Source of the DNA: Calcarisporiella thermophila CBS 279.70
Taxonomy: Eukaryota > Fungi > Calcarisporiellomycota
Direction of reading: 5' to 3'
Assembly: GCF_041956535.1 (NCBI RefSeq)
Contig: NW_027192192.1
Span: 1,119,796-1,183,795 of the forward strand
Length of the DNA: 64,000 nucleotides
This document shows positions 1 to 64,000 of this stretch, one piece after another; the first letter of the stretch is position 1; each line of letters starts with the position of its first letter. Under the pieces are notes generated by a model. It was not told the DNA's origin. It saw nothing but the letters and a program-made list of their open reading frames with translations, and made no database searches. The translations under genes were made by a program, and so were the position numbers.

Positions 1-2842
1 ATGGCAATAAGGGGCATATCCAGCGGAAAAATTCATTTTACGACATGAATGCTCCCAATCCGGTGGTGGATTCAGGCGTGTCGGTGCGCTCGTCCTTTTC
101 AATGAACGGAAGCCCGGCAAGTCTCGCCAACAAACAGCCCCGCCTTAGCCAAAGCACGGAGCTATCAGCGCAAAGCCAGGTCTTGGATACAAAGCTCTAC
201 ACGGTCATGCTGGTCACCTGCTATTCCGAGGGGGAGGAGGGTCTGCGAACCACTTTGGACTCACTCGCAGCAACCACCTATTCCCCCAAGCACAAGATGT
301 TCTTCATCGTATGCGACGGAATTATTACTGGTTCGGGGAACAGCAAAAGTACGCCGGACTTGGTCATAGATATGCTCACCTTTGAGGATGGTATGCGGGA
401 TCCGAAGCCGTGCTCCTACGTTGCTATCGCGGATGGTGAGAAACAACACAACATGGCCAAAGTGGTAAGTGTGGCGGCCTATTTTTCTATCGCTACCTTT
501 TTAATTTCCACTAACCAACCCCCTTCCTCTCCTCCTCTCTCAAATCCGTAATCAATCAGTATGCCGGCCATTACGTGTACAATGATATGTGGGTTCCAGC
601 CGTCTGCGTGGTCAAGTGTGGTTCTCCTGCAGAGGCCACGGCACCTAAACCGGGTAACCGTGGCAAGCGTGACTCCCAAGTCATCTTAATGGCATTTTTC
701 CAGCGCGTTCTGTTCAACGACCGCATGACCGAGCTTGATTACGAAATCTTCTGGAAGATTACATGGCTGATGGGAGGAGTCACTCCTGACAAGTTCGAGA
801 TTGTGCTCATGGTCGATGCGGACACCAAGGTCATGCCGAATTCGCTCGACGCTATGGTTGCCGCAATGGTCAACGATGTAACGATCATGGGACTATGCGG
901 GGAGACTCGTATCGCCAACAAACGTCAGACATGGGTAACCATGATCCAGGTGTTCGAGTACTACATCAATCACCATTATGCAAAAGCGTTCGAGTCCGTG
1001 TTCGGTGGCGTCACTTGCTTGCCCGGGTGCTTCTGCATGTACCGAATTAAAGCGCCCAAAAATGGCGCCTGGGTTCCGATTCTGGCTAACCCAGACATCC
1101 TGCTGGAGTACAACCAGAACGTGGTCACGACGCTTCACGCCAAGAATCTCCTCCTGCTTGGGGAGGATCGTTTCCTCTCCACCCTCATGCTCCGCACCTT
1201 CCCCAAACGACAGATGCTCTTTGTTCCCCAGGCAATATGCAAAACGGTGGTCCCCGACACGTTTAGCGTCCTTCTTTCGCAGCGCCGAAGATGGATCAAC
1301 TCCACCATCCATAATCTCATGGAGCTGGTGCTCGTCTCCGATCTCTGCGGTATCGCATGTCTCTCCATGCAGTTCGCCGTGTTTGTCGAGTTGGTAGGCA
1401 CCATCGTGCTACCCGCCGCCATCACCTTTACCGGGTGGCTTATTCTCTCCTCCTTCATCATTGCGCCGCAGACAATCCCGCTGCTGCTGCTGGCAGCCGT
1501 TCTAGGATTACCTGGATTGCTTATTGTGATCACGACACGGAAACTTGTCTATGTTGGCTGGATGTTGGGTAAACTCTCTTTTCCAATCTTCCGTCTTCGC
1601 TAAGACCAGTTGGGATATTGGGTGCTAACATTTTTTTTCCTTCCTTTCTTTTTAGTCTACTTGCTCGCATTACCCATATGGAATTGCGTCCTTCCCATCT
1701 ACGCCTATTGGCATTTTGATGACTTCTCCTGGGGTCAAACCCGAAAAGTTCAAGGCGAGACTGGAAAGGACGACCACGGCAAAAAAGAGGGCGAGTTTGA
1801 CTCCTCAAATATAGCAATGAAGAAGTGGGAGGAGTGGGAGCGTGAGCGGCTCGGTATGCAGAAACCTGCGCGACCCTTGACAATGCGTCAGAGTATGTTT
1901 GTGGATGCGTTCGGTGCGGGCAAAGGCGCCGAGTTTTTGACCTTGCCGGGAACGGGTCCAGGCAGCCTACGACCATTGTCCCACACATATAGCACCAATA
2001 GCATGCTGTTGACGCCTGAGATGTTGAACGGTGGGATGAATGGGCTGGGAATGCAGCCGGGGCTAGCAGGTGTTGGCGGCATGCCCACGACAAACGGTGC
2101 CAGTGCCGGGCGATACGTGCCTTCACGGTCCCCACGACTTGCGAGATCCGGGGCAGGTGAGCCGGGCGCGACCGCCTCCATATACGGCGGGCGGATGAGC
2201 ACATATGGGGGCGGATTGGCCCCCTCGCTCTTTGGAAATCGCATGAGTACTTATGGCGGCGGTTCCTCCCCCTCGCTCTTTGGAAACCGAATGAGCACCT
2301 ATGGAGGCAACTCGACCCCTTCGCTCTACGGAAGTAGAATCAGCACCTATCTCTCCCCTCGAAATCCTTCGCGACTCTCCGTCTTCCCCGCCAGCCGCCC
2401 GGTGGTAAGCTCGGCCAACGGGCGAACCAGTGCTCTCATGCCCGGTATCCCGATGCACCCGATGCCCTCGCCGGTGTCCTCCGACGGCGAGCCCCTGGAC
2501 CACGCGACATCCCTTACCATCGGCAATCACCGAAGAAACTCTCGGACGATGCTCCTCAGCTCGCCCACCGGTGACGATGAGGATGAGTCGGGACCGCTGG
2601 AGGATGAGCCGCTGGACGCCAATACCAGCGTGGGCTCGATGGGCACGTGGGGGCCGCCGCCCTCCGTGCAGGGACCCTACTCTAGTTATGATGTGGAGAA
2701 CACCTCCTATGATACCTCGTCCACCTACTACAGCAGTGAGGTCTATACTCCGGACGGAGTGGGCGTAGCCGTCGACCCCTCAACCTACTACCACCAGCAT
2801 TACGACAATGGCCGGCCAACGCCGGATGCATCCAGGAGATAG
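1..2842 (+). CDS. Chitin synthase, class IV (Chs3-like), 3' part; introns 465-559 and 1569-1655
   Basis: Motifs [38 protein letters not shown] and [13 protein letters not shown] introns join three ORFs in frame. The 5' end lies outside the window. Confidence 0.95.
2176..2350 (+). repeat. Coding tandem repeat, 48 bp/16 aa unit, about 3.5 copies, in the chitin synthase C-terminal tail
   Basis: [58 protein letters not shown]. Confidence 0.9.
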
Positions 2843-3324
2843 TAATTCATGATTTTTTTTTTGCTTTGACATTTCATCCACTTGCTTCCTAGAGTCATAC
2901 CTCCGCTTTCTTCTAAAATTTAACTCTCCTCTTCGCTCCTAATTGTTCATACCTTCTTCCCTCTATATATTCTATTTTATCCTATTTTTATTAATTTTTT
3001 TTTCTATCTAAAACTGTGAGGATAACCTCTGTTTGTTTCTATTTTGTTATTCTATTTACTCTACTTATTATTCCTTAGCTTTTTTTTTCCTTCTTTTCAT
3101 TCACTCTTTTCACTCTTGCCTTTCTTTTCTTTTGCCTTCTATCTGTAAAAGATTTACTTTTTGAATCATCCGAATATATATAATTTTATATAAGAAAAAA
3201 CAATCATATTTTCAAAAAAGGCTGTGACGTTTGTTTGTACAAATATTACAAGAAATCTGGAAAATATGAGTTCGTGTGTCAGGAGGTATTGCTAACTACA
3301 AAAAAAGGAAGAAGAGTAAAAGGT

Positions 3325-6300
3325 TCAAGCTAGGCTCTCGCCGAAGACCCCGCGGTAGAGGACGCGGGTGCATTCCTCGTAGAGCCGAGGGTTGTGGTCG
3401 CCGAACATCGAGCTGGCGAAATTGATCTCGCCAAACCGCGTCAAATCGTCGCACCGAGTAAGCACCACGCGGTATCCTTGCTCCGTGGTGGTGGTCGTGG
3501 TGGTCTTCGTGCTCTCGACGCCTGCGCCGCTCTTGGCGCTGGCCTTGGGGGGCGGTGCGGGCGGGTGCGAGGTGGGGTGGATCAGGACCGGGACCCGCTC
3601 CATGATATAGGCTTGCAAGGGGGGATAGAGCTTCTCGCTCTGCATCTGCGCGCGCAGTGTCTTGATCAACGACCAGCAGAAGTCGCGGGTGTGCGCGTCC
3701 TCATCGTCTTCATGCTCTTGCGTGGAAACAACGCTCATCTCGGCCTCTCCACCGCCGCCCTCCATCTCGACGGGTGTCGTGGTGGTTGATGTGTTCTGCG
3801 CCCTCTTGCGATACAGCCCAATCGCCTTCCCGACTGCCTCACGGGCAACGGCGGGCTCCGCCTCAAGCGCCGCGGCCACGCTCTTGAAGTCTCGGAGCAT
3901 CCCCAGGGAGAGGTTGCACACCACGTCGTTGCCGTGGCACACCATGGTGACCAGGCCCGCCGTGTACTTGGCCAGCTCCCAGCTGGCAACACACGGGCAC
4001 CCATACGCGAACACGTGGACGGGTCTCCCGGGGGGCAGGCCCGATTCCATGCTCGTCACGAAGCCCTGTTGAGAGCTGTTAGGGGACTGCGGGGGGGATG
4101 GGGAGGTGGAGGAGAGGTATTCGCTGATGGGGATGGTCCACTGCACCGCCATGAGGGCCGCCACTCCTCCGCCCAGCGAATGGCCCGTAAGGACAAGGCC
4201 GTAGCGGGGATAGGCTTTGAGGCCATCTCGAACCGCCTCGAGAACGCTGCTGCGCGCCCCCGCAAGGACCTTGGCGTTGCGGAGCATGCCAGCGTGGGCA
4301 TAGAACTTGTGGCCGCGCAGTTCCAACTCTTCGGACTCGCAAGTCAAATCCTATATGAGCAAAAGAAAGGGGGAGGGAAGGTTAGCCCGTTCTTGGCAAA
4401 TAGCGGGGATAAGATGAGTTCCAGACATTACCGTCAGCACATCACTCAGGCCAAGTGTCCCTCTCAGGGTAAGCACAATTGCTTGGGCCTCATGATCCAC
4501 CACCACATAGTAGACGAGGGGGTGCATTCGAGGCGAGTTGAACGCCGTCTGCTCCAGGAACGACGAATGGAGCACCTGATCGATGCGGATGTGGGCATGG
4601 TGCGCAAACGAATGATGGTTCGGAGGGTACACGCTCTTGGGTAACGGGTGGGCCTTGCCGAGGCCAAGGATGGAGAGCAGCCGGTGGCCGTAGGCTGCGG
4701 ATGAATATCGCATGAAGCGCGCGATGCTCCGAACCAGATGCTCACGCGGATAGAGATGCTCTTCGGTGCGCACGGCGTTCGTGATGCTTCGCGTGACGCT
4801 GCGGAGCGAGGTGATGGACTGGGTGCGACGACGGCCGTGCGAGGAGTTGGACGGAGGGGGCGGGAGCTGCTTAGACGCATGCGTCAGCTCTCTCCCGGCG
4901 GAGTGGATAGAGGTGTCCGGGGGGCGATCCCTCGACTTTTTCCGCTGGGTCGCAGGGCTCCCGTCGGTGCCCGCTCCCACCATGGAGGACAGGGCTTTGG
5001 GGAGCGGCGGGAGCTTCCCCTTTCCCTTCCCCCTACCGGGCATTTTGAACGCCCCCAAAAACGGCCGCCTCTGTTTCTCCGGGGAGGACTCGTATCCCCG
5101 AAGATGCTCCTCGTCCTCGTCGGCCTCCTCGATTCGCTCGCGCATCTCGTGGATGGACTCCTCCGACTGTGTCAGCGTGGTGGAGCGAGTGTTGGTATCA
5201 TCCGCCATCGAGGAATACTGCTCCCGCACAATACGCTTCTTCGTCAGCTTCTTTGTGACACTGGAGAGGATGACCTTGAGTTTCTTGTCGGACTTGCGCG
5301 TAGAAGTCTTCAAGTTTTGGAAGTCGCTGGAGTTGCTCGTGCTGTTTCGACTATGGTTGCTGGAAATCGCGAGCTGTTTCTTGCGGTTCTCGGCGGTGGG
5401 CACGTCAGGCAACTCCTTCGAGTCGATGGATGACGAGGCGGAAGAGGGCGCAATCGTGGAAACGGTGGGGGTGAGGGAGGCTGAAGAGGATACTGTCGAG
5501 GTTGGGTTCAAACTGGCCAGATAGTGCTCCACCTCCTCTTGCTCCTGAGTCGCCATCACAACCTGAATGTTGGGCTGCCACTCCAGCCCATCGCGCAATT
5601 CACCTCCGTCGCGCATCGAAGCGAGGGCTAAAAACTCCGACTGCGCGGGGCGAATCTGTGTACTCTTCACTTGGTAGGTGCGCGTCGTCGTCACCACCTC
5701 ATACAAAGGGGCCAGTATGGCTTGGACGCTATCGATATCGCCGTTATTGTTCGCAGCTCCCACCGATTCGCCCAGAATGCGTTCGAGCTCGCACAGCACG
5801 TCACGCTGGTGGAGGATATCAATGGCCTCGGGGACCTCAGAGCCATTAGTGGATGAATCGGCAATCGGCGCCTTGCTACTCTCCTCCTCCTCGTTGGAGG
5901 AGTCGAGGGGCGTGGTGGTGGTCTCCTCGACAGCTTCTCTCTCGGTGACCACAAAACAATCGAACAGAACCGTGGTGCGCAGCTGCTTTTTCGTGCGCCG
6001 ATGCGTGACCGCTTGCAAGCATGCAAAGGTAATAAGTGCTTGGGTCACTGCTGCGAGGATGCCAAGGCTGCTTTTTGTCGCCAGGGTTGCGTCGTCAATG
6101 CTAATTTCGCGGCGCACAAGGCTAACGAATGCAGAGATGGCGCGTGAGGTATCGGTGCTACCAAAAAGTCCATCGAAAATACGCACTGATTCCTCTGCGG
6201 CCTGCAATGCGAAGGGGAAAGATTAGAAATGCATTTTGGTTCACAATATAGGACCATTGGGTACAGTTTAGCAAAATCATTGTGAGAAAATAAAACCATA

Positions 6301-6777
6301 ATTCTTACCCCAAATCCAGTTTTGACAGCATTTGCAGTAAGCTGGATGCCGGTAATTGCGAGTAATTCTGCCAAGCTGAAGCTGTGATATATCAGATAGC
6401 TACCCAGGGTCGTGTAGTGGTCTAGCACTTTGAGGTAAGGATTTCTAAAACATTAAGAGGAGCAAAATTCAATTCCATGAACTCACTTTTTTTCCAAAAA
6501 AAAAATGGAAAATAAAAAATACGCACGATGAGCCATCTTCGGACGGATTTCCCCTATTCAGATATTTTGCGGCTATTATTGCTGACTCTAATGCCTTTCT
6601 GCCGATTCCCAACGAGATGCTTGTAGAGAGCTTAGTCGCCTCCAGCAGAGCCTCAGTTATGAGGGCCGAAGTGCGCAGTGACACGCGGGTAACAATCGAA
6701 AGGGAGGATATAAGCGAGGCAATATTTTCTGGTAATAGGTATGGATGTTCAGAGGTATTTCTTAGTTGTAATGCCAT
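3325..6777 (-). CDS. Lipase class 3 (DAG-lipase-like) protein with long low-complexity N-terminal region, multi-exon
   Basis: YYVVVDHEAQAIVLTLRGTLGLSDVLT, HAGML and the GHSLGGG nucleophile elbow. ORFs 6469-6777, 6045-6428, 4351-6207 and 3325-4347 can be joined by GT-AG introns. Confidence 0.88.
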
Positions 6778-8311
6778 GGATTAGGGTGATAATGGTGAAC
6801 TGTTCTAAAGAAATGAAAAGCACCACTAAATAACAAAAAAAAGTGAATTCCTGTGGCTCATTTTCCAAATCGAACCAAATTGCATATCTACTCTTTCATG
6901 TGGATAGGTTCAAGTTGTTGGGGAAAGGGGGTATTGGCCTCTTCCAAAAAAAATTCAAATATGACATATCCACGGCGTAGGGCCCAATTCGAATCATGAT
7001 TCTAGGATCTTTTATTCTATTTCATCCATCTCTTATTTAATAACTATTTAAACAACAGATACTAATCTGACCCCTCCCCCCTCTTTTCCCTCCCATCAAC
7101 GAAAAATAAAATAATCCCATAGTAGTAGGATTCAATAAAATAAAATATAGAGTTATGACCGTGAGCGTATAGATTTCACGATTAGCCGGCTTCCATAAAC
7201 GCATTATGGTTGAGGCGTCAAGTGAAAAGCAAAAATAAGGGATGTGACTACGAAATTTACCCATGCCTGTCTAAATAAAGAAACATTTCACACTTCTTGC
7301 TGGACTTGCTCAATATTAAGGGAGTGGATGCCTTCATAGCAATGAAAGGGTATTTAATCCGTGAAAGTGGTGTGAGATCCCACCCTAATGACATCCCGGT
7401 ACGTTGACGTACTCTATAACTGGAAGATAGATTAGGGCATTCAATATGGGCGTGTGAGTGAAGGACCGAACTAGAAACAACCTTAAACTCGCCTTCGTAT
7501 AGATTAATTTATTGCTGCAGCTTGAAAGCATCGCCAATTGTTCGAGGCCTAATAAGAAAGAATAAATATCAATTGCTTCTCAGTTTACAAAATATATATA
7601 TCACTGAAACCCAGTTTCCCTATAGCAAAATTATAAAGATTCCTCTAAGAGTTGGGAAAATGTATAGCCGAGTTTTTATCTTTATCTGCTTTTTATAATT
7701 AAGTCAAACTCACCAATTATTCAGATTGGTTAATGCAAGCAAAAATATGAATGGGAGCGGGTCCAAGTACCTCAGTGTTATGACCAACCTTTGTATAAAG
7801 GGTGTACTTAGTCTCGAAAAATCTTTATCTTTGGATACATGCTGCTGCCGAGAGCAAGCAACACCGGCCGAATTCGCAAGGCAAAAAGGATGCTCCGTTT
7901 TTAATCAGTCGAAATTCTCACCGAAAAGTGCCTAGCCATCCTACCCTTATAGTGGTGATACTTTTCTGGGCTGGCGCCTCCTGCCAACACGAGCATACCA
8001 CATTCATAGATAGAGACTAATCAATGTTTTGTTTTAATTATAAATCCATCTTCGTGAATATATAAATAGAAAACAAGGTGAATAACAAAAACCACCTAAT
8101 ATCATACATGAATATATGCATATAAAAATTGTCACAAACAATAAAAATAATATATATTTATATGAATGGCCCGTATTTTATCATCGCCAATAGACCTTCC
8201 CCATTTGGCGGACAGCCTCAACGTCACCAATCGCGTTTTTGGTTCCAAAGTACATACCCTGCCATCTAATCTCAATTAGGTTTCCATCGATAATCACGCC
8301 AACCGTCGTGA

Positions 8312-9487
8312 TTATAATACGAAATCTCTGTCACCGATTAAGGAAGGTACTTTCTGTTCTCCCAACGAAGGCATAAAGCACTCAGACGCCGGAGAGGCTA
8401 GTATGGGCATGTCATCGTGGATGAAATCCACGGTCTCGTTTTGGTCCTGTAAATGGCTCTTGTCCGACAGCTCCCTACTGTCGATCGACTTCGAGGACTC
8501 TTTGCTGTTCATATTTGGGATATCCTCCGCACGATCTGAAGGGAAGGTTTCTTCAACTTTTTTACGGTAATTGTGAGCCGATTCCCAGAGGTCGCCAACC
8601 TCGACGCTCGTGTTCAGGTCAGCAAAGGCGCGGCAGAGAGGGCAAAGAAAATTAGAGTGGTGCACTAAAAGAGGGCGAATACATCTGAAGTGGAAAGCAT
8701 GAGAACACGGGGCTATAAAAATGGCTTGGAGAGGGCCAATGGTATAGAGGCAAACGCAGCAGTCGAGGGTTCCAGAGGTAGACGATGAGGGGTTAATGAG
8801 ATTAGCGGGATCCATTTGTTTGAGGAGATTTTGGAATTGCGCGATCCTAGGAAACACGGGTTAAAAATAAATGGTGGAGCGGAAATCGGGGGAAAGTCTG
8901 TTCAAGCTCTTACTTGTAGGAGTTGAGTTGATCCTGGTGATCCTGTTTAACCTCTATTCTTATTTTGACGCAACGATAGACCTCTGATAAATTGCGAAGG
9001 GGTCAATACCTCTGGCAACACAACCTACAATCTAGATTTATTGATGGGTACCTTCAAGTCCCCCTCTGTAGTCTACGCCGAGCCGGATAATATCCCCATC
9101 TCTGATAGGAAGGGGCTTGCTTTCGGTCTTTGGAGGAGACAGGCGAACGTGATTTAAAAAAGTGCCAGAGGAAGAGCCCACATCTCTTATGAAAAGCTAT
9201 GAAACGGAGGGGGTGGAAAAGGGAATCAAGGACATGAGCATGAAGGAATGCATGTGTCAATTACGAAATCAACTCACATTTCCTTGTTCAAGCCATATCT
9301 CGGCATGGTTGCGGGAGACTACTTTACTCCGGAACATTACATTGTGATTAAGGACGCGTGCGAAACGGCCAATCCGGATTATTGCACCGGATGTCAACTG
9401 TTTCTCAATGGGGTCAAAATGAAAGGCAGGAGAGCCATCTGAATGCGGCACAAGACGCAGAGACAGCTGGCCGCCGCTAACCGACAT
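8312..9487 (-). CDS. FHA + RING-H2 E3 ubiquitin ligase, Dma1/Dma2 family (start uncertain)
   Basis: FHA motif IGRF...FRSKVVSRNHAEIW and RING-H2 CCVCL...APCSHAFHFRCIRPLL...FLCPLCR, spread over several short exons. Confidence 0.88.
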
Positions 9488-10505
9488 TGGGGGAGCGAGC
9501 TGAAATGCAGACTTAACGGGTTGGATTCAATAGGAGGAAACACGAGCAGAGAGGAGGGCAGGGCCAAACAAGTTAGAATACCGCCGTAAGTGCCACCGCT
9601 TTCTTCTTGTGGCTCCCCTAGCTGTTTCTCCTCGTTTTATGCGCCAGAAATCCTCACCTTTCTCCCCCTGACCTACCAACCGCCATATTAGGAAACAAAT
9701 TAAAAATTCTAAAGCAGGGGGGCAGGCATAGTCACGGCTAGCCTGTTCCCTCATGCTCTTCCTCTCCCCTCTATTGCCGATGTTTTGACCCTCGAAATTT
9801 GGCCTCTTTGGACAAGCTTGACAAGGATTTAAGCTGGGCATCTGGTTTCGGCCATGCGCGAATGTTTATTTTCAATTACCTCTCCTCTGATCTCGCACGG
9901 CTTTCGGTGGCTTCAAAGGTGAAATGAACCCGTTTCTTTTGGTTGAATAAAAAAACGCCTGGCGACGACACTTATCGCCCGATGCTTTGATCTTTTTGGA
10001 GAATATGGCCCTCAGAAAATGCTTAGGTTATGAAAATGACCGGTATTACTCGTGGTAAAGTTCTTTGTACGAAGAATTCAAATACTAGCCCTCTTAGGAT
10101 AAGATAACAAATCCAAACTTAATAACCAATGGTAGCTAAATTAATGATTCACTCTCTTTTCTGGGGGGTGAGGGGGAAGTCCAAAAAAGAAGCACATGGA
10201 CGCTAATATCCCATAATAAACAGGCAATTTTTTTGCGCGTTAAAGGCTCTATCGAATACCAGTCAACTTGGTGGGATATAATAACGTGTCAAGGCCTTTC
10301 CTTTTATAACAAAATGACACAATTTTTATTGGGACTTTTCAATGCTGTATATAGCGGAAATAAAATAGGACCTAAAAAAGAACACAGACCAGTAACGAAA
10401 AAATGCAGGTTAACATAGGGATTGGAGGAGAGGAGTTTCCGAAGGTAATAGAACAGTAGCATCTAATAGATAACATAAGTATAAAATATACAAAGGGAGA
10501 TTCAC

Positions 10506-11801
10506 CTAATAATGATGATGGTGATGGTGATGGTGATAACCTCCCTTACGCCCTTGCTTTTGGTAAATTGTATTATCCCCTGGCCCGCTAGCCTTTGTAT
10601 TTGTATTTCTATTTTCTGCGGTGGACGGGCTCGAGTTTACCATGGCGTTGAATAGGGAGATATGGTCTAGAAGGTTAGCACCATTGAGAGAATTATCGAT
10701 GATACCACGCTTCTCAAGCCGATTTCTGTACCAGTGGCGAAGGTAAGCGCCCTCCGGACCTTGTTTATGGAAGCTGGAATTATCGCCGGGGCCGTTCGCC
10801 TTGGTATTTGTATTCTTATTCTCGGAGTGCTGCGGGTTGGAGTTGACGGTTGAATCGAGCAAGGAGATGTGGTCGATGATTTCCGCGTTGCCTAGCGAGT
10901 TATCCAATATGCCACGCTTGCCAATCGTATCTGGCCCATCATCCACTACCTCCTGCTGTAGCATCTCTTGAACCATACGCATCCGCTCTGCCACAATTTC
11001 CTGCTTATTCAGCCCTCCTGCCACCTTTCCGGGCGCGGAGGAGATTGTGTGAGGGGCCGCTAGAGGCTGAGCTTCCTCCGCCAATGCTCTGCGGATGTAT
11101 TGGAATGACGGATTCGCTGGGACATAGACGATATCACCATTGGGGGTGGCGGCGGGATAAGCAGGGACCGCCATTTGGGCCCCGTACATGCGCAAGTTTT
11201 GGTTGGCCGGGTTTGGATAGGCCACATAAGCAGGCTCAAGCGCCGGACGCTGGTAGTAAACGGGTTCGATTTTGTGCTCCGGTTCGTGCTTGTGCTCATG
11301 ATAATAGTGCTCATGGCCTCGCCACCCATGGCCGTGGCCCTTGTAGTAGAATCCCTCGGGCCCGTCTTTTTGGATGGACGAGTTGTCGCCGGGTCCACTG
11401 GATTTTGAGTTGGTGTTGGCGTTGTCGGTCCACTCGCTCTCCGAGTTCAACACGGTGTCGAAAAGATCGAGATGGTCCAGCACGTGCACGTTGTTGAGCG
11501 AGTTGTCTATCAGCCCACGCTTCTCTCGCCAATTGTGCTTGTGCTTGTGCTTGTACCTTCCTTCTCCCAACTGCTTGGAGTAGATTGTATTGTCTCCAAT
11601 CCCATTGGCCTTGGAATTGGTGTTGCGATTCTCACTGGTTTGAGGGTTGGAGTTAACTAAGGCGTTAAAGAGCGAGATATGGCCAAGAATATTCGCATTG
11701 TTGGCGGTATTGTCGAGGAGCCCACGTCTGTGGAAGGGTGCAGTGTGAGCGAGGGTTAAGAGACAAGAGAGCGCAAGGGTAGTCGCAATCGGTGTTTTCA
11801 T
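10506..11801 (-). CDS. Secreted Kex2-processed repeat protein (KEP-like) with four Asn-rich repeats and His-rich tails
   Basis: Intronless 431-aa ORF with a signal peptide. Four repeats start RR/KR-G[LI][LI]DN and contain N.NTN.K..G.GDN. The protein ends in HHHHHHHHY. Confidence 0.9.
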   Translation of the reverse strand: MKTPIATTLALSCLLTLAHTAPFHRRGLLDNTANNANILGHISLFNALVNSNPQTSENRNTNSKANGIGDNTIYSKQLGEGRYKHKHKHNWREKRGLIDNSLNNVHVLDHLDLFDTVLNSESEWTDNANTNSKSSGPGDNSSIQKDGPEGFYYKGHGHGWRGHEHYYHEHKHEPEHKIEPVYYQRPALEPAYVAYPNPANQNLRMYGAQMAVPAYPAATPNGDIVYVPANPSFQYIRRALAEEAQPLAAPHTISSAPGKVAGGLNKQEIVAERMRMVQEMLQQEVVDDGPDTIGKRGILDNSLGNAEIIDHISLLDSTVNSNPQHSENKNTNTKANGPGDNSSFHKQGPEGAYLRHWYRNRLEKRGIIDNSLNGANLLDHISLFNAMVNSSPSTAENRNTNTKASGPGDNTIYQKQGRKGGYHHHHHHHHY

Positions 11802-12802
11802 TTTTCAAAGTCATACATTAATATCTCATAAGGATTTCAATTAGAGCAGAAGATATATTTAAAAATATATATATATAAAGACTATATAAAAAATATATAC
11901 ATGGATTCGTAAGGCACCCTTCCCCGAATATCAAACCTAATGGCTCAAGACTGATGTCGAAGGAGTGAATCGTGTCTAAAAGATGCCGGGCCTTGAATAT
12001 ATAGTTTCCGGTATGAGGAGGGGCATTCTTGAACTTCTCTAGCTCCTCTCCTCAGCTTTTTCCTAAGCGCAAGGAATTCGCTAAAAGCTTTCTGTTATCT
12101 AAACCGGTATGAAAGCAAGCTATGCAGCGCGTCCACACTTGTCCGACTGCTCCATTCATTTGCTGGATGGGAGCTTCTTTCAAGGGGAGGGAGGAGCACG
12201 CTCTCTGCATATTCCTCTTCTCCATCGACTCTACTTTCCTAACTGGGGTCTCGGGCTGATCTCGGAATGTTAATTCCGGGTAAATGAAGCCCTAAAAGGG
12301 CTATAATCGATCTGGAGCCAATGGATCTCGACAGCGAGGAAAAATTCCTCGCGCCGATCGCAGCCTTCGAATCCTCGGACCAAACTTAGCCTCAAGGCCG
12401 AAATCGATGGAGGAAGATAAACTTCTGAAGAAACTGGGAAGGTTTGCATTGAGTGGCACTGCAATCCGGGGAAATGGAATGCTTCGTGGTTAATTTTAGC
12501 AAGTCCATTTTTCCTATATAGAGGTTAAAGATAAAGATCTCAAAGATCCAGGGCGACTTAGAGGAACAATTCGAAAGCTACTAGCTTCTCTAGCATATGA
12601 CCCAAACCGTCTCTCCATGAATCAATGTTTTATTCAAAGGACATGGTGGGGTGCTCCGCACTCATAGTCAGTAGTAAGACGAATTGAATTGAAAGTGAAT
12701 TAGGGCTATTAAGTTGACAGCTGGAAAATAAAAACACATCCACGATATTCGAGAAATGAAAAAAAAAAATAAACATTATATAAACTGAGGTGAAAAAAAT
12801 AC

Positions 12803-13324
12803 TCAACACAAAAACACTATTATTCCTTCGATGAATAAGCCGGCTAAAGCAACAGGCGAAAGCGAAAGGCTCGATGCTGCACTCAGCTGAGTTGCGGATG
12901 CCAACGAGTTACTAACACTCGCCGTCCTGATGGTTCCCATTTCAGTGCCGTAGCCCACCCCTCCAGTACCCGTCGGAACATTTACTGATGTTATACTTGC
13001 ACCACTATTTAAGGCCGAGGTGGAAGCGGCATTAGTTCCAGCCGCCAATTTTTTAGTCCCTTGCTTCGTATTTTTTTTATCCCCGTCGCCCCCTGGTTGT
13101 CCTACAGTCTTTTTGCCGTTGTTGCCCTCTAATTTTTTCTCATTTTTTTTCTCGTTGGGTTTTTTATGTTCATTCGGAGCACCTTCTGCTCGTCTCACAT
13201 GATGATGTTGAGGAAATGAAAGGGATTGAGTAGCAGTTGTGGACTTGGAAAAAACGAACAGCAACAAGCTTAAGATTGTAAGTAGATATTGTGATCGGAT
13301 GTACTTCATTTCAATGCGAAACAA
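12803..13324 (-). CDS. Small secreted, probably GPI-anchored protein (Lys-rich then Ser/Thr/Ala-rich)
   Basis: Hydrophobic N-terminus from MKYIRSQYLLTIL, an RR site, an S/T/A-rich stalk and a hydrophobic C-terminus after SAASS. Confidence 0.75.
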   Translation of the reverse strand: MFRIEMKYIRSQYLLTILSLLLFVFSKSTTATQSLSFPQHHHVRRAEGAPNEHKKPNEKKNEKKLEGNNGKKTVGQPGGDGDKKNTKQGTKKLAAGTNAASTSALNSGASITSVNVPTGTGGVGYGTEMGTIRTASVSNSLASATQLSAASSLSLSPVALAGLFIEGIIVFLC

Positions 13325-14587
13325 AATGAGGGTATTTGCAATCTGAAGACAAGAAATAAAATTAATATGTATTATTTTGTTTAAAAGAGTGTCAATTGGA
13401 TACTAAGGATCCAGAAAAAAAAAGGTATTCCTTTGGTTTACTTTTAGCTTAATTGAGCTCTAATTTTAAAGATTTTTCATATCCAGTTTTATGCCAACTG
13501 TAATAATCATTTGCAATTACATGCGTTCATGAGCCTCTAATTTAATCCACCTGGTAAGAAATAGTTATATTGCTTCTGGCCTACGGCCACTCTGCAAGCC
13601 AGCCCACGGTCAAACTAAAATTGCATTTCTGGCTCTCTTCTGCAAGCCTTGCGCTTACATTAAGATTCGCAACTAGGCTTTGCCCATGAGAAGATGTCAG
13701 CGGGAAAAGAAATGAACGACTGGCTTGGCAACCCTTATTTCTATCTCTCCACCTTGAGCAACAGGTGTCTCCAATAATAAAGAACGTTTGAAAAAACAAC
13801 ACCTATTATTCCCAAAATATACCCATAAATTAACGATTTTACCTATTGGGATAGGTGGGATAAAATCAAAAAGAATGGTTGGCTCGGAAATTATTAAACC
13901 CTCTAGACCTTAACTGGTCTTCGCTTTAACGATAACGAGTACTAGAGCGCTGTATGATGTTGGCTTTCAAAAGTCTCTGCTATTGAACATTGTGAGAGCA
14001 GGAAGCTGGGTATCACCATTGTGAGAATATTAGCATGTTGCAGAAGTCTCTTACGTAGTGCTTTGCCGATTTCCAAACTTCTACATATAGGATCGATTTT
14101 GAAATCTTCTATATCATGATATCGACACAAGTAATGATAATATTGCTAGAGTAATTAAGCCGGGTATATGACTAAGCCACAGCAAGCTCAATGTCCTCTC
14201 CGAGTTGCACCAAAATGCACTTGGGTGCGATGATTGTGTCATAATTACAATTTTATCACAGCCAACGCATCCGAGTTTGCGACAAAAAGGGTTATTTCGC
14301 CTGGTCTAGCCGTCCAATCGAGGATGACTACTTAAAAGAAAAATCTGGCATGATTTCTGGGATAGTATTTAGAAATTCTTTTTCCAGAACATAGCTGGGC
14401 AATCGAGCCAATACCAAATGTCTTGCGGAGGTATTGTCCAATGCCAAGAGCCAATCTGCAATTCAAAAAAGCCTATTGTTGAGTCAAGCAAAGTGAGTAG
14501 GAAACGGTAATGAGCTGTCGTATAAAAAGCTCATCACAATCCCCTGCACCATTACACGTGTTGTGGCATATAGTGCATTACCTCGCT

Positions 14588-15718
14588 ATGGCAAGACTGA
14601 TAACGCTGTTTCTTTTCACATTGTTATTCAATTTCATCGATGCAAAATTTCCACAATTGTCGCTGCCCAAGACGACTGGCCCACATAATGTCGGAACTAT
14701 TTCTACCGAGTTACTCGACGAAGCTCGATCTGATCCGTATGCCCCCTCTTCCCAAAAGCGTTCCCTTATGATCCAATTCTTCTACCCCACCAACACAACC
14801 AAGGGTTTCAAATTGGCGCCGTATATGTCTGCCGCAGCCGCACAATTCTATAATCAGCTTAGCAATCTGCCCAACAATACATTTGAGCAGTTCCAAGGAA
14901 GGTCCTATCTCGGGGCTCCAATCACCACTTCCAAGCTTCCAGTAGTGCTGTTTTCTCCCGGCATGGGAGTGTCCCGATTCCTTTACACCGCTATGGTGTC
15001 CAATCTTGCCAGCCAAGGTTATCTTGTGGTCGCCTTGGATCATCCATATGACGCAAGTATTGTGGAATACCCTGACGGCCGTGTGGTGCCGAGTGCATTT
15101 AATGCAAATCAAACTGTCGATGATATCCTGAAAGCAATGGAGGTGCGCTCTCAAGATGTCAGGTTCGTCTTGAATCAGCTAAGCCACCTCGCTAGCAGCA
15201 AAAAGATTCCCGGACTCAGTGGACCGATTAATGTTGAGCGCGTTGGGATGTTTGGTCACTCTTTAGGAGGCGCTACCGCCGCAAATGTGATGCTGAATGA
15301 TTCTAGGATTGCTGCAGGTTTCAATATGGACGGCTCATTTTTCGGACCTGTCATCAACCAAGGGCTGGATAAACCCTTTGCGCTCATGGGCGCTAGTGAT
15401 AACGGTGCCTTTGATGATGATTCATGGAATAAGACTTGGGCAAACCTACGCTCACGCCGAACAAGTCTCGTTCTTGCCAACTCAAGTCACTTCACTTTCT
15501 CCGATGGTCCGATCTGGACTGCCTTGCTAAACGCTTCAAAAGTGGATGTACCAGAGGGAATCACCTCATACATGGGCAAAATCAATGGGCTACGAGCTAA
15601 CACCGTTACGAATGCCTATATCACTGCCTTTTTCAATTCTATTTTACGAAATACTAGTGAACCACTCCTAGAAAAACCTGATCCACAGTTCCCCGAGATT
15701 ATATTCGATCGAGTATAG
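14588..15718 (+). CDS. Secreted alpha/beta hydrolase, PAF-acetylhydrolase-like family, intronless
   Basis: Signal peptide MARLITLFLFTLL; TGPHNVG; PVVLFSPG; LASQGYLVVALDHPYDA; GHSLGG; NMDG; HFTFSD. Confidence 0.9.
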   Translation: MARLITLFLFTLLFNFIDAKFPQLSLPKTTGPHNVGTISTELLDEARSDPYAPSSQKRSLMIQFFYPTNTTKGFKLAPYMSAAAAQFYNQLSNLPNNTFEQFQGRSYLGAPITTSKLPVVLFSPGMGVSRFLYTAMVSNLASQGYLVVALDHPYDASIVEYPDGRVVPSAFNANQTVDDILKAMEVRSQDVRFVLNQLSHLASSKKIPGLSGPINVERVGMFGHSLGGATAANVMLNDSRIAAGFNMDGSFFGPVINQGLDKPFALMGASDNGAFDDDSWNKTWANLRSRRTSLVLANSSHFTFSDGPIWTALLNASKVDVPEGITSYMGKINGLRANTVTNAYITAFFNSILRNTSEPLLEKPDPQFPEIIFDRV

Positions 15719-16175
15719 CCTCACATATTTGACTATTTTGTTAGAAGCTGTTTACTCTGTAATTTATTTTATGGATACAACAAATTCAAGATGTTCTATA
15801 TTGCCTTCTACGCACTTCATAGTAGGAATGAAGCCTATTGGTTTTATTAGTGACTACTCGCGCGATCATCAGCATTCTGAATTCATATAATAAAGAATGT
15901 ACTTCTAAAATTGAATAATGGCTCATGATATAGATGATATCGTGTTAAGTGGGCTATACTATAATTATGCTCATCTTTCCCAATTACATGGTTGTAAATT
16001 ATTAGCTTAAAAAACATGGAATAGAATTGAGAAACAAAAATATGATCAAATAAAGCACATAATATAATATTTATAAGCTTGGTAAAATCTATTATTTAAA
16101 TTTGAATAAGAAATTCGAGTAAAAGATCAAGAAATTTCGAGCCCAAGGTTAACAAAGATTAATGCATTGCAGATG

Positions 16176-16224
16176 CTTCTGAAATAATGATTCTTCAATT
16201 GTTGAAGAATCATTATTTCAGAAG
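16176..16224. repeat. Perfect 23-bp inverted repeat with 3-nt loop
   Basis: cttctgaaataatgattcttcaa-ttg-ttgaagaatcattatttcagaag. Confidence 0.9.
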
Positions 16225-16254
16225 AATAGTCAGATGAATTTGGAGGACATTTCC

Positions 16255-16713
16255 NNNNNNNNNNNNNNNNNNNNNNNNNNNNNNNNNNNNNNNNNNNNNN
16301 NNNNNNNNNNNNNNNNNNNNNNNNNNNNNNNNNNNNNNNNNNNNNNNNNNNNNNNNNNNNNNNNNNNNNNNNNNNNNNNNNNNNNNNNNNNNNNNNNNNN
16401 NNNNNNNNNNNNNNNNNNNNNNNNNNNNNNNNNNNNNNNNNNNNNNNNNNNNNNNNNNNNNNNNNNNNNNNNNNNNNNNNNNNNNNNNNNNNNNNNNNNN
16501 NNNNNNNNNNNNNNNNNNNNNNNNNNNNNNNNNNNNNNNNNNNNNNNNNNNNNNNNNNNNNNNNNNNNNNNNNNNNNNNNNNNNNNNNNNNNNNNNNNNN
16601 NNNNNNNNNNNNNNNNNNNNNNNNNNNNNNNNNNNNNNNNNNNNNNNNNNNNNNNNNNNNNNNNNNNNNNNNNNNNNNNNNNNNNNNNNNNNNNNNNNNN
16701 NNNNNNNNNNNNN
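16255..16713. other. Assembly gap (N run)
   Basis: Run of n. Confidence 1.
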
Positions 16714-17362
16714 NTAAAGCCCTATCCTCTTAGAAATCCCCGAGGAAAACTTCTCAGAGACTACAGAAAACAGTTTTTTCTTGCTTCAGGTTTTTCACCG
16801 GCTTGAAGAAGTGCAAGTTGTCTAAAGGTTTGGTAGTATGTGTTATCCGTGTGTTCTTGTAGATGATGAAACAAAATCATGCCATCTCGTGAATGAAAAG
16901 AGAATCGTGCAACTTCGTCTAGCTGTTCTTTATATGTAAGCGAAGAGGAAATGTCTTCCAAACTCATTTGGTAATTCTTCTGCGAAGTGGACAGTAAGAA
17001 ACGAGTCTTGGGAAATAAAACGGGAAATAGATGCGGAGAGGGTCGACATGATGAATATAAAAGCGAGTTATAATTAGAATACAATGAAGATTTAGTATAT
17101 GATTTGTAACGAATTCAAGGGTGTAAAACAAAGAGGCGTAAAAGTGTTTCGAGAATGTATATTCTTGAATATATATTGTATTTTTAAGGAAATATTAATG
17201 CTGTTGCAGAGAGTTCTGAAACGCTGATTCTTCAAAATCTAAATGCGGTATGTCTAATTAAGCTTGGAAACTCCCAATTTCTAAATTTTGCATGACCGAT
17301 CGAGTTAAGAATCTCCCATATAGAGCTTTTAGTACACTTAATTACAATACAACTAAGTGTTG

Positions 17363-18357
17363 ATGTCGGTTATACAAACGAATCCCCGGAGAGATTATGG
17401 AATCGTGGTTGCAAAGGTAAAATGGATAATTCGTTTTATTCAACTACCTGTACCAACTTGAAATTTTGAATGATGTGTTAGGTTTCTGTCACCACTGTGA
17501 TCCATGCCCACACTTTATTCGCCTATAGTATGTAATCTTTTTTGCTTTGTGTAAATGCACTTCTAACATAAGTTTCACCAAGCCGCATTTTTCATCGCAC
17601 TCATCGTGGGATGTTTGACTCACTACCACAAAATTGTTGAAAATGAATTTTATGGATATCCACAAGTAAGCAATCTTTCTTAGCGATTCTGAGTGATATT
17701 CATATTGGGTCAATGGATGGATTAGGAATGGCTTCCTAGTGTCAGTGCAACGATCGGGGATAGGTACCCTGCACGTGCGCTCTTTCAGATTTTCATCGCA
17801 CTTACATCGGGCCCTCGCTTTATTCTGGTTTTTGTAAACTATCTTCGATCTAAATCTGCTTTTCCACCTCGTTGGCGAACCGTGTTCCTCGCAATCGGCT
17901 TGGCTCGCACTGTGGCATGTGGAGGTTGGGTGTACGTAACTAGTACCGACGATCATTCTCTCCACGACTTTGCCATGATAACCTACGTGATCCTTACACT
18001 GCCTTGGATGGTGGGAAATATCATGATCCCCTCCAATGAAAAAACCAGCCCATCGAAATGGAGAAAAAGGATATGCTACGCATTTTTTGGAAGCTTGATG
18101 CCATTAGCGTATCTTTTTATACAGCATAAGATCTATCATGTTCCTGGAGGTAACTCTTCTCATCTGTATGAAGTAAAGCGTAAAGAGCTCGCGCCTTTGC
18201 TAACGAAATCCAATCATGGATAGCATACACATATTATGCAATGTTCGAGTGGTCCCTCATTATCTATGATATTGCGTTCGATGCTATGACCGCATTGGAG
18301 ATGGAAGGAGTAGATATGGAAGTGGTGGATATGTCGGGTAATGATAAATTTGTCTAA
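17363..18357 (+). CDS. Stand-alone CWH43 N-terminal / PGAP2 (Frag1/DRAM/Sfk1) family membrane protein, multi-exon
   Basis: Spliced reading MSVIQTNP...HYHKIVENEFYGYPQ|EWLPSVSATIGDRYPARALFQIFIALTSGPRF...GGWVYVTSTDDH...AYTYYAMFEWSLIIYDIAFD. Confidence 0.85.
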
Positions 18358-18597
18358 TTCGTGTGTGAATACCATGTATTTTAAAATACTTTTGCAGGCT
18401 TAAAACAAAATAAATGAAAGATGAGGATACAAAACGTTGTTTTTTTTTTTCAAAAAGTAGACACAATAGGGTAGATAATTTCGCAAAAGCAAATAATTTT
18501 ATATAATAAAAAAATTAAACTCTACATATCATAGCATATAAAAGGTCATGAAAACAAAGAATACAATGCGTTCAGCTCCAATCTCATACTAGTTTTA

Positions 18598-19648
18598 CTA
18601 CTTGTTTCCAATATCAGACTTCCACTGCCTTACTCTCTCGAATCCATTGCTTGCTGTCTGATAGTCCATCATGGTCGAGTAAATTTCCTCGTCTGTACTC
18701 ATCACGAAAGGGCCATATTGCTTGATCGGCTCTTTGAGCGGCTCGCCGGCAATCACAACAAATCTGGCGTCATTTTCGGGGCTCTCGACGGGAAGATATT
18801 CGCCATCACTGAGAACGAGAGTGTGGTGCTCTTTGGAACGATGCTCACCGAATTGTGCATTTCCAGAAATAGTGAACACGAAGCCGTTATAGTGCTTGGG
18901 TATTTCCTACACACGGGAAGGTTGGTCCATCAATACGAGGTTAAATATGATGAGTTAGAAGAAGCAAACTTACAATGTCTAGCTTTTTGCCTTGCTTCAT
19001 GTTGACATCAAGGAACAAGATAGGTGTCCGTGTGAACACAGGACTATCTATTCCAAACGCACTACCAGAGATGACCTTGACGCTGACGCCCTCTTGTGGT
19101 TGAACACGTGGAATGGATTCATCGCGAAGTTCTTGATAACGAGGCTCGCACATTTTATGTTTCCGAGGCAAATTCACCCACAGTTGAAGTCCCTTAGCAC
19201 CGCAAGGGGCAGGCCTAAACAAAAGTACATCATTAGTGGAATCAACCACAAGAAATGGTGAAAAAAAAAATACATACATTTCCGCATGCATGATACCCTT
19301 TCCAGCGGTCATCCACTGCAGATCTCCTGGGTAAATTGTACCTCTATGGCCCGCGAAATCTTCATGCATAACTGCTCCTTCCAGCACATACGTCACAGTT
19401 TCTTGACCTCGATGAGGATGATCGGGGAAGCCAGCAGGCGGCTGAACATCGAATTGATCAAGCATTAGAAAGGGATCTAGATTACGAACCTGAGAAGAGC
19501 CGATAGAGCGCCGGACTCGCGCACCAACTCCTTCCTATAGTGAAACAGATTAGTATAAATACAAATTGGGAAACCATCAGTCGATTCCTACTCCTTGCTC
19601 CGGTGCGAAGACGCTTTTAATAATACTCCGAGCTATTCTTGAAGCCAT
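18598..19648 (-). CDS. Pirin (bicupin), multi-exon
   Basis: EGVGARVRRSIG, DPFLMLD, GFPDHPHRGQETVTY, LQWMTAGKGIMHAEM, GLQLWVNLP, EPIKQYGPFVM. Confidence 0.95.
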
Positions 19649-20055
19649 GGTTTATATTCGTTGATATTGTCGCTGATGTAAAAGTGGTAGTATCGAATTT
19701 TCGATAATTCTGAGTAGGTTTATGGCGAAGTCGTACTTTCTTATATAAAAAAAGGTGTGCGAATCTCGTTCCAAATCGGTAACAATTGAATAATCTCATG
19801 CAAGGTTCGGGAAGCCTAATAGTATTTGTCAGTCCTAATTGGTTTCACAAGAGGTGAGAAAAATTATCCAAAAGCTCTTGTTTTCCTTTCTGTAGGCAGG
19901 AAAGCTCAAAGAAACACATTGCCAGAAACTAGGAGAAAAATAAGGATAAACTGATAGCTTTCAAGGATTATTAATTAAAATAATAAAAAAGTAAAAAGTA
20001 AAAAAAAATGACAAGGAATATGAATTTTATATATTTTATAAGCGTTGGATTGTAT

Positions 20056-21655
20056 TTAAGACCCAGCAGCTATATAAATATAACATAATTAGATTAGCTA
20101 TTCCATTACATCGCGAGAAAGAAAAGAAAAAAAAAAATAAAGAAATGAACTCACTATAGAAGTACACCGATTCCCACAATGGCTTATAATCTTGGATAAT
20201 GCCCGCCACGAGAGAAAGAAGCGGTCGCTTACTCCAGGACTCGATAAATCCATCAAGGCGAGATCTAATAATCGGGGGAAATAATATAGATTTGAGCATC
20301 TTGACGTATCCTCCATGAAGCAAAGCGATTTACCTTGTGTAGTTATCATAGAATGGGCTTCTTAGGACATAAAAGAACAAGAGATACCATCTTCTTGTGT
20401 GCTCTTCACGTTCAAGACTCGTCATCGTCCTCTTTCCTCCACGAATTTCATAGTATTCATGCAAAAGTGCACGAGCCATAATCTCTAATATGAATGAAAT
20501 CCACCAAGGACGCCATGAATTTTTCCCGTATCGCCTGATGGCCAGCACATATATCAGCGGTCGAACAATGAATAGCAGTTCAGCCAGTCGTCCAAAATCA
20601 CGCAAAGGCCGGACTAGGCGATCGGGAGGGAGAAGGGTGTCGATACGCAGGACCTTAGACATCAGGAAAGCTGTAACATTGGGGTGCTTTGCCTTCACAT
20701 GGCCATTGGCACCTGCTTTTCCCTTTCCGTTGGCTATGCCATTTGCTTTGAGCGAGCCGTTGGTAGCTCCATTCAACTCAATAGATGCGGCAAGGGTAGG
20801 ATGTAGCGTGCCAGTGCGGGCGCCCACCCATGTGGTATCAGCTTGGGATAGGTGATGGTGTGCGTCAGAATCAGAGGAGGGTTCGTCGGGATCTATCTCT
20901 GAAGGATCCACGTCACGTTCGAGATAAGAAGGATGCAGGAGCAGGCGATAACCGGTTTTGCGGAACAGAGCAAGCCGGCATATTACTCTATTCGAGGGTT
21001 GAAAAATAATTTTGATAAGAAAAACAATTCACGACAAACAATATGCCAATACCACATCAACTCACTTCACCAACTCAATTAAAGTCACCACTCTCCATTT
21101 GGCCTCTCGACCCCATTTTTTCTGTACGCTCATCTCAGCTACCACCTCTGTGTATTGTAGGAGCGTGAGAACAAGGGCAATGCGGTCATAATTTGAAGAA
21201 ATAGACATCCAAAAACGGGTGTAACGATTTTGAGAGGAAGGTAAGTGACGAACAGCAGTAGAGGAAGCAGCGGCTCGCGTTAAGATGTTGTCGTGATAGA
21301 GACCGAGAATATTAAGGGCCGCAAAAACTACATTTATATAAATTTGAAGAGTATAAAAAAATGGAATGCCTCGGTTGATTAAACTTAAATAATGGAAAAT
21401 CTTACGTGCTTGAGATGCTAGCTCGGAGTCCTGAAATCTTCCTACAGATGTATAGAAACGGATTTTTTAAAAAATAGTATACAACCCATCGAATTGATCA
21501 TGTAAAGAGTTATCTTTCAGAATGGAGATAGAGAAAAATTGCAGATATAAAATACCTGGCAGGATGTAGCTCAAGGATCGCAGCGAGTTCTCCACTGCAC
21601 TTATCTGAGATGCATTTTTAAGCATGAAGCGCTCATATTTACGCAGTAACTCCAT
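20056..21655 (-). CDS. PEX16: Peroxisomal membrane protein Pex16, multi-exon
   Basis: N-terminal YERFMLKNASQISAVENSLRSLSYILPG, AELLFIVRPLIY, SWRPW, YVLRSPFYD and C-terminal DYKPLWESVYFY. Confidence 0.9.
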
Positions 21656-22643
21656 CCTCTTCTGCTATCTTTTTTGGTTTATGAAATAAATACAGGCAGG
21701 AGAAAAAGGAATGTATAAGGGCAAAAGAGCCTGAAGGAGTTGAAAAATACATGTGACTAAGGAGCCAAGGGTGAAATTCTGCCCTCAACCAATATTCAAA
21801 ATTTGAAACCCACAAACTGGCGAAATTCCTTTTCCTACCCCGCCGAACTATAAATTCAACTCAATTTCCCGCTCACTGGCTGTTCTTCACTCTCAGGCCT
21901 GAGCGCGAAGCATAACGATATTATTCTTTCGCCTTTTACTAAAGAATACCGTGTTTCGTGCTCATTAAGGGCCTTTTACAATTTTTTGTGCATTTTCTCT
22001 CTTTCGGAGGGAAAATAATTATTTAATAAGAGAAAAAAATAAGAGTTGAATTGAAGATGGCCAACAAGTATCTCCCTTGACTTCATCATCAAGATCTAGA
22101 AATATTCAGAAATAGTCCTTCTTCTATTTCGATCCTGGTTCTAAAAAAGGGAAGATTTAAAGGAGGCAAACCTGTCAACTATATTGCAATCTAAGAGGAA
22201 TAGAGGAGCGAATGAAACCTTTCGCTGAGAGATGGGCCAAACTGTAAAGGCCATTTAGAGTACGCGAAGGCATTTACGAATTCCCTCCTCCACTTCACTA
22301 AAGTGAGGATAGAATACTTCGAAGAGACACATTAGGCTCTAGAATATTGTATCAAGCGGGATCCCTTTAACCATGGTGTTGTTAGCCCAAGTGGAAGGGA
22401 GTTTAGAGAATAAAATATTCTTCTATTTGAGTAAAAGCACCACCAAGGAAAATTAATCAAGACAAGATATGGCGAGGATCCACCTGCCTTAAAAAGCGTG
22501 GTTTATGCTGTCTATCCTCCACACGCAATTAGATAAAAAGAAAATCTCTATATTTGCTCATTTTTCTCTCCTTGTTTCTTCTCTTTTTTCACGTCATTTA
22601 ACACAGAAGAACACAGACATCGCTCATTCCAGTGAAGAGGATA

Positions 22644-22979
22644 ATGAACACACTGCTCATCACTCTCCTTACTTTGCTGCTTCTCCCTCATACCCAGGCT
22701 GTCCCCACTCCATTTCTCCGTTTAAACCCCTCAAATGAGGAATTCACATTTTGGCCAGAAATGCATCCCCGCGACGAAGACAAATGGCGATTATTGTGGA
22801 ATCAATATTTACGCGCTAGAGTTGCAGGAGAGGGCTTCTATATGGGGGGAAGAAGCCCGCGGTGGTTTGACGAGCCAACGGAGGAGTATTACGAGTCGGA
22901 ATACGATGATGGTCGATGGGGAGAAGAGGTGGAAGAAGAATATGTATGGGAGGATGAAATCGACGAGTATAGAAAATAA
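22644..22979 (+). CDS. Small secreted protein with acidic, aromatic-rich C-terminus
   Basis: Signal peptide MNTLLITLLTLLLLPHTQA-VP; intronless; E/D/Y/W-rich tail. Confidence 0.7.
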   Translation: MNTLLITLLTLLLLPHTQAVPTPFLRLNPSNEEFTFWPEMHPRDEDKWRLLWNQYLRARVAGEGFYMGGRSPRWFDEPTEEYYESEYDDGRWGEEVEEEYVWEDEIDEYRK

Positions 22980-23362
22980 TCGGTCATCTAGTGTTCTATA
23001 TGTATGTACATAAAATTATATTATATTATATATATATTCTTTGGATATATAGCGCTTCCTCTGTTGTAAACCAAGAACATTCCTTTTAATTAATCATCTA
23101 TATCAATCTATATCATCTATCCAGTACCACCATCCTTATATAATAAGTAGAGATTCTTTATATATAATAATATGTTACACAGAACACTACTGCAAAAGAG
23201 ACGAGGGAGAGTGTCCTTTTTACATACGCAATAAATGAACATCCAAAATATGGTGGAGGGGAGGAAAAAAAAGGTGTGTGTAGGGGGGAAAGTTCAATCA
23301 GGGAGATCTAAAAAAATAATAGGCTGAAATAGTGTAATATATAAGAAGAGGAGGCGAAAAAT

Positions 23363-24163
<801 letters not shown>

Positions 24164-25880
24164 CTAGCACCAGTCAGATTTCAGTTGTCATGCCTATCTT
24201 CCAGACAGATATAAATTTTTCCTTATGCTTCTCAGGCAGTCGTAAGCAGGCGCCAAGTCCACATCTCAATAGTTTACTAATCGCCAGTTTTAACTTTGTT
24301 CCGTCCCAACTTACTCATCTTTGGCTTCACTTTCCCTTATATTTCCTAACCTTTTTCGTCTTTCATATCAGCCATGGCGATCGGACTCCCCCGAGCCCCA
24401 CATTTCTCATTTCCTAAAGCCATTCCTCATTCATCTTTGTCTCGGAGAGATGGATTATTTCAAAAATACTAGACATTACACACTTAGAATGTACAAAATC
24501 TAACTGGGTCGAACTCTTTTGAAAATGACCCCTCACGATTTCAAATGCAATGCGTTCATGATATTATACGAGCCCTTTTTTTTATTTCGAGATAATTTGT
24601 GCTTGCTATGCGCAATAATAGAGCTGCTAAGCTTTGCTTTACAAAATATGGGCGATTCAAAGGAAAAATAACCGTTGGCAGCGAAGATCATCGACATGAG
24701 ATAATATTACCTTTGAGAAATGTATCGAATCTTTTTGAACCTCTTGAATAGAAACCCTTCAAGCTTCTACTCGAACCACTATGCACCTTCCTTTTTGACT
24801 AGAAGGCAATTCCATTCGTGCTTTTATCGGCACGGTGATATGCAACCAATCAATTTGCGTTACTAATTATGGAATGGACATTATTATATCACAATATGAT
24901 GCAATAATTAAGTGGGCTAAATTCAAGGGTTGGTGAAAGAAAAATTAAAATAAGCCTTAATGAGTGGTTGCCTTCCATTTATTTTGGCAGATCGAAATGT
25001 GGCGAAAGACCATTCTGCGCAGAGGACCTCTGTTATGAGGCGAGGATCTCGGAAGGAAAGCGACCATTTTAGCAAATGGAGTAATTTTTTCATCTGATTA
25101 TAAATCAGCATTATTGGCGTAGAGACTGCGTTTTCTCGAAGAACTGACCTGTGGATCAACTATTATCAGCCAAATTACGCATTCTACATTCAAAGGTATC
25201 TACTCTTAGATTCATACAGTGATGGGTTATTTTATTGGAGTTTATACCAATATTTTGGTTTCAGCATTTTTGAATAAAACCAGTGCTTCAAAGAGATATA
25301 AAACACCTTCGCTTCAATCCGTCATATCAAGTGGACTGGGATGCACAATAATTCCATCAAGCCACTGCAGTCTTACTGAGGGCGATGGTCAAATTTCGCA
25401 GTGGGTAAGGATACACGACTAACAGACAGAAGCCAATTGAAAGAGCGTGCAGCCTCTTATATTATAATTCATCGCAGAATTAAACGAAAGTTGATAAGAT
25501 ATTTCAGCTATAACCAATTTCAACAATTCACAACAAAGTCAACCTGGGGGACACGGCTAGTTGTATAACCGTGAGGCACGACTTTGGAGTCGTCGGCATC
25601 CAATTTATGGAATCCCACCTTCCCCTAAATTGTTGGGGGCGAATCTTCTTATTCTCTTAAATTTGCTCTCCTTTTTTGTTGAAACAGTCACTGAAGTTGC
25701 CACTCACATTGCTTGTTCTTATACATCTGAAGGGGCAAAATAGTATAGGAGTTCGAATTTAGACCACTGATGGGTAGCGAAAACAGAGTGCGACAAAGGT
25801 TCTCGATTGAAAAGGCGTGTTTACTCTTGCTCTTCCACCTCAATTTTGATATATATATTTCCCATCTCAAATTATACCGG

Positions 25881-27199
25881 ATGGAGTCCACAAATCAAGG
25901 TTTGTATCGAGTAGTGTTCTACACACTCTCTCTGGCATAATATGTCTGGAGATGTTTTATCTCCATATGACTGGATATCTAAATCGGTCTGCTTTGCCAT
26001 TTAGCCATTTTCAATCCACATCTCTCTAACTTGGCCAGCAAGTTTGGTGCTACCGATTACTCTGTAGAAAATTTACCGGCATCTGTAAAACGCCGAATCT
26101 ATGCCCTCAAGCATCTGCAGTCTCAACACGCTTCACTTGAGGCCAACTTCCAGGAGGAGGTGCTTGCTCTTGAGAAAAAATATCTTGATTTGTATCGACC
26201 TCTCTATGAGAAGCGTTCTGCGCTGGTGAATGGCTCGCAGGAACCGACAGATGAAGAAATTAAATCTGGTCGTGAGGTTGATGCAAAGGAGCGAGGCGAG
26301 GAGAGCAATGTAGAAGAAACAAAGAAGGAGGAGGAATCGGAGGAGACCCCGGTTACTGGAGTCCCCGAGTTCTGGCTCACGGCAATGAAAAACCACCTCC
26401 AGCTCGCAGAGCTCATTACTGAACGCGATGAGGAAGCATTAAAGCATCTCGTTGACATCCGCCTTGCTTATCTCGACAAACCTGGTTTCCGCCTTGAATT
26501 TGAGTTTGCTTCCAATGACTTCTTCGAAAACACCGTTCTCAGCAAGACCTACTATTATCAAGAGAAGCCCGGCTATGGTGGAGATTTTGTGTACGATCGT
26601 GCTGAGGGAACTGAAATCAAATGGAAGGATCCTAGCAAAAACCTTAGCATCACCCTCCAAACCAAAGTCCAACGCCGCAAAGGTAAGGCTTTTCTGTTGA
26701 ATTTTTCTATTCTATTCAAAAAATGAATGTTCTGCACCATTACCCTTGGATCGATTGCATACACACTCTCCCCCGCTAATGGTTTCTAAAATGCGCTTTT
26801 CTCAATTTGTTAGGCACCAGTGAGACGCGTGTAGTGAAGAAAACTGTGTCCACCGATACATTCTTCTCTTTCTTCGCCCCCCCTTCCATCCCTGCCGATG
26901 ATGAAGTGGTTGATGAGGATGATCTCGAAACTCTTGAGGCCAAACTCGAGGCAGACTACGAGCTTGGTGAGGAATTCAAGGACAAGCTCATCCCTCATGC
27001 AGTCGACTGGTTCACGGGCAAGGCGCTCGAGTATGAGGACGTGGATGCCGATGATTACGACGATGGCCTGTTGGGCGATGAGGATAACGAGGACGATGAT
27101 GAGGAGGATTTGGACGAATTAGACGACGATGACGACGAGATCGACGATGCCAAGCCAAAGAGTAAAGGCGATAAGGCACCAGAGTGCAACCAGCAGTAA
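25881..27199 (+). CDS. NAP1: Nucleosome assembly protein 1
   Basis: LEKKYLDLYRPLYEKR, GVPEFWLTAMKN, NTVLSKTYYY, FFSFFAPP, IPHAVDWFTG, acidic tail and CaaX-like ECNQQ end; two introns. Confidence 0.95.
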
Positions 27200-27563
27200 T
27201 TAAGATGATATATCTACACACATATATTTATCTACACACAGCATTTCTTGGTTTATGATTGTTAGTTTTATTTTTATTTTTTTTTATTATTCTGCTGGTA
27301 ATCCTTGCCCACTCCCGCACTCTCGTCCTCTTTGTTCTATCTTCCTTTGCTTATTACGTCCTCTATTTTCTAAAAGGAATAAAATATATACAATGAATAA
27401 TCCTCACCTCAATAACAGCTTTGAATCAAAAATAATTGTATATGTAAAAAAGTACATCTACTCTAATAATTATACAACGATTGAAGTGATTATAGCAGGC
27501 ATACAAAGTTCTCTGAGGTAGAAAAGTAAACGACGTCAAGTGGATAACAAATGTAATTTAAGT

Positions 27564-30500
27564 TCAGAGGAAATCGGACTTGAGCTCCCATTCCCCTTTT
27601 GTTACTTCGCAAGCAAGCGCCTTTAAATAAGCAACTATCTCCTGGCCGCTCGCAGCATTGTTGAATTGCGCTCTGATGTCGTCGACATGGGTGCGACCTC
27701 CTCTCTCCACCATAAACTCACGTATTTGTAATACAAGAGTCTCACGGTCGCCTATATCTTGGGATGCAGCAGGGGAAAGAAGAGATTCTGCAACTCCTGA
27801 GCTATTTTTCTCCGCTAAAGCGCGCTCACGCATTCCAGCCAAGAGTACACTAGAGCTAACTCCTCCGCGATTGCTTGGTCCTTCTCGCAGAAATCCAGAA
27901 ATCGTCCCGCTCCCAAAGCGTGACCTGTTGGAAGTCGAGGCTGCAGCTGAATTCGCTGCCGGAGTAGCGCTAGGTTTCTGCCCGAAGCGTGGAGACGAGG
28001 AACTCAGCTTAGCCGGTGAGTTTTGACAGGCATTTTCGAGAAGGGAGCGAGGGGCGCCTGCCGCCCCGTAACGCCCTGTCCAAGTAGGAACACCGACAGC
28101 CAATTGGTTGCGTTGACGGCGAGATTCTCGTAAGGCTGACAGGGCTCGATTTGCGACTCTCTCAGCTATATTCACCGTGCAAAAGTTAATAATTAGAAAA
28201 GAAATAAAGAGCTAACCAATGAACATTTTAACCTTCTTTCTCCACAATCACATCTTCTTGATGATGCGAATCCATAATCGCATCATGTTTTAATGCACTT
28301 TGTATCCCAGTCATCTCAAATAAGTTCTGCAAAATCCGATCATCCGCGTCCACTTCATCATTTATCGGTTGCTTGGTATCCGCAAAAGTGTGTCCATCAG
28401 TAGGTCTTTCCTGTTCGTCGGGCGGACGACTAATAATAATTTAATATTAGAAACTTTAAATTGAGAAAGTGTGAAAGTCCTTACTATTTTTCCACTCCAG
28501 CTACATCATCAATTGCTTGCAAATCTCGTTCATCGTCCTCTTGGGGATTTCGCTTTTTTCTTCGTATTTTCTTTTTTCCTTCGCTTTTAGGGCGAATTTC
28601 CGATCCTTTGAATAAATTTCCGGTTTCTGTAGTGCTATCGTTTGCAGCTAATGTGAAAAGATCTCGAAGATCATGCGACTATTGAAAAAACACTCAAGGG
28701 TCAATTCACTGTGACCGCGTTGGTTTCCATAACAAATCAGGATCAAATATATTGGACATACCCTAAAAAATCGTTTCTGCTTTGGGTCCTTGAGGATCTT
28801 ATTGGTAAGAAATTGCTTAAATATCTGTCGATGGTATATCTTCTCCTCAATGGTTCCCGAAGTCATCAAGCGGTATATCGTTACATCACGTTTTTGTCCA
28901 AGCCGCCAAGCGCGTTCTCTAGCTTGAACATCGGTGGAAGGATTCTGGATGAGAAGAGGGAGTAATATCAACACAAGGAGCAAGTTTTTTTTTCCTTTTA
29001 ATGTCCCAGTGCTTACCCAATCTGGATCAAATATTATCACTCGATCTGCACCAGTCAGGTTTACCCCTAATCCGCCTACCTTCGTCGTCAGTAGGAACAC
29101 ATATACACTTTTATTTGCGTTAAACTCGTTGACAAGAGCCATGCGATTCTGAATTGGAGTAAGCCCGTCCATGCGCCGGTAAATATATCCTTCTTCTCGA
29201 ATAAATTTCTCGAGAATGTCTTGCATTTGACGGGTCTGGGAAAAAAGTAGCACACGATGATTTTGCTGTTTCCATAATTGCAGAAGCGCCTTGACTACAA
29301 GCATCTTTCCGGATTTCTTATAATCGCCATAATTAGGGTCCTAGGAGTACGGAGAATGGTGTCACCATGGTTAGTGGATTTTTAGTTGCAACAAAACATA
29401 TTTGATATTTACGTTTTTTCCTGCCTCACGCTGGAGAATATCAGGGTGGTTGCAAATTTTTCGTACTATATCAATTCCAAAAAGCACCTGTCGTCGTCCT
29501 TCCATGATCGCGTCCATTTCCTTGCTTTTAAGAAATTCCTCATAGGCTCGACGCTGATATGTAGTCAGTCGGCAAAACAGGACTTGCTCCGTCTTTTTCG
29601 GTAAATCGGCCGCGACATCAGCCTTCATCCGCCTTAGCAAATACGGGTTGATAAGATCCCTGAGGACGACAGCACATTTATATGCTGTTTGTACTTGTAC
29701 ATTGCTCGCATTTGCGTAACCTCCCAAATTAATTGGAATCGAAAATTGGTTCTGGAAAACTGGTAGGGTACCCAGCCGACCTGGGAACACGAAATCGAAG
29801 AGGGACCACAACTCTGTAAGACTGTTCTGAATCGGCGTTCCAGAAAGTATTACTCGATGAGGAGTTTTGAATTGTTTGCAAGTCAACGCAATATCTGAAT
29901 CAGGATTCCGAATTTTATGCCCCTCATCAAGCACGGCATATGCCCAGCGACGGGGAAGAAGTTTGTCGCGATGCTGTCGTACTCCTGAATAGGTCGTCAC
30001 AATAACGTGGCCATCAGTGCATATTTTATCAACAATTCCCTTTGCCTTGCGATGACTCTTGGGATTAATTCGGTTCGGCTTTTCCTCTGTTTCAGATACA
30101 TCGTCCTCGTAAGATTCATCCCCACTTCCTACCTTCTTTTCACCACTGAGCGCCAACATCCCGCTACCACTGGAGTGCAGGACAGCTACTCGCATTGGTG
30201 GCCACCAATTGTGGAACTCTTTTACCCATTGCTTCATGATAGTAGCTGGACATACAATAATTACGGGACCCTTCAGCAGTTTTGAGTAAAAAAGTCCAGC
30301 CAGGAATGAGATGATCTGAACAGTCTTTCCGAGACCCTTTTGGAGTAAATTGGGTTGAGTTTCTTAATTTCTGCAATTTCATAAAGGGGCATGTTGGTGT
30401 TACCATTTCATCTCCAATGATACCACCTGCTTTTTGGCGGTGTAATTCCCATAGCCATCGTACGCCTAGTGAAATAACAGTATAGTTGAGTAGAGATTAT

Positions 30501-32108
30501 TGAGATTCAGATATCACTACTTACAAGTCTTTTGGTAGTCAAATAGGTTCGAGTAAACATCTCCGGGTACGCGAAATCCATCATCGAAGATAGCATCATC
30601 TTCAGATGGGTGAGGTGCATGGAATTCAGTTTCAGGATCGAAATCTTCGCCCAAACCGGCCTCCTCAATTTCTTCATCGTTGAGTTCATATGTGGCTAGC
30701 TTGTCAAGCTAACAGAGCAAAATCAAGTCGGTTATCAAGAACTTTAAATATATATCATAAATGGGAATATTTACATGATTTAAACGCCAACGAAGTAGCT
30801 TTCTTTTCCGTGCCCAGGATTCTATCCTTGATAGATAAATAGTTTCGTCGCCATCATCCTGATATTCAGGCTGGTATTTTTGTCTTATTGACGATCCTAC
30901 ATTCGCCGTACTAAAATCGCTCAATTCGTCATCCGGCAGGTCTCCCTCCGTTTTCGGTTCATAATCCTCTTCCGAAAGCTCAGCATCTCTCAATTTTTTT
31001 CTCACTATTGAAGAGTCTGAAATGGACTCTTCCTCTATATGACTTTCTGAGAGGTTAACACCGTCGATCTCTCTTATGTCATTAGAGGTGTCAAAATCAT
31101 CTAAGCTGTCCGTATTGGTATCGACAGAAGAGTCTGCATGATTGGGCTTTGACCTTTGTATAATGCGACGTCGGCTCGAAGGACGCTGTTCGGAAATGCT
31201 AAAATCTAGGGTTGGCCGCTTGAGATTTCGGTGAGAAGTCGGTTGTGAAATAAAGAGATTCGGTGTGGCAGCGGAACCCTCTATATCATCCATGCGATCA
31301 AATGGAGTAATTTTCCCAGTTCTAATCAGGTAATCGCGGACAGATTCATTAGGAGCACGAAGGTTATTTTGAATCGCTATGGAAGAGAACGTCGTTGTTA
31401 CATATCGCTAACATGAATAGATAAGAAGCGACAATTTCTACCATTCGGATCAGAGTTTTGGAGATTCTTTTGTCGTTCCGAGATGCGTTTCTTTATGTCT
31501 TGCTCATCTTGCTTAAGATCATTCAAGTCTTTTGCCTGCATTCATATAAGTGAGATGTGCAACAAAAATATAGCGAAATCGCTGTGTTTCTTACTAGAGA
31601 AACAATTCGCTCTCGTATTTGATCTTTAGCTGTGGATTTGGTTTGAGGACTGCTCAGCTGAGTCCTCAGTTGTGAAAGCTGATGCAGAATTTTGCTGTAA
31701 TGAAATAGAGTCCATAAATTAATCCATTCTCGAAAATTTTCTCTTGATCATATAGATGATAAAAACCTCGATTGCGTTTGTGTTTTCTTCAATCTCTTTC
31801 TCTCAATTTCATCTTCGCGTTCATTGATCTCACGATCAGCCTTTTCGACAAATTTGTAAGAAATCAATTAGTAAATCCAGGTAATGCCACAATGAAAAGG
31901 CGGGCATAAAAATATTCAGGAGCAGGAGAGATACCTTTGACATAAGATCTCTCTCAAGTACATCCTGATCAACGATCCCTAAACTGAATTTAGATAAGCT
32001 GCTTTCGGCAGCCAGCGTCGTATTAGAGGAGGGGTGCTCGGGTACATTTTGGGAATCAATGGAAACTTGTCCATTTGAATTGACAGATGCATCAGCTTCC
32101 ATGTTCAT
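27564..32108 (-). CDS. RAD26: SNF2-family transcription-coupled repair ATPase Rad26/CSB (ERCC6), multi-exon
   Basis: [97 protein letters not shown]. Confidence 0.95.
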
Positions 32109-32371
32109 CTATCGAATGCAATGGAAAGAAAACTAAAGTTCCTTAAATCCTTAATATCACTTAATGTATGACACCAAGTGACGCGGTTGTGACTGTATTT
32201 GTGACTGCTTAGTTTAAGAAGTTATTAGACTGTCTTTGGCGTAATTTGTTCAACGAGACATCCACGTCCATAAAAGGCGACCCTCTCTCCACTTATTTCC
32301 CCACGCTATCGTCTTTTTCACTCGCTACTCTTCATTCGATTCCACTCGGAAAGAACCTCGACTGATTAACC

Positions 32372-32732
32372 ATGGACAAGAACAAGCAAGGTATAATGTG
32401 GAAATCCCTTTTCCTGTCGCCTAAACTGATGGCACTTATGTATGTAATTATAGAAGAATTTCGTCGTTTTAGCGACGAAGTATCTAATACGATGCAACCT
32501 GTAACTACGGAAGAGCCTGTAAGGACTTCAATATTTTGTCTTCTCTCGACTCTACCTTTCTTACCACATATTCTTCTTAACCTTCTAGCAATCTATGCCT
32601 CTATCGGAGAGCCAAAATACGGGTCTACAAAACAATGACGATTCTGGGGAGCGTGATAAAAACATCGCGCGACGTCTAAGTGATCACATCCGTGAAAATG
32701 TTGAATTTGCTGAAGATGGGTTACTTCTTTAG
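32372..32732 (+). CDS. Small three-exon hypothetical protein (about 76 aa)
   Basis: GT-AG splicing gives MDKNKQE|EFRRFSDEVSNTMQPVTTEEP|QSMPLSE...RRLSDHIRENVEFAEDGLLL* in frame. Confidence 0.6.
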
Positions 32733-33585
32733 CTACCAAATCGAGAACTCTGTATGAATAATGACACAGTATAGTATAGCTTTCACGATTCTACCCATTC
32801 GTAGTATAAGTACATAAATGTATATAAGTTTTTATTTCTATTGTTTAAAATGACTATTGTGCTCAAATCTACCATAATAAATATTTTACTTACTCAACTC
32901 AACATTTTCAAACACAACTTGAAAAATTCAGGCATGTGCAAGTACACTCGGATATCTTGTTGAATATTTATCGTATCTCGATAACTGTTGTGCATTAGTA
33001 TGGGTGCTATATAAAGAGAATGCTATTGTGTCCTCTATTATTCACCATCCCCACGGCGCTTACCGCTAATTCAATAGAAAGCATACACTCTCCTTAATTG
33101 GGATCCTATTAAAATGGGGTTTATTTCGTTTATACTTTGTCTATATTTAATACCATTTGATGCTCAACACATTTTGCTCTAACGTCCTCTCTATCCCCTG
33201 TATAAGTATTGAACCTTGACTATTCAAAAAACTTTGCCTAAGTTTGACGTTAACAATTTCTAAACAGCCCAATCAACTCGAAATACAATGTGATGGCACA
33301 TAGTTGATTATACAGTCACAAATCTACAGTTATCATTGGAACCTGATATTAAAATTGTGTAGCTCAAGTTACATTAGAGCATAGCGGCAAAAACCATGAT
33401 AGCTTTGGAGATCAAGTTCACTCATTTTATGTTCTCAACTTCTACCAAGCCAACTCGGTAGAACTAGAAATTATCAAAACCATTGCTTGATTGAAATTAA
33501 CAATGCGGTGTATGTCTCTAAAGAATTAACATTTTACATTCGTTTCGATTGCAATAACCATTGAAATGTCTATTAATATTGACCT

Positions 33586-35135
33586 TTGCAATTAGTTAAA
33601 TTCCCTCATTCAAATCAAGAAAGAAAGAAAGTGCCTACAGCAGTCCCACAACCTATTCAGTCTAATAGTTCCTATCGGGAAAACACCACAGGTTCTTTGC
33701 GACACTTATCAATAATGATATCCAACAAGTTCAATTCTACGCTGAATCTGCCAAATTTCACGAGAGGTCAAGATAACCACCTTGCCCAGACCAATCCTCG
33801 AAAGTTGCGTGTCTCGTTAATGCCGTGGAAATCTAGAGTTGAAGAAAGACCCCAAAATGACGAATATATTATGTTAATTGACAGAGGAAATAGAGCTCAT
33901 GTAGAGACATGTAATATTCTCACGGAGAACAAGCTAGTGTGGAAATCTGATGCATTAAGGCAAAAGAATGGAGATGGGAACAAAAATGGCCGGCTGCATT
34001 CGGGTAAGTGGGATGAATTAGCGTCGCAGGAAGCCAAACAAGATAAGGTTGATTAGAGCTCAGCAATTTGAAATTCTTGAGATCCTTGGTGTTTAATATA
34101 GGATTGATTGTTTTAAAGCAGATTGAACTTTCGCAGACATTGAGAGGGTATGGATGGAAAATATTAGTCGGTGTAGATAGTTATTATCAAGCAGGATTAT
34201 ATGAGGTGAGGATTGTTGCAGTGTATTTTGATAGAGCTATTGGAGATGAACGCATTGCATTTGCAATTAGGAATTATTAGTCCAAGAACGTACCAAGCTA
34301 GATATTCAGATTATAAATGATCTAAATGTTTGGTTTCGGGGTGAAGAGCAAGAACTGAAAGGGATTAAATTCGAACGCCTTGCAGATGTTCTTATCGCCT
34401 ATTCTCACTATAGTTCCGACTTTGTTTGTAGCCGTGATATTGTAATTCTCCTTGCTCTTATGTTGCAGTATTTACCAGCTGAGGTATGTATACAGTTTCT
34501 TCGGAGCAATTCAATTTTTCTAACTTGTGGATAATTAGGATACCTTTTGGTTATTTGTTGCAACTGTCGAAAATTATCTACAAGATCTCTACTCCCATAA
34601 CTCCCGTCGGCTCCAAACCGAGGCAAACCTCTTCGGTAATCATTTACGAGTACGCTCTCCTAACCTAGCCAACCATCTTATACACAACAACATTGAACCG
34701 GCCAACTTTGCAACCCATTGGTTTGCCTCTGGCTTTGGCGAAGTATTCTCTAGTGAAAATGCTGCTCGAATATGGGATGTTTTCTTTTTGGAGGGCATAG
34801 AGGTGTGGTTTCGGGTGGGGATGGAGATTTTGCAGGAACTTGAGCCGTTACTTTTCCAACTGAATAGCCAGGATTCTATAGTGAGCACTCTATTGCATCC
34901 TCCGTTAGAACCTGAGCAGATTGAAACAATTATTGAAACCATACAGCCTGGAAGAGTTGGGTTTAAGACGCTTGACAAGCTAGCACAGAAATACACGAGA
35001 GCAAAACCACAAGACTTAGCTTTCAAAGAGGAAGCTACGAGGAATGAAACCATCGCTTCACAAACTTCGAATTGGCTTCATTTGGGTATGTGGGGCGCGG
35101 TGGACAAGATGTTACAATCGCGATTGGGAAACTAA
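33586..35135 (+). CDS. TBC (Rab-GAP) domain protein, divergent, multi-exon (start uncertain)
   Basis: LRGYGWKILVG, LADVLIAYSHY, PAEDTFWLF, PNLANHL...FATHWF...ARIWDVFFLEG. Confidence 0.8.
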
Positions 35136-35344
35136 TTCACCTTGTACCGATATCTTAAGAGATAACAGATATATGTATATTTTCTCACAAACTTGATTTG
35201 TTCTTATCAAAAAAAAAAAGCAAAACGAGAGTGAATAGAAATTAGAAAAAAAAAACAATCGAACGAGGAAATAGATACTATATTACACACGATTGTATAG
35301 GAATTCTCTATATACAAGTATAAAGAATAAAGTGTAAAATGAAA

Positions 35345-36697
35345 TCACTCTTCATCCATTGCCAATTCATCTTCTTCTTCTTCATCCTCATCGACTTCGC
35401 TTTCACCTCCACCCTCACCTTCTACAACCCCTCCAAGCGTCTCTCCAATCTCCCCTCCAGCCTCCGATTCTTTTTCATCCTCCTCTCCGCTATCGCCATT
35501 GGATTTTCGATCTTCATTCTCGCTCTCCACATCAGAATCATATTCCTCGGGAATATCTTCATCTTCCTCGTCCGGGACAAAATCTTCGTCATTCACATCG
35601 TCATCGTCGTCCTCCATGGAATAGCTATGTACAGACTGCATGCCTGCCATTTCATCTTGATTTTCAGCGCGTCCCTTTCCTTTCCCGGTAGCCACTGCCT
35701 TCCCCTTCCCTTTATTCATGTCTCTTACGTCCACCTGTCTAAGCTTCTCAGAGAGCGACGCATCTTCATGCTTTGTTAGGTATCTATCCACATTCTCAAA
35801 CTCTGCTTGTTCAATCATTTCAAACTCTAGCTGAATATCGGACCCAGTAGGGGAACCTAGGGCGCGTCTATCCTCATGTAGTTGGATAGTGAGATTGAAT
35901 GTGCGTGCGGTGACACCGTGATATGATTTAGATGCAATGTCTTCTGGACGGATAAGAAGAACAGGTTTGCGGAAACCAAAAAATAGGCCTTGAGGAAGAA
36001 AAAAGAGATAGCCATCGCGTGCACGGAAATAGGTTTGAACGTACGAAGCGGGGGTGCCGTCGCGCAATCGTTTTTGAGCCGAGAAGACGGATGGATCCGG
36101 TAGGCCAATGCTCAGATTTGCGAAATGCTGTACCGCTCTGCATACATGCTCCATCGGAGAGGTCTCGCCGATTTGATTAAAAAGCGGATCACTGCAGGAG
36201 ATCTTTACATTATTGCCGAAACCAAACACCAGGCTATCGTCCCCCGCTCTATTAAATAAACACATTGTCCAGTGCGCTGCCTGCTTGTCAGGGGTTGGAA
36301 CGCAAATTCCCTGTTCAAGTGCAGCCTTATCCATCCGCCACTCGATCTTCTCCCCACTAGATACTTGCACTTCTATTCGTGTTGATGTTATGACTATGTT
36401 TGCTTTTTTCCGAAAGGGGCTTTGGACACTCATGTCTTGCAGCGTGCACAACGCTTGTTCTGATAAAATAGTATCTCCACCGTTTTTACCTTCATCCTGA
36501 TTTTCAAGTTTTCGTTTTTTGCTAAGTGCAATACCATTCACTTCGGTGCGTGATTGAAAGTATGCGATGACACGTTCAAATAAGGGAAGGGCATCGGCTC
36601 TTTGTGTGATGAAATTCTTAACATCATCACGCAGCACCTCATCGTAAATGGCATTTAAAAAGGAAGGGACATTCAGTTGGGTGGTGTCGTCTGTCAT
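35345..36697 (-). CDS. RTT106: Histone chaperone Rtt106-like (double PH domain plus acidic tail)
   Basis: SVQSPFRKK, RARDGYLFFLPQGLFFGFRKPV, VTARTFNL, EFEMIEQ and a long acidic C-terminus. Confidence 0.88.
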   Translation of the reverse strand: MTDDTTQLNVPSFLNAIYDEVLRDDVKNFITQRADALPLFERVIAYFQSRTEVNGIALSKKRKLENQDEGKNGGDTILSEQALCTLQDMSVQSPFRKKANIVITSTRIEVQVSSGEKIEWRMDKAALEQGICVPTPDKQAAHWTMCLFNRAGDDSLVFGFGNNVKISCSDPLFNQIGETSPMEHVCRAVQHFANLSIGLPDPSVFSAQKRLRDGTPASYVQTYFRARDGYLFFLPQGLFFGFRKPVLLIRPEDIASKSYHGVTARTFNLTIQLHEDRRALGSPTGSDIQLEFEMIEQAEFENVDRYLTKHEDASLSEKLRQVDVRDMNKGKGKAVATGKGKGRAENQDEMAGMQSVHSYSMEDDDDDVNDEDFVPDEEDEDIPEEYDSDVESENEDRKSNGDSGEEDEKESEAGGEIGETLGGVVEGEGGGESEVDEDEEEEDELAMDEE

Positions 36698-36993
36698 TTG
36701 AAAAATCTCGCGTTTTTAGATTAAATTACGACGATCAAAAAATAAAGTGATATTCAAAAGTAAAATTTACAAAGTGGCGATTGAAACTCTGTGCGTCGTC
36801 ACCAGAAGACGTCAGCAAAATTAATAAAGGGGGGTTTCAGAAAATGAATTTTCATCGGTGCAAATTCGCCACTCTTGCGCGCCTCGAGTATTCTGTGAAC
36901 TTAAGTTTCTTTTTGACAACCCAGCCCACCGGAGAACATTAAAAATAGGCGGGTCGTTTTAATGTTGTATTAATGCATTAAATTCTCTTTAGA

Positions 36994-37838
36994 ATGTCTA
37001 CAAAAGGGGCCAGTGTTTCTCCATTACCGTCAAATCAGAAAGATAATCCGAATTCAACTCCTCTCGGATTACTTGCTAATGCTGCCTCTATTGCTGCCGT
37101 TGCCACTGCTTCAAATCATTCTTGCACTGTGTCAACTGCCTCTTCCTCAACTTACACTCCCATTCACTCTCGCAGTCTATCGTCATCCCTAGTTATAGTC
37201 CCACCCACAGTCAACCGGCCACGCCAGGACCATGTCTCTTCCACACCCTTGACCATTTCAACTTCCATGAGAAATGGACTTTTCACAACGCTACGGTTAA
37301 ATACGCCCGCCCATGTGAAAAAGAATGCGAGCGATAAGCAGTGGATATGCGAGCGTTGCGACCTCACTTTTGCTAGACAGCATAACCTTAAATCCCATTA
37401 TCTCACGCATTCAGATGAGCGACCTTTCAAGGTACCGAGCAATATATTCTAATTTACTTCTCTTTAGCTTTAAACTAACATTTGGGTGATGTGTAGTGTC
37501 AGCAATGCAAACAAAATTTTCGGAGACAACATGATCTCAAACGGCATCAAAAACTCCATACTGGTGAGCGGCCATTTAAATGTCCAGTGTGCGAGCGCTC
37601 CTTCGCGAGACTCGATGCGCTAAATCGACACTTAAGGACGGAAGGGAGAAATGCCTGTGTACATCGAGGGCCGAGAAGGGAAGGGAAAAAAAACACGTTA
37701 GACAATGTAGCAAAATTGTTGCCTAGACAAAGGACCACTCCTGCACAGACAGTCTCGATAAAATCCAATGTTACAGATATTGAATTTTCCTCTGTGAATA
37801 GTGGCAATCCTATGCATGTATCTTCACTGTTAATATGA
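36994..37838 (+). CDS. C2H2 zinc-finger transcription factor (3 fingers), one intron
   Basis: CERCDLTFARQHNLKSHYLTHSDERPFK|CQQCKQNFRRQHDLKRHQKLHTGERPFKCPVCERSFARLDALNRH. Confidence 0.9.
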
Positions 37839-38053
37839 TATTGGCAAATATATAAGTGTGTGTTTGGGTAGCAGTTGAAGTGACTGTAATAACTTGTCAT
37901 ATTTTCATGGAGGTAGTCAAGCTCTGGTTGGAAGATGCGATAGTAAAAGGAATTACATTTAAACATGGTAGCCATAATAGTAAAAACAAAAAGAGTATAA
38001 GTACAAGCTTACAAAAAATCTTCTTGAAAAAAATACTGAAGTATGCTCGACAA

Positions 38054-39622
38054 CTAAAAGGAAGTAGAAAGCGCCTCTGAACTTAAAAACTCTATAGATG
38101 AGTCCATATCCTCCTGTTTTTCCATCACGAACTCGGGGAAATAATCAGAACTCCAAGCGAGCTGCGGATCTAACGACAGGGGCGATGTCGAAGTGGTAGC
38201 CGGCGACGCATGGGTTGCAGTTGGAGTGGAGGCAGAGGTAATAAGCCCAAGCCCAATTTCCTCTTGACCCCAGTGATCCAACTTGGAAGGAACCCCGCAG
38301 CTAGTAGATAACAAAGGTGTGGCCGAAAGCGATGGAGAAATGGTGGAGAACGAAGAGACTAAAGGCGAGGACATGAGATCATTTGGAGATGTTGAGAGTA
38401 GAGCCATAGCGTTCGTATACTGGTCCAGCTCTCCAAGCACGATGCTAGCTGGAGTTCCATCGAAACTGGCGACCGATACAAGATCGCTATGACTGCGGAG
38501 CCATTGCAAAATCTGTTGCTTAAGGTGCATCCCTACACCTCGCATAACATGTCGTAAGCATACTGTAGCCTGCTTTCCTTCTGTAAAATCACCACAGGCA
38601 ACCCATTCGCTCTGTGTATTGCTACGCTTCTCCATCTCGAATACAGGGCCTTCTTTCAAATCGATCGCCACCTGGGCGAATGCAGGATCCAAGGATGTGT
38701 ATTCAATATTGCGTACTGCAGAGTGGGGGAAGGTCATGCGAAATTGGTGTGCATTGTCTGCAATGCGCCAAGCACAGCCGGTAGCAGTGTGTTCGCAGAC
38801 CAAGTCATTGGGTTGAATAAGCATGCGGCGCCAAGTTCCGATTGTGAGCGTGTCACAAGTAAAAGTGAACCGGTCGGGGTCCGCAGCCGCATCGTTGGGA
38901 GGATGGGCGTCAGTTGGAGTGATTAACGGCGAAGGATGGCCAAACATTGGGGATCCCTCCAAGGGAAGTGGGCTGACCGGAGCCCGCACTCTGTTAGGGA
39001 TCAAGCATGGCCTCCCTTGCTGCAGCCCTCTGTCTCGAGCCAGCGGCATTCTTCCACCCGTATAGGGGAAATATCCTGGAGAATTACCACCAGCACCTAT
39101 TCCACTTCTACCGCTTCCCAGATGAGCTCCTCCACCGTTTGCCATTGCAGCCAGAAATTGCTGAGAGCGCAATGCTTCTTGCTCAGCAAGAAGGGCTCGC
39201 TTGTGCAGCAGTTTGTTTTTAGCGCGGCGATTTTGGAACCAGATTTGTACAGAACGCTCTGACATTCCAAGTCGCTCTGCAAGCATCTCCCGGATTTTGG
39301 AGTTTGGTGAAGAGTTTGTGGCGAATACATCTTCAAGGACGGCCAGCTGTTCTGGAGAGGCGCGTGTACGTTTACGCTGAGGAGGAAGCTTAGGGGTAGA
39401 GTCTGTGTCCTCTTTATCACTGGAATAAGAGGGGGTGGGCGTGCCTCCATATGTCTTTAGGAATGGATACGGGAAAAGCCCAGAGCTACCCGAAGGCTGT
39501 TGGTGGTAGGGTGGAAAGGGTGTATTGGGCGTGGTGGGAGAATGAGTAGTATCAGAGGGCGACAGAGCTTGGTTATCTGTTGGAGAAGGGGATAGAGGAG
39601 CAACTGCTGAAGAAGATTCCAT
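38054..39622 (-). CDS. Homeodomain transcription factor (Phx1/Pah1-like)
   Basis: RKRTRASPEQLAVLE...ERSVQIWFQNRRAK plus the conserved downstream domain LTIGTWRR...W..C.DFTEGKQAT..RH. Confidence 0.92.
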   Translation of the reverse strand: MESSSAVAPLSPSPTDNQALSPSDTTHSPTTPNTPFPPYHQQPSGSSGLFPYPFLKTYGGTPTPSYSSDKEDTDSTPKLPPQRKRTRASPEQLAVLEDVFATNSSPNSKIREMLAERLGMSERSVQIWFQNRRAKNKLLHKRALLAEQEALRSQQFLAAMANGGGAHLGSGRSGIGAGGNSPGYFPYTGGRMPLARDRGLQQGRPCLIPNRVRAPVSPLPLEGSPMFGHPSPLITPTDAHPPNDAAADPDRFTFTCDTLTIGTWRRMLIQPNDLVCEHTATGCAWRIADNAHQFRMTFPHSAVRNIEYTSLDPAFAQVAIDLKEGPVFEMEKRSNTQSEWVACGDFTEGKQATVCLRHVMRGVGMHLKQQILQWLRSHSDLVSVASFDGTPASIVLGELDQYTNAMALLSTSPNDLMSSPLVSSFSTISPSLSATPLLSTSCGVPSKLDHWGQEEIGLGLITSASTPTATHASPATTSTSPLSLDPQLAWSSDYFPEFVMEKQEDMDSSIEFLSSEALSTSF

Positions 39623-42243
39623 AGTTATAAATAATTGTGAATATATATAAAATGAAGTGATATTAGATTGACTAAGGTGTTATGTTCTTGGGGTAATGCG
39701 CATGTGGAATGATGAACGGGAAAAAAAATAAATGTAAGGAGAGAAAAGTAGGGAAGAAGGAGTGGTATTGATAGAGGGGGAGGGGGGAAAGGAGAGGAAT
39801 AAAACTCTGGTTAAAATAAAAGATGAATGATGAGGTCAAGGAAGTAAATAAGGAGCCGAGAAACGGCCAGAAGGAGAGGGGAGAGATAAATACAAGTAGT
39901 TGGACAGAGCAGAGTTTCAGGGCGGAATCAAACATATTGGTTTTTATGTGTTCAGATCAGTGATCGAATGGGGGCGATTGGCCAGCCCTGTTCCTAGGCT
40001 TCTCAAATATTGAATTTTGACTGAGAATGTTTGAGAAAAGATGTAATAAGCAAAAAATAGAAAGCCAGCGAACTGAGGTGGCGGAGTCGGAAATGGGTGC
40101 CTGATTCGCGTGATCATCAGGGGCAGGCTCGTTGGGCAGAGATTGGGCACGCCCCGAACCGAAAGAGTTTCAGAATGAGAGGTGCTGAAGCCGTAAGCTA
40201 AAAGTGAGCGCAAACTGTCAGTTTTTCCGATTGTAACATCAGTCTCAAACGCTTTCGCTCTCAGCTCGATAGGGTCAATGGTCTTCAGCAGACTCGAAGC
40301 TGCGAGGAAACAGGCCTCTGCCCCACGAGCCGCCCTTAATAAGCAGAAATGGACTGGCCAAAATTATACAGATCTGAATTAGCGCAGCGGGAAGCATTCT
40401 TCTCTTTCTCTTTCTCTCTCTCAACTAACTTGCATATGAAGCCGAGCCGCATCCATATGGGCTGCTATCGGATTTGCCCTGAGTTCTTATAAAATGAGTC
40501 AAGTGCTGGGATACAAAGAACCAATTTCATAGTATCACGAGCAAAGCCCGAGGTGGCCACTCACTGAAGAAAGTATAGGGCCTTGGAAGCTCCCCTAAAG
40601 CTGCAGATTGTTTTGGGACCTGGAGTACCTGACCAAAATAAAATCATTTTTACCTCAACAAGCAATTGTCCGAGACGGGCCGATTGCCTATAGGGCGAGG
40701 ATATTTGCACAAATTACCTGGCCCGTAATTACCTGATCTATCGCCGAACGGATCTGGCTTCTCAATGCCCATTGATCGAATCAATACTCCAAATCAAGAA
40801 AGAGACGTCCGGGATAGAGCACAGGTCATAGGAGAATGCTAGGTTTGGAAGGCGGCGGCTAAGATCGGGAATAGTTACAGGTTAATCCGCCCTGAAAATT
40901 GTGCCATCTGCAAACTTCTAGAAGAAAAAATTTTCAGAACCGCCTGAAAAAGTCTTCTTTTTAAGTATATTTTTTTATATCTACTCTCCCTCTAGTAGTT
41001 GGTATTCGAGATTTCATCTCAGTCTTACCACATAAAAATTGTTCAGGGTCTCTACAGCTCATTTAGAGCTAACGTAAATTTAGAATGAAATTTCTATTTG
41101 AAGGCACCATGGTAACATCGATAAGAATAAAAGAGAGTTAACTATCCGTGGACGACTCGAAATGAAACTTCTCGAATATCGTGATGAGCGAACCAACAAA
41201 CAATACAACCATACGATACCTCTAAAACACTTTATTCCTAATGTACGCACGTGAAACACGATGATGCTATATACTGCAATATTTTAGAAATCGAGCACTG
41301 GGATTCCTCACACTCGGTCACTCAAGATTATCACAGTTTTTTGCTATTCATTACCTAGTAACGTACTTGGCTTGATCCCGCTTAAATATTTTTGGTTTTC
41401 GCAAATAAGAGTTTCCATTGGAACTTACCCTTAGGCAGGTTAAACTATTATGCTGAAGTCATTATGGTAACATCTCTGGCCTACTATATATTACAAATGA
41501 GATACAATTGAAGAGCATTGACATAGAAACTCATAAAGGTGTCATGACTAGAGTAGAATAGAAAGGTTAGGATAGCTGCGTATGGTAGACGTAGTTGCCA
41601 GATAAGTGACTAGAATATATACCAGTATATAAGAGAAAAACAAATGTAGACCTGTACTGTATAATAAATTAAAGAAAATTTTCCTAATTTTTGGACTTTC
41701 CCATCGAGAATTATTTGGCCACAGGATTGGGCATATACGTTTTGTTGTAGCCTTCTCTGTCAAAGACTCTTGGACACTATCCCTATAGCATATCAAACAG
41801 AACACTCTAGTCATAAGGAAAACGTAAGGAAAACACAAGGAGGCATGTAGAAATGATGGAGGGTGTCCATGATTCCCTATTTTTTTTTTCATGATTGTTC
41901 TATAGTGATAGATGTTTAGAAAATATAGAAAAAAATATAGAGAAACTAAGATTTTTTTTTCTCGATCTTAAACAAAGTCTAACAATCACTTTAAAATTTA
42001 TTACTATAATTTCGTGATCCCTTCGACATCCACACTGAAGGGGGTGCTAGAATTGATTTATCCCTCCAGAGCTCAGCATTGATTGGATTTTGCTAAGGAT
42101 TTTCACTATCAATTTAAGTAAGAGCTTAATATTACTTGTTATTTTGCCATAATATTGCTAAACTTGATCTGAATTGAATCGACCCCCATTTATTAAAAAT
42201 GGGGGGATGAAGGATTACTTTAAGAAAAAATATCCATTAATTA

Positions 42244-42325
42244 TGACGAGAGTGGGGTTCGAACCCACGCCTCCGAAGAGATCACGGCCTAAACGTGACG
42301 CCTTAGACCACTCGGCCATCTCGCC
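42244..42325 (-). tRNA. tRNA-Leu (anticodon UAG)
   Basis: GGCGAGATGGCCGAGTGGTCTAAGGCGTCACGTTTAGGCCGTGATCTCTTCGGAGGCGTGGGTTCGAACCCCACTCTCGTCA: full cloverleaf with long variable arm and a downstream T6 terminator. Confidence 0.96.
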
Positions 42326-42410
42326 TTAACAAGATACCGTGAGCAAAGAGACGTGTATTTTTTTTCTCTCTTGGGATGTTTTTTTTTATTTTTTTTTTTT
42401 ACAGACATCC

Positions 42411-42890
42411 ATCGCCTTTCATTTCGAAAGCACCCGAGCCTCACCCGAAATAATCATCAGCCGGGCCAAACTAGATATTGAGGAAGTGATAGGAGCCGAA
42501 CTAATCCGAGCACGAAAAAACCGGCAAATCGAACAGTTTCGAAGAAGGTGGTGCAAGCTGGGTGCGGTTAGAGAAGGAGCGATCGGAGCGGCACTGATAC
42601 TGGGATAACGCAGTAATCCCTACCTTATCCCCTTCCTATCCTCTATTTCCATTTGTTTACTCCCCACCCCACCTCTCATGTTATCCTTTGATATCCACGG
42701 TTAGTTGAGTTTCACCATTCCCTTACCTATTCGAGCTGAAAGTCGATATGACCAACATATCATTTCGATCTACGATATCACACAAAGCTTTAACTTTGGC
42801 TTCCCTTTCACTTTACTGCTTATAATAATGTAACAATTGTATTTTAGAGTCTTCCTATACAATAAAGACTCGGCATTGATCAAAAAAAAA
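42411..42890 (+). mobile_element. Heavily 5'-truncated non-LTR retrotransposon (copy A)
   Basis: Encodes IAFHFESTRASPEII...GAALILG*, like the copy B C-terminus. The 3' UTR ends TTGATC-A9. Flanked by a 20-bp TSD T10ACAGACATCC at 42391-42410 and 42891-42910. Confidence 0.93.
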
Positions 42891-42904
42891 TTTTTTTTTT
42901 ACAG

Positions 42905-45855
42905 ACATCCTCCTCAATCATGTAGACAAGGCTCTATCTACTGAAGCTCGTGGAAACCTGGAAGAACCCATCAGCGAAGAGGAGGTGAGGAGAGCCATTC
43001 GACTGGCTCCAAAGAACAAATCGCCCGGCCCGGACGGAATAACGGCGGAATTCTACCGAGCCTTCGAGGATGAGCTTGCCCCCACGATGCAACGACACTT
43101 TAACGAGGCCCTCACGACGGACAACCCCATAAACTTTTCGAAGAAAGCAACGATTGTCCTAATCTACAAGAGGAAAGGAGATGCTGAACTACTAAGCAAC
43201 TGGTGACCGATATCTCTCCTCAATGTGGACATCAAGCTCCTGACGAGAATACTCGCGTGGAGAATACAGAGAGTAATCGCGTCGATCATCCATCCCGACC
43301 AATGTGGCTTCGTCCCGGGACGTCAGGCACAGGAGAACGCCCTTACCATACACCAGACAATAGAATACGCAGCGAAAGAAAAGTGCTAAGGGACACTCTT
43401 GTTTCTTGACCAAGCGAAAGCCTACGACCGAGTAAGCTGGCGCTGGATGCAACAATGCCTGGAAAAATTCAACTTCGGTCCACGGTTCCGATCCTTCATC
43501 CAGCGCTTACACAGCGGATATCAAGCATCGGTGTCCATAAGTGGAACGCTCACAACTCCATTCCCAATTACAAGAGGGGTGAGACAAGGCGACCCCCTAT
43601 CCCCATATCTCTACAACATCACTGTTGAACCCCTGCTTATGACAATCAGGAGCAAGATACGGAGAATAGCTATCCCAGGACTCCCTCGGCCTACCACGAC
43701 ATTCGCGTACGCAGATGACCTGACCGTAGGAGTGGCTGACCAACAAGATGTCACCATTCTCTACCAGTTCATAGACACTTACTCGCGAGCGGCCGACGCG
43801 AAAATAAACATTGACAAAACGGAGGCCGTAGCACTTACACCCGCTGCCCGCACCTCCATCGACCCTGGATGTGAATACATACCTGCGGGGGGAGCAATCA
43901 CATGCCTCGGCATCCCAATCTATCTTCCGTCAGCAGTCAACCCCACCCTCATGCCAGGACACCCAAGTGAGGCATACTACACGAGCCAATTATCGAAACT
44001 GAGGCAGATGATCCAATCTTGGAAACTCAGCCTCATAGGGAAAGTCCACCTGATCAACTCCCGGCTCCTATCCAGGATATGGTACGTCGCCACAGTGATC
44101 CGCCCTCCTGAACATTTATTCAAAGAACTGGACACAATTGTACGACAATTTCTATGGGATGGACGAGGGCCGCAGATCAGCCTCAGTCTCCTGTCTAAAA
44201 CACGAGAGGAGGGAGGCCTAGGTCTCATTCTCCCTAGACAACAAACAAGTGCCTTACTCGCATCATGGTTCCCCAAACTCGCAAGAGAGATGAAGAAGCC
44301 AACATCGGACCCGACGGTATCCCTATGGGCAAGCATCTCACTTCTCAACTTGACAGGAAAGTATGCACCAGAAGGCTACGGCACAGCCATCTTTGCCACC
44401 ACGTTTTCCACGGTCAAACTCAAACGCAAAGGTGAGTTCTGGTTTAACCTGTTCCAAGCGTGGCACACGCTCGGAGGCAGTCCAGTGGCATCACCAAACT
44501 GGACTGCAACTGATGTCCTGTCCCTACCTCTCTACAAGTGCCCTCTAATCACAAACGAGGGCCGGCAGATGGAGGAGCCAAAACCCCCAACACCGCCATA
44601 CTTGCTCAATGAGGTTCTTACTTTTGTACGCTGGGGAGGACAAACCGAGTGCAGATCGCTCCATACTCAGGCTTTATTTGACGGGAATATTGGAAGACAA
44701 TCGGAAATGGAGCGTAGATACTCTGCGTATCCCACTGAAAAGCTAAGGAACGCGTGTCGCCGTCGTTACTGCAGCTACTCTCACAGATGGGACTACGGGT
44801 ATCTTAACCTACCCCCGAGTTTAGTTGCAAAGGTCACGGAGTGCACTGACATACCGCAACAACACCCTCACCCCTGTTTCCCACTCTATCATTGCCACCT
44901 GGCCGGCAGGCCCATAGCGGAATACTCTACCCGACATGGACGTCACTTCAGGCGCAACGGCTCTTTAGAGCCGAACATACTGGTGCCTCAATCCTGGCCC
45001 GAGGCTGGATCTACGCCCGAAGATTGGAAGAAAATCTGGACCCTCGTTCACAAACGCCCCACTCTCTCAAAGCACCGTGCGCTACGCTGGCGAATTCTTG
45101 TGGAACGAGTGATCACTAACTCGACATTTCCCGGTCACGACCCGAAGTGCATCCAATGCAACGCTTCGAGAGACACAATTCGCCATACATTCTTCGATTG
45201 TCCTGAACTCACGCCAGTGTGGCAATGGGCGGAGAGGTGCATCGTCACCATCGCAGGGCCCCAGAATACTCAGGTGCTGACTGCTCGCAACCTCATTTTA
45301 GGAGACCTAACGGAATCCTCGAGAACAGCGAGACACGTAGCCCAAATTGTCTTTGACTCCGGGTTATGGCAAATCCACCGAGACCGAATTGCCTTCCATT
45401 TTGAAAGCACCCGAGCCTCACCCGAAATAATCATCAACCGGGCCAGATTAGATATTGAGGAAGCTATAGGAGCCGAAATAATACGAGCACGAAAAAAACA
45501 GCAAATCGAACAGTTTCGAAAAAGGTGGTGCAAACTGGGCGCGGTTAGAGAAGGAACGATCGGAGCGGCTCTGATACTGGGATAATGCAGTAACCCCTAA
45601 TTTATCTCCTTCCTACCCTCTACTTCCTTTTTACTCTCCACCCCATATCTCACGTCATTCTTTGATATACAAAGCTAGTTGAGTCTCACCACTCCTCTAC
45701 CTTTTGAGCCGAAATCCGGCATGACCACCATTTCAATTCGTTCTAAAATATCCCCTTAAGCTTCAACATTAGTTTCCTCTTCACTTTATTGCTTCTATTA
45801 ATGTAACCATTGTACTTTAGAGTCTTTACAAAGACTCAACATTGATCAAAAAAAA
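42905..45855 (+). mobile_element. 5'-truncated L1/Tx1-like non-LTR retrotransposon (copy B): RT plus zf-RVT, two nonsense mutations
   Basis: KSPGPDG, NW*PISLLNVD.K, QCGFVPGR, LDQAKAYDRV, GVRQGDPLSP, YADD, GGLG and C..C...H.FF.C. The 3' end is TTGATC-A8. T9ACAG occurs on both sides (42892-42904 and 45856-45868). Confidence 0.95.
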
Positions 45856-45876
45856 TTTTTTTTTACAGGAGGGGGA

Positions 45877-45981
45877 TGTAACGTTGGAAACAGGAGATGT
45901 GTGGTAGGAGGGGATTATCTCAACTATCTGAGCGCTATCTCAAGTCGTCTGCTTATCCGTATGCAGATCCGCACTTAAGAT
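45877..45981 (-). repeat. 105-bp inverted copy of 47439-47543 (LTR 3' end)
   Basis: Reverse-complement match with 2 mismatches. Confidence 0.95.
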
Positions 45982-47129
45982 GGTCGATGTATTTACGGGA
46001 CTACGATTTCGTGGTACGACACCACAAGGGAGCCCTAAACCCAGCAGACGCACTTTCCGGACTACCGGTCAACTTTATCGGTGAAAATGAAGACGGAGTG
46101 GAGATAAACATCGAGGAAGGAAGAGAGAGTAAAGTAGGGGAGAGCGAAGTAGGGGAGAGCGACAGCGACGAAGAAGAGAGTGGCGATGACGGAGGAAACG
46201 GAGGCGAGGATATATCAACTGGCATCAACAGAGAGACACAGGACGATAGCGAACAAAGGCCAAGAGTACGACAAGCGATGGATCATGCGAAATGGAGCAC
46301 AATATACACTTATCTGACCGAGCTGCGATACCCTAACGGCTGCAACGAGAAATTTCGCCGAAAAATTCGGAGGTGGTCAGCAAAATACCGAGTGGAGGAC
46401 GGCAAGCTCTTCCTTCTAAAGACTCATGGAGAGTACCCTATCGAAGTTCTTCACACGGGCAACGTAGTGGATACGGTGCGGAGGATTCACCAAGAGGGAC
46501 ACTTCGGCATTAACAACACCTGGCGCAGAGCGAAGGAACGATTCACTGGACCCCAGCTATTCGAAGTGGTTGAGAGGATAGTCAAATGCTGTGACCGTTG
46601 TCAAGAGCGGAGGAACCGAGAAAAGACGGAAGAAATGCGACCGATAGAAGCGGGAAGGGTATTTGACATAGTGGGTATTGATGCAATCGGGCCGCTTCCA
46701 GTAACTCGGAGGGAAAATCGTTACATATTGGTCACGATAGACTATGTTAGCAGGTATCCTATGGCACGAGCGGTACCCAGCATCAGAACAGAAGATACGA
46801 TCGATTTCATATTTCAAGAGGTAATATCTCACTTTGGATGCCCTCGGCAACTAATATCTGACAGAGGGACCAACTTTCTGAGCGAGTTAATGGTACTGAG
46901 AGTCTTAGGGAAAGGAGCGTATATCCTTAGAGACGCAGCCGGCGCAACACTTCAGACTCCTGTCAACGGCCCAGAACGGGACGTGGGTATTCAACGATCA
47001 AAGGGAGATTCACCTAATTGATGATGGGGACACTGGGGATTACGAGGAGGCGCTTAGAAAATGGTTCGAAGAACTGTTTTCCGAAGAAGAGGCCGCTACG
47101 GGGACGCTAGCTTTATATGAGGGGGGATC

Positions 47130-47543
47130 TGTTACGACGAGAATAGGGTAACGTGGAGCATAAGTTTGTGACGGCGTTTTTGGGATTCGATATCTTTCAA
47201 AGAAGATGCATATTTTAGTTTTACTGAGTATTACCATTTTAGTTTTATTGAGGATTTTTCTTTGTTTTATTGAATAGTAGCAACAGCTATAGTCCTATTG
47301 AATATTGAGCTATTCTTTGATTATTTGTTATGAGTCATAGTTTTATCTAGCATTATTATGAAAAGGGTGATAACTTTTATGTAATAAAGTAAGGATTCAA
47401 AGTTCTATTTTCTTGATACCAAGTTCTCGGCATCTCCTATCTTAAGTGCGGATCTGCATACGGATAAGCAGACTACTTGAGATAGCGCTCAGATAGTTGA
47501 GATAATCCCCTCCTACCACACATCTCCTGTTTCCAACGTAACA
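47130..47543 (+). repeat. 3' LTR (414 bp)
   Basis: Follows the PPT, starts TGTTACG, ends CGTAACA and contains AATAAA. Confidence 0.85.
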
Positions 47544-47567
47544 GGAAACAAAGGGGGTGGCAAAGGG

Positions 47568-47642
47568 GGTGGGGTAGCTTAGTGGTAAGCGCTCCTCGAT
47601 GCCATCGAGATGGCGCGGGTTCGAATCCCGTAGCCCTCACCA
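47568..47642 (+). pseudogene. tRNA-Gly(GCC)-like sequence (pseudo-tRNA or SINE head)
   Basis: A box TAGCTTAGTGG, anticodon arm CTCG-ATGCCAT-CGAG, B box GGTTCGAATCC and acceptor GGTGGGG/CCTCACC. Extra bases between the arms break the canonical cloverleaf. Confidence 0.7.
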
Positions 47643-48927
47643 GCACAAACCTCACCAGCACAAAAAAAGTGTCTTGATTCTCCACTAATTCTGTGCCTTG
47701 TTTGTCGTATCTATATTCTCTATCAGCATTATCTACCTTTTCCAGTCTGGTTCTCTACAATTACTCTCTCCGTCCTGTCGTGTCGGGCTCTTCCTCTAGT
47801 ATTGCCTCTGTCTTGTCGTGCCTGGTCTTTCCATCGTTACTGTCTCTCATTACTGTCCCTCGCTTGCCGTACCTGTCGTGTCTGGTTTTTTATACTTGTT
47901 GTGTCTGGTTTTCTCTGCTCGTCGTGTCTGATTACTCTACAATTTCATTTTCTTAATTGTTCTCTAACTTCTGCCAGCAATTGGCTATAATCTGCACAAA
48001 GATATATGACCTTTGATTCACCTTCAACGATTAACTTCATGAGGATACTTTTCAGTAAAGATCCGTAGCTTCAAAAAAAAAAGTGTGATGGGTTCGATTC
48101 CCGGTGATGGCACCGGTACTAGAGATGTGACCGGGACATACTCTAGGAATTGAACTATAAGCTGCTTCGCTACGACTCCTCCGAAATGCAGTATAATACT
48201 CAATGTTACTTCTCCATATATACTTCTTATTCTTTGGATACTGGTAGACAACAGAAAAACAAGAAATTCCATGCGAATTGGGGGTGTACAAACCTTTCAT
48301 TTAGCTTGTATAGGAGATTTTTCAATAAGATCCTTTAAAATAAATACATCCACATCACATCTTTGCGCTAAATCTCGAATAAGTAGGCCAGGAGCATTAT
48401 CTGGGTGATTTTGACGTAGAAGTCTACCCTACTGTTCATATGTATAGGGATCACTTTTAATAAAATCATGTGAAATGATAAAAAACAATTTTTTTACAAC
48501 CACTTGGTTTTATCAGACCTTCCCATAGCAATTAAAGGACAATGGATAAAAACACAGAGGAAAAATGCTGGAGAACATGGAGAACAAAAATGGATACTTT
48601 TTTTGTAAATACCCTCCTGACAAAAAAAACTTTGATCATTTTTTTATCTTTATTTCTTTAACTGATCCAGTGAGAATATTTATTATTTTACGATGATTAT
48701 TACAGCAATCTTTTTCTGTTATAACTTTATTATATTGAGATGATACTGTTTTATTACTTTTATTATCAATATTTTCCCTATGTGATACGTTAACAACAGT
48801 ATTAAAGACCGATATTTCATTTACAATAAAGATGTGCTTTTATTATTATCCGATTACATGACTATCCTTTGCATCGTCTAAGACTGCTCAAGTGGTGAAT
48901 ATAGAGCGATAGAGAGAGAAATCATCA

Positions 48928-49410
48928 AAGGACGCGAGGACTTGCATCCTGTGGTTTATTTAAACTATATTACATGTGAGGGAGTCTTCTGAACAAGATT
49001 GTTAGGTACAAGAAAACACAGGAAAATGCTTAGAGTTCCGTACTTGAAAGGGTCAGATTAGGTATTTTTTACTTCCTCGAGATCGAAAACTACTGCTTGG
49101 TTATCATCGATCCGGATTAGCAAGTTCTTTCCTCATTCCTACTTTAAATTTTCTTGAGCTTTATTCCTCTGAGGGGGCAAAATCCAAGCCTTTTTTATTT
49201 TCCTCTAAGGACGCGAGAACTTACGTCCTGTGGTTTATTTAATATATATTACAAATGTGAGACATGCTTCCGAACAAGCTTATTAAGTACTAGAAAACAT
49301 GAGGATATAATTTAAAGAGTTCCGTGCTTGGAAATGTCGGATTAGGCGTTCTTTGCTTCCCCGAAATCGAGGACTACCTCTTGGCTGTCATCGATCTAGA
49401 TTAGCGAGCT
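48928..49410. repeat. Two diverged ~200-bp direct repeats (48928-49136 and 49207-49410), probably 3' ends of a minus-strand retroposon
   Basis: Both begin aaggacgcgag..ctt...tcctgtggtttatttaa and align through tcatcgatc..gattagc. AATAAA is present on the minus strand. The second unit is flanked by caaaatccaagcct. Confidence 0.75.
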
Positions 49411-49427
49411 GACAAAATCCAAGCCTC

Positions 49428-50401
49428 TTTTTTTTTGATCAACCTACGGAGACTTTTATTAGTTTCCGTAGCTTACAAGAGTTTAATGATTACAATGAAA
49501 TAAGAAAAGGGGGGAATAAAGGGTAAATTAGATGTATATAGTGATCGGGTATTTGGTGAAAGGTATGAGGTAAAGAGGAGGGGAGGAGGGAAAGAGCGGA
49601 TTGGGAGAGAGGAAGGGTTGCTTCGTCACTCCAGTTTTAGTANNNNNNNNNNNNNNNNNNNNNNNNNNNNNNNNNNNNNNNNNNNNNNNNNNNNNNNNNN
49701 NNNNNNNNNNNNNNNNNNNNNNNNNNNNNNNNNNNNNNNNNNNNNNNNNNNNNNNNNNNNNNNNNNNNNNNNNNNNNNNNNNNNNNNNNNNNNNNNNNNN
49801 NNNNNNNNNNNNNNNNNNNNNNNNNNNNNNNNNNNNNNNNNNNNNNNNNNNNNNNNNNNNNNNNNNNNNNNNNNNNNNNNNNNNNNNNNNNNNNNNNNNN
49901 NNNNNNNNNNNNNNNNNNNNNNNNNNNNNNNNNNNNNNNNNNNNNNNNNNNNNNNNNNNNNNNNNNNNNNNNNNNNNNNNNNNNNNNNNNNNNNNNNNNN
50001 NNNNNNNNNNNNNNNNNNNNNNNNNNNNNNNNNNNNNNNNNNNNNNNNNNNNNNNNNNNNNNNNNNNNNNNNNNNNNNNNNNNNNNNNNNNNNNNNNNNN
50101 NNNNNNNNNNNNNNNNNNNNNNNNNNNNNNNNNNNNNNNNNNNNNNNNNNNNNNNNNNNNNNNNNNNNNNNNNNNNNNNNNNNNNNNNNNNNNNNNNNNN
50201 NNNNNNNNNNNNNNNNNNNNNNNNNNNNNNNNNNNNNNNNNNNNNNNNNNNNNNNNNNNNNNNNNNNNNNNNNNNNNNNNNNNNNNNNNNNNNNNNNNNN
50301 NNNNNNNNNNNNNNNNNNNNNNNNNNNNNNNNNNNNNNNNNNNNNNNNNNNNNNCTCCCTGTCGGGTGGAGTATTCCGGGACGGGCGCGCCAGCCAGGTG
50401 A
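49428..50401 (-). mobile_element. 5'-truncated non-LTR retrotransposon (copy C), spanning an assembly gap
   Basis: The 5' stub encodes HLAGAPVPEYSTRQG (copy B has HLAGRPIAEYSTRHG). The 3' end is TTGATC-A9 on the minus strand. 17-bp TSD gacaaaatccaagcctc at 49411-49427 and 50402-50418. Confidence 0.88.
49643..50353. other. Assembly gap (N run) inside LINE copy C
   Basis: Run of n. Confidence 1.
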
Positions 50402-50487
50402 GACAAAATCCAAGCCTCCACCCAAACCCTACTGCGCCATAAATTCATATTTTACCAACTTTTCTTGCAACAAGCTTGCAAATGATT

Positions 50488-50559
50488 GGCTCAATGGTCT
50501 AGTAGTATGATTCTCCGTTCGGGTCGGAGAGGTCCCGGGTTCAATTCCCGGTTGAGCCC
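50488..50559 (+). tRNA. tRNA-Pro (anticodon CGG)
   Basis: GGCTCAATGGTCTAGTAGTATGATTCTCCGTTCGGGTCGGAGAGGTCCCGGGTTCAATTCCCGGTTGAGCCC: all stems form; the D-loop has AG in place of the usual GG. Confidence 0.9.
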
Positions 50560-50730
50560 GAAAGTATAACTTTCTATAAACGAAAATTTTTTTAAAAAAA
50601 AAAATAATTTATAAAATAGTAAGACGATATTCCAACATCACAGAAAAGTGCTTAGAGCAAAAAAAATATATATATACAAGCCAAGGAAATAAAATATTGG
50701 TCAATTTTTGGTATCTTTTCGTTCTCTTCT

Positions 50731-51942
50731 TCACCAATTGGGGCCACGATTGGAAGAATAGTGATTCCCGATATTGTCCGCGGAGTTGGTGTGATAGCCC
50801 TCGAAATGTTGATGCGAAAGGTCATGTGGAGGATGCTGAGTGGGATACTGATATTGCTCTTCCAGCATGGCTGCAAATTCACGAGGGTCATAAGTTTGGG
50901 GGTCGTGTGATGTTGGTGGAGTCGTGTATACACCAGCGGGATATTCTAGATTAGGTGTAACATAGCGCTCTGGTCCGTACCCTTCGTCCATTGTGCAATA
51001 ATCCAAGTCCATTTTTTTCTCTGCATCCTGTTCACGTTCTTCCCCCTCAAGCTCATCCACTTCTTCGTGGGCCTCTAGTTCAAAAGTTCCGTTGGATTGC
51101 CCAAACTCCAAGCCAACTCCGTTGGCCGTTTTTGACAGAGTTGGCGCACCAGGCGCGGGTAATGCCACAGCAGAATTAAGATGCACGGAGGCCATACTTT
51201 CTGTGATTTGATTAGAGACCCGAGGGCGTGGAAGATCAAGACCCTCAGAGGAAAAATCCTTCCAGTTTTGCCAGTTGAAAGTTAGACTGTTAATAGGGGG
51301 ACAATGACGTGTATAAGACAAAAGAATGAGGAAAAGGCCCGAGATGAAGTTGAAAATGCCAATGGTAAGGTTGAAGGGGTGTTCTTGCACTACCAAGCAT
51401 CCAAAGCTAAGGTTAAGATAGTCGATCAATTAGTTATATGCTTATTGCACTTCTTTCAATAACCTGAAATAGTCTTACAAAAGAAACAGGAAGCCATGGC
51501 CTCGACGCGTGTGTAGAAAGCGGAAGTACTCTTGAACGAGAGCTGGAGCCTTAACTTCGTTGATCACTAAGAGAAAACAAATAATGCTTCAAGAAAAGAA
51601 AAATGCGAGGTTAGAATACTATAGAGTTAAAATCGGCAAGGTTCCTATTTGATTAGTTGATCAGAGGGCATTCCTCTCGCATAGAGCATGATGCAAAAGA
51701 AGATATCCTACGATCCCCTATAATTTAAAAACAAAATAGAAGACGACGCATTGCGCCTGTTAATCTCCGAATGCAAGATTTCGAACTTACCATACATAGA
51801 TATTCAAAACGATCTGTGCAAAATGACCTGTAACACAATTGATGATGGCAGCAGCAGCGGTGGTAAGAAAGAGGAATACATTCAGAAAATTGAAGAAGAG
51901 CAAAAGTCCATTCTCCAACTTGGTCTTCGACAGCGGCAACAT
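50731..51942 (-). CDS. COPI-associated (Tvp15-like) multi-pass membrane protein with an extended cytosolic tail, multi-exon
   Basis: Exons MLPLSKTKLENGLLLFFNFLNV..., INEVKAPALVQEYFRFLHTRRGHGFLFLF and FGCLVV...GLFLILLSY. Confidence 0.7.
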
Positions 51943-52821
51943 TATACGCGAATAAAAGGTCGGATGGAAAAAAAGGATATTGGTGAGAAAATAAATTGTG
52001 ATGGTTGAAAATGGATGTAAATAATGTGACCCTTTTTTATCAAAGAAAAGTGGATCAGGATGTTTTTCTAATTGAAAAAAAAAAAAGAGCCAAGTTGAAA
52101 CGGGAGGAAAAAAAAAGAAACGCGTTCAGATTATAGCGCGATTTTTCGCGCTTGGAATTTAACAATTTAACCAACCATGTTATTGCATTATCTAAAAAAG
52201 GAACCGTGTTATATGGCATTACTAATGATATTGGCTTTTAGGAGGCTTCTCTTAGGCTCTCTTCGTTTGCCGATTCCGCACATCCAGCCACCATTATGTT
52301 CTTAAGGTGAATAAGTGTCACATCTCTTAAAAACATTCTTTCAAAATCTGTGTGAACAGTTAAGAGAGGCTTATATGAGAGTAAACGATAGAGTTCATTC
52401 TTTTTCTTTTTCAACTGACGTTATGAAATATATAATCGTTGACGAACCCCGATATTATACATTCATTTCAAGATTTTATGTGCACTAATAACCACCTATT
52501 TTGAGAAAATTTGACACAACCAGTTAATAGATTTCAATTAAGTATGAGGTAACTTATAAATAGCAGATACATTTGAAAAGCATAGATCATTTAATAAAAT
52601 ACTCTCCACTTGTCGTAAAATAATAATTAATTAAAGTCTCCGTAGTCAAAAAAAGTGACTTCGAATGAATAATTTGGAATTAGTTCCAATACGCAACAAC
52701 AAATATAAGATATCTGATACTCCAATACAATTATAATTAATTAGGATATATATTTATATTATGCGATATCTGCTCGTCAAGTGTTAGATTCCTTAAAACA
52801 TCAAATTTGGACTTTTACAGC

Positions 52822-54673
52822 ATGGATGAAAAAGAATCAATAGAAATTGGTATTATAGGCCTCGGTGATATGGGGCGTCTCTACGCTCAGCGCATCCACA
52901 AGGCAGGATGGAAACGGTTACGATCCAATTATACAAAATTTTATAATGTACAAAGTATTTACTGTTTGTTTTATGTAGTGTGAATGTGTGCGATCTTCCA
53001 GAAAAATACGAACAAATAAGAGAGGAATTTAAAGGTTAATTTCACCTTTTTACCTGATTATGGTAAATCTATAGATTTACCCTGTTTCTACCTATTATAG
53101 GGAGTGGGATTAATGTCCTCCGCGATGGGCACCTCGTGTCACGGCGAAGCGATTATATTATATATTCAGTTGAAGCAGAATACATTGATAAAGTTGTAGC
53201 TGAATTTGGTCCATGTGAGTGTCATACCTGAAGGTGCTCATTTACTCACCAAATGTAAAACTTCTTGGTTTAATAGCTACAAAGGTGGGTGCCATTGTCG
53301 GGGGACAGGTAAGGTTACAATGAATCTGTCAATAAGTGATTTGCAATATTATATCCTTGGTGACTCGTATACCGATTTATTTACTCTTGCCAAATAGACT
53401 TCTGTGAAAGAACCTGAAATTATCGCGTTCGAAAAGTATCTACCGCAAGATGTTCAGATCGTATCATGTCACTCTCTTCATGGACCCACAGTAGATCCCA
53501 AAGGACAGCCTCTTGTAATATCAAATGAATCCTTATAGCATGCTGGTTTGGCTAATTTGAGTGGAGGAATATTAGGTAATGATTAAGCATCGGTCTACTC
53601 AAGAAAAATTCGACCTCGCCTGCCGAGTCCTCTCATGTCTCGAATCCCAATTTGTTTTTCTTTCGTACAAGGAACATGACCGAATAACAGCAGATACCCA
53701 GGCAGTTACCCATGCTGCATTTTTGAGCATGGGAACCGCTTGGATGAATCAAAAGCAATTTCCAGTAAGTTTCTATATCCAAATAATTGTATAGAGCATA
53801 CGATAGAGATCGTAATAATCTACTAGTGGGAAAATCCTCAATATATTGGCGGAATTGAGAATGTTAAAGTAAATGTTACTCTACGGATATATAGTAACAA
53901 ATGGCATGTCTATGCAGGTATTTTACTTTTGCCTTTTCATTAATTCATGCCCGGACTTGATACTTAACTCTGAATATGTTGCCGCAGGACTTGCCATCAT
54001 GAATCCTAGTGCGCGAATCCAAATTCATCAGTATGCGAAATCGGTGGCAGATCTATTTAAGTTAATGATTCAGGAAAAAGAGGACGAATTCGCTTCCCGA
54101 ATTTTGCAAGCTGGCGAGTTTGTATTTGGTCGATCCAATGCAGCAAGGGAGCCAATTCTCCTGTCGGACAAGATGTTGGATCAATATTCACTTTCGGCGG
54201 TACCTAAAGAGAGACGTATGCCAAATTCACATTTATCATTGCTAGCGATGGTAGACTGTTGGCATCAGCTTAAGATCAATCCATATGAGCACATGGTTTG
54301 CCAAACACCATTATTTCGACTCTGGCTGTGAGTTTATCACTGGTTTGCATTCTTCATTATATATGCTCTAGTTTAACCAAAAACTGTTGATTATTACTCA
54401 TTAAGAGGAATCACTGAATATCTCTTCCGCACACCACTTCTTCTCCAAGACTCGATTCAAGCTGCACTTTATTCCAAAGATATTCGTGCCGATGACATGG
54501 AATTCATGACAGCAGCTCGTGGATGGGCTCAATGCGTAGATCTTGGTAACATGGACGGTTATAAGAAGCGATTCGAGCAATCAAGAGAATTTTTTGAGGA
54601 GCGATTCGCAGAGAGCAAAGAAGTAGGAAATTCGTTAATCAAAATGATACTTCAGGGATGTCAGCGTCAGTAG
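52822..54673 (+). CDS. TYR1: Prephenate dehydrogenase (NADP+), many introns
   Basis: IGIIGLGDMGRLYA, CHSLHGP, EHDRITADTQAVTHAAFLSMG, GGIENVK, PNSHLSLLAMVDCW, CQTPLFRLWL. Confidence 0.95.
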
Positions 54674-55005
54674 ATTATTTCAATTTATTTGAACATGAAT
54701 CGCCATATATATACTCACTATACAAACCTAAAGGGGGAGGAGAATAAAAGAAAATAGAAATAGATGTGATAGAAATGAATTCAAAAAATTGAATATAAGA
54801 TGAAATTCAAAAAAAAAAAAGATTCCAAGGCAAAGCGAAGGCTAAAAAACAATAAATTATAGGGGATAGAAATAGATAAATATGAAACGGGTGGATTGGA
54901 TAGGGTATATGAAAAATACAAAAGTCAAGTGACTGAGAAAACTTTGTATACAGAAGTTCTTTACAAGTTCACAGTTTGTCAAGAAAAGCGGATGAAAAAA
55001 ACTGC

Positions 55006-56269
55006 TCATTCCATCCAGACCACCGAAAATTCTCGTCCAGCTACATTAATCGTGCGAGGAAGTTTGGTTTCCTGCCAAGGTCGGAAGGGGCGGCACCCAT
55101 CATCCTGCGAGAGGCGCTGGAGCAAAATCGTGGCGGTGATAGTATCGATGAGATCATTCGATAAATTTACACCTGGATTATTGGTAGGATAAGTAAACGG
55201 TCCTGCAGGGATGAGAGTAACCGGAGACTTGTAGAATGATGAGCCGCTCTTAATGCTGGAGTTATCTTGGGCCTCTTGTAATCCGTTTGAAATTGTTGAT
55301 ATAGAAGAAGAGGGTGAGAATGAGTTGCCCAATGTCATTGGTGAGAGAAGGGGAGATTGTGTGGGTGATAGAGATTGAGAGAGCTTGCGTTGAGAGAATG
55401 AGCTTCGAGAACGCGAAAGTGATTTAAGTGAGGGTGAAGAGTTTTCTTCGTAGTTAAGTAATTGCTCCATGCCACGAGGAGAATTGAGTTTGGAGCGCTT
55501 AGGCGACCTCGAAGAATCATCTTTGAGATTTTGACTGACGGCGCCCTTTCGAAGACTATCATCTTCTTTACCACGGAGATACGACTCGCCGTCGTCTTGT
55601 ACATTCGAGTGGCTGGAGACGGAAGGCTGTTTTTTTCGTTTAGAGTGTACCAGTGTGGTCGTTTTTTGATCATTGAGAACGAGTTTGCCGTATTCTGGCT
55701 GAGAGGGATGTATACACTCGTCAGGAAAATCAGGGCCAAAAAGGGGGATGAGCTCGTAGCGAAGAGAATAGCAGCATCGACTAGCAAGAACACGACACGA
55801 CTCACGAGGAATCCTAAAAAATTGACAGGATGAGTTTATTCGTTTCTTCAGGCGAGCGCCTTTATTTCAACTATGTTACCATGTTCCTTGGATATTTAAT
55901 AATCCTCCTCGAATGCGCTTCACTTGAAGTCTGGGATTAGCGTCTACCATTTTGACAATCTCACTTTTTGCTCTGCCAAGTGCTTTCCAAATACCTGTGA
56001 AATGAATTTCGCCTATTTTTCGACGGTGAAAAAAGTGTTACACGCAATCGTTAGAGCGTAAGGAGATAGCGATTACCTGTCTCTCGATCCCACATAATGA
56101 GATGTTCCCCAATAGTATATTCAAAAACTGGAATAAAACCTCGAGAATCGAGGGATGTCGAATATTTGCTGGTTTTCACGCGAGACACTCTGAGCGATGA
56201 AAGAGAATAGTGTTCAGATGTCATAGTGTATGGACCGTATAATTGATCTCGGGCTGAGTCTCGATGCAT
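55006..56269 (-). CDS. APSES/KilA-N DNA-binding transcription factor (Xbp1-like), multi-exon
   Basis: IMWDRETG|IHFTGIWKALG...RIRGGLLNIQGTW|IPRESCRVLA..CYSLRYELIPLFGPDFP. Confidence 0.85.
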
Positions 56270-58667
56270 TTTGTTAAACTACTGGTGGCAAAAGTGTGAC
56301 ACCGGGAAAATAGAGAAAAAAATAATGGGCAAAGAGTATGAACTTGTTTAATTGTGAATAACAAAGGCAAATAAAAAAATGTTAGGTGAAAGGTTAAGGC
56401 AATAAAGGGGAGCAAGAGTAATGAGAATAAAATGTGGGTAAGGCAATTGGAATATAAAAATAGAAGTTATCAAAAATGAGGCAAACACAAGAAGCCACCA
56501 CGTAATAAAGCCAAGCTATGGTCCTAAGTGTGAAGTGAAGCGAAAAACCACTGGTCCCTCTCGCAGCACGAAAGAGAAAAACAAAAGAAAAGTGACAGAA
56601 AACAGCGAGAAAATAAAGATAAGTCGAAGAAATTATTCTAAGAAAGTAAGAAAAAGTTAAAAGGGCTGACCAACAGAGAAGCCAATTCCAAGTGCCGAGG
56701 ATTTAAAGTCTTGGAACCTGACAAAGTCTCGGACCGACCATATTTATAAAGTATTGACCCCCTGTTAAGTCACGGATGCAATCAGTATGGCTGTGTTACA
56801 AAAGATAGTTCGGGTCTCTTCGATTGTAGAAATGCGCCAAATAAATATTTCCTTCTTCTCTCTACATCAACGATAGCAGGTCTCTGCGAACCTGCATGCA
56901 TCGGTTTTGTAAAAGGAGCATGATATTTATTTTTCGAGACACAATAATACGATTCTATCGGGCTATTTAAAAGAAATGGGCAGACCAATGGTGTCATCAA
57001 AGCCTTCTGATCATAATTCAAAAGTAATAAAACAAGCTTCGATTGCGCAAATCTTCGATCTTTTACATCGGCAATATATACCAATATGAAAAAAAGTAGC
57101 GTGTGGTGAAGCTCGCAGTTGGCTCATGCTTTCGATTAGTATGCTGGCAAGCACCTACCCGAGCTCTGTTTCTCTTGTGAAATAGAGTGGATATTAGCAA
57201 TATGCACATCATGAAAACGCGTGATGTGGCTTTTGCAGTTACATTAACATAGACCATAAGAAGCATAGTATTGTCTAAATACCCATATCGCTCTAGTTTC
57301 GAAGATGAAGACTCTCCTAGCTAAAACACGAACGACAAGATTCGGGAAGGATCTACCCAAAACAATTTAGTAACCTGGCTTCAATCTCTCGTTTATTAAC
57401 TGACCCATATTAAACTGCATTATGTGAAATGTGGTTTTCTATGGCATTAATATTCAACTCCAGTAGCTTTCCCAATGCAGAATTTGGCATATTATCCCAC
57501 TGATTTAGAGGCAAAGGCTGCAAATCCACAAAAGGATCGGTGTAATTTGAATTGGCATTGCCTGCGATGGCGCTTTTAAGTGATAGCATGGAAACAAAAA
57601 ATGCATTAGGTGAAGCTGCATCAATAAAAATGAATGCAAGTTGTGAAGTTGGAGTATCCTTAGGTGTATTGTGTGCAGTCATCGGCATCACCTGTGACCT
57701 ACAAATTGATCTCTAAGTGGCCAATTGTCTCTGTGGACATTTTGAACGCAGAAGGCTCGCTGCAGAGAATTCAATATAAGTTATACTTAGTTTCTGTACT
57801 AACGTAATTTCCGAATGGAAAATTAAAAAAAGCACGTATTGTAGCAATAAAAAAGAATAGATAATATCTTCGAGACCAAACTTTGAATATTGTATCTATT
57901 TTCAAAGTAGGTCATTCTTAACCTTTGCGAATGATATTTTAGAACAAATTTAGATGAAATAACAAGCCCAATTTGGTCGTATTAGAACTAAAATTTGATA
58001 CAGTGTGAGATCCCATTGGTTTAATTTTTATTACCAGCGCTCGTAATGGATTCTCGGCTGCTACATATTTAAATAGATTAACCGAGAAACACAGAATTGA
58101 GATAATTGCTCTTCTCTTACTAATTGACCGAGACTCCCAGGATTACTAATTGCTATGTTTGCCAAGCCCTTTCTTTCATTTTGGAATGCCATTTATATCA
58201 CCGTGGCGGAGCGACGGTGGCAAACTTGAGTTTAAATCATTTTCATGACGCTAACTTTCGGTGATCCTTTGAATAAGCGTTGTCCAAGCGTATGTATCTT
58301 CTTTTATGGTTATCAAAGCTTGGGCTTAATTTTTCAGGCTGTCGATTTTCTAGCCATCTGTGTTTTGCAAGCAAATTTCTAATTAATCGATTTTAAACTA
58401 GATATTCAATGCGGAGATTTATCTTATAAAATACGTTTGAAAACTAGTCAATATCGAAACGATCTAAAGGAAAAAAATATCGAAAAACTTTCCGAAGAGT
58501 AGATAAATACTCTCAACAAATATTGCAGAATAACAAAACAAAGATTAGTTGAAAATACAATCCTTTTTTGTTGTAGTGTCTGAGAATTACATTCACTTTA
58601 CACTCATAGCTTAGATTGTATACCCCCATTCCTTTCTGATCATCTTTGATTGAAATTTATTGGGAAG

Positions 58668-59414
58668 ATGCCTTTAACCATTAAAGCATTATGTTTTGCG
58701 ATCCTATGTTTGATGTTCAGCTTGGTATCGCAGGCTTCACCAGTCCCAGATACATTACCTTCCTTTGGCTTTTCAGCATCACCCTTTCCTCCTTTCCGGG
58801 CATCAGCTCCTCAAATTATCAACGGACAACTACAGCCGGACAGCAAGAGCCAACCTAATGCCAATTTTAACTTTGCAACTCCCCTTATACCTCAAGGTCC
58901 CATTATGAATGCTCAGGCGGGTCCCTATGGGATGGCGATTCAACGCACTGTAGTGGATCCTATCAAGGAAAACGCACCCTCAGCCGGGGCAAATGGGTAC
59001 AGTCCTCTCAGAGAAGTGGTTTGGCCCCAAACGATACAGCCAAACTCGCAGCAACCACCACAGCAGAGTGGAAATGGTTTCTTCCCATCAATATTTGGTG
59101 CATCTGGGGCTTCTTCCAAGCTCATTAATCAGCAGAGTCTAGGGCAACCTGTTTCTGGGCAGCAGTCGCAGACTCAGCAACAACAACAGCAGCAACCTCC
59201 TCTACAAAAACAATTACTAGCTCTCGATCGAATGCCAGTACAGATAAGTTCTCAACAGGGCTCTACACAAGACAGCACTGCTAACCCGCTGGGTGTTTCC
59301 GCAGCCTCACTTGCCTCACCCGACGCCTCACCTGCCGTTATGTCAGGTGCCTCATCAATAGCACAGGTGGCTAGTATAAGTGGGTCTTTGGTTGTAATGG
59401 GCTTGTTGCTATAG
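58668..59414 (+). CDS. Secreted, probably GPI-anchored Pro/Gln/Ser-rich protein
   Basis: Signal peptide MPLTIKALCFAILCLMFSLVSQA-SPVP, low-complexity body, hydrophobic C-terminus. Confidence 0.75.
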   Translation: MPLTIKALCFAILCLMFSLVSQASPVPDTLPSFGFSASPFPPFRASAPQIINGQLQPDSKSQPNANFNFATPLIPQGPIMNAQAGPYGMAIQRTVVDPIKENAPSAGANGYSPLREVVWPQTIQPNSQQPPQQSGNGFFPSIFGASGASSKLINQQSLGQPVSGQQSQTQQQQQQQPPLQKQLLALDRMPVQISSQQGSTQDSTANPLGVSAASLASPDASPAVMSGASSIAQVASISGSLVVMGLLL

Positions 59415-59711
59415 ATGTTTGTCTAGATTATCGCCCGGCAGGGACTATTTAGATTGTCATTTCCGTGGGATGTCATCCCTTCGGAAAATTAATATTTCTA
59501 AAACAATTACCCGGAATTGAGCCAATTCAGAGCTTTGCATTCATTTTGCTGGCAAATTTGAATAAAACTAAATTCCGTTCATTCCCTCTCATTCCGAAAC
59601 AGCCAGCGGCTACCAGCAATATAAAATTCCTCGCTCCCCCTTTCTTTAGTAATTCGTTTCCTCTCCCCCTTTGTTCGTGAAAATTAGAGAAGCCTATCAT
59701 AACAGCCGAGT

Positions 59712-60980
59712 ATGCGCAGCAAATCTCCAGTTGATCTCTTCCAAATACGTGTAAACAAACCCGAAATACTATTGCGCGGATCCCCGATGGAAGCCGCGGG
59801 CTCTCTCCTGCATGGATCGCTTGTACTTACTCTGAATAGGCCCATGAAGGTCCGGGCAGTTAGACTAAATTTTCTAGGAACCATGAATATCCTCTGGAAA
59901 GAGAGTAAGCATTTATTTTTTTATATGATCAAACCATGTTTATTAATTTGAAGATTTTTAGAAGGGGCGACCAAGTTGTATAAAGATAAGAGTACTCTTA
60001 TTAATCACAAGTGGATCTTCGCCACCAAGACCCAACTTGAAGCGGGCAAATACACGTGGAATTTTAAAATTACACTCCCTGGTTCAACGCCCGAGACAAT
60101 TTCTATCGACGGTGCTAGCATTAGTTATAATCTAGAGGCGACCATTGACCGTGTATATTTTTCAGCACCTATTCGAACCATACTTCCCATCCGCATTACT
60201 CGCGTTCCATCTCCTACCTCGCTTGAGTTGCTGCAAACTGTGGTGTTTGAGAATGTGTGGGAAAATAAGATGGCCTACGAGTTGAGCATGCCATCAAAGG
60301 TGGTTGAAGAGGAAGGCACCATATCAGCAAATATTAAACTGGAAATGCTAGCAAGAGGATTCAATGTTGAGACCATTGCTTGTACTCTAGTGGAACTGAG
60401 GACGTTGCGAACGGAAAATCGAACATCAACTACGGATCATATTGTTCAGCACGTAGAGCGAAATGTGAGGTGGCAGATTCCAGAAGAAATGCCCTCAAAT
60501 ATATTGGAAACTGAGATGAGGATTCCTTTGCCAAAAAGCACACAACTTGTTCATTTTGATGCGGATGTGAAGACCATCTGTGTACGCCACAAACTAATAT
60601 TCACCCTCTTGTTGACAAATGCGCATCGTCGCTATTTCCAACTATGTGTTGGAATGCCTGTTGTGATCGCTGCCCGACAAATAGACCGTGATCTGAACGA
60701 GCTACCATCATATGAGGAGAGTTTCTATACACTGCCTATAGAATTCCCGAAATATGAAGCTCTGATTATCTCTTCAAACGAGGATTTGTACAAAGGAGAT
60801 GATCAATCTTGTGTAGAGACTTCTGAACCTAGTCTTACCAACAATATCTCGGAGTCATCACCCGAAATTTCATCCTCCCCGTTGAACAAACCAACCCACC
60901 TGCCTGCTCCAATACGACTTCCTTCTTATCACACTGCAATTAGCGAAACTTCGATATTATCTCCTGTTGTTGCTGCTTAA
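59712..60980 (+). CDS. Alpha-arrestin (ART/CreD-like) adaptor, one intron
   Basis: LHGSLVLTL..PMKVRAVRLNFLG, LEAGKYTWNF.I.LPGSTPET, ISYNLEA, WENKMAYELSMPSK, VRHKL and two LPSY motifs. Confidence 0.88.
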
Positions 60981-61764
60981 TGGCTTAAGGGTTTATGCTC
61001 AAACTAATTGTTAATTAGTTTCTTTGTATGGTTAATTTTGCTCTCCTGAAGCTTTGCATTTATCGTTCGTATACCATTGCGTCAATATTTGTTCTGAAGC
61101 ACAATAGCGGGCTTAAATGTATAATATATCACTTGTATATAGTAATAAATTTTCATTTGCTTCTGCGATAACACCTGGCGGAATTAGCTTAAAACACATG
61201 TATTATGTGATGTAATTTTTATATATTTCTGGCCGATATCCTTTGAAAATCACTAAACCATTCAGGATGACTTCATGACAAAATTACCGTTCTACCGTGA
61301 CTGTTCAATATAGAAAGAAAAATACATAGGTTAGAAGTGTCCAATTTGTCCAAGTATCATTCATAACATCATCCTTATAGGTGTATTAAAGAAAGAGAGC
61401 CTTTTAGATGTGCTTAATAAAAGTCAGTACAAATTCGTTTGTAAAGATAGAAATCAGAAAAAAAAAAGAATTATAAGTATTTAAATTGTTTTCTAACTGT
61501 ATTTTTTTTATTTAAATATAAGTTCTAAAAGTTAGTTTTTTTCACTAACATATATGGAGTTGTAAATTTCATTTGTCACTTTTCTCGTACACTTATTACT
61601 TGTCACTTGGTCAGAACTGGTTGCCGATGGCTATCCGAAAGTACACCAAGTCATGAAATAACAATTTATTATTCCTCGCGTAGGCGTAGAGGAGCGGGAA
61701 AAAAAAAGTTGACAAAAGAAAGGTGAAAAGTGAAGAAAAATACAAGCATTTTCCTTTGTTTTGT

Positions 61765-62657
61765 TTATTGATCTTTGTTGGTTGTCTTCTTGGTACCGCG
61801 GAGCAAACCAGTACGACGAGCAGCAACCAAACCAACCTTTTGACCAGGAGGTGCGGCGCGAGAGACAGTGGAAGCGTGACCAATGTGCTGATGGTTACCA
61901 CCACCGTGAGGATGGTCTACAGGGTTCATAGCCACACCACGAGTCTTGGGCCATGCGTTACGCTTCACGCGGTACTTGTGGTATGCGCGACCAGCCTTCA
62001 ACAAGGGCTTGTCGATACGACCACCACCAGCGACAATACCGATCATAGCACGGGCGTTTCCGCTGACAACCTTCTTGGCGCCAGAAGGAAGCTTCACACG
62101 GGTCTTGTTCGTCTCAGGGTTGTGACCAATAATGGTGGCATAGTTGCCAGAGCAGCGAGCAAGTGCGCCACGGTCACCAGTCTTCTCCTCGACATTGCAG
62201 ACGATTGTACCCTCAGGCATGGCGGACACGGGCAGAACATTGCCGACAGTAAGAGCAGCCTTCTTGCCGCAGTAAACGAACTGACCGGTGTGGAGACCCT
62301 CAGTGGCAACGAAGGTTTGGGTGCGGAGCTTGTACCTATAAATATATTATATGTGAACATACGAATCAAAAGTACACCATGATCTATTAATCATTTCATC
62401 CACATTGCATGGAAATGGTACGGGAAAGCTATTAAAATTCACTAAATGACTCACCTGTAAGGATCACGGAACACAACCTTAGCGAGAGGAGCACCACGTC
62501 CAGGATCGTGGACAATTTCCTTCACGATCCCGCGGATGTAACCATTGCGCTCGGCAAAATCGAGGGCACGGAACTTAGCAGCACCCTTGCGACCTACAGT
62601 GTGCGACTTGAAGATGCCACCAGCACCTTTTCTCTGGGCTCGGATAACACGTCCCAT
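61765..62657 (-). CDS. RPL2: 60S ribosomal protein L2/L8 (uL2), one coding intron
   Basis: [57 protein letters not shown]. Confidence 0.98.
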
Positions 62658-63234
62658 TTTTCAATTAAATCTATCATTCAAAATATAATTGTCATTAGTT
62701 GTCAATTTTTACATTCAACCGAAAGCACAGCCATCCATCCATCTATCCATCCATCACCACAGAGCATCTCCATTCGTATTTCATCCAATATCTGTGGTAT
62801 ATGCATAGTACAATAAAACCTACCAAGTGCACTGGCGAGGAATAAAAGAAAGAAGAGGGGGAACAGAATTGGCCCCTAATCCAATTTACTTTTACCTCTG
62901 AGCCCAGATTGCAGATTGTTGAGGGCAGTTAATTCTTAATGAAATATTCACTTTAATCCTAGCTGGATTCACTTTCACTCAAGATGTTACAAATAAAATT
63001 CAAATGGAACAAAAGAAATAGACCAGGGTAGAATGGCAACGCCAAATTCAATAATATTTAACCATCTAGACATGATGGTGAACGAATTCCCAACTATGAT
63101 GGCTATTAATATAAAGATAATAATATTAGGAAAACATGGATAATCAGCGAATTATATTAAGAGAATAGGAAGAGCCGAAGCATATCAAGCCCGGCTATCG
63201 AAGAATTACGAAATGATCATAAAGAATTATAATC

Positions 63235-64000
63235 TCACCTTAAAGCTACTTTCAGAGTGATAACTTCGAATGGTTTGAGATTGAGTTTAAGGCCCTCTTC
63301 AGGATGATACTGTAGGGTCAACTCAGTGTCCTCGAGTATATTGCATTGGTGAACACTTTCGATTGGGAGGGTACTAATTGTTTTGTTTTTAGATTATTTT
63401 AATAAACGGACCGAGAAATGGACTATATAGAATAGAGAAAATACCTTTTGACCGACACCCTCGCTTTTCCCCCATATGCTTCATACAAGCGTAGAATGAT
63501 CTCGTCCGAATCCTCTGCAAGTTTAACCGTCTCAATAAGGACATTCCGGGCGCCATGAAGGCTGAAGTAGGATGTAGGTTTCAAGTCGTCGCTGAACTTC
63601 CTCGAGCATATTCTAATAAGAATGAAGAATCAGACTTTATCCTTCACGTAAACGGCACTAGCTGATTCTATACCTAGTAATAAGTGGAATATTGAAACGA
63701 TAGGCCTGCTCCACCACGTCTGATTGCATGAAATGGCCCTCATGCGGATAAAGTGCATATTTTATGTAATGCTTTCCTAGGTCCGAATGTGCATCGGGAG
63801 CCTTGGGTGATCGCAAAAGTGAAAGCCTTATTACGTTGCCATGAGTAGCATAGCCATACTTGCAATCGTTTAAAAGTGCTACTCCGTAGCCGTACTCGGA
63901 GAGATCTGCATATTTATGTGCACAAACCTCGAATTTTGCTGCGTCCCAGGAAGTGTTATAGTGAGTGGGGCGCTCGATATGGCCGAATTGTGTTTCATAT
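63235..64000 (-). CDS. AMS1: Alpha-mannosidase (GH38, Ams1-like), 3' part; missed by the ORF track
   Basis: Manual minus-strand translation gives [50 protein letters not shown]...[37 protein letters not shown] and [11 protein letters not shown]. Confidence 0.93.

Follow-up and report, generated by a model that had tools for sequence, protein, structure and literature searches.

The window analysed here, a 64,000-nucleotide stretch of the Calcarisporiella thermophila genome, carries three non-LTR retrotransposon copies close to two different tRNA genes, which raises the question of whether these elements recognize a sequence or a position. Taken together, the observations very probably describe an L1-superfamily family in which the position of tRNA genes determines where insertion takes place, with docking on a Pol III complex as the candidate means.

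Anatomy of the insertions in the window

The target of the plus-strand stack is a tRNA-Leu(TAG) gene on the minus strand (42244–42325; found by ARAGORN, RF00005 score of 57.6 bits) and that of the minus-strand stack a tRNA-Pro(CGG) gene on the plus strand (50488–50559; RF00005 score of 55 bits). LINE copy A (42411–42890, plus strand), a 5'-truncated member of subfamily I of 480 nt ending in TTGATC-A9, is flanked by a 20-nt target site duplication (TSD), T10ACAGACATCC, at 42391–42410 and 42891–42910 (plus strand). The tRNA-proximal TSD starts 65 nt from the tRNA-Leu 5' end, which leaves the 5' junction of the element at 85 nt. The distal TSD overlaps the proximal TSD of copy B (T9ACAG) together with the first 6 nt of B, and copy A must therefore be the younger of the two. 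Copy B (42905–45855, plus strand), also of subfamily I and 2.95 kb long, encodes a reverse transcriptase (RT) and a zf-RVT domain interrupted by two in-frame stop codons. No endonuclease domain was found in it with Pfam, indicating that it too is 5'-truncated. Its distal TSD (T9ACAG) lies at 45856–45868 (plus strand), and once copy A is removed in silico its TSD starts ~65–66 nt, and its 5' junction lies ~79 nt, from tRNA-Leu.

Copy C (49428–50401, minus strand) belongs to subfamily II and is 5'-truncated at about ORF2 position B1986. Its 17-nt TSD, GAGGCTTGGATTTTGTC, is found at 50402–50418 on the tRNA side and at 49411–49427 distally (both minus strand), 69 nt separating the proximal copy, and 86 nt the 5' junction, from the tRNA-Pro 5' end. 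An assembly gap of 712 N (49643–50354) falls inside this copy. The 47 nt bordering the gap towards the tRNA and the 214 nt at its far edge match positions 445–490 and 1120 to the end of an uninterrupted subfamily II copy at locus L029, colinearly and on the same strand, so that ~629 nt would be missing from copy C, as against the 712 N of the assembly. This alignment supports the view that copy C is continuous across the gap and is a truncated LINE with an actual length of probably ~0.9 kb.

All three copies share the terminus TTGATC-poly(A) and have their 5' end turned towards the tRNA gene's 5' end (head-to-head), while the A/B and C target sequences are unrelated. Both this arrangement and the distances, with TSD edges at 65, ~66 and 69 nt and junctions at 85, ~79 and 86 nt, had been put forward in the original prediction, and re-measurement of coordinates and TSDs returned the same values. 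At least two LINE subfamilies, both ending in TTGATC-poly(A), are present, the 3' end being of type I in copies A and B and of type II in copy C, as foreseen in the proposal that several subfamilies have a common targeting.

On its domain content, the family classifies as a non-LTR retrotransposon of the L1 superfamily (L1/Tx1 group), the affiliation first suggested for it. The LINE copy at locus L019 shows Pfam matches to Exo_endo_phos (1.8e-8) and RVT_1, with the endonuclease N-terminal to the RT in ORF2; copy B has the C-terminal zf-RVT domain (PF13966, 2.5e-7) after its RT; and ORF2 aligns with human L1 ORF2p in a single alignment over residues 7–572 (4e-53). ORF1, located upstream of ORF2, is represented by a 199-aa fragment that gives no Pfam match and carries a CCHC knuckle; it can be aligned with the knuckle region in the ORF1 of a relative. 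A poly(A) tail, variable 5' truncation and TSDs complete the picture. In a database search the nearest non-self relatives reach 25–35% identity, and none of those with a named source comes from a dictyostelid.

The minus-strand stack has further members beyond copy C. These are two copies of a repeat of ~215–255 nt, named here 'DE': copy D (49192–49412, minus strand), flanked by a ~14-nt duplication, AGGCTTGGATTTTG, and inserted before C at the site of C, and copy E (48922–49171, minus strand), the outer member. A BLAST search with a small library of LINE, SINE and LTR pieces detected no copies in the window outside 42.2–50.6 kb, in line with the earlier remark that no transposon coding sequence is recognisable in the other ~55 kb.

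Distance and orientation across the genome

The same arrangement was found at 23 tRNA genes, counting the window and the loci examined elsewhere in the 28-Mb genome, where ~250 kb of flanks were covered, many of them ending at assembly gaps. Twelve insertions with clear TSDs, each upstream of a different tRNA gene, are all head-to-head, with TSD starts at 60–72 nt and 5' junctions at 74–97 nt (mostly 79–86 nt) from the tRNA. At L022, the thirteenth case, the TSD is weaker, with 11 nt and a start at 81 nt. Judged from BLAST edges, 21 junctions fall at 68–97 nt, and two others are at 81 nt after subtraction of a later 414-nt solo LTR. The target tRNA genes span many isoacceptor types.

The LINE family is accompanied by at least one tRNA-derived SINE family, a non-coding unit of 338 nt whose head contains the A and B boxes TAGTGTAGTGG and GGTTCAAATCC. 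Its last ~60 nt, the only sequence in common with LINE subfamily II, are 81–84% identical to the subfamily II tail and end in the same terminus. The SINE is represented by 188 candidate copies, the full-length ones among the 40 scored being 94–99% identical to the query; its TSDs measure 15–19 nt, and it is inserted at the same site and in the same orientation as the LINE. Since these elements, devoid of coding capacity, land at the site of the LINE, the site must be chosen by LINE proteins in trans. A second tRNA-derived SINE family is probably also present: a tRNA-headed SINE-like element, 'SINE-Gly' (47565–48082, plus strand; ending in A10), has a head called by ARAGORN as tRNA-Gly(GCC), yet with a score of just 32 bits, and recurs in five further loci, the copy at L020 starting 90 nt upstream of tRNA-Leu(AAG), head-to-head.

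A pattern search found 106 occurrences of the first SINE head genome-wide, and in 29 of these a tRNA T-loop motif lies at the distance expected of a head-to-head insertion (5 of the 29 within the examined loci). Around the same 106 heads, neither a reversed control pattern nor the opposite tRNA orientation gave any match. Comparison of match coordinates with the tRNA list added further SINE cases at 80–90 nt. Overall, every tRNA-adjacent case is head-to-head and none is opposite; 52 of the 58 LINE/SINE intervals point to the flanking tRNA, and all six exceptions adjoin gaps or contig ends. The pattern is genome-wide and far beyond chance, and the mapping of distance and orientation that had been proposed as a check thus yielded a sharp head-to-head peak. 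Among 29 informative 3' ends, 14 were read, case by case, as stack members.

The three nearest foreign LINE relatives (L036–L038) have no tRNA within their examined flanks, a faint hint that the targeting may be lineage-specific. A search for 5S rRNA genes gave four matches with no clear LINE or SINE at ~80 nt; at one 5S-like locus a SINE lies just ~10 nt away, a misfit with a simple TFIIIB ruler.

Target sequences and the choice of site

The targets show no consensus at the first or at the second nick, and the lack of a common motif indicates that specificity is positional. TSD lengths range from 11 to 25 nt, and the position of the first nick is reused within 1–2 nt by successive insertions, as seen for A versus B and for C versus D. 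Target-primed reverse transcription, by its geometry, would place the first nick on the strand bearing the tRNA sequence, ~60–72 nt upstream of the mature tRNA's 5' end, and the second 13–25 nt further out; each copy, whatever its 5' truncation, would as a result face the tRNA at ~74–97 nt. The LINE proteins would act in trans on SINE RNA as well, and with repeated insertions the elements pile up in one common orientation, the youngest lying closest to the tRNA. By analogy with Dictyostelium TRE5-A, we infer that docking of the LINE proteins takes place on the Pol III pre-initiation complex, with TFIIIB the likeliest partner, in which case the nick would lie just beyond the upstream edge of TFIIIB.

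No observation singles out TFIIIB, and the distance is constant relative to the tRNA gene, which would also be expected if the A/B box, TFIIIC, Pol III itself or a positioned upstream nucleosome were read instead, DNA or chromatin being recognized directly and cut at a set distance; Ty1 indeed relies on a Pol III subunit and nucleosomes (PMC5911963). Such a mechanism nevertheless seems unlikely, as the cut, ~75–85 bp from the A box, is far for direct reading of DNA, and the single, sharp and strictly oriented peak is unlike the periodic ~1-kb window of Ty1.

Many targets lie inside solo LTRs located 6–17 nt upstream of tRNAs, and about half of the SINE targets are in LTR-like sequence; some TSDs are consequently homologous to one another, namely that of L003 with the one at the window tRNA-Pro and that of L016 with that of L030. 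The view that targets are unrelated gives way for these homologous duplications; the nicks are free of any motif, and the positional reading stands. Two LTR families are moreover nicked at the same LTR coordinate, ~54, so that a contribution of the LTR end or transcription start is inseparable from the distance to the mature tRNA. These features are what an endonuclease specific for a motif in LTRs or flanks that happen to adjoin tRNA genes would produce. That explanation is improbable, however, because the sequences of the two LTR families at the nick are unrelated, neither nick shows a consensus, and unrelated LTR families and unique flanks are struck at the same distance; flanks that are unique or were struck before any LTR arrived (L008, L013, L017, L019, L034 and the window tRNA-Leu) have unrelated TSDs.

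Random insertion, with purifying selection sparing only copies in harmless DNA upstream of tRNA genes, is highly improbable even in a compact genome in which all window repeats found lie between two tRNA genes, since few-nucleotide precision, strict orientation (29 versus 0) and reuse of the nick exceed what selection can yield, and since SINE copies nearly identical to the query already show the pattern. Two trivial readings were rejected: the tRNA is not part of the element, as TSDs lie between the two and the tRNA types differ, and the arrangement is not an assembly artefact, as junctions are contiguous and accompanied by TSDs.

Positional targeting through the Pol III complex can tentatively be taken one step further. 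It is possible, if somewhat doubtful, that tRNA targeting arose independently in an early-diverging fungus, that its trans-acting determinant is most simply ORF2p, not ORF1p, and that fungal TFIIIB has its upstream edge where the nicks fall, at about −65 and −82. If true, an ORF2p determinant would differ from the ORF1p–TFIIIB model proposed for TRE5-A.

Relation to other targeted retroelements

Dictyostelium TRE5-A inserts in the same orientation ~50 bp upstream of tRNA genes, with contacts between ORF1p and TFIIIB (PMC3159450, PMC5911963). Like the Calcarisporiella LINE, TRE5-A, as well as TRE5-B, TRE5-C and Polysphondylium NLTR-B, combines endonuclease, RT and zinc-finger domains and is of the non-LTR type, and in Dictyostelium, too, an LTR element of the same genome inserts nearer the tRNA (PMC3159450, PMC5006619, PMC5911963). 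The two systems differ in their hosts, a fungus and an amoebozoan, and in the 5' junction, which at ~74–97 nt (mostly 79–86 nt) lies ~30 nt further out than that of TRE5-A (~40–54 nt). Unlike TRE5-A, the Calcarisporiella LINE is paired with an abundant tRNA-derived SINE that is targeted in the same way. Its ORF1 bears a CCHC knuckle, while the ORF1 proteins of TRE elements reportedly have no resemblance to any others. Within the searchable reviews and papers, dictyostelid amoebae are the only hosts from which non-LTR retrotransposons targeted to tRNA genes are reported; in the same literature all fungal tRNA-targeting elements are LTR elements, and no fungal LINE case was found. The Calcarisporiella LINE would be a second tRNA-targeting non-LTR lineage, most likely independent of the dictyostelid one.

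Other targeted LINEs behave differently. The Tx1-group elements Keno, Mutsu and Dewa are of the endonuclease type and are associated with small-RNA genes; they insert at a specific sequence inside a repeated gene, whereas the Calcarisporiella LINE leaves the gene intact and its target sequence varies. Mucor Grem-LINE1, which is centromere-associated, and Candida albicans Zorro3 are, like the Calcarisporiella LINE, fungal L1-superfamily elements with insertion biases, but neither is known to be tied to tRNA genes. The target of Zorro3 is poly(A) tracts (PMC7175516).

With its own spacing, a SINE passenger and a Ty3-like element at a neighbouring site, such a second lineage would clearly exemplify convergent evolution towards a 'safe haven' in a genome that is compact. 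It would lend itself to comparative work on the part of the Pol III machinery that is read by a target-primed element, and to setting a LINE against a SINE at one precise site. Targeting of this kind accounts for the piles of retroelements between tRNA genes and for many gaps in the assembly of this genome.

The Ty3-like LTR element of Calcarisporiella uses a second site, 6–17 nt upstream of tRNAs. A 414-nt solo LTR (TGTTG...CAACA) with a 4-nt TSD is inserted at two different tRNAs, 9 nt upstream of one and 14 nt upstream of the other, and repeat edges occur 6–17 nt upstream of many others. This distance from mature tRNA ends is as in Ty3 of S. cerevisiae, which, together with Tj1 and DGLT-A, likewise exploits Pol III genes as safe havens. 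Those three elements use an integrase and enter at the transcription start, with either orientation possible, in contrast to the Calcarisporiella LINE and SINE, which would use target-primed reverse transcription ~50 nt further upstream and in one orientation. The solo LTR may belong to the same element as a rearranged Ty3/gypsy fragment in the window (45877–47556), which contains Integrase_H2C2 and rve domains and inverted repeats and matches L011 (5560–5971) at 94%. Inverted LTR pieces enclose the integrase ORF (45897–47021) of this fragment, and the LTR end on the right lies upstream of the tRNA-like head at 47569, at a distance of 12 nt.

Stacked insertions between two tRNA genes

All repeat copies that BLAST with our own LINE, SINE and LTR library found in the 64 kb fall within an 8.2-kb interval between tRNA-Leu(TAG) (42244-42325, minus strand) and tRNA-Pro(CGG) (50488-50559, plus strand), two genes on which ARAGORN and Rfam agree and whose 5′ ends are both turned inward. 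LINE copy A (42411-42890, plus strand) adjoins tRNA-Leu, and the near edge of its 20-nt target duplication, T10ACAGACATCC, is 65 nt away from that gene. Copy B (42905-45855, plus strand) lies on the same side with the duplication T9ACAG. The duplication of A comprises that of B followed by the first 6 nt of B, which makes A the younger insertion and places the first nicks of the two within one nucleotide. At the other end, LINE copy C (49428-50401, minus strand) adjoins tRNA-Pro, with 69 nt between that gene and the copy's 17-nt duplication, GAGGCTTGGATTTTGTC; this duplication includes that of D (49192-49412), a shorter and older repeat. Re-examination of the tRNA calls and target duplications left unchanged every distance originally proposed between A, B or C and its tRNA.

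Copy C is interrupted by an assembly gap. The 47 nt on its tRNA side are ORF2 sequence and the 214 nt on its far side are the 3′ end of LINE subfamily II; both flanks are colinear, on the same strand, with a single uninterrupted copy at another genomic locus, L029 (positions 445-490 and 1120 onward), so that ∼629 nt are missing where the assembly has 712 N. Judged by this alignment, C is an ordinary 5′-truncated copy of ∼0.9 kb, with an intact equivalent at L022:255-1103. Most N runs in the 35 other loci (L001-L035) begin or stop exactly at LINE or SINE sequence, and many scaffold gaps of the assembly are therefore probably collapsed LINE or SINE copies.

Distance and orientation across the genome

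A DNA search of the genome with copy B gave 60 matches, and 35 loci were examined (∼250 kb, with 38 genuine tRNAs by Rfam). Twelve insertions with clear target duplications (13–25 nt long) lie upstream of 12 different tRNA genes, and 12 of 12 are head-to-head, with the element 5′ end facing the tRNA 5′ end. The duplications start 60–72 nt from the tRNA and the 5′ junctions lie at 74–97 nt, so that the spacing and orientation predicted from the window recur in genomic copies. L022 provides a thirteenth case, in which the 11-nt duplication is weaker and begins at 81 nt; junctions taken from BLAST edges fall at 68–97 nt (21 cases). At L013 and L017, 499 nt separate tRNA and element and include the same 414-nt solo LTR (L013:5115-5528 and L017:2521-2934; TGTTG...CAACA, 4-nt duplication; 99% identical), 9 and 14 nt from tRNA-Leu(AAG) and tRNA-Pro(AGG); once the LTR is subtracted, SINE and LINE junctions alike come to 81 nt in both. 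Overall, 52 of 58 LINE or SINE intervals upstream of a flanking tRNA are aimed at a tRNA. Each of the six exceptions is at a gap or contig end, and one of them, at L004, faces a tRNA further along its own contig. In total, ∼50 distinct tRNA genes carry the upstream head-to-head arrangement.

The LINE and its tRNA-derived SINE

In copy B, two stop codons interrupt a coding region for a reverse transcriptase (RT) followed by zf-RVT at the C terminus; a 5.1-kb copy at L019 (contig C3) also has the endonuclease domain. Human L1 ORF2p aligns without a break to the N-terminal half of L019 ORF2 (4e-53); the closest relatives outside this genome show only 25–35% identity. The ORF1 portion at L019 consists of the C-terminal 199 residues, including a CCHC knuckle, and aligns with a metagenomic relative's ORF1 at residues 171-228, indicating that this copy lacks ∼170 residues as well as the 5′ UTR. 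The two subfamilies, I (A and B) and II (C), differ in their 3′ UTRs and share the TTGATC-poly(A) terminus. At least eight independent copies (at L008, L015, L016, L017, L018, L022 and L028, and copy C) are 5′-truncated inside one 75-nt stretch of ORF2, ∼930–990 nt from the 3′ end; either a favoured stopping point of the RT or an internal start could be the cause.

Many short copies of ∼340 nt represent a tRNA-derived SINE, with a tRNA-like head containing A and B boxes, a body and a LINE-like tail, whose last ∼60 nt are 81–84% identical to the LINE II tail and have the same terminus. A first look gave 188 candidates, and the full-length copies among 40 scored are 94–99% identical to the query copy. 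Because the SINE 5′ end is constant, an unbiased whole-genome pattern test was possible. A 13-mer of the head occurs 106 times genome-wide; 29 heads are followed by a tRNA T-loop motif at head-to-head spacing (∼80 nt away), the reversed control pattern giving 0, and the same whole-genome search found 0 matches for the opposite tRNA orientation next to the head. Further cases at 80–90 nt came from comparing coordinates with a partial tRNA list. Since the SINE has no protein and only its tail is common with the LINE, its site is evidently chosen by LINE proteins in trans.

Two SINE heads at G000:C38:117566-117645 face each other ∼52 nt apart, a space that a tRNA would not fit, and may represent a SINE inserted upstream of the head of another. 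At G000:C5:1186712-1186848, a SINE head lies ∼10 nt upstream of a 5S-like match (47.8 bits), head-to-head, a spacing that differs from the 80 nt at tRNAs.

Target choice, proposed mechanism and neighbouring features

No consensus emerges at the first or second nick when the target sites are aligned, and unique flanks carry insertions at the same distance from the tRNA, supporting the original reading that specificity is positional rather than sequence-based. LTR-like sequence starts 6–17 nt upstream of many tRNAs; there, insertions land within the LTR, at about coordinate 54 in two families that have no sequence kinship at the nick. Most simply, the distance would be measured by a ruler with its anchor close to the Pol III start site. 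Position, orientation, duplications and stacking can be read directly from the insertions. Target-primed reverse transcription has a geometry that would put the first nick at the tRNA-proximal duplication edge, at about −65 on the tRNA-sequence strand, and the second at about −82.

TRE5-A of Dictyostelium inserts ∼50 bp upstream of tRNA genes, facing the same way, and has an ORF1p that binds TFIIIB subunits (PMC3159450, PMC5911963). By likeness to TRE5-A, we infer that the C. thermophila LINE proteins may dock on TFIIIB. The likeness lies in targeting logic; the C. thermophila LINE belongs to a different kingdom, has a different spacing and has a SINE partner. A 2016 comparative study and reviews of 2018 and 2026 place tRNA-targeted non-LTR elements in dictyostelids only and give only LTR elements as tRNA-targeting in fungi (PMC5006619, PMC5911963, PMC13269885); Zorro3, a fungal LINE, has poly(A) tracts as its targets (PMC7175516). 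Our literature search found nothing on tRNA-targeted LINEs in Calcarisporiella or Mucoromycota.

The LTR family upstream of many tRNA genes (6–17 nt) is Ty3-like and is found in either orientation; the window holds a rearranged Ty3-like fragment with an integrase ORF (45877-47556). A second tRNA-headed SINE-like family (47565-48082) ends in A10, its head being called as tRNA-Gly(GCC) at 32 bits only. An LTR ends 12 nt upstream of this head, which suggests that a Pol III complex still forms there, and the L020 copy of the family lies head-to-head with tRNA-Leu(AAG), beginning 90 nt upstream of it. The ‘DE' repeat (48922-49171 and 49192-49412; also at L010, L012, L016, L019, L021, L022 and L029) is ∼215–255 nt long, has an A-rich tail rather than TTGATC and is oriented like the local stack in most of its loci; copy D carries a duplication of its own, located where that of C lies. 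A short repeat at 48083-48172, also present at L003, L010, L022 and L031, contains a stretch resembling a tRNA 3′ half, GGTTCGATTCC. Elsewhere in the window, a U5 spliceosomal RNA gene (21895-22014, 84.9 bits) has none of the library's LINE, SINE or LTR repeats nearby, and a single-exon gene of the PAF-acetylhydrolase family (14510-15718) has its closest named homologue in Basidiobolus ranarum (50% identity).
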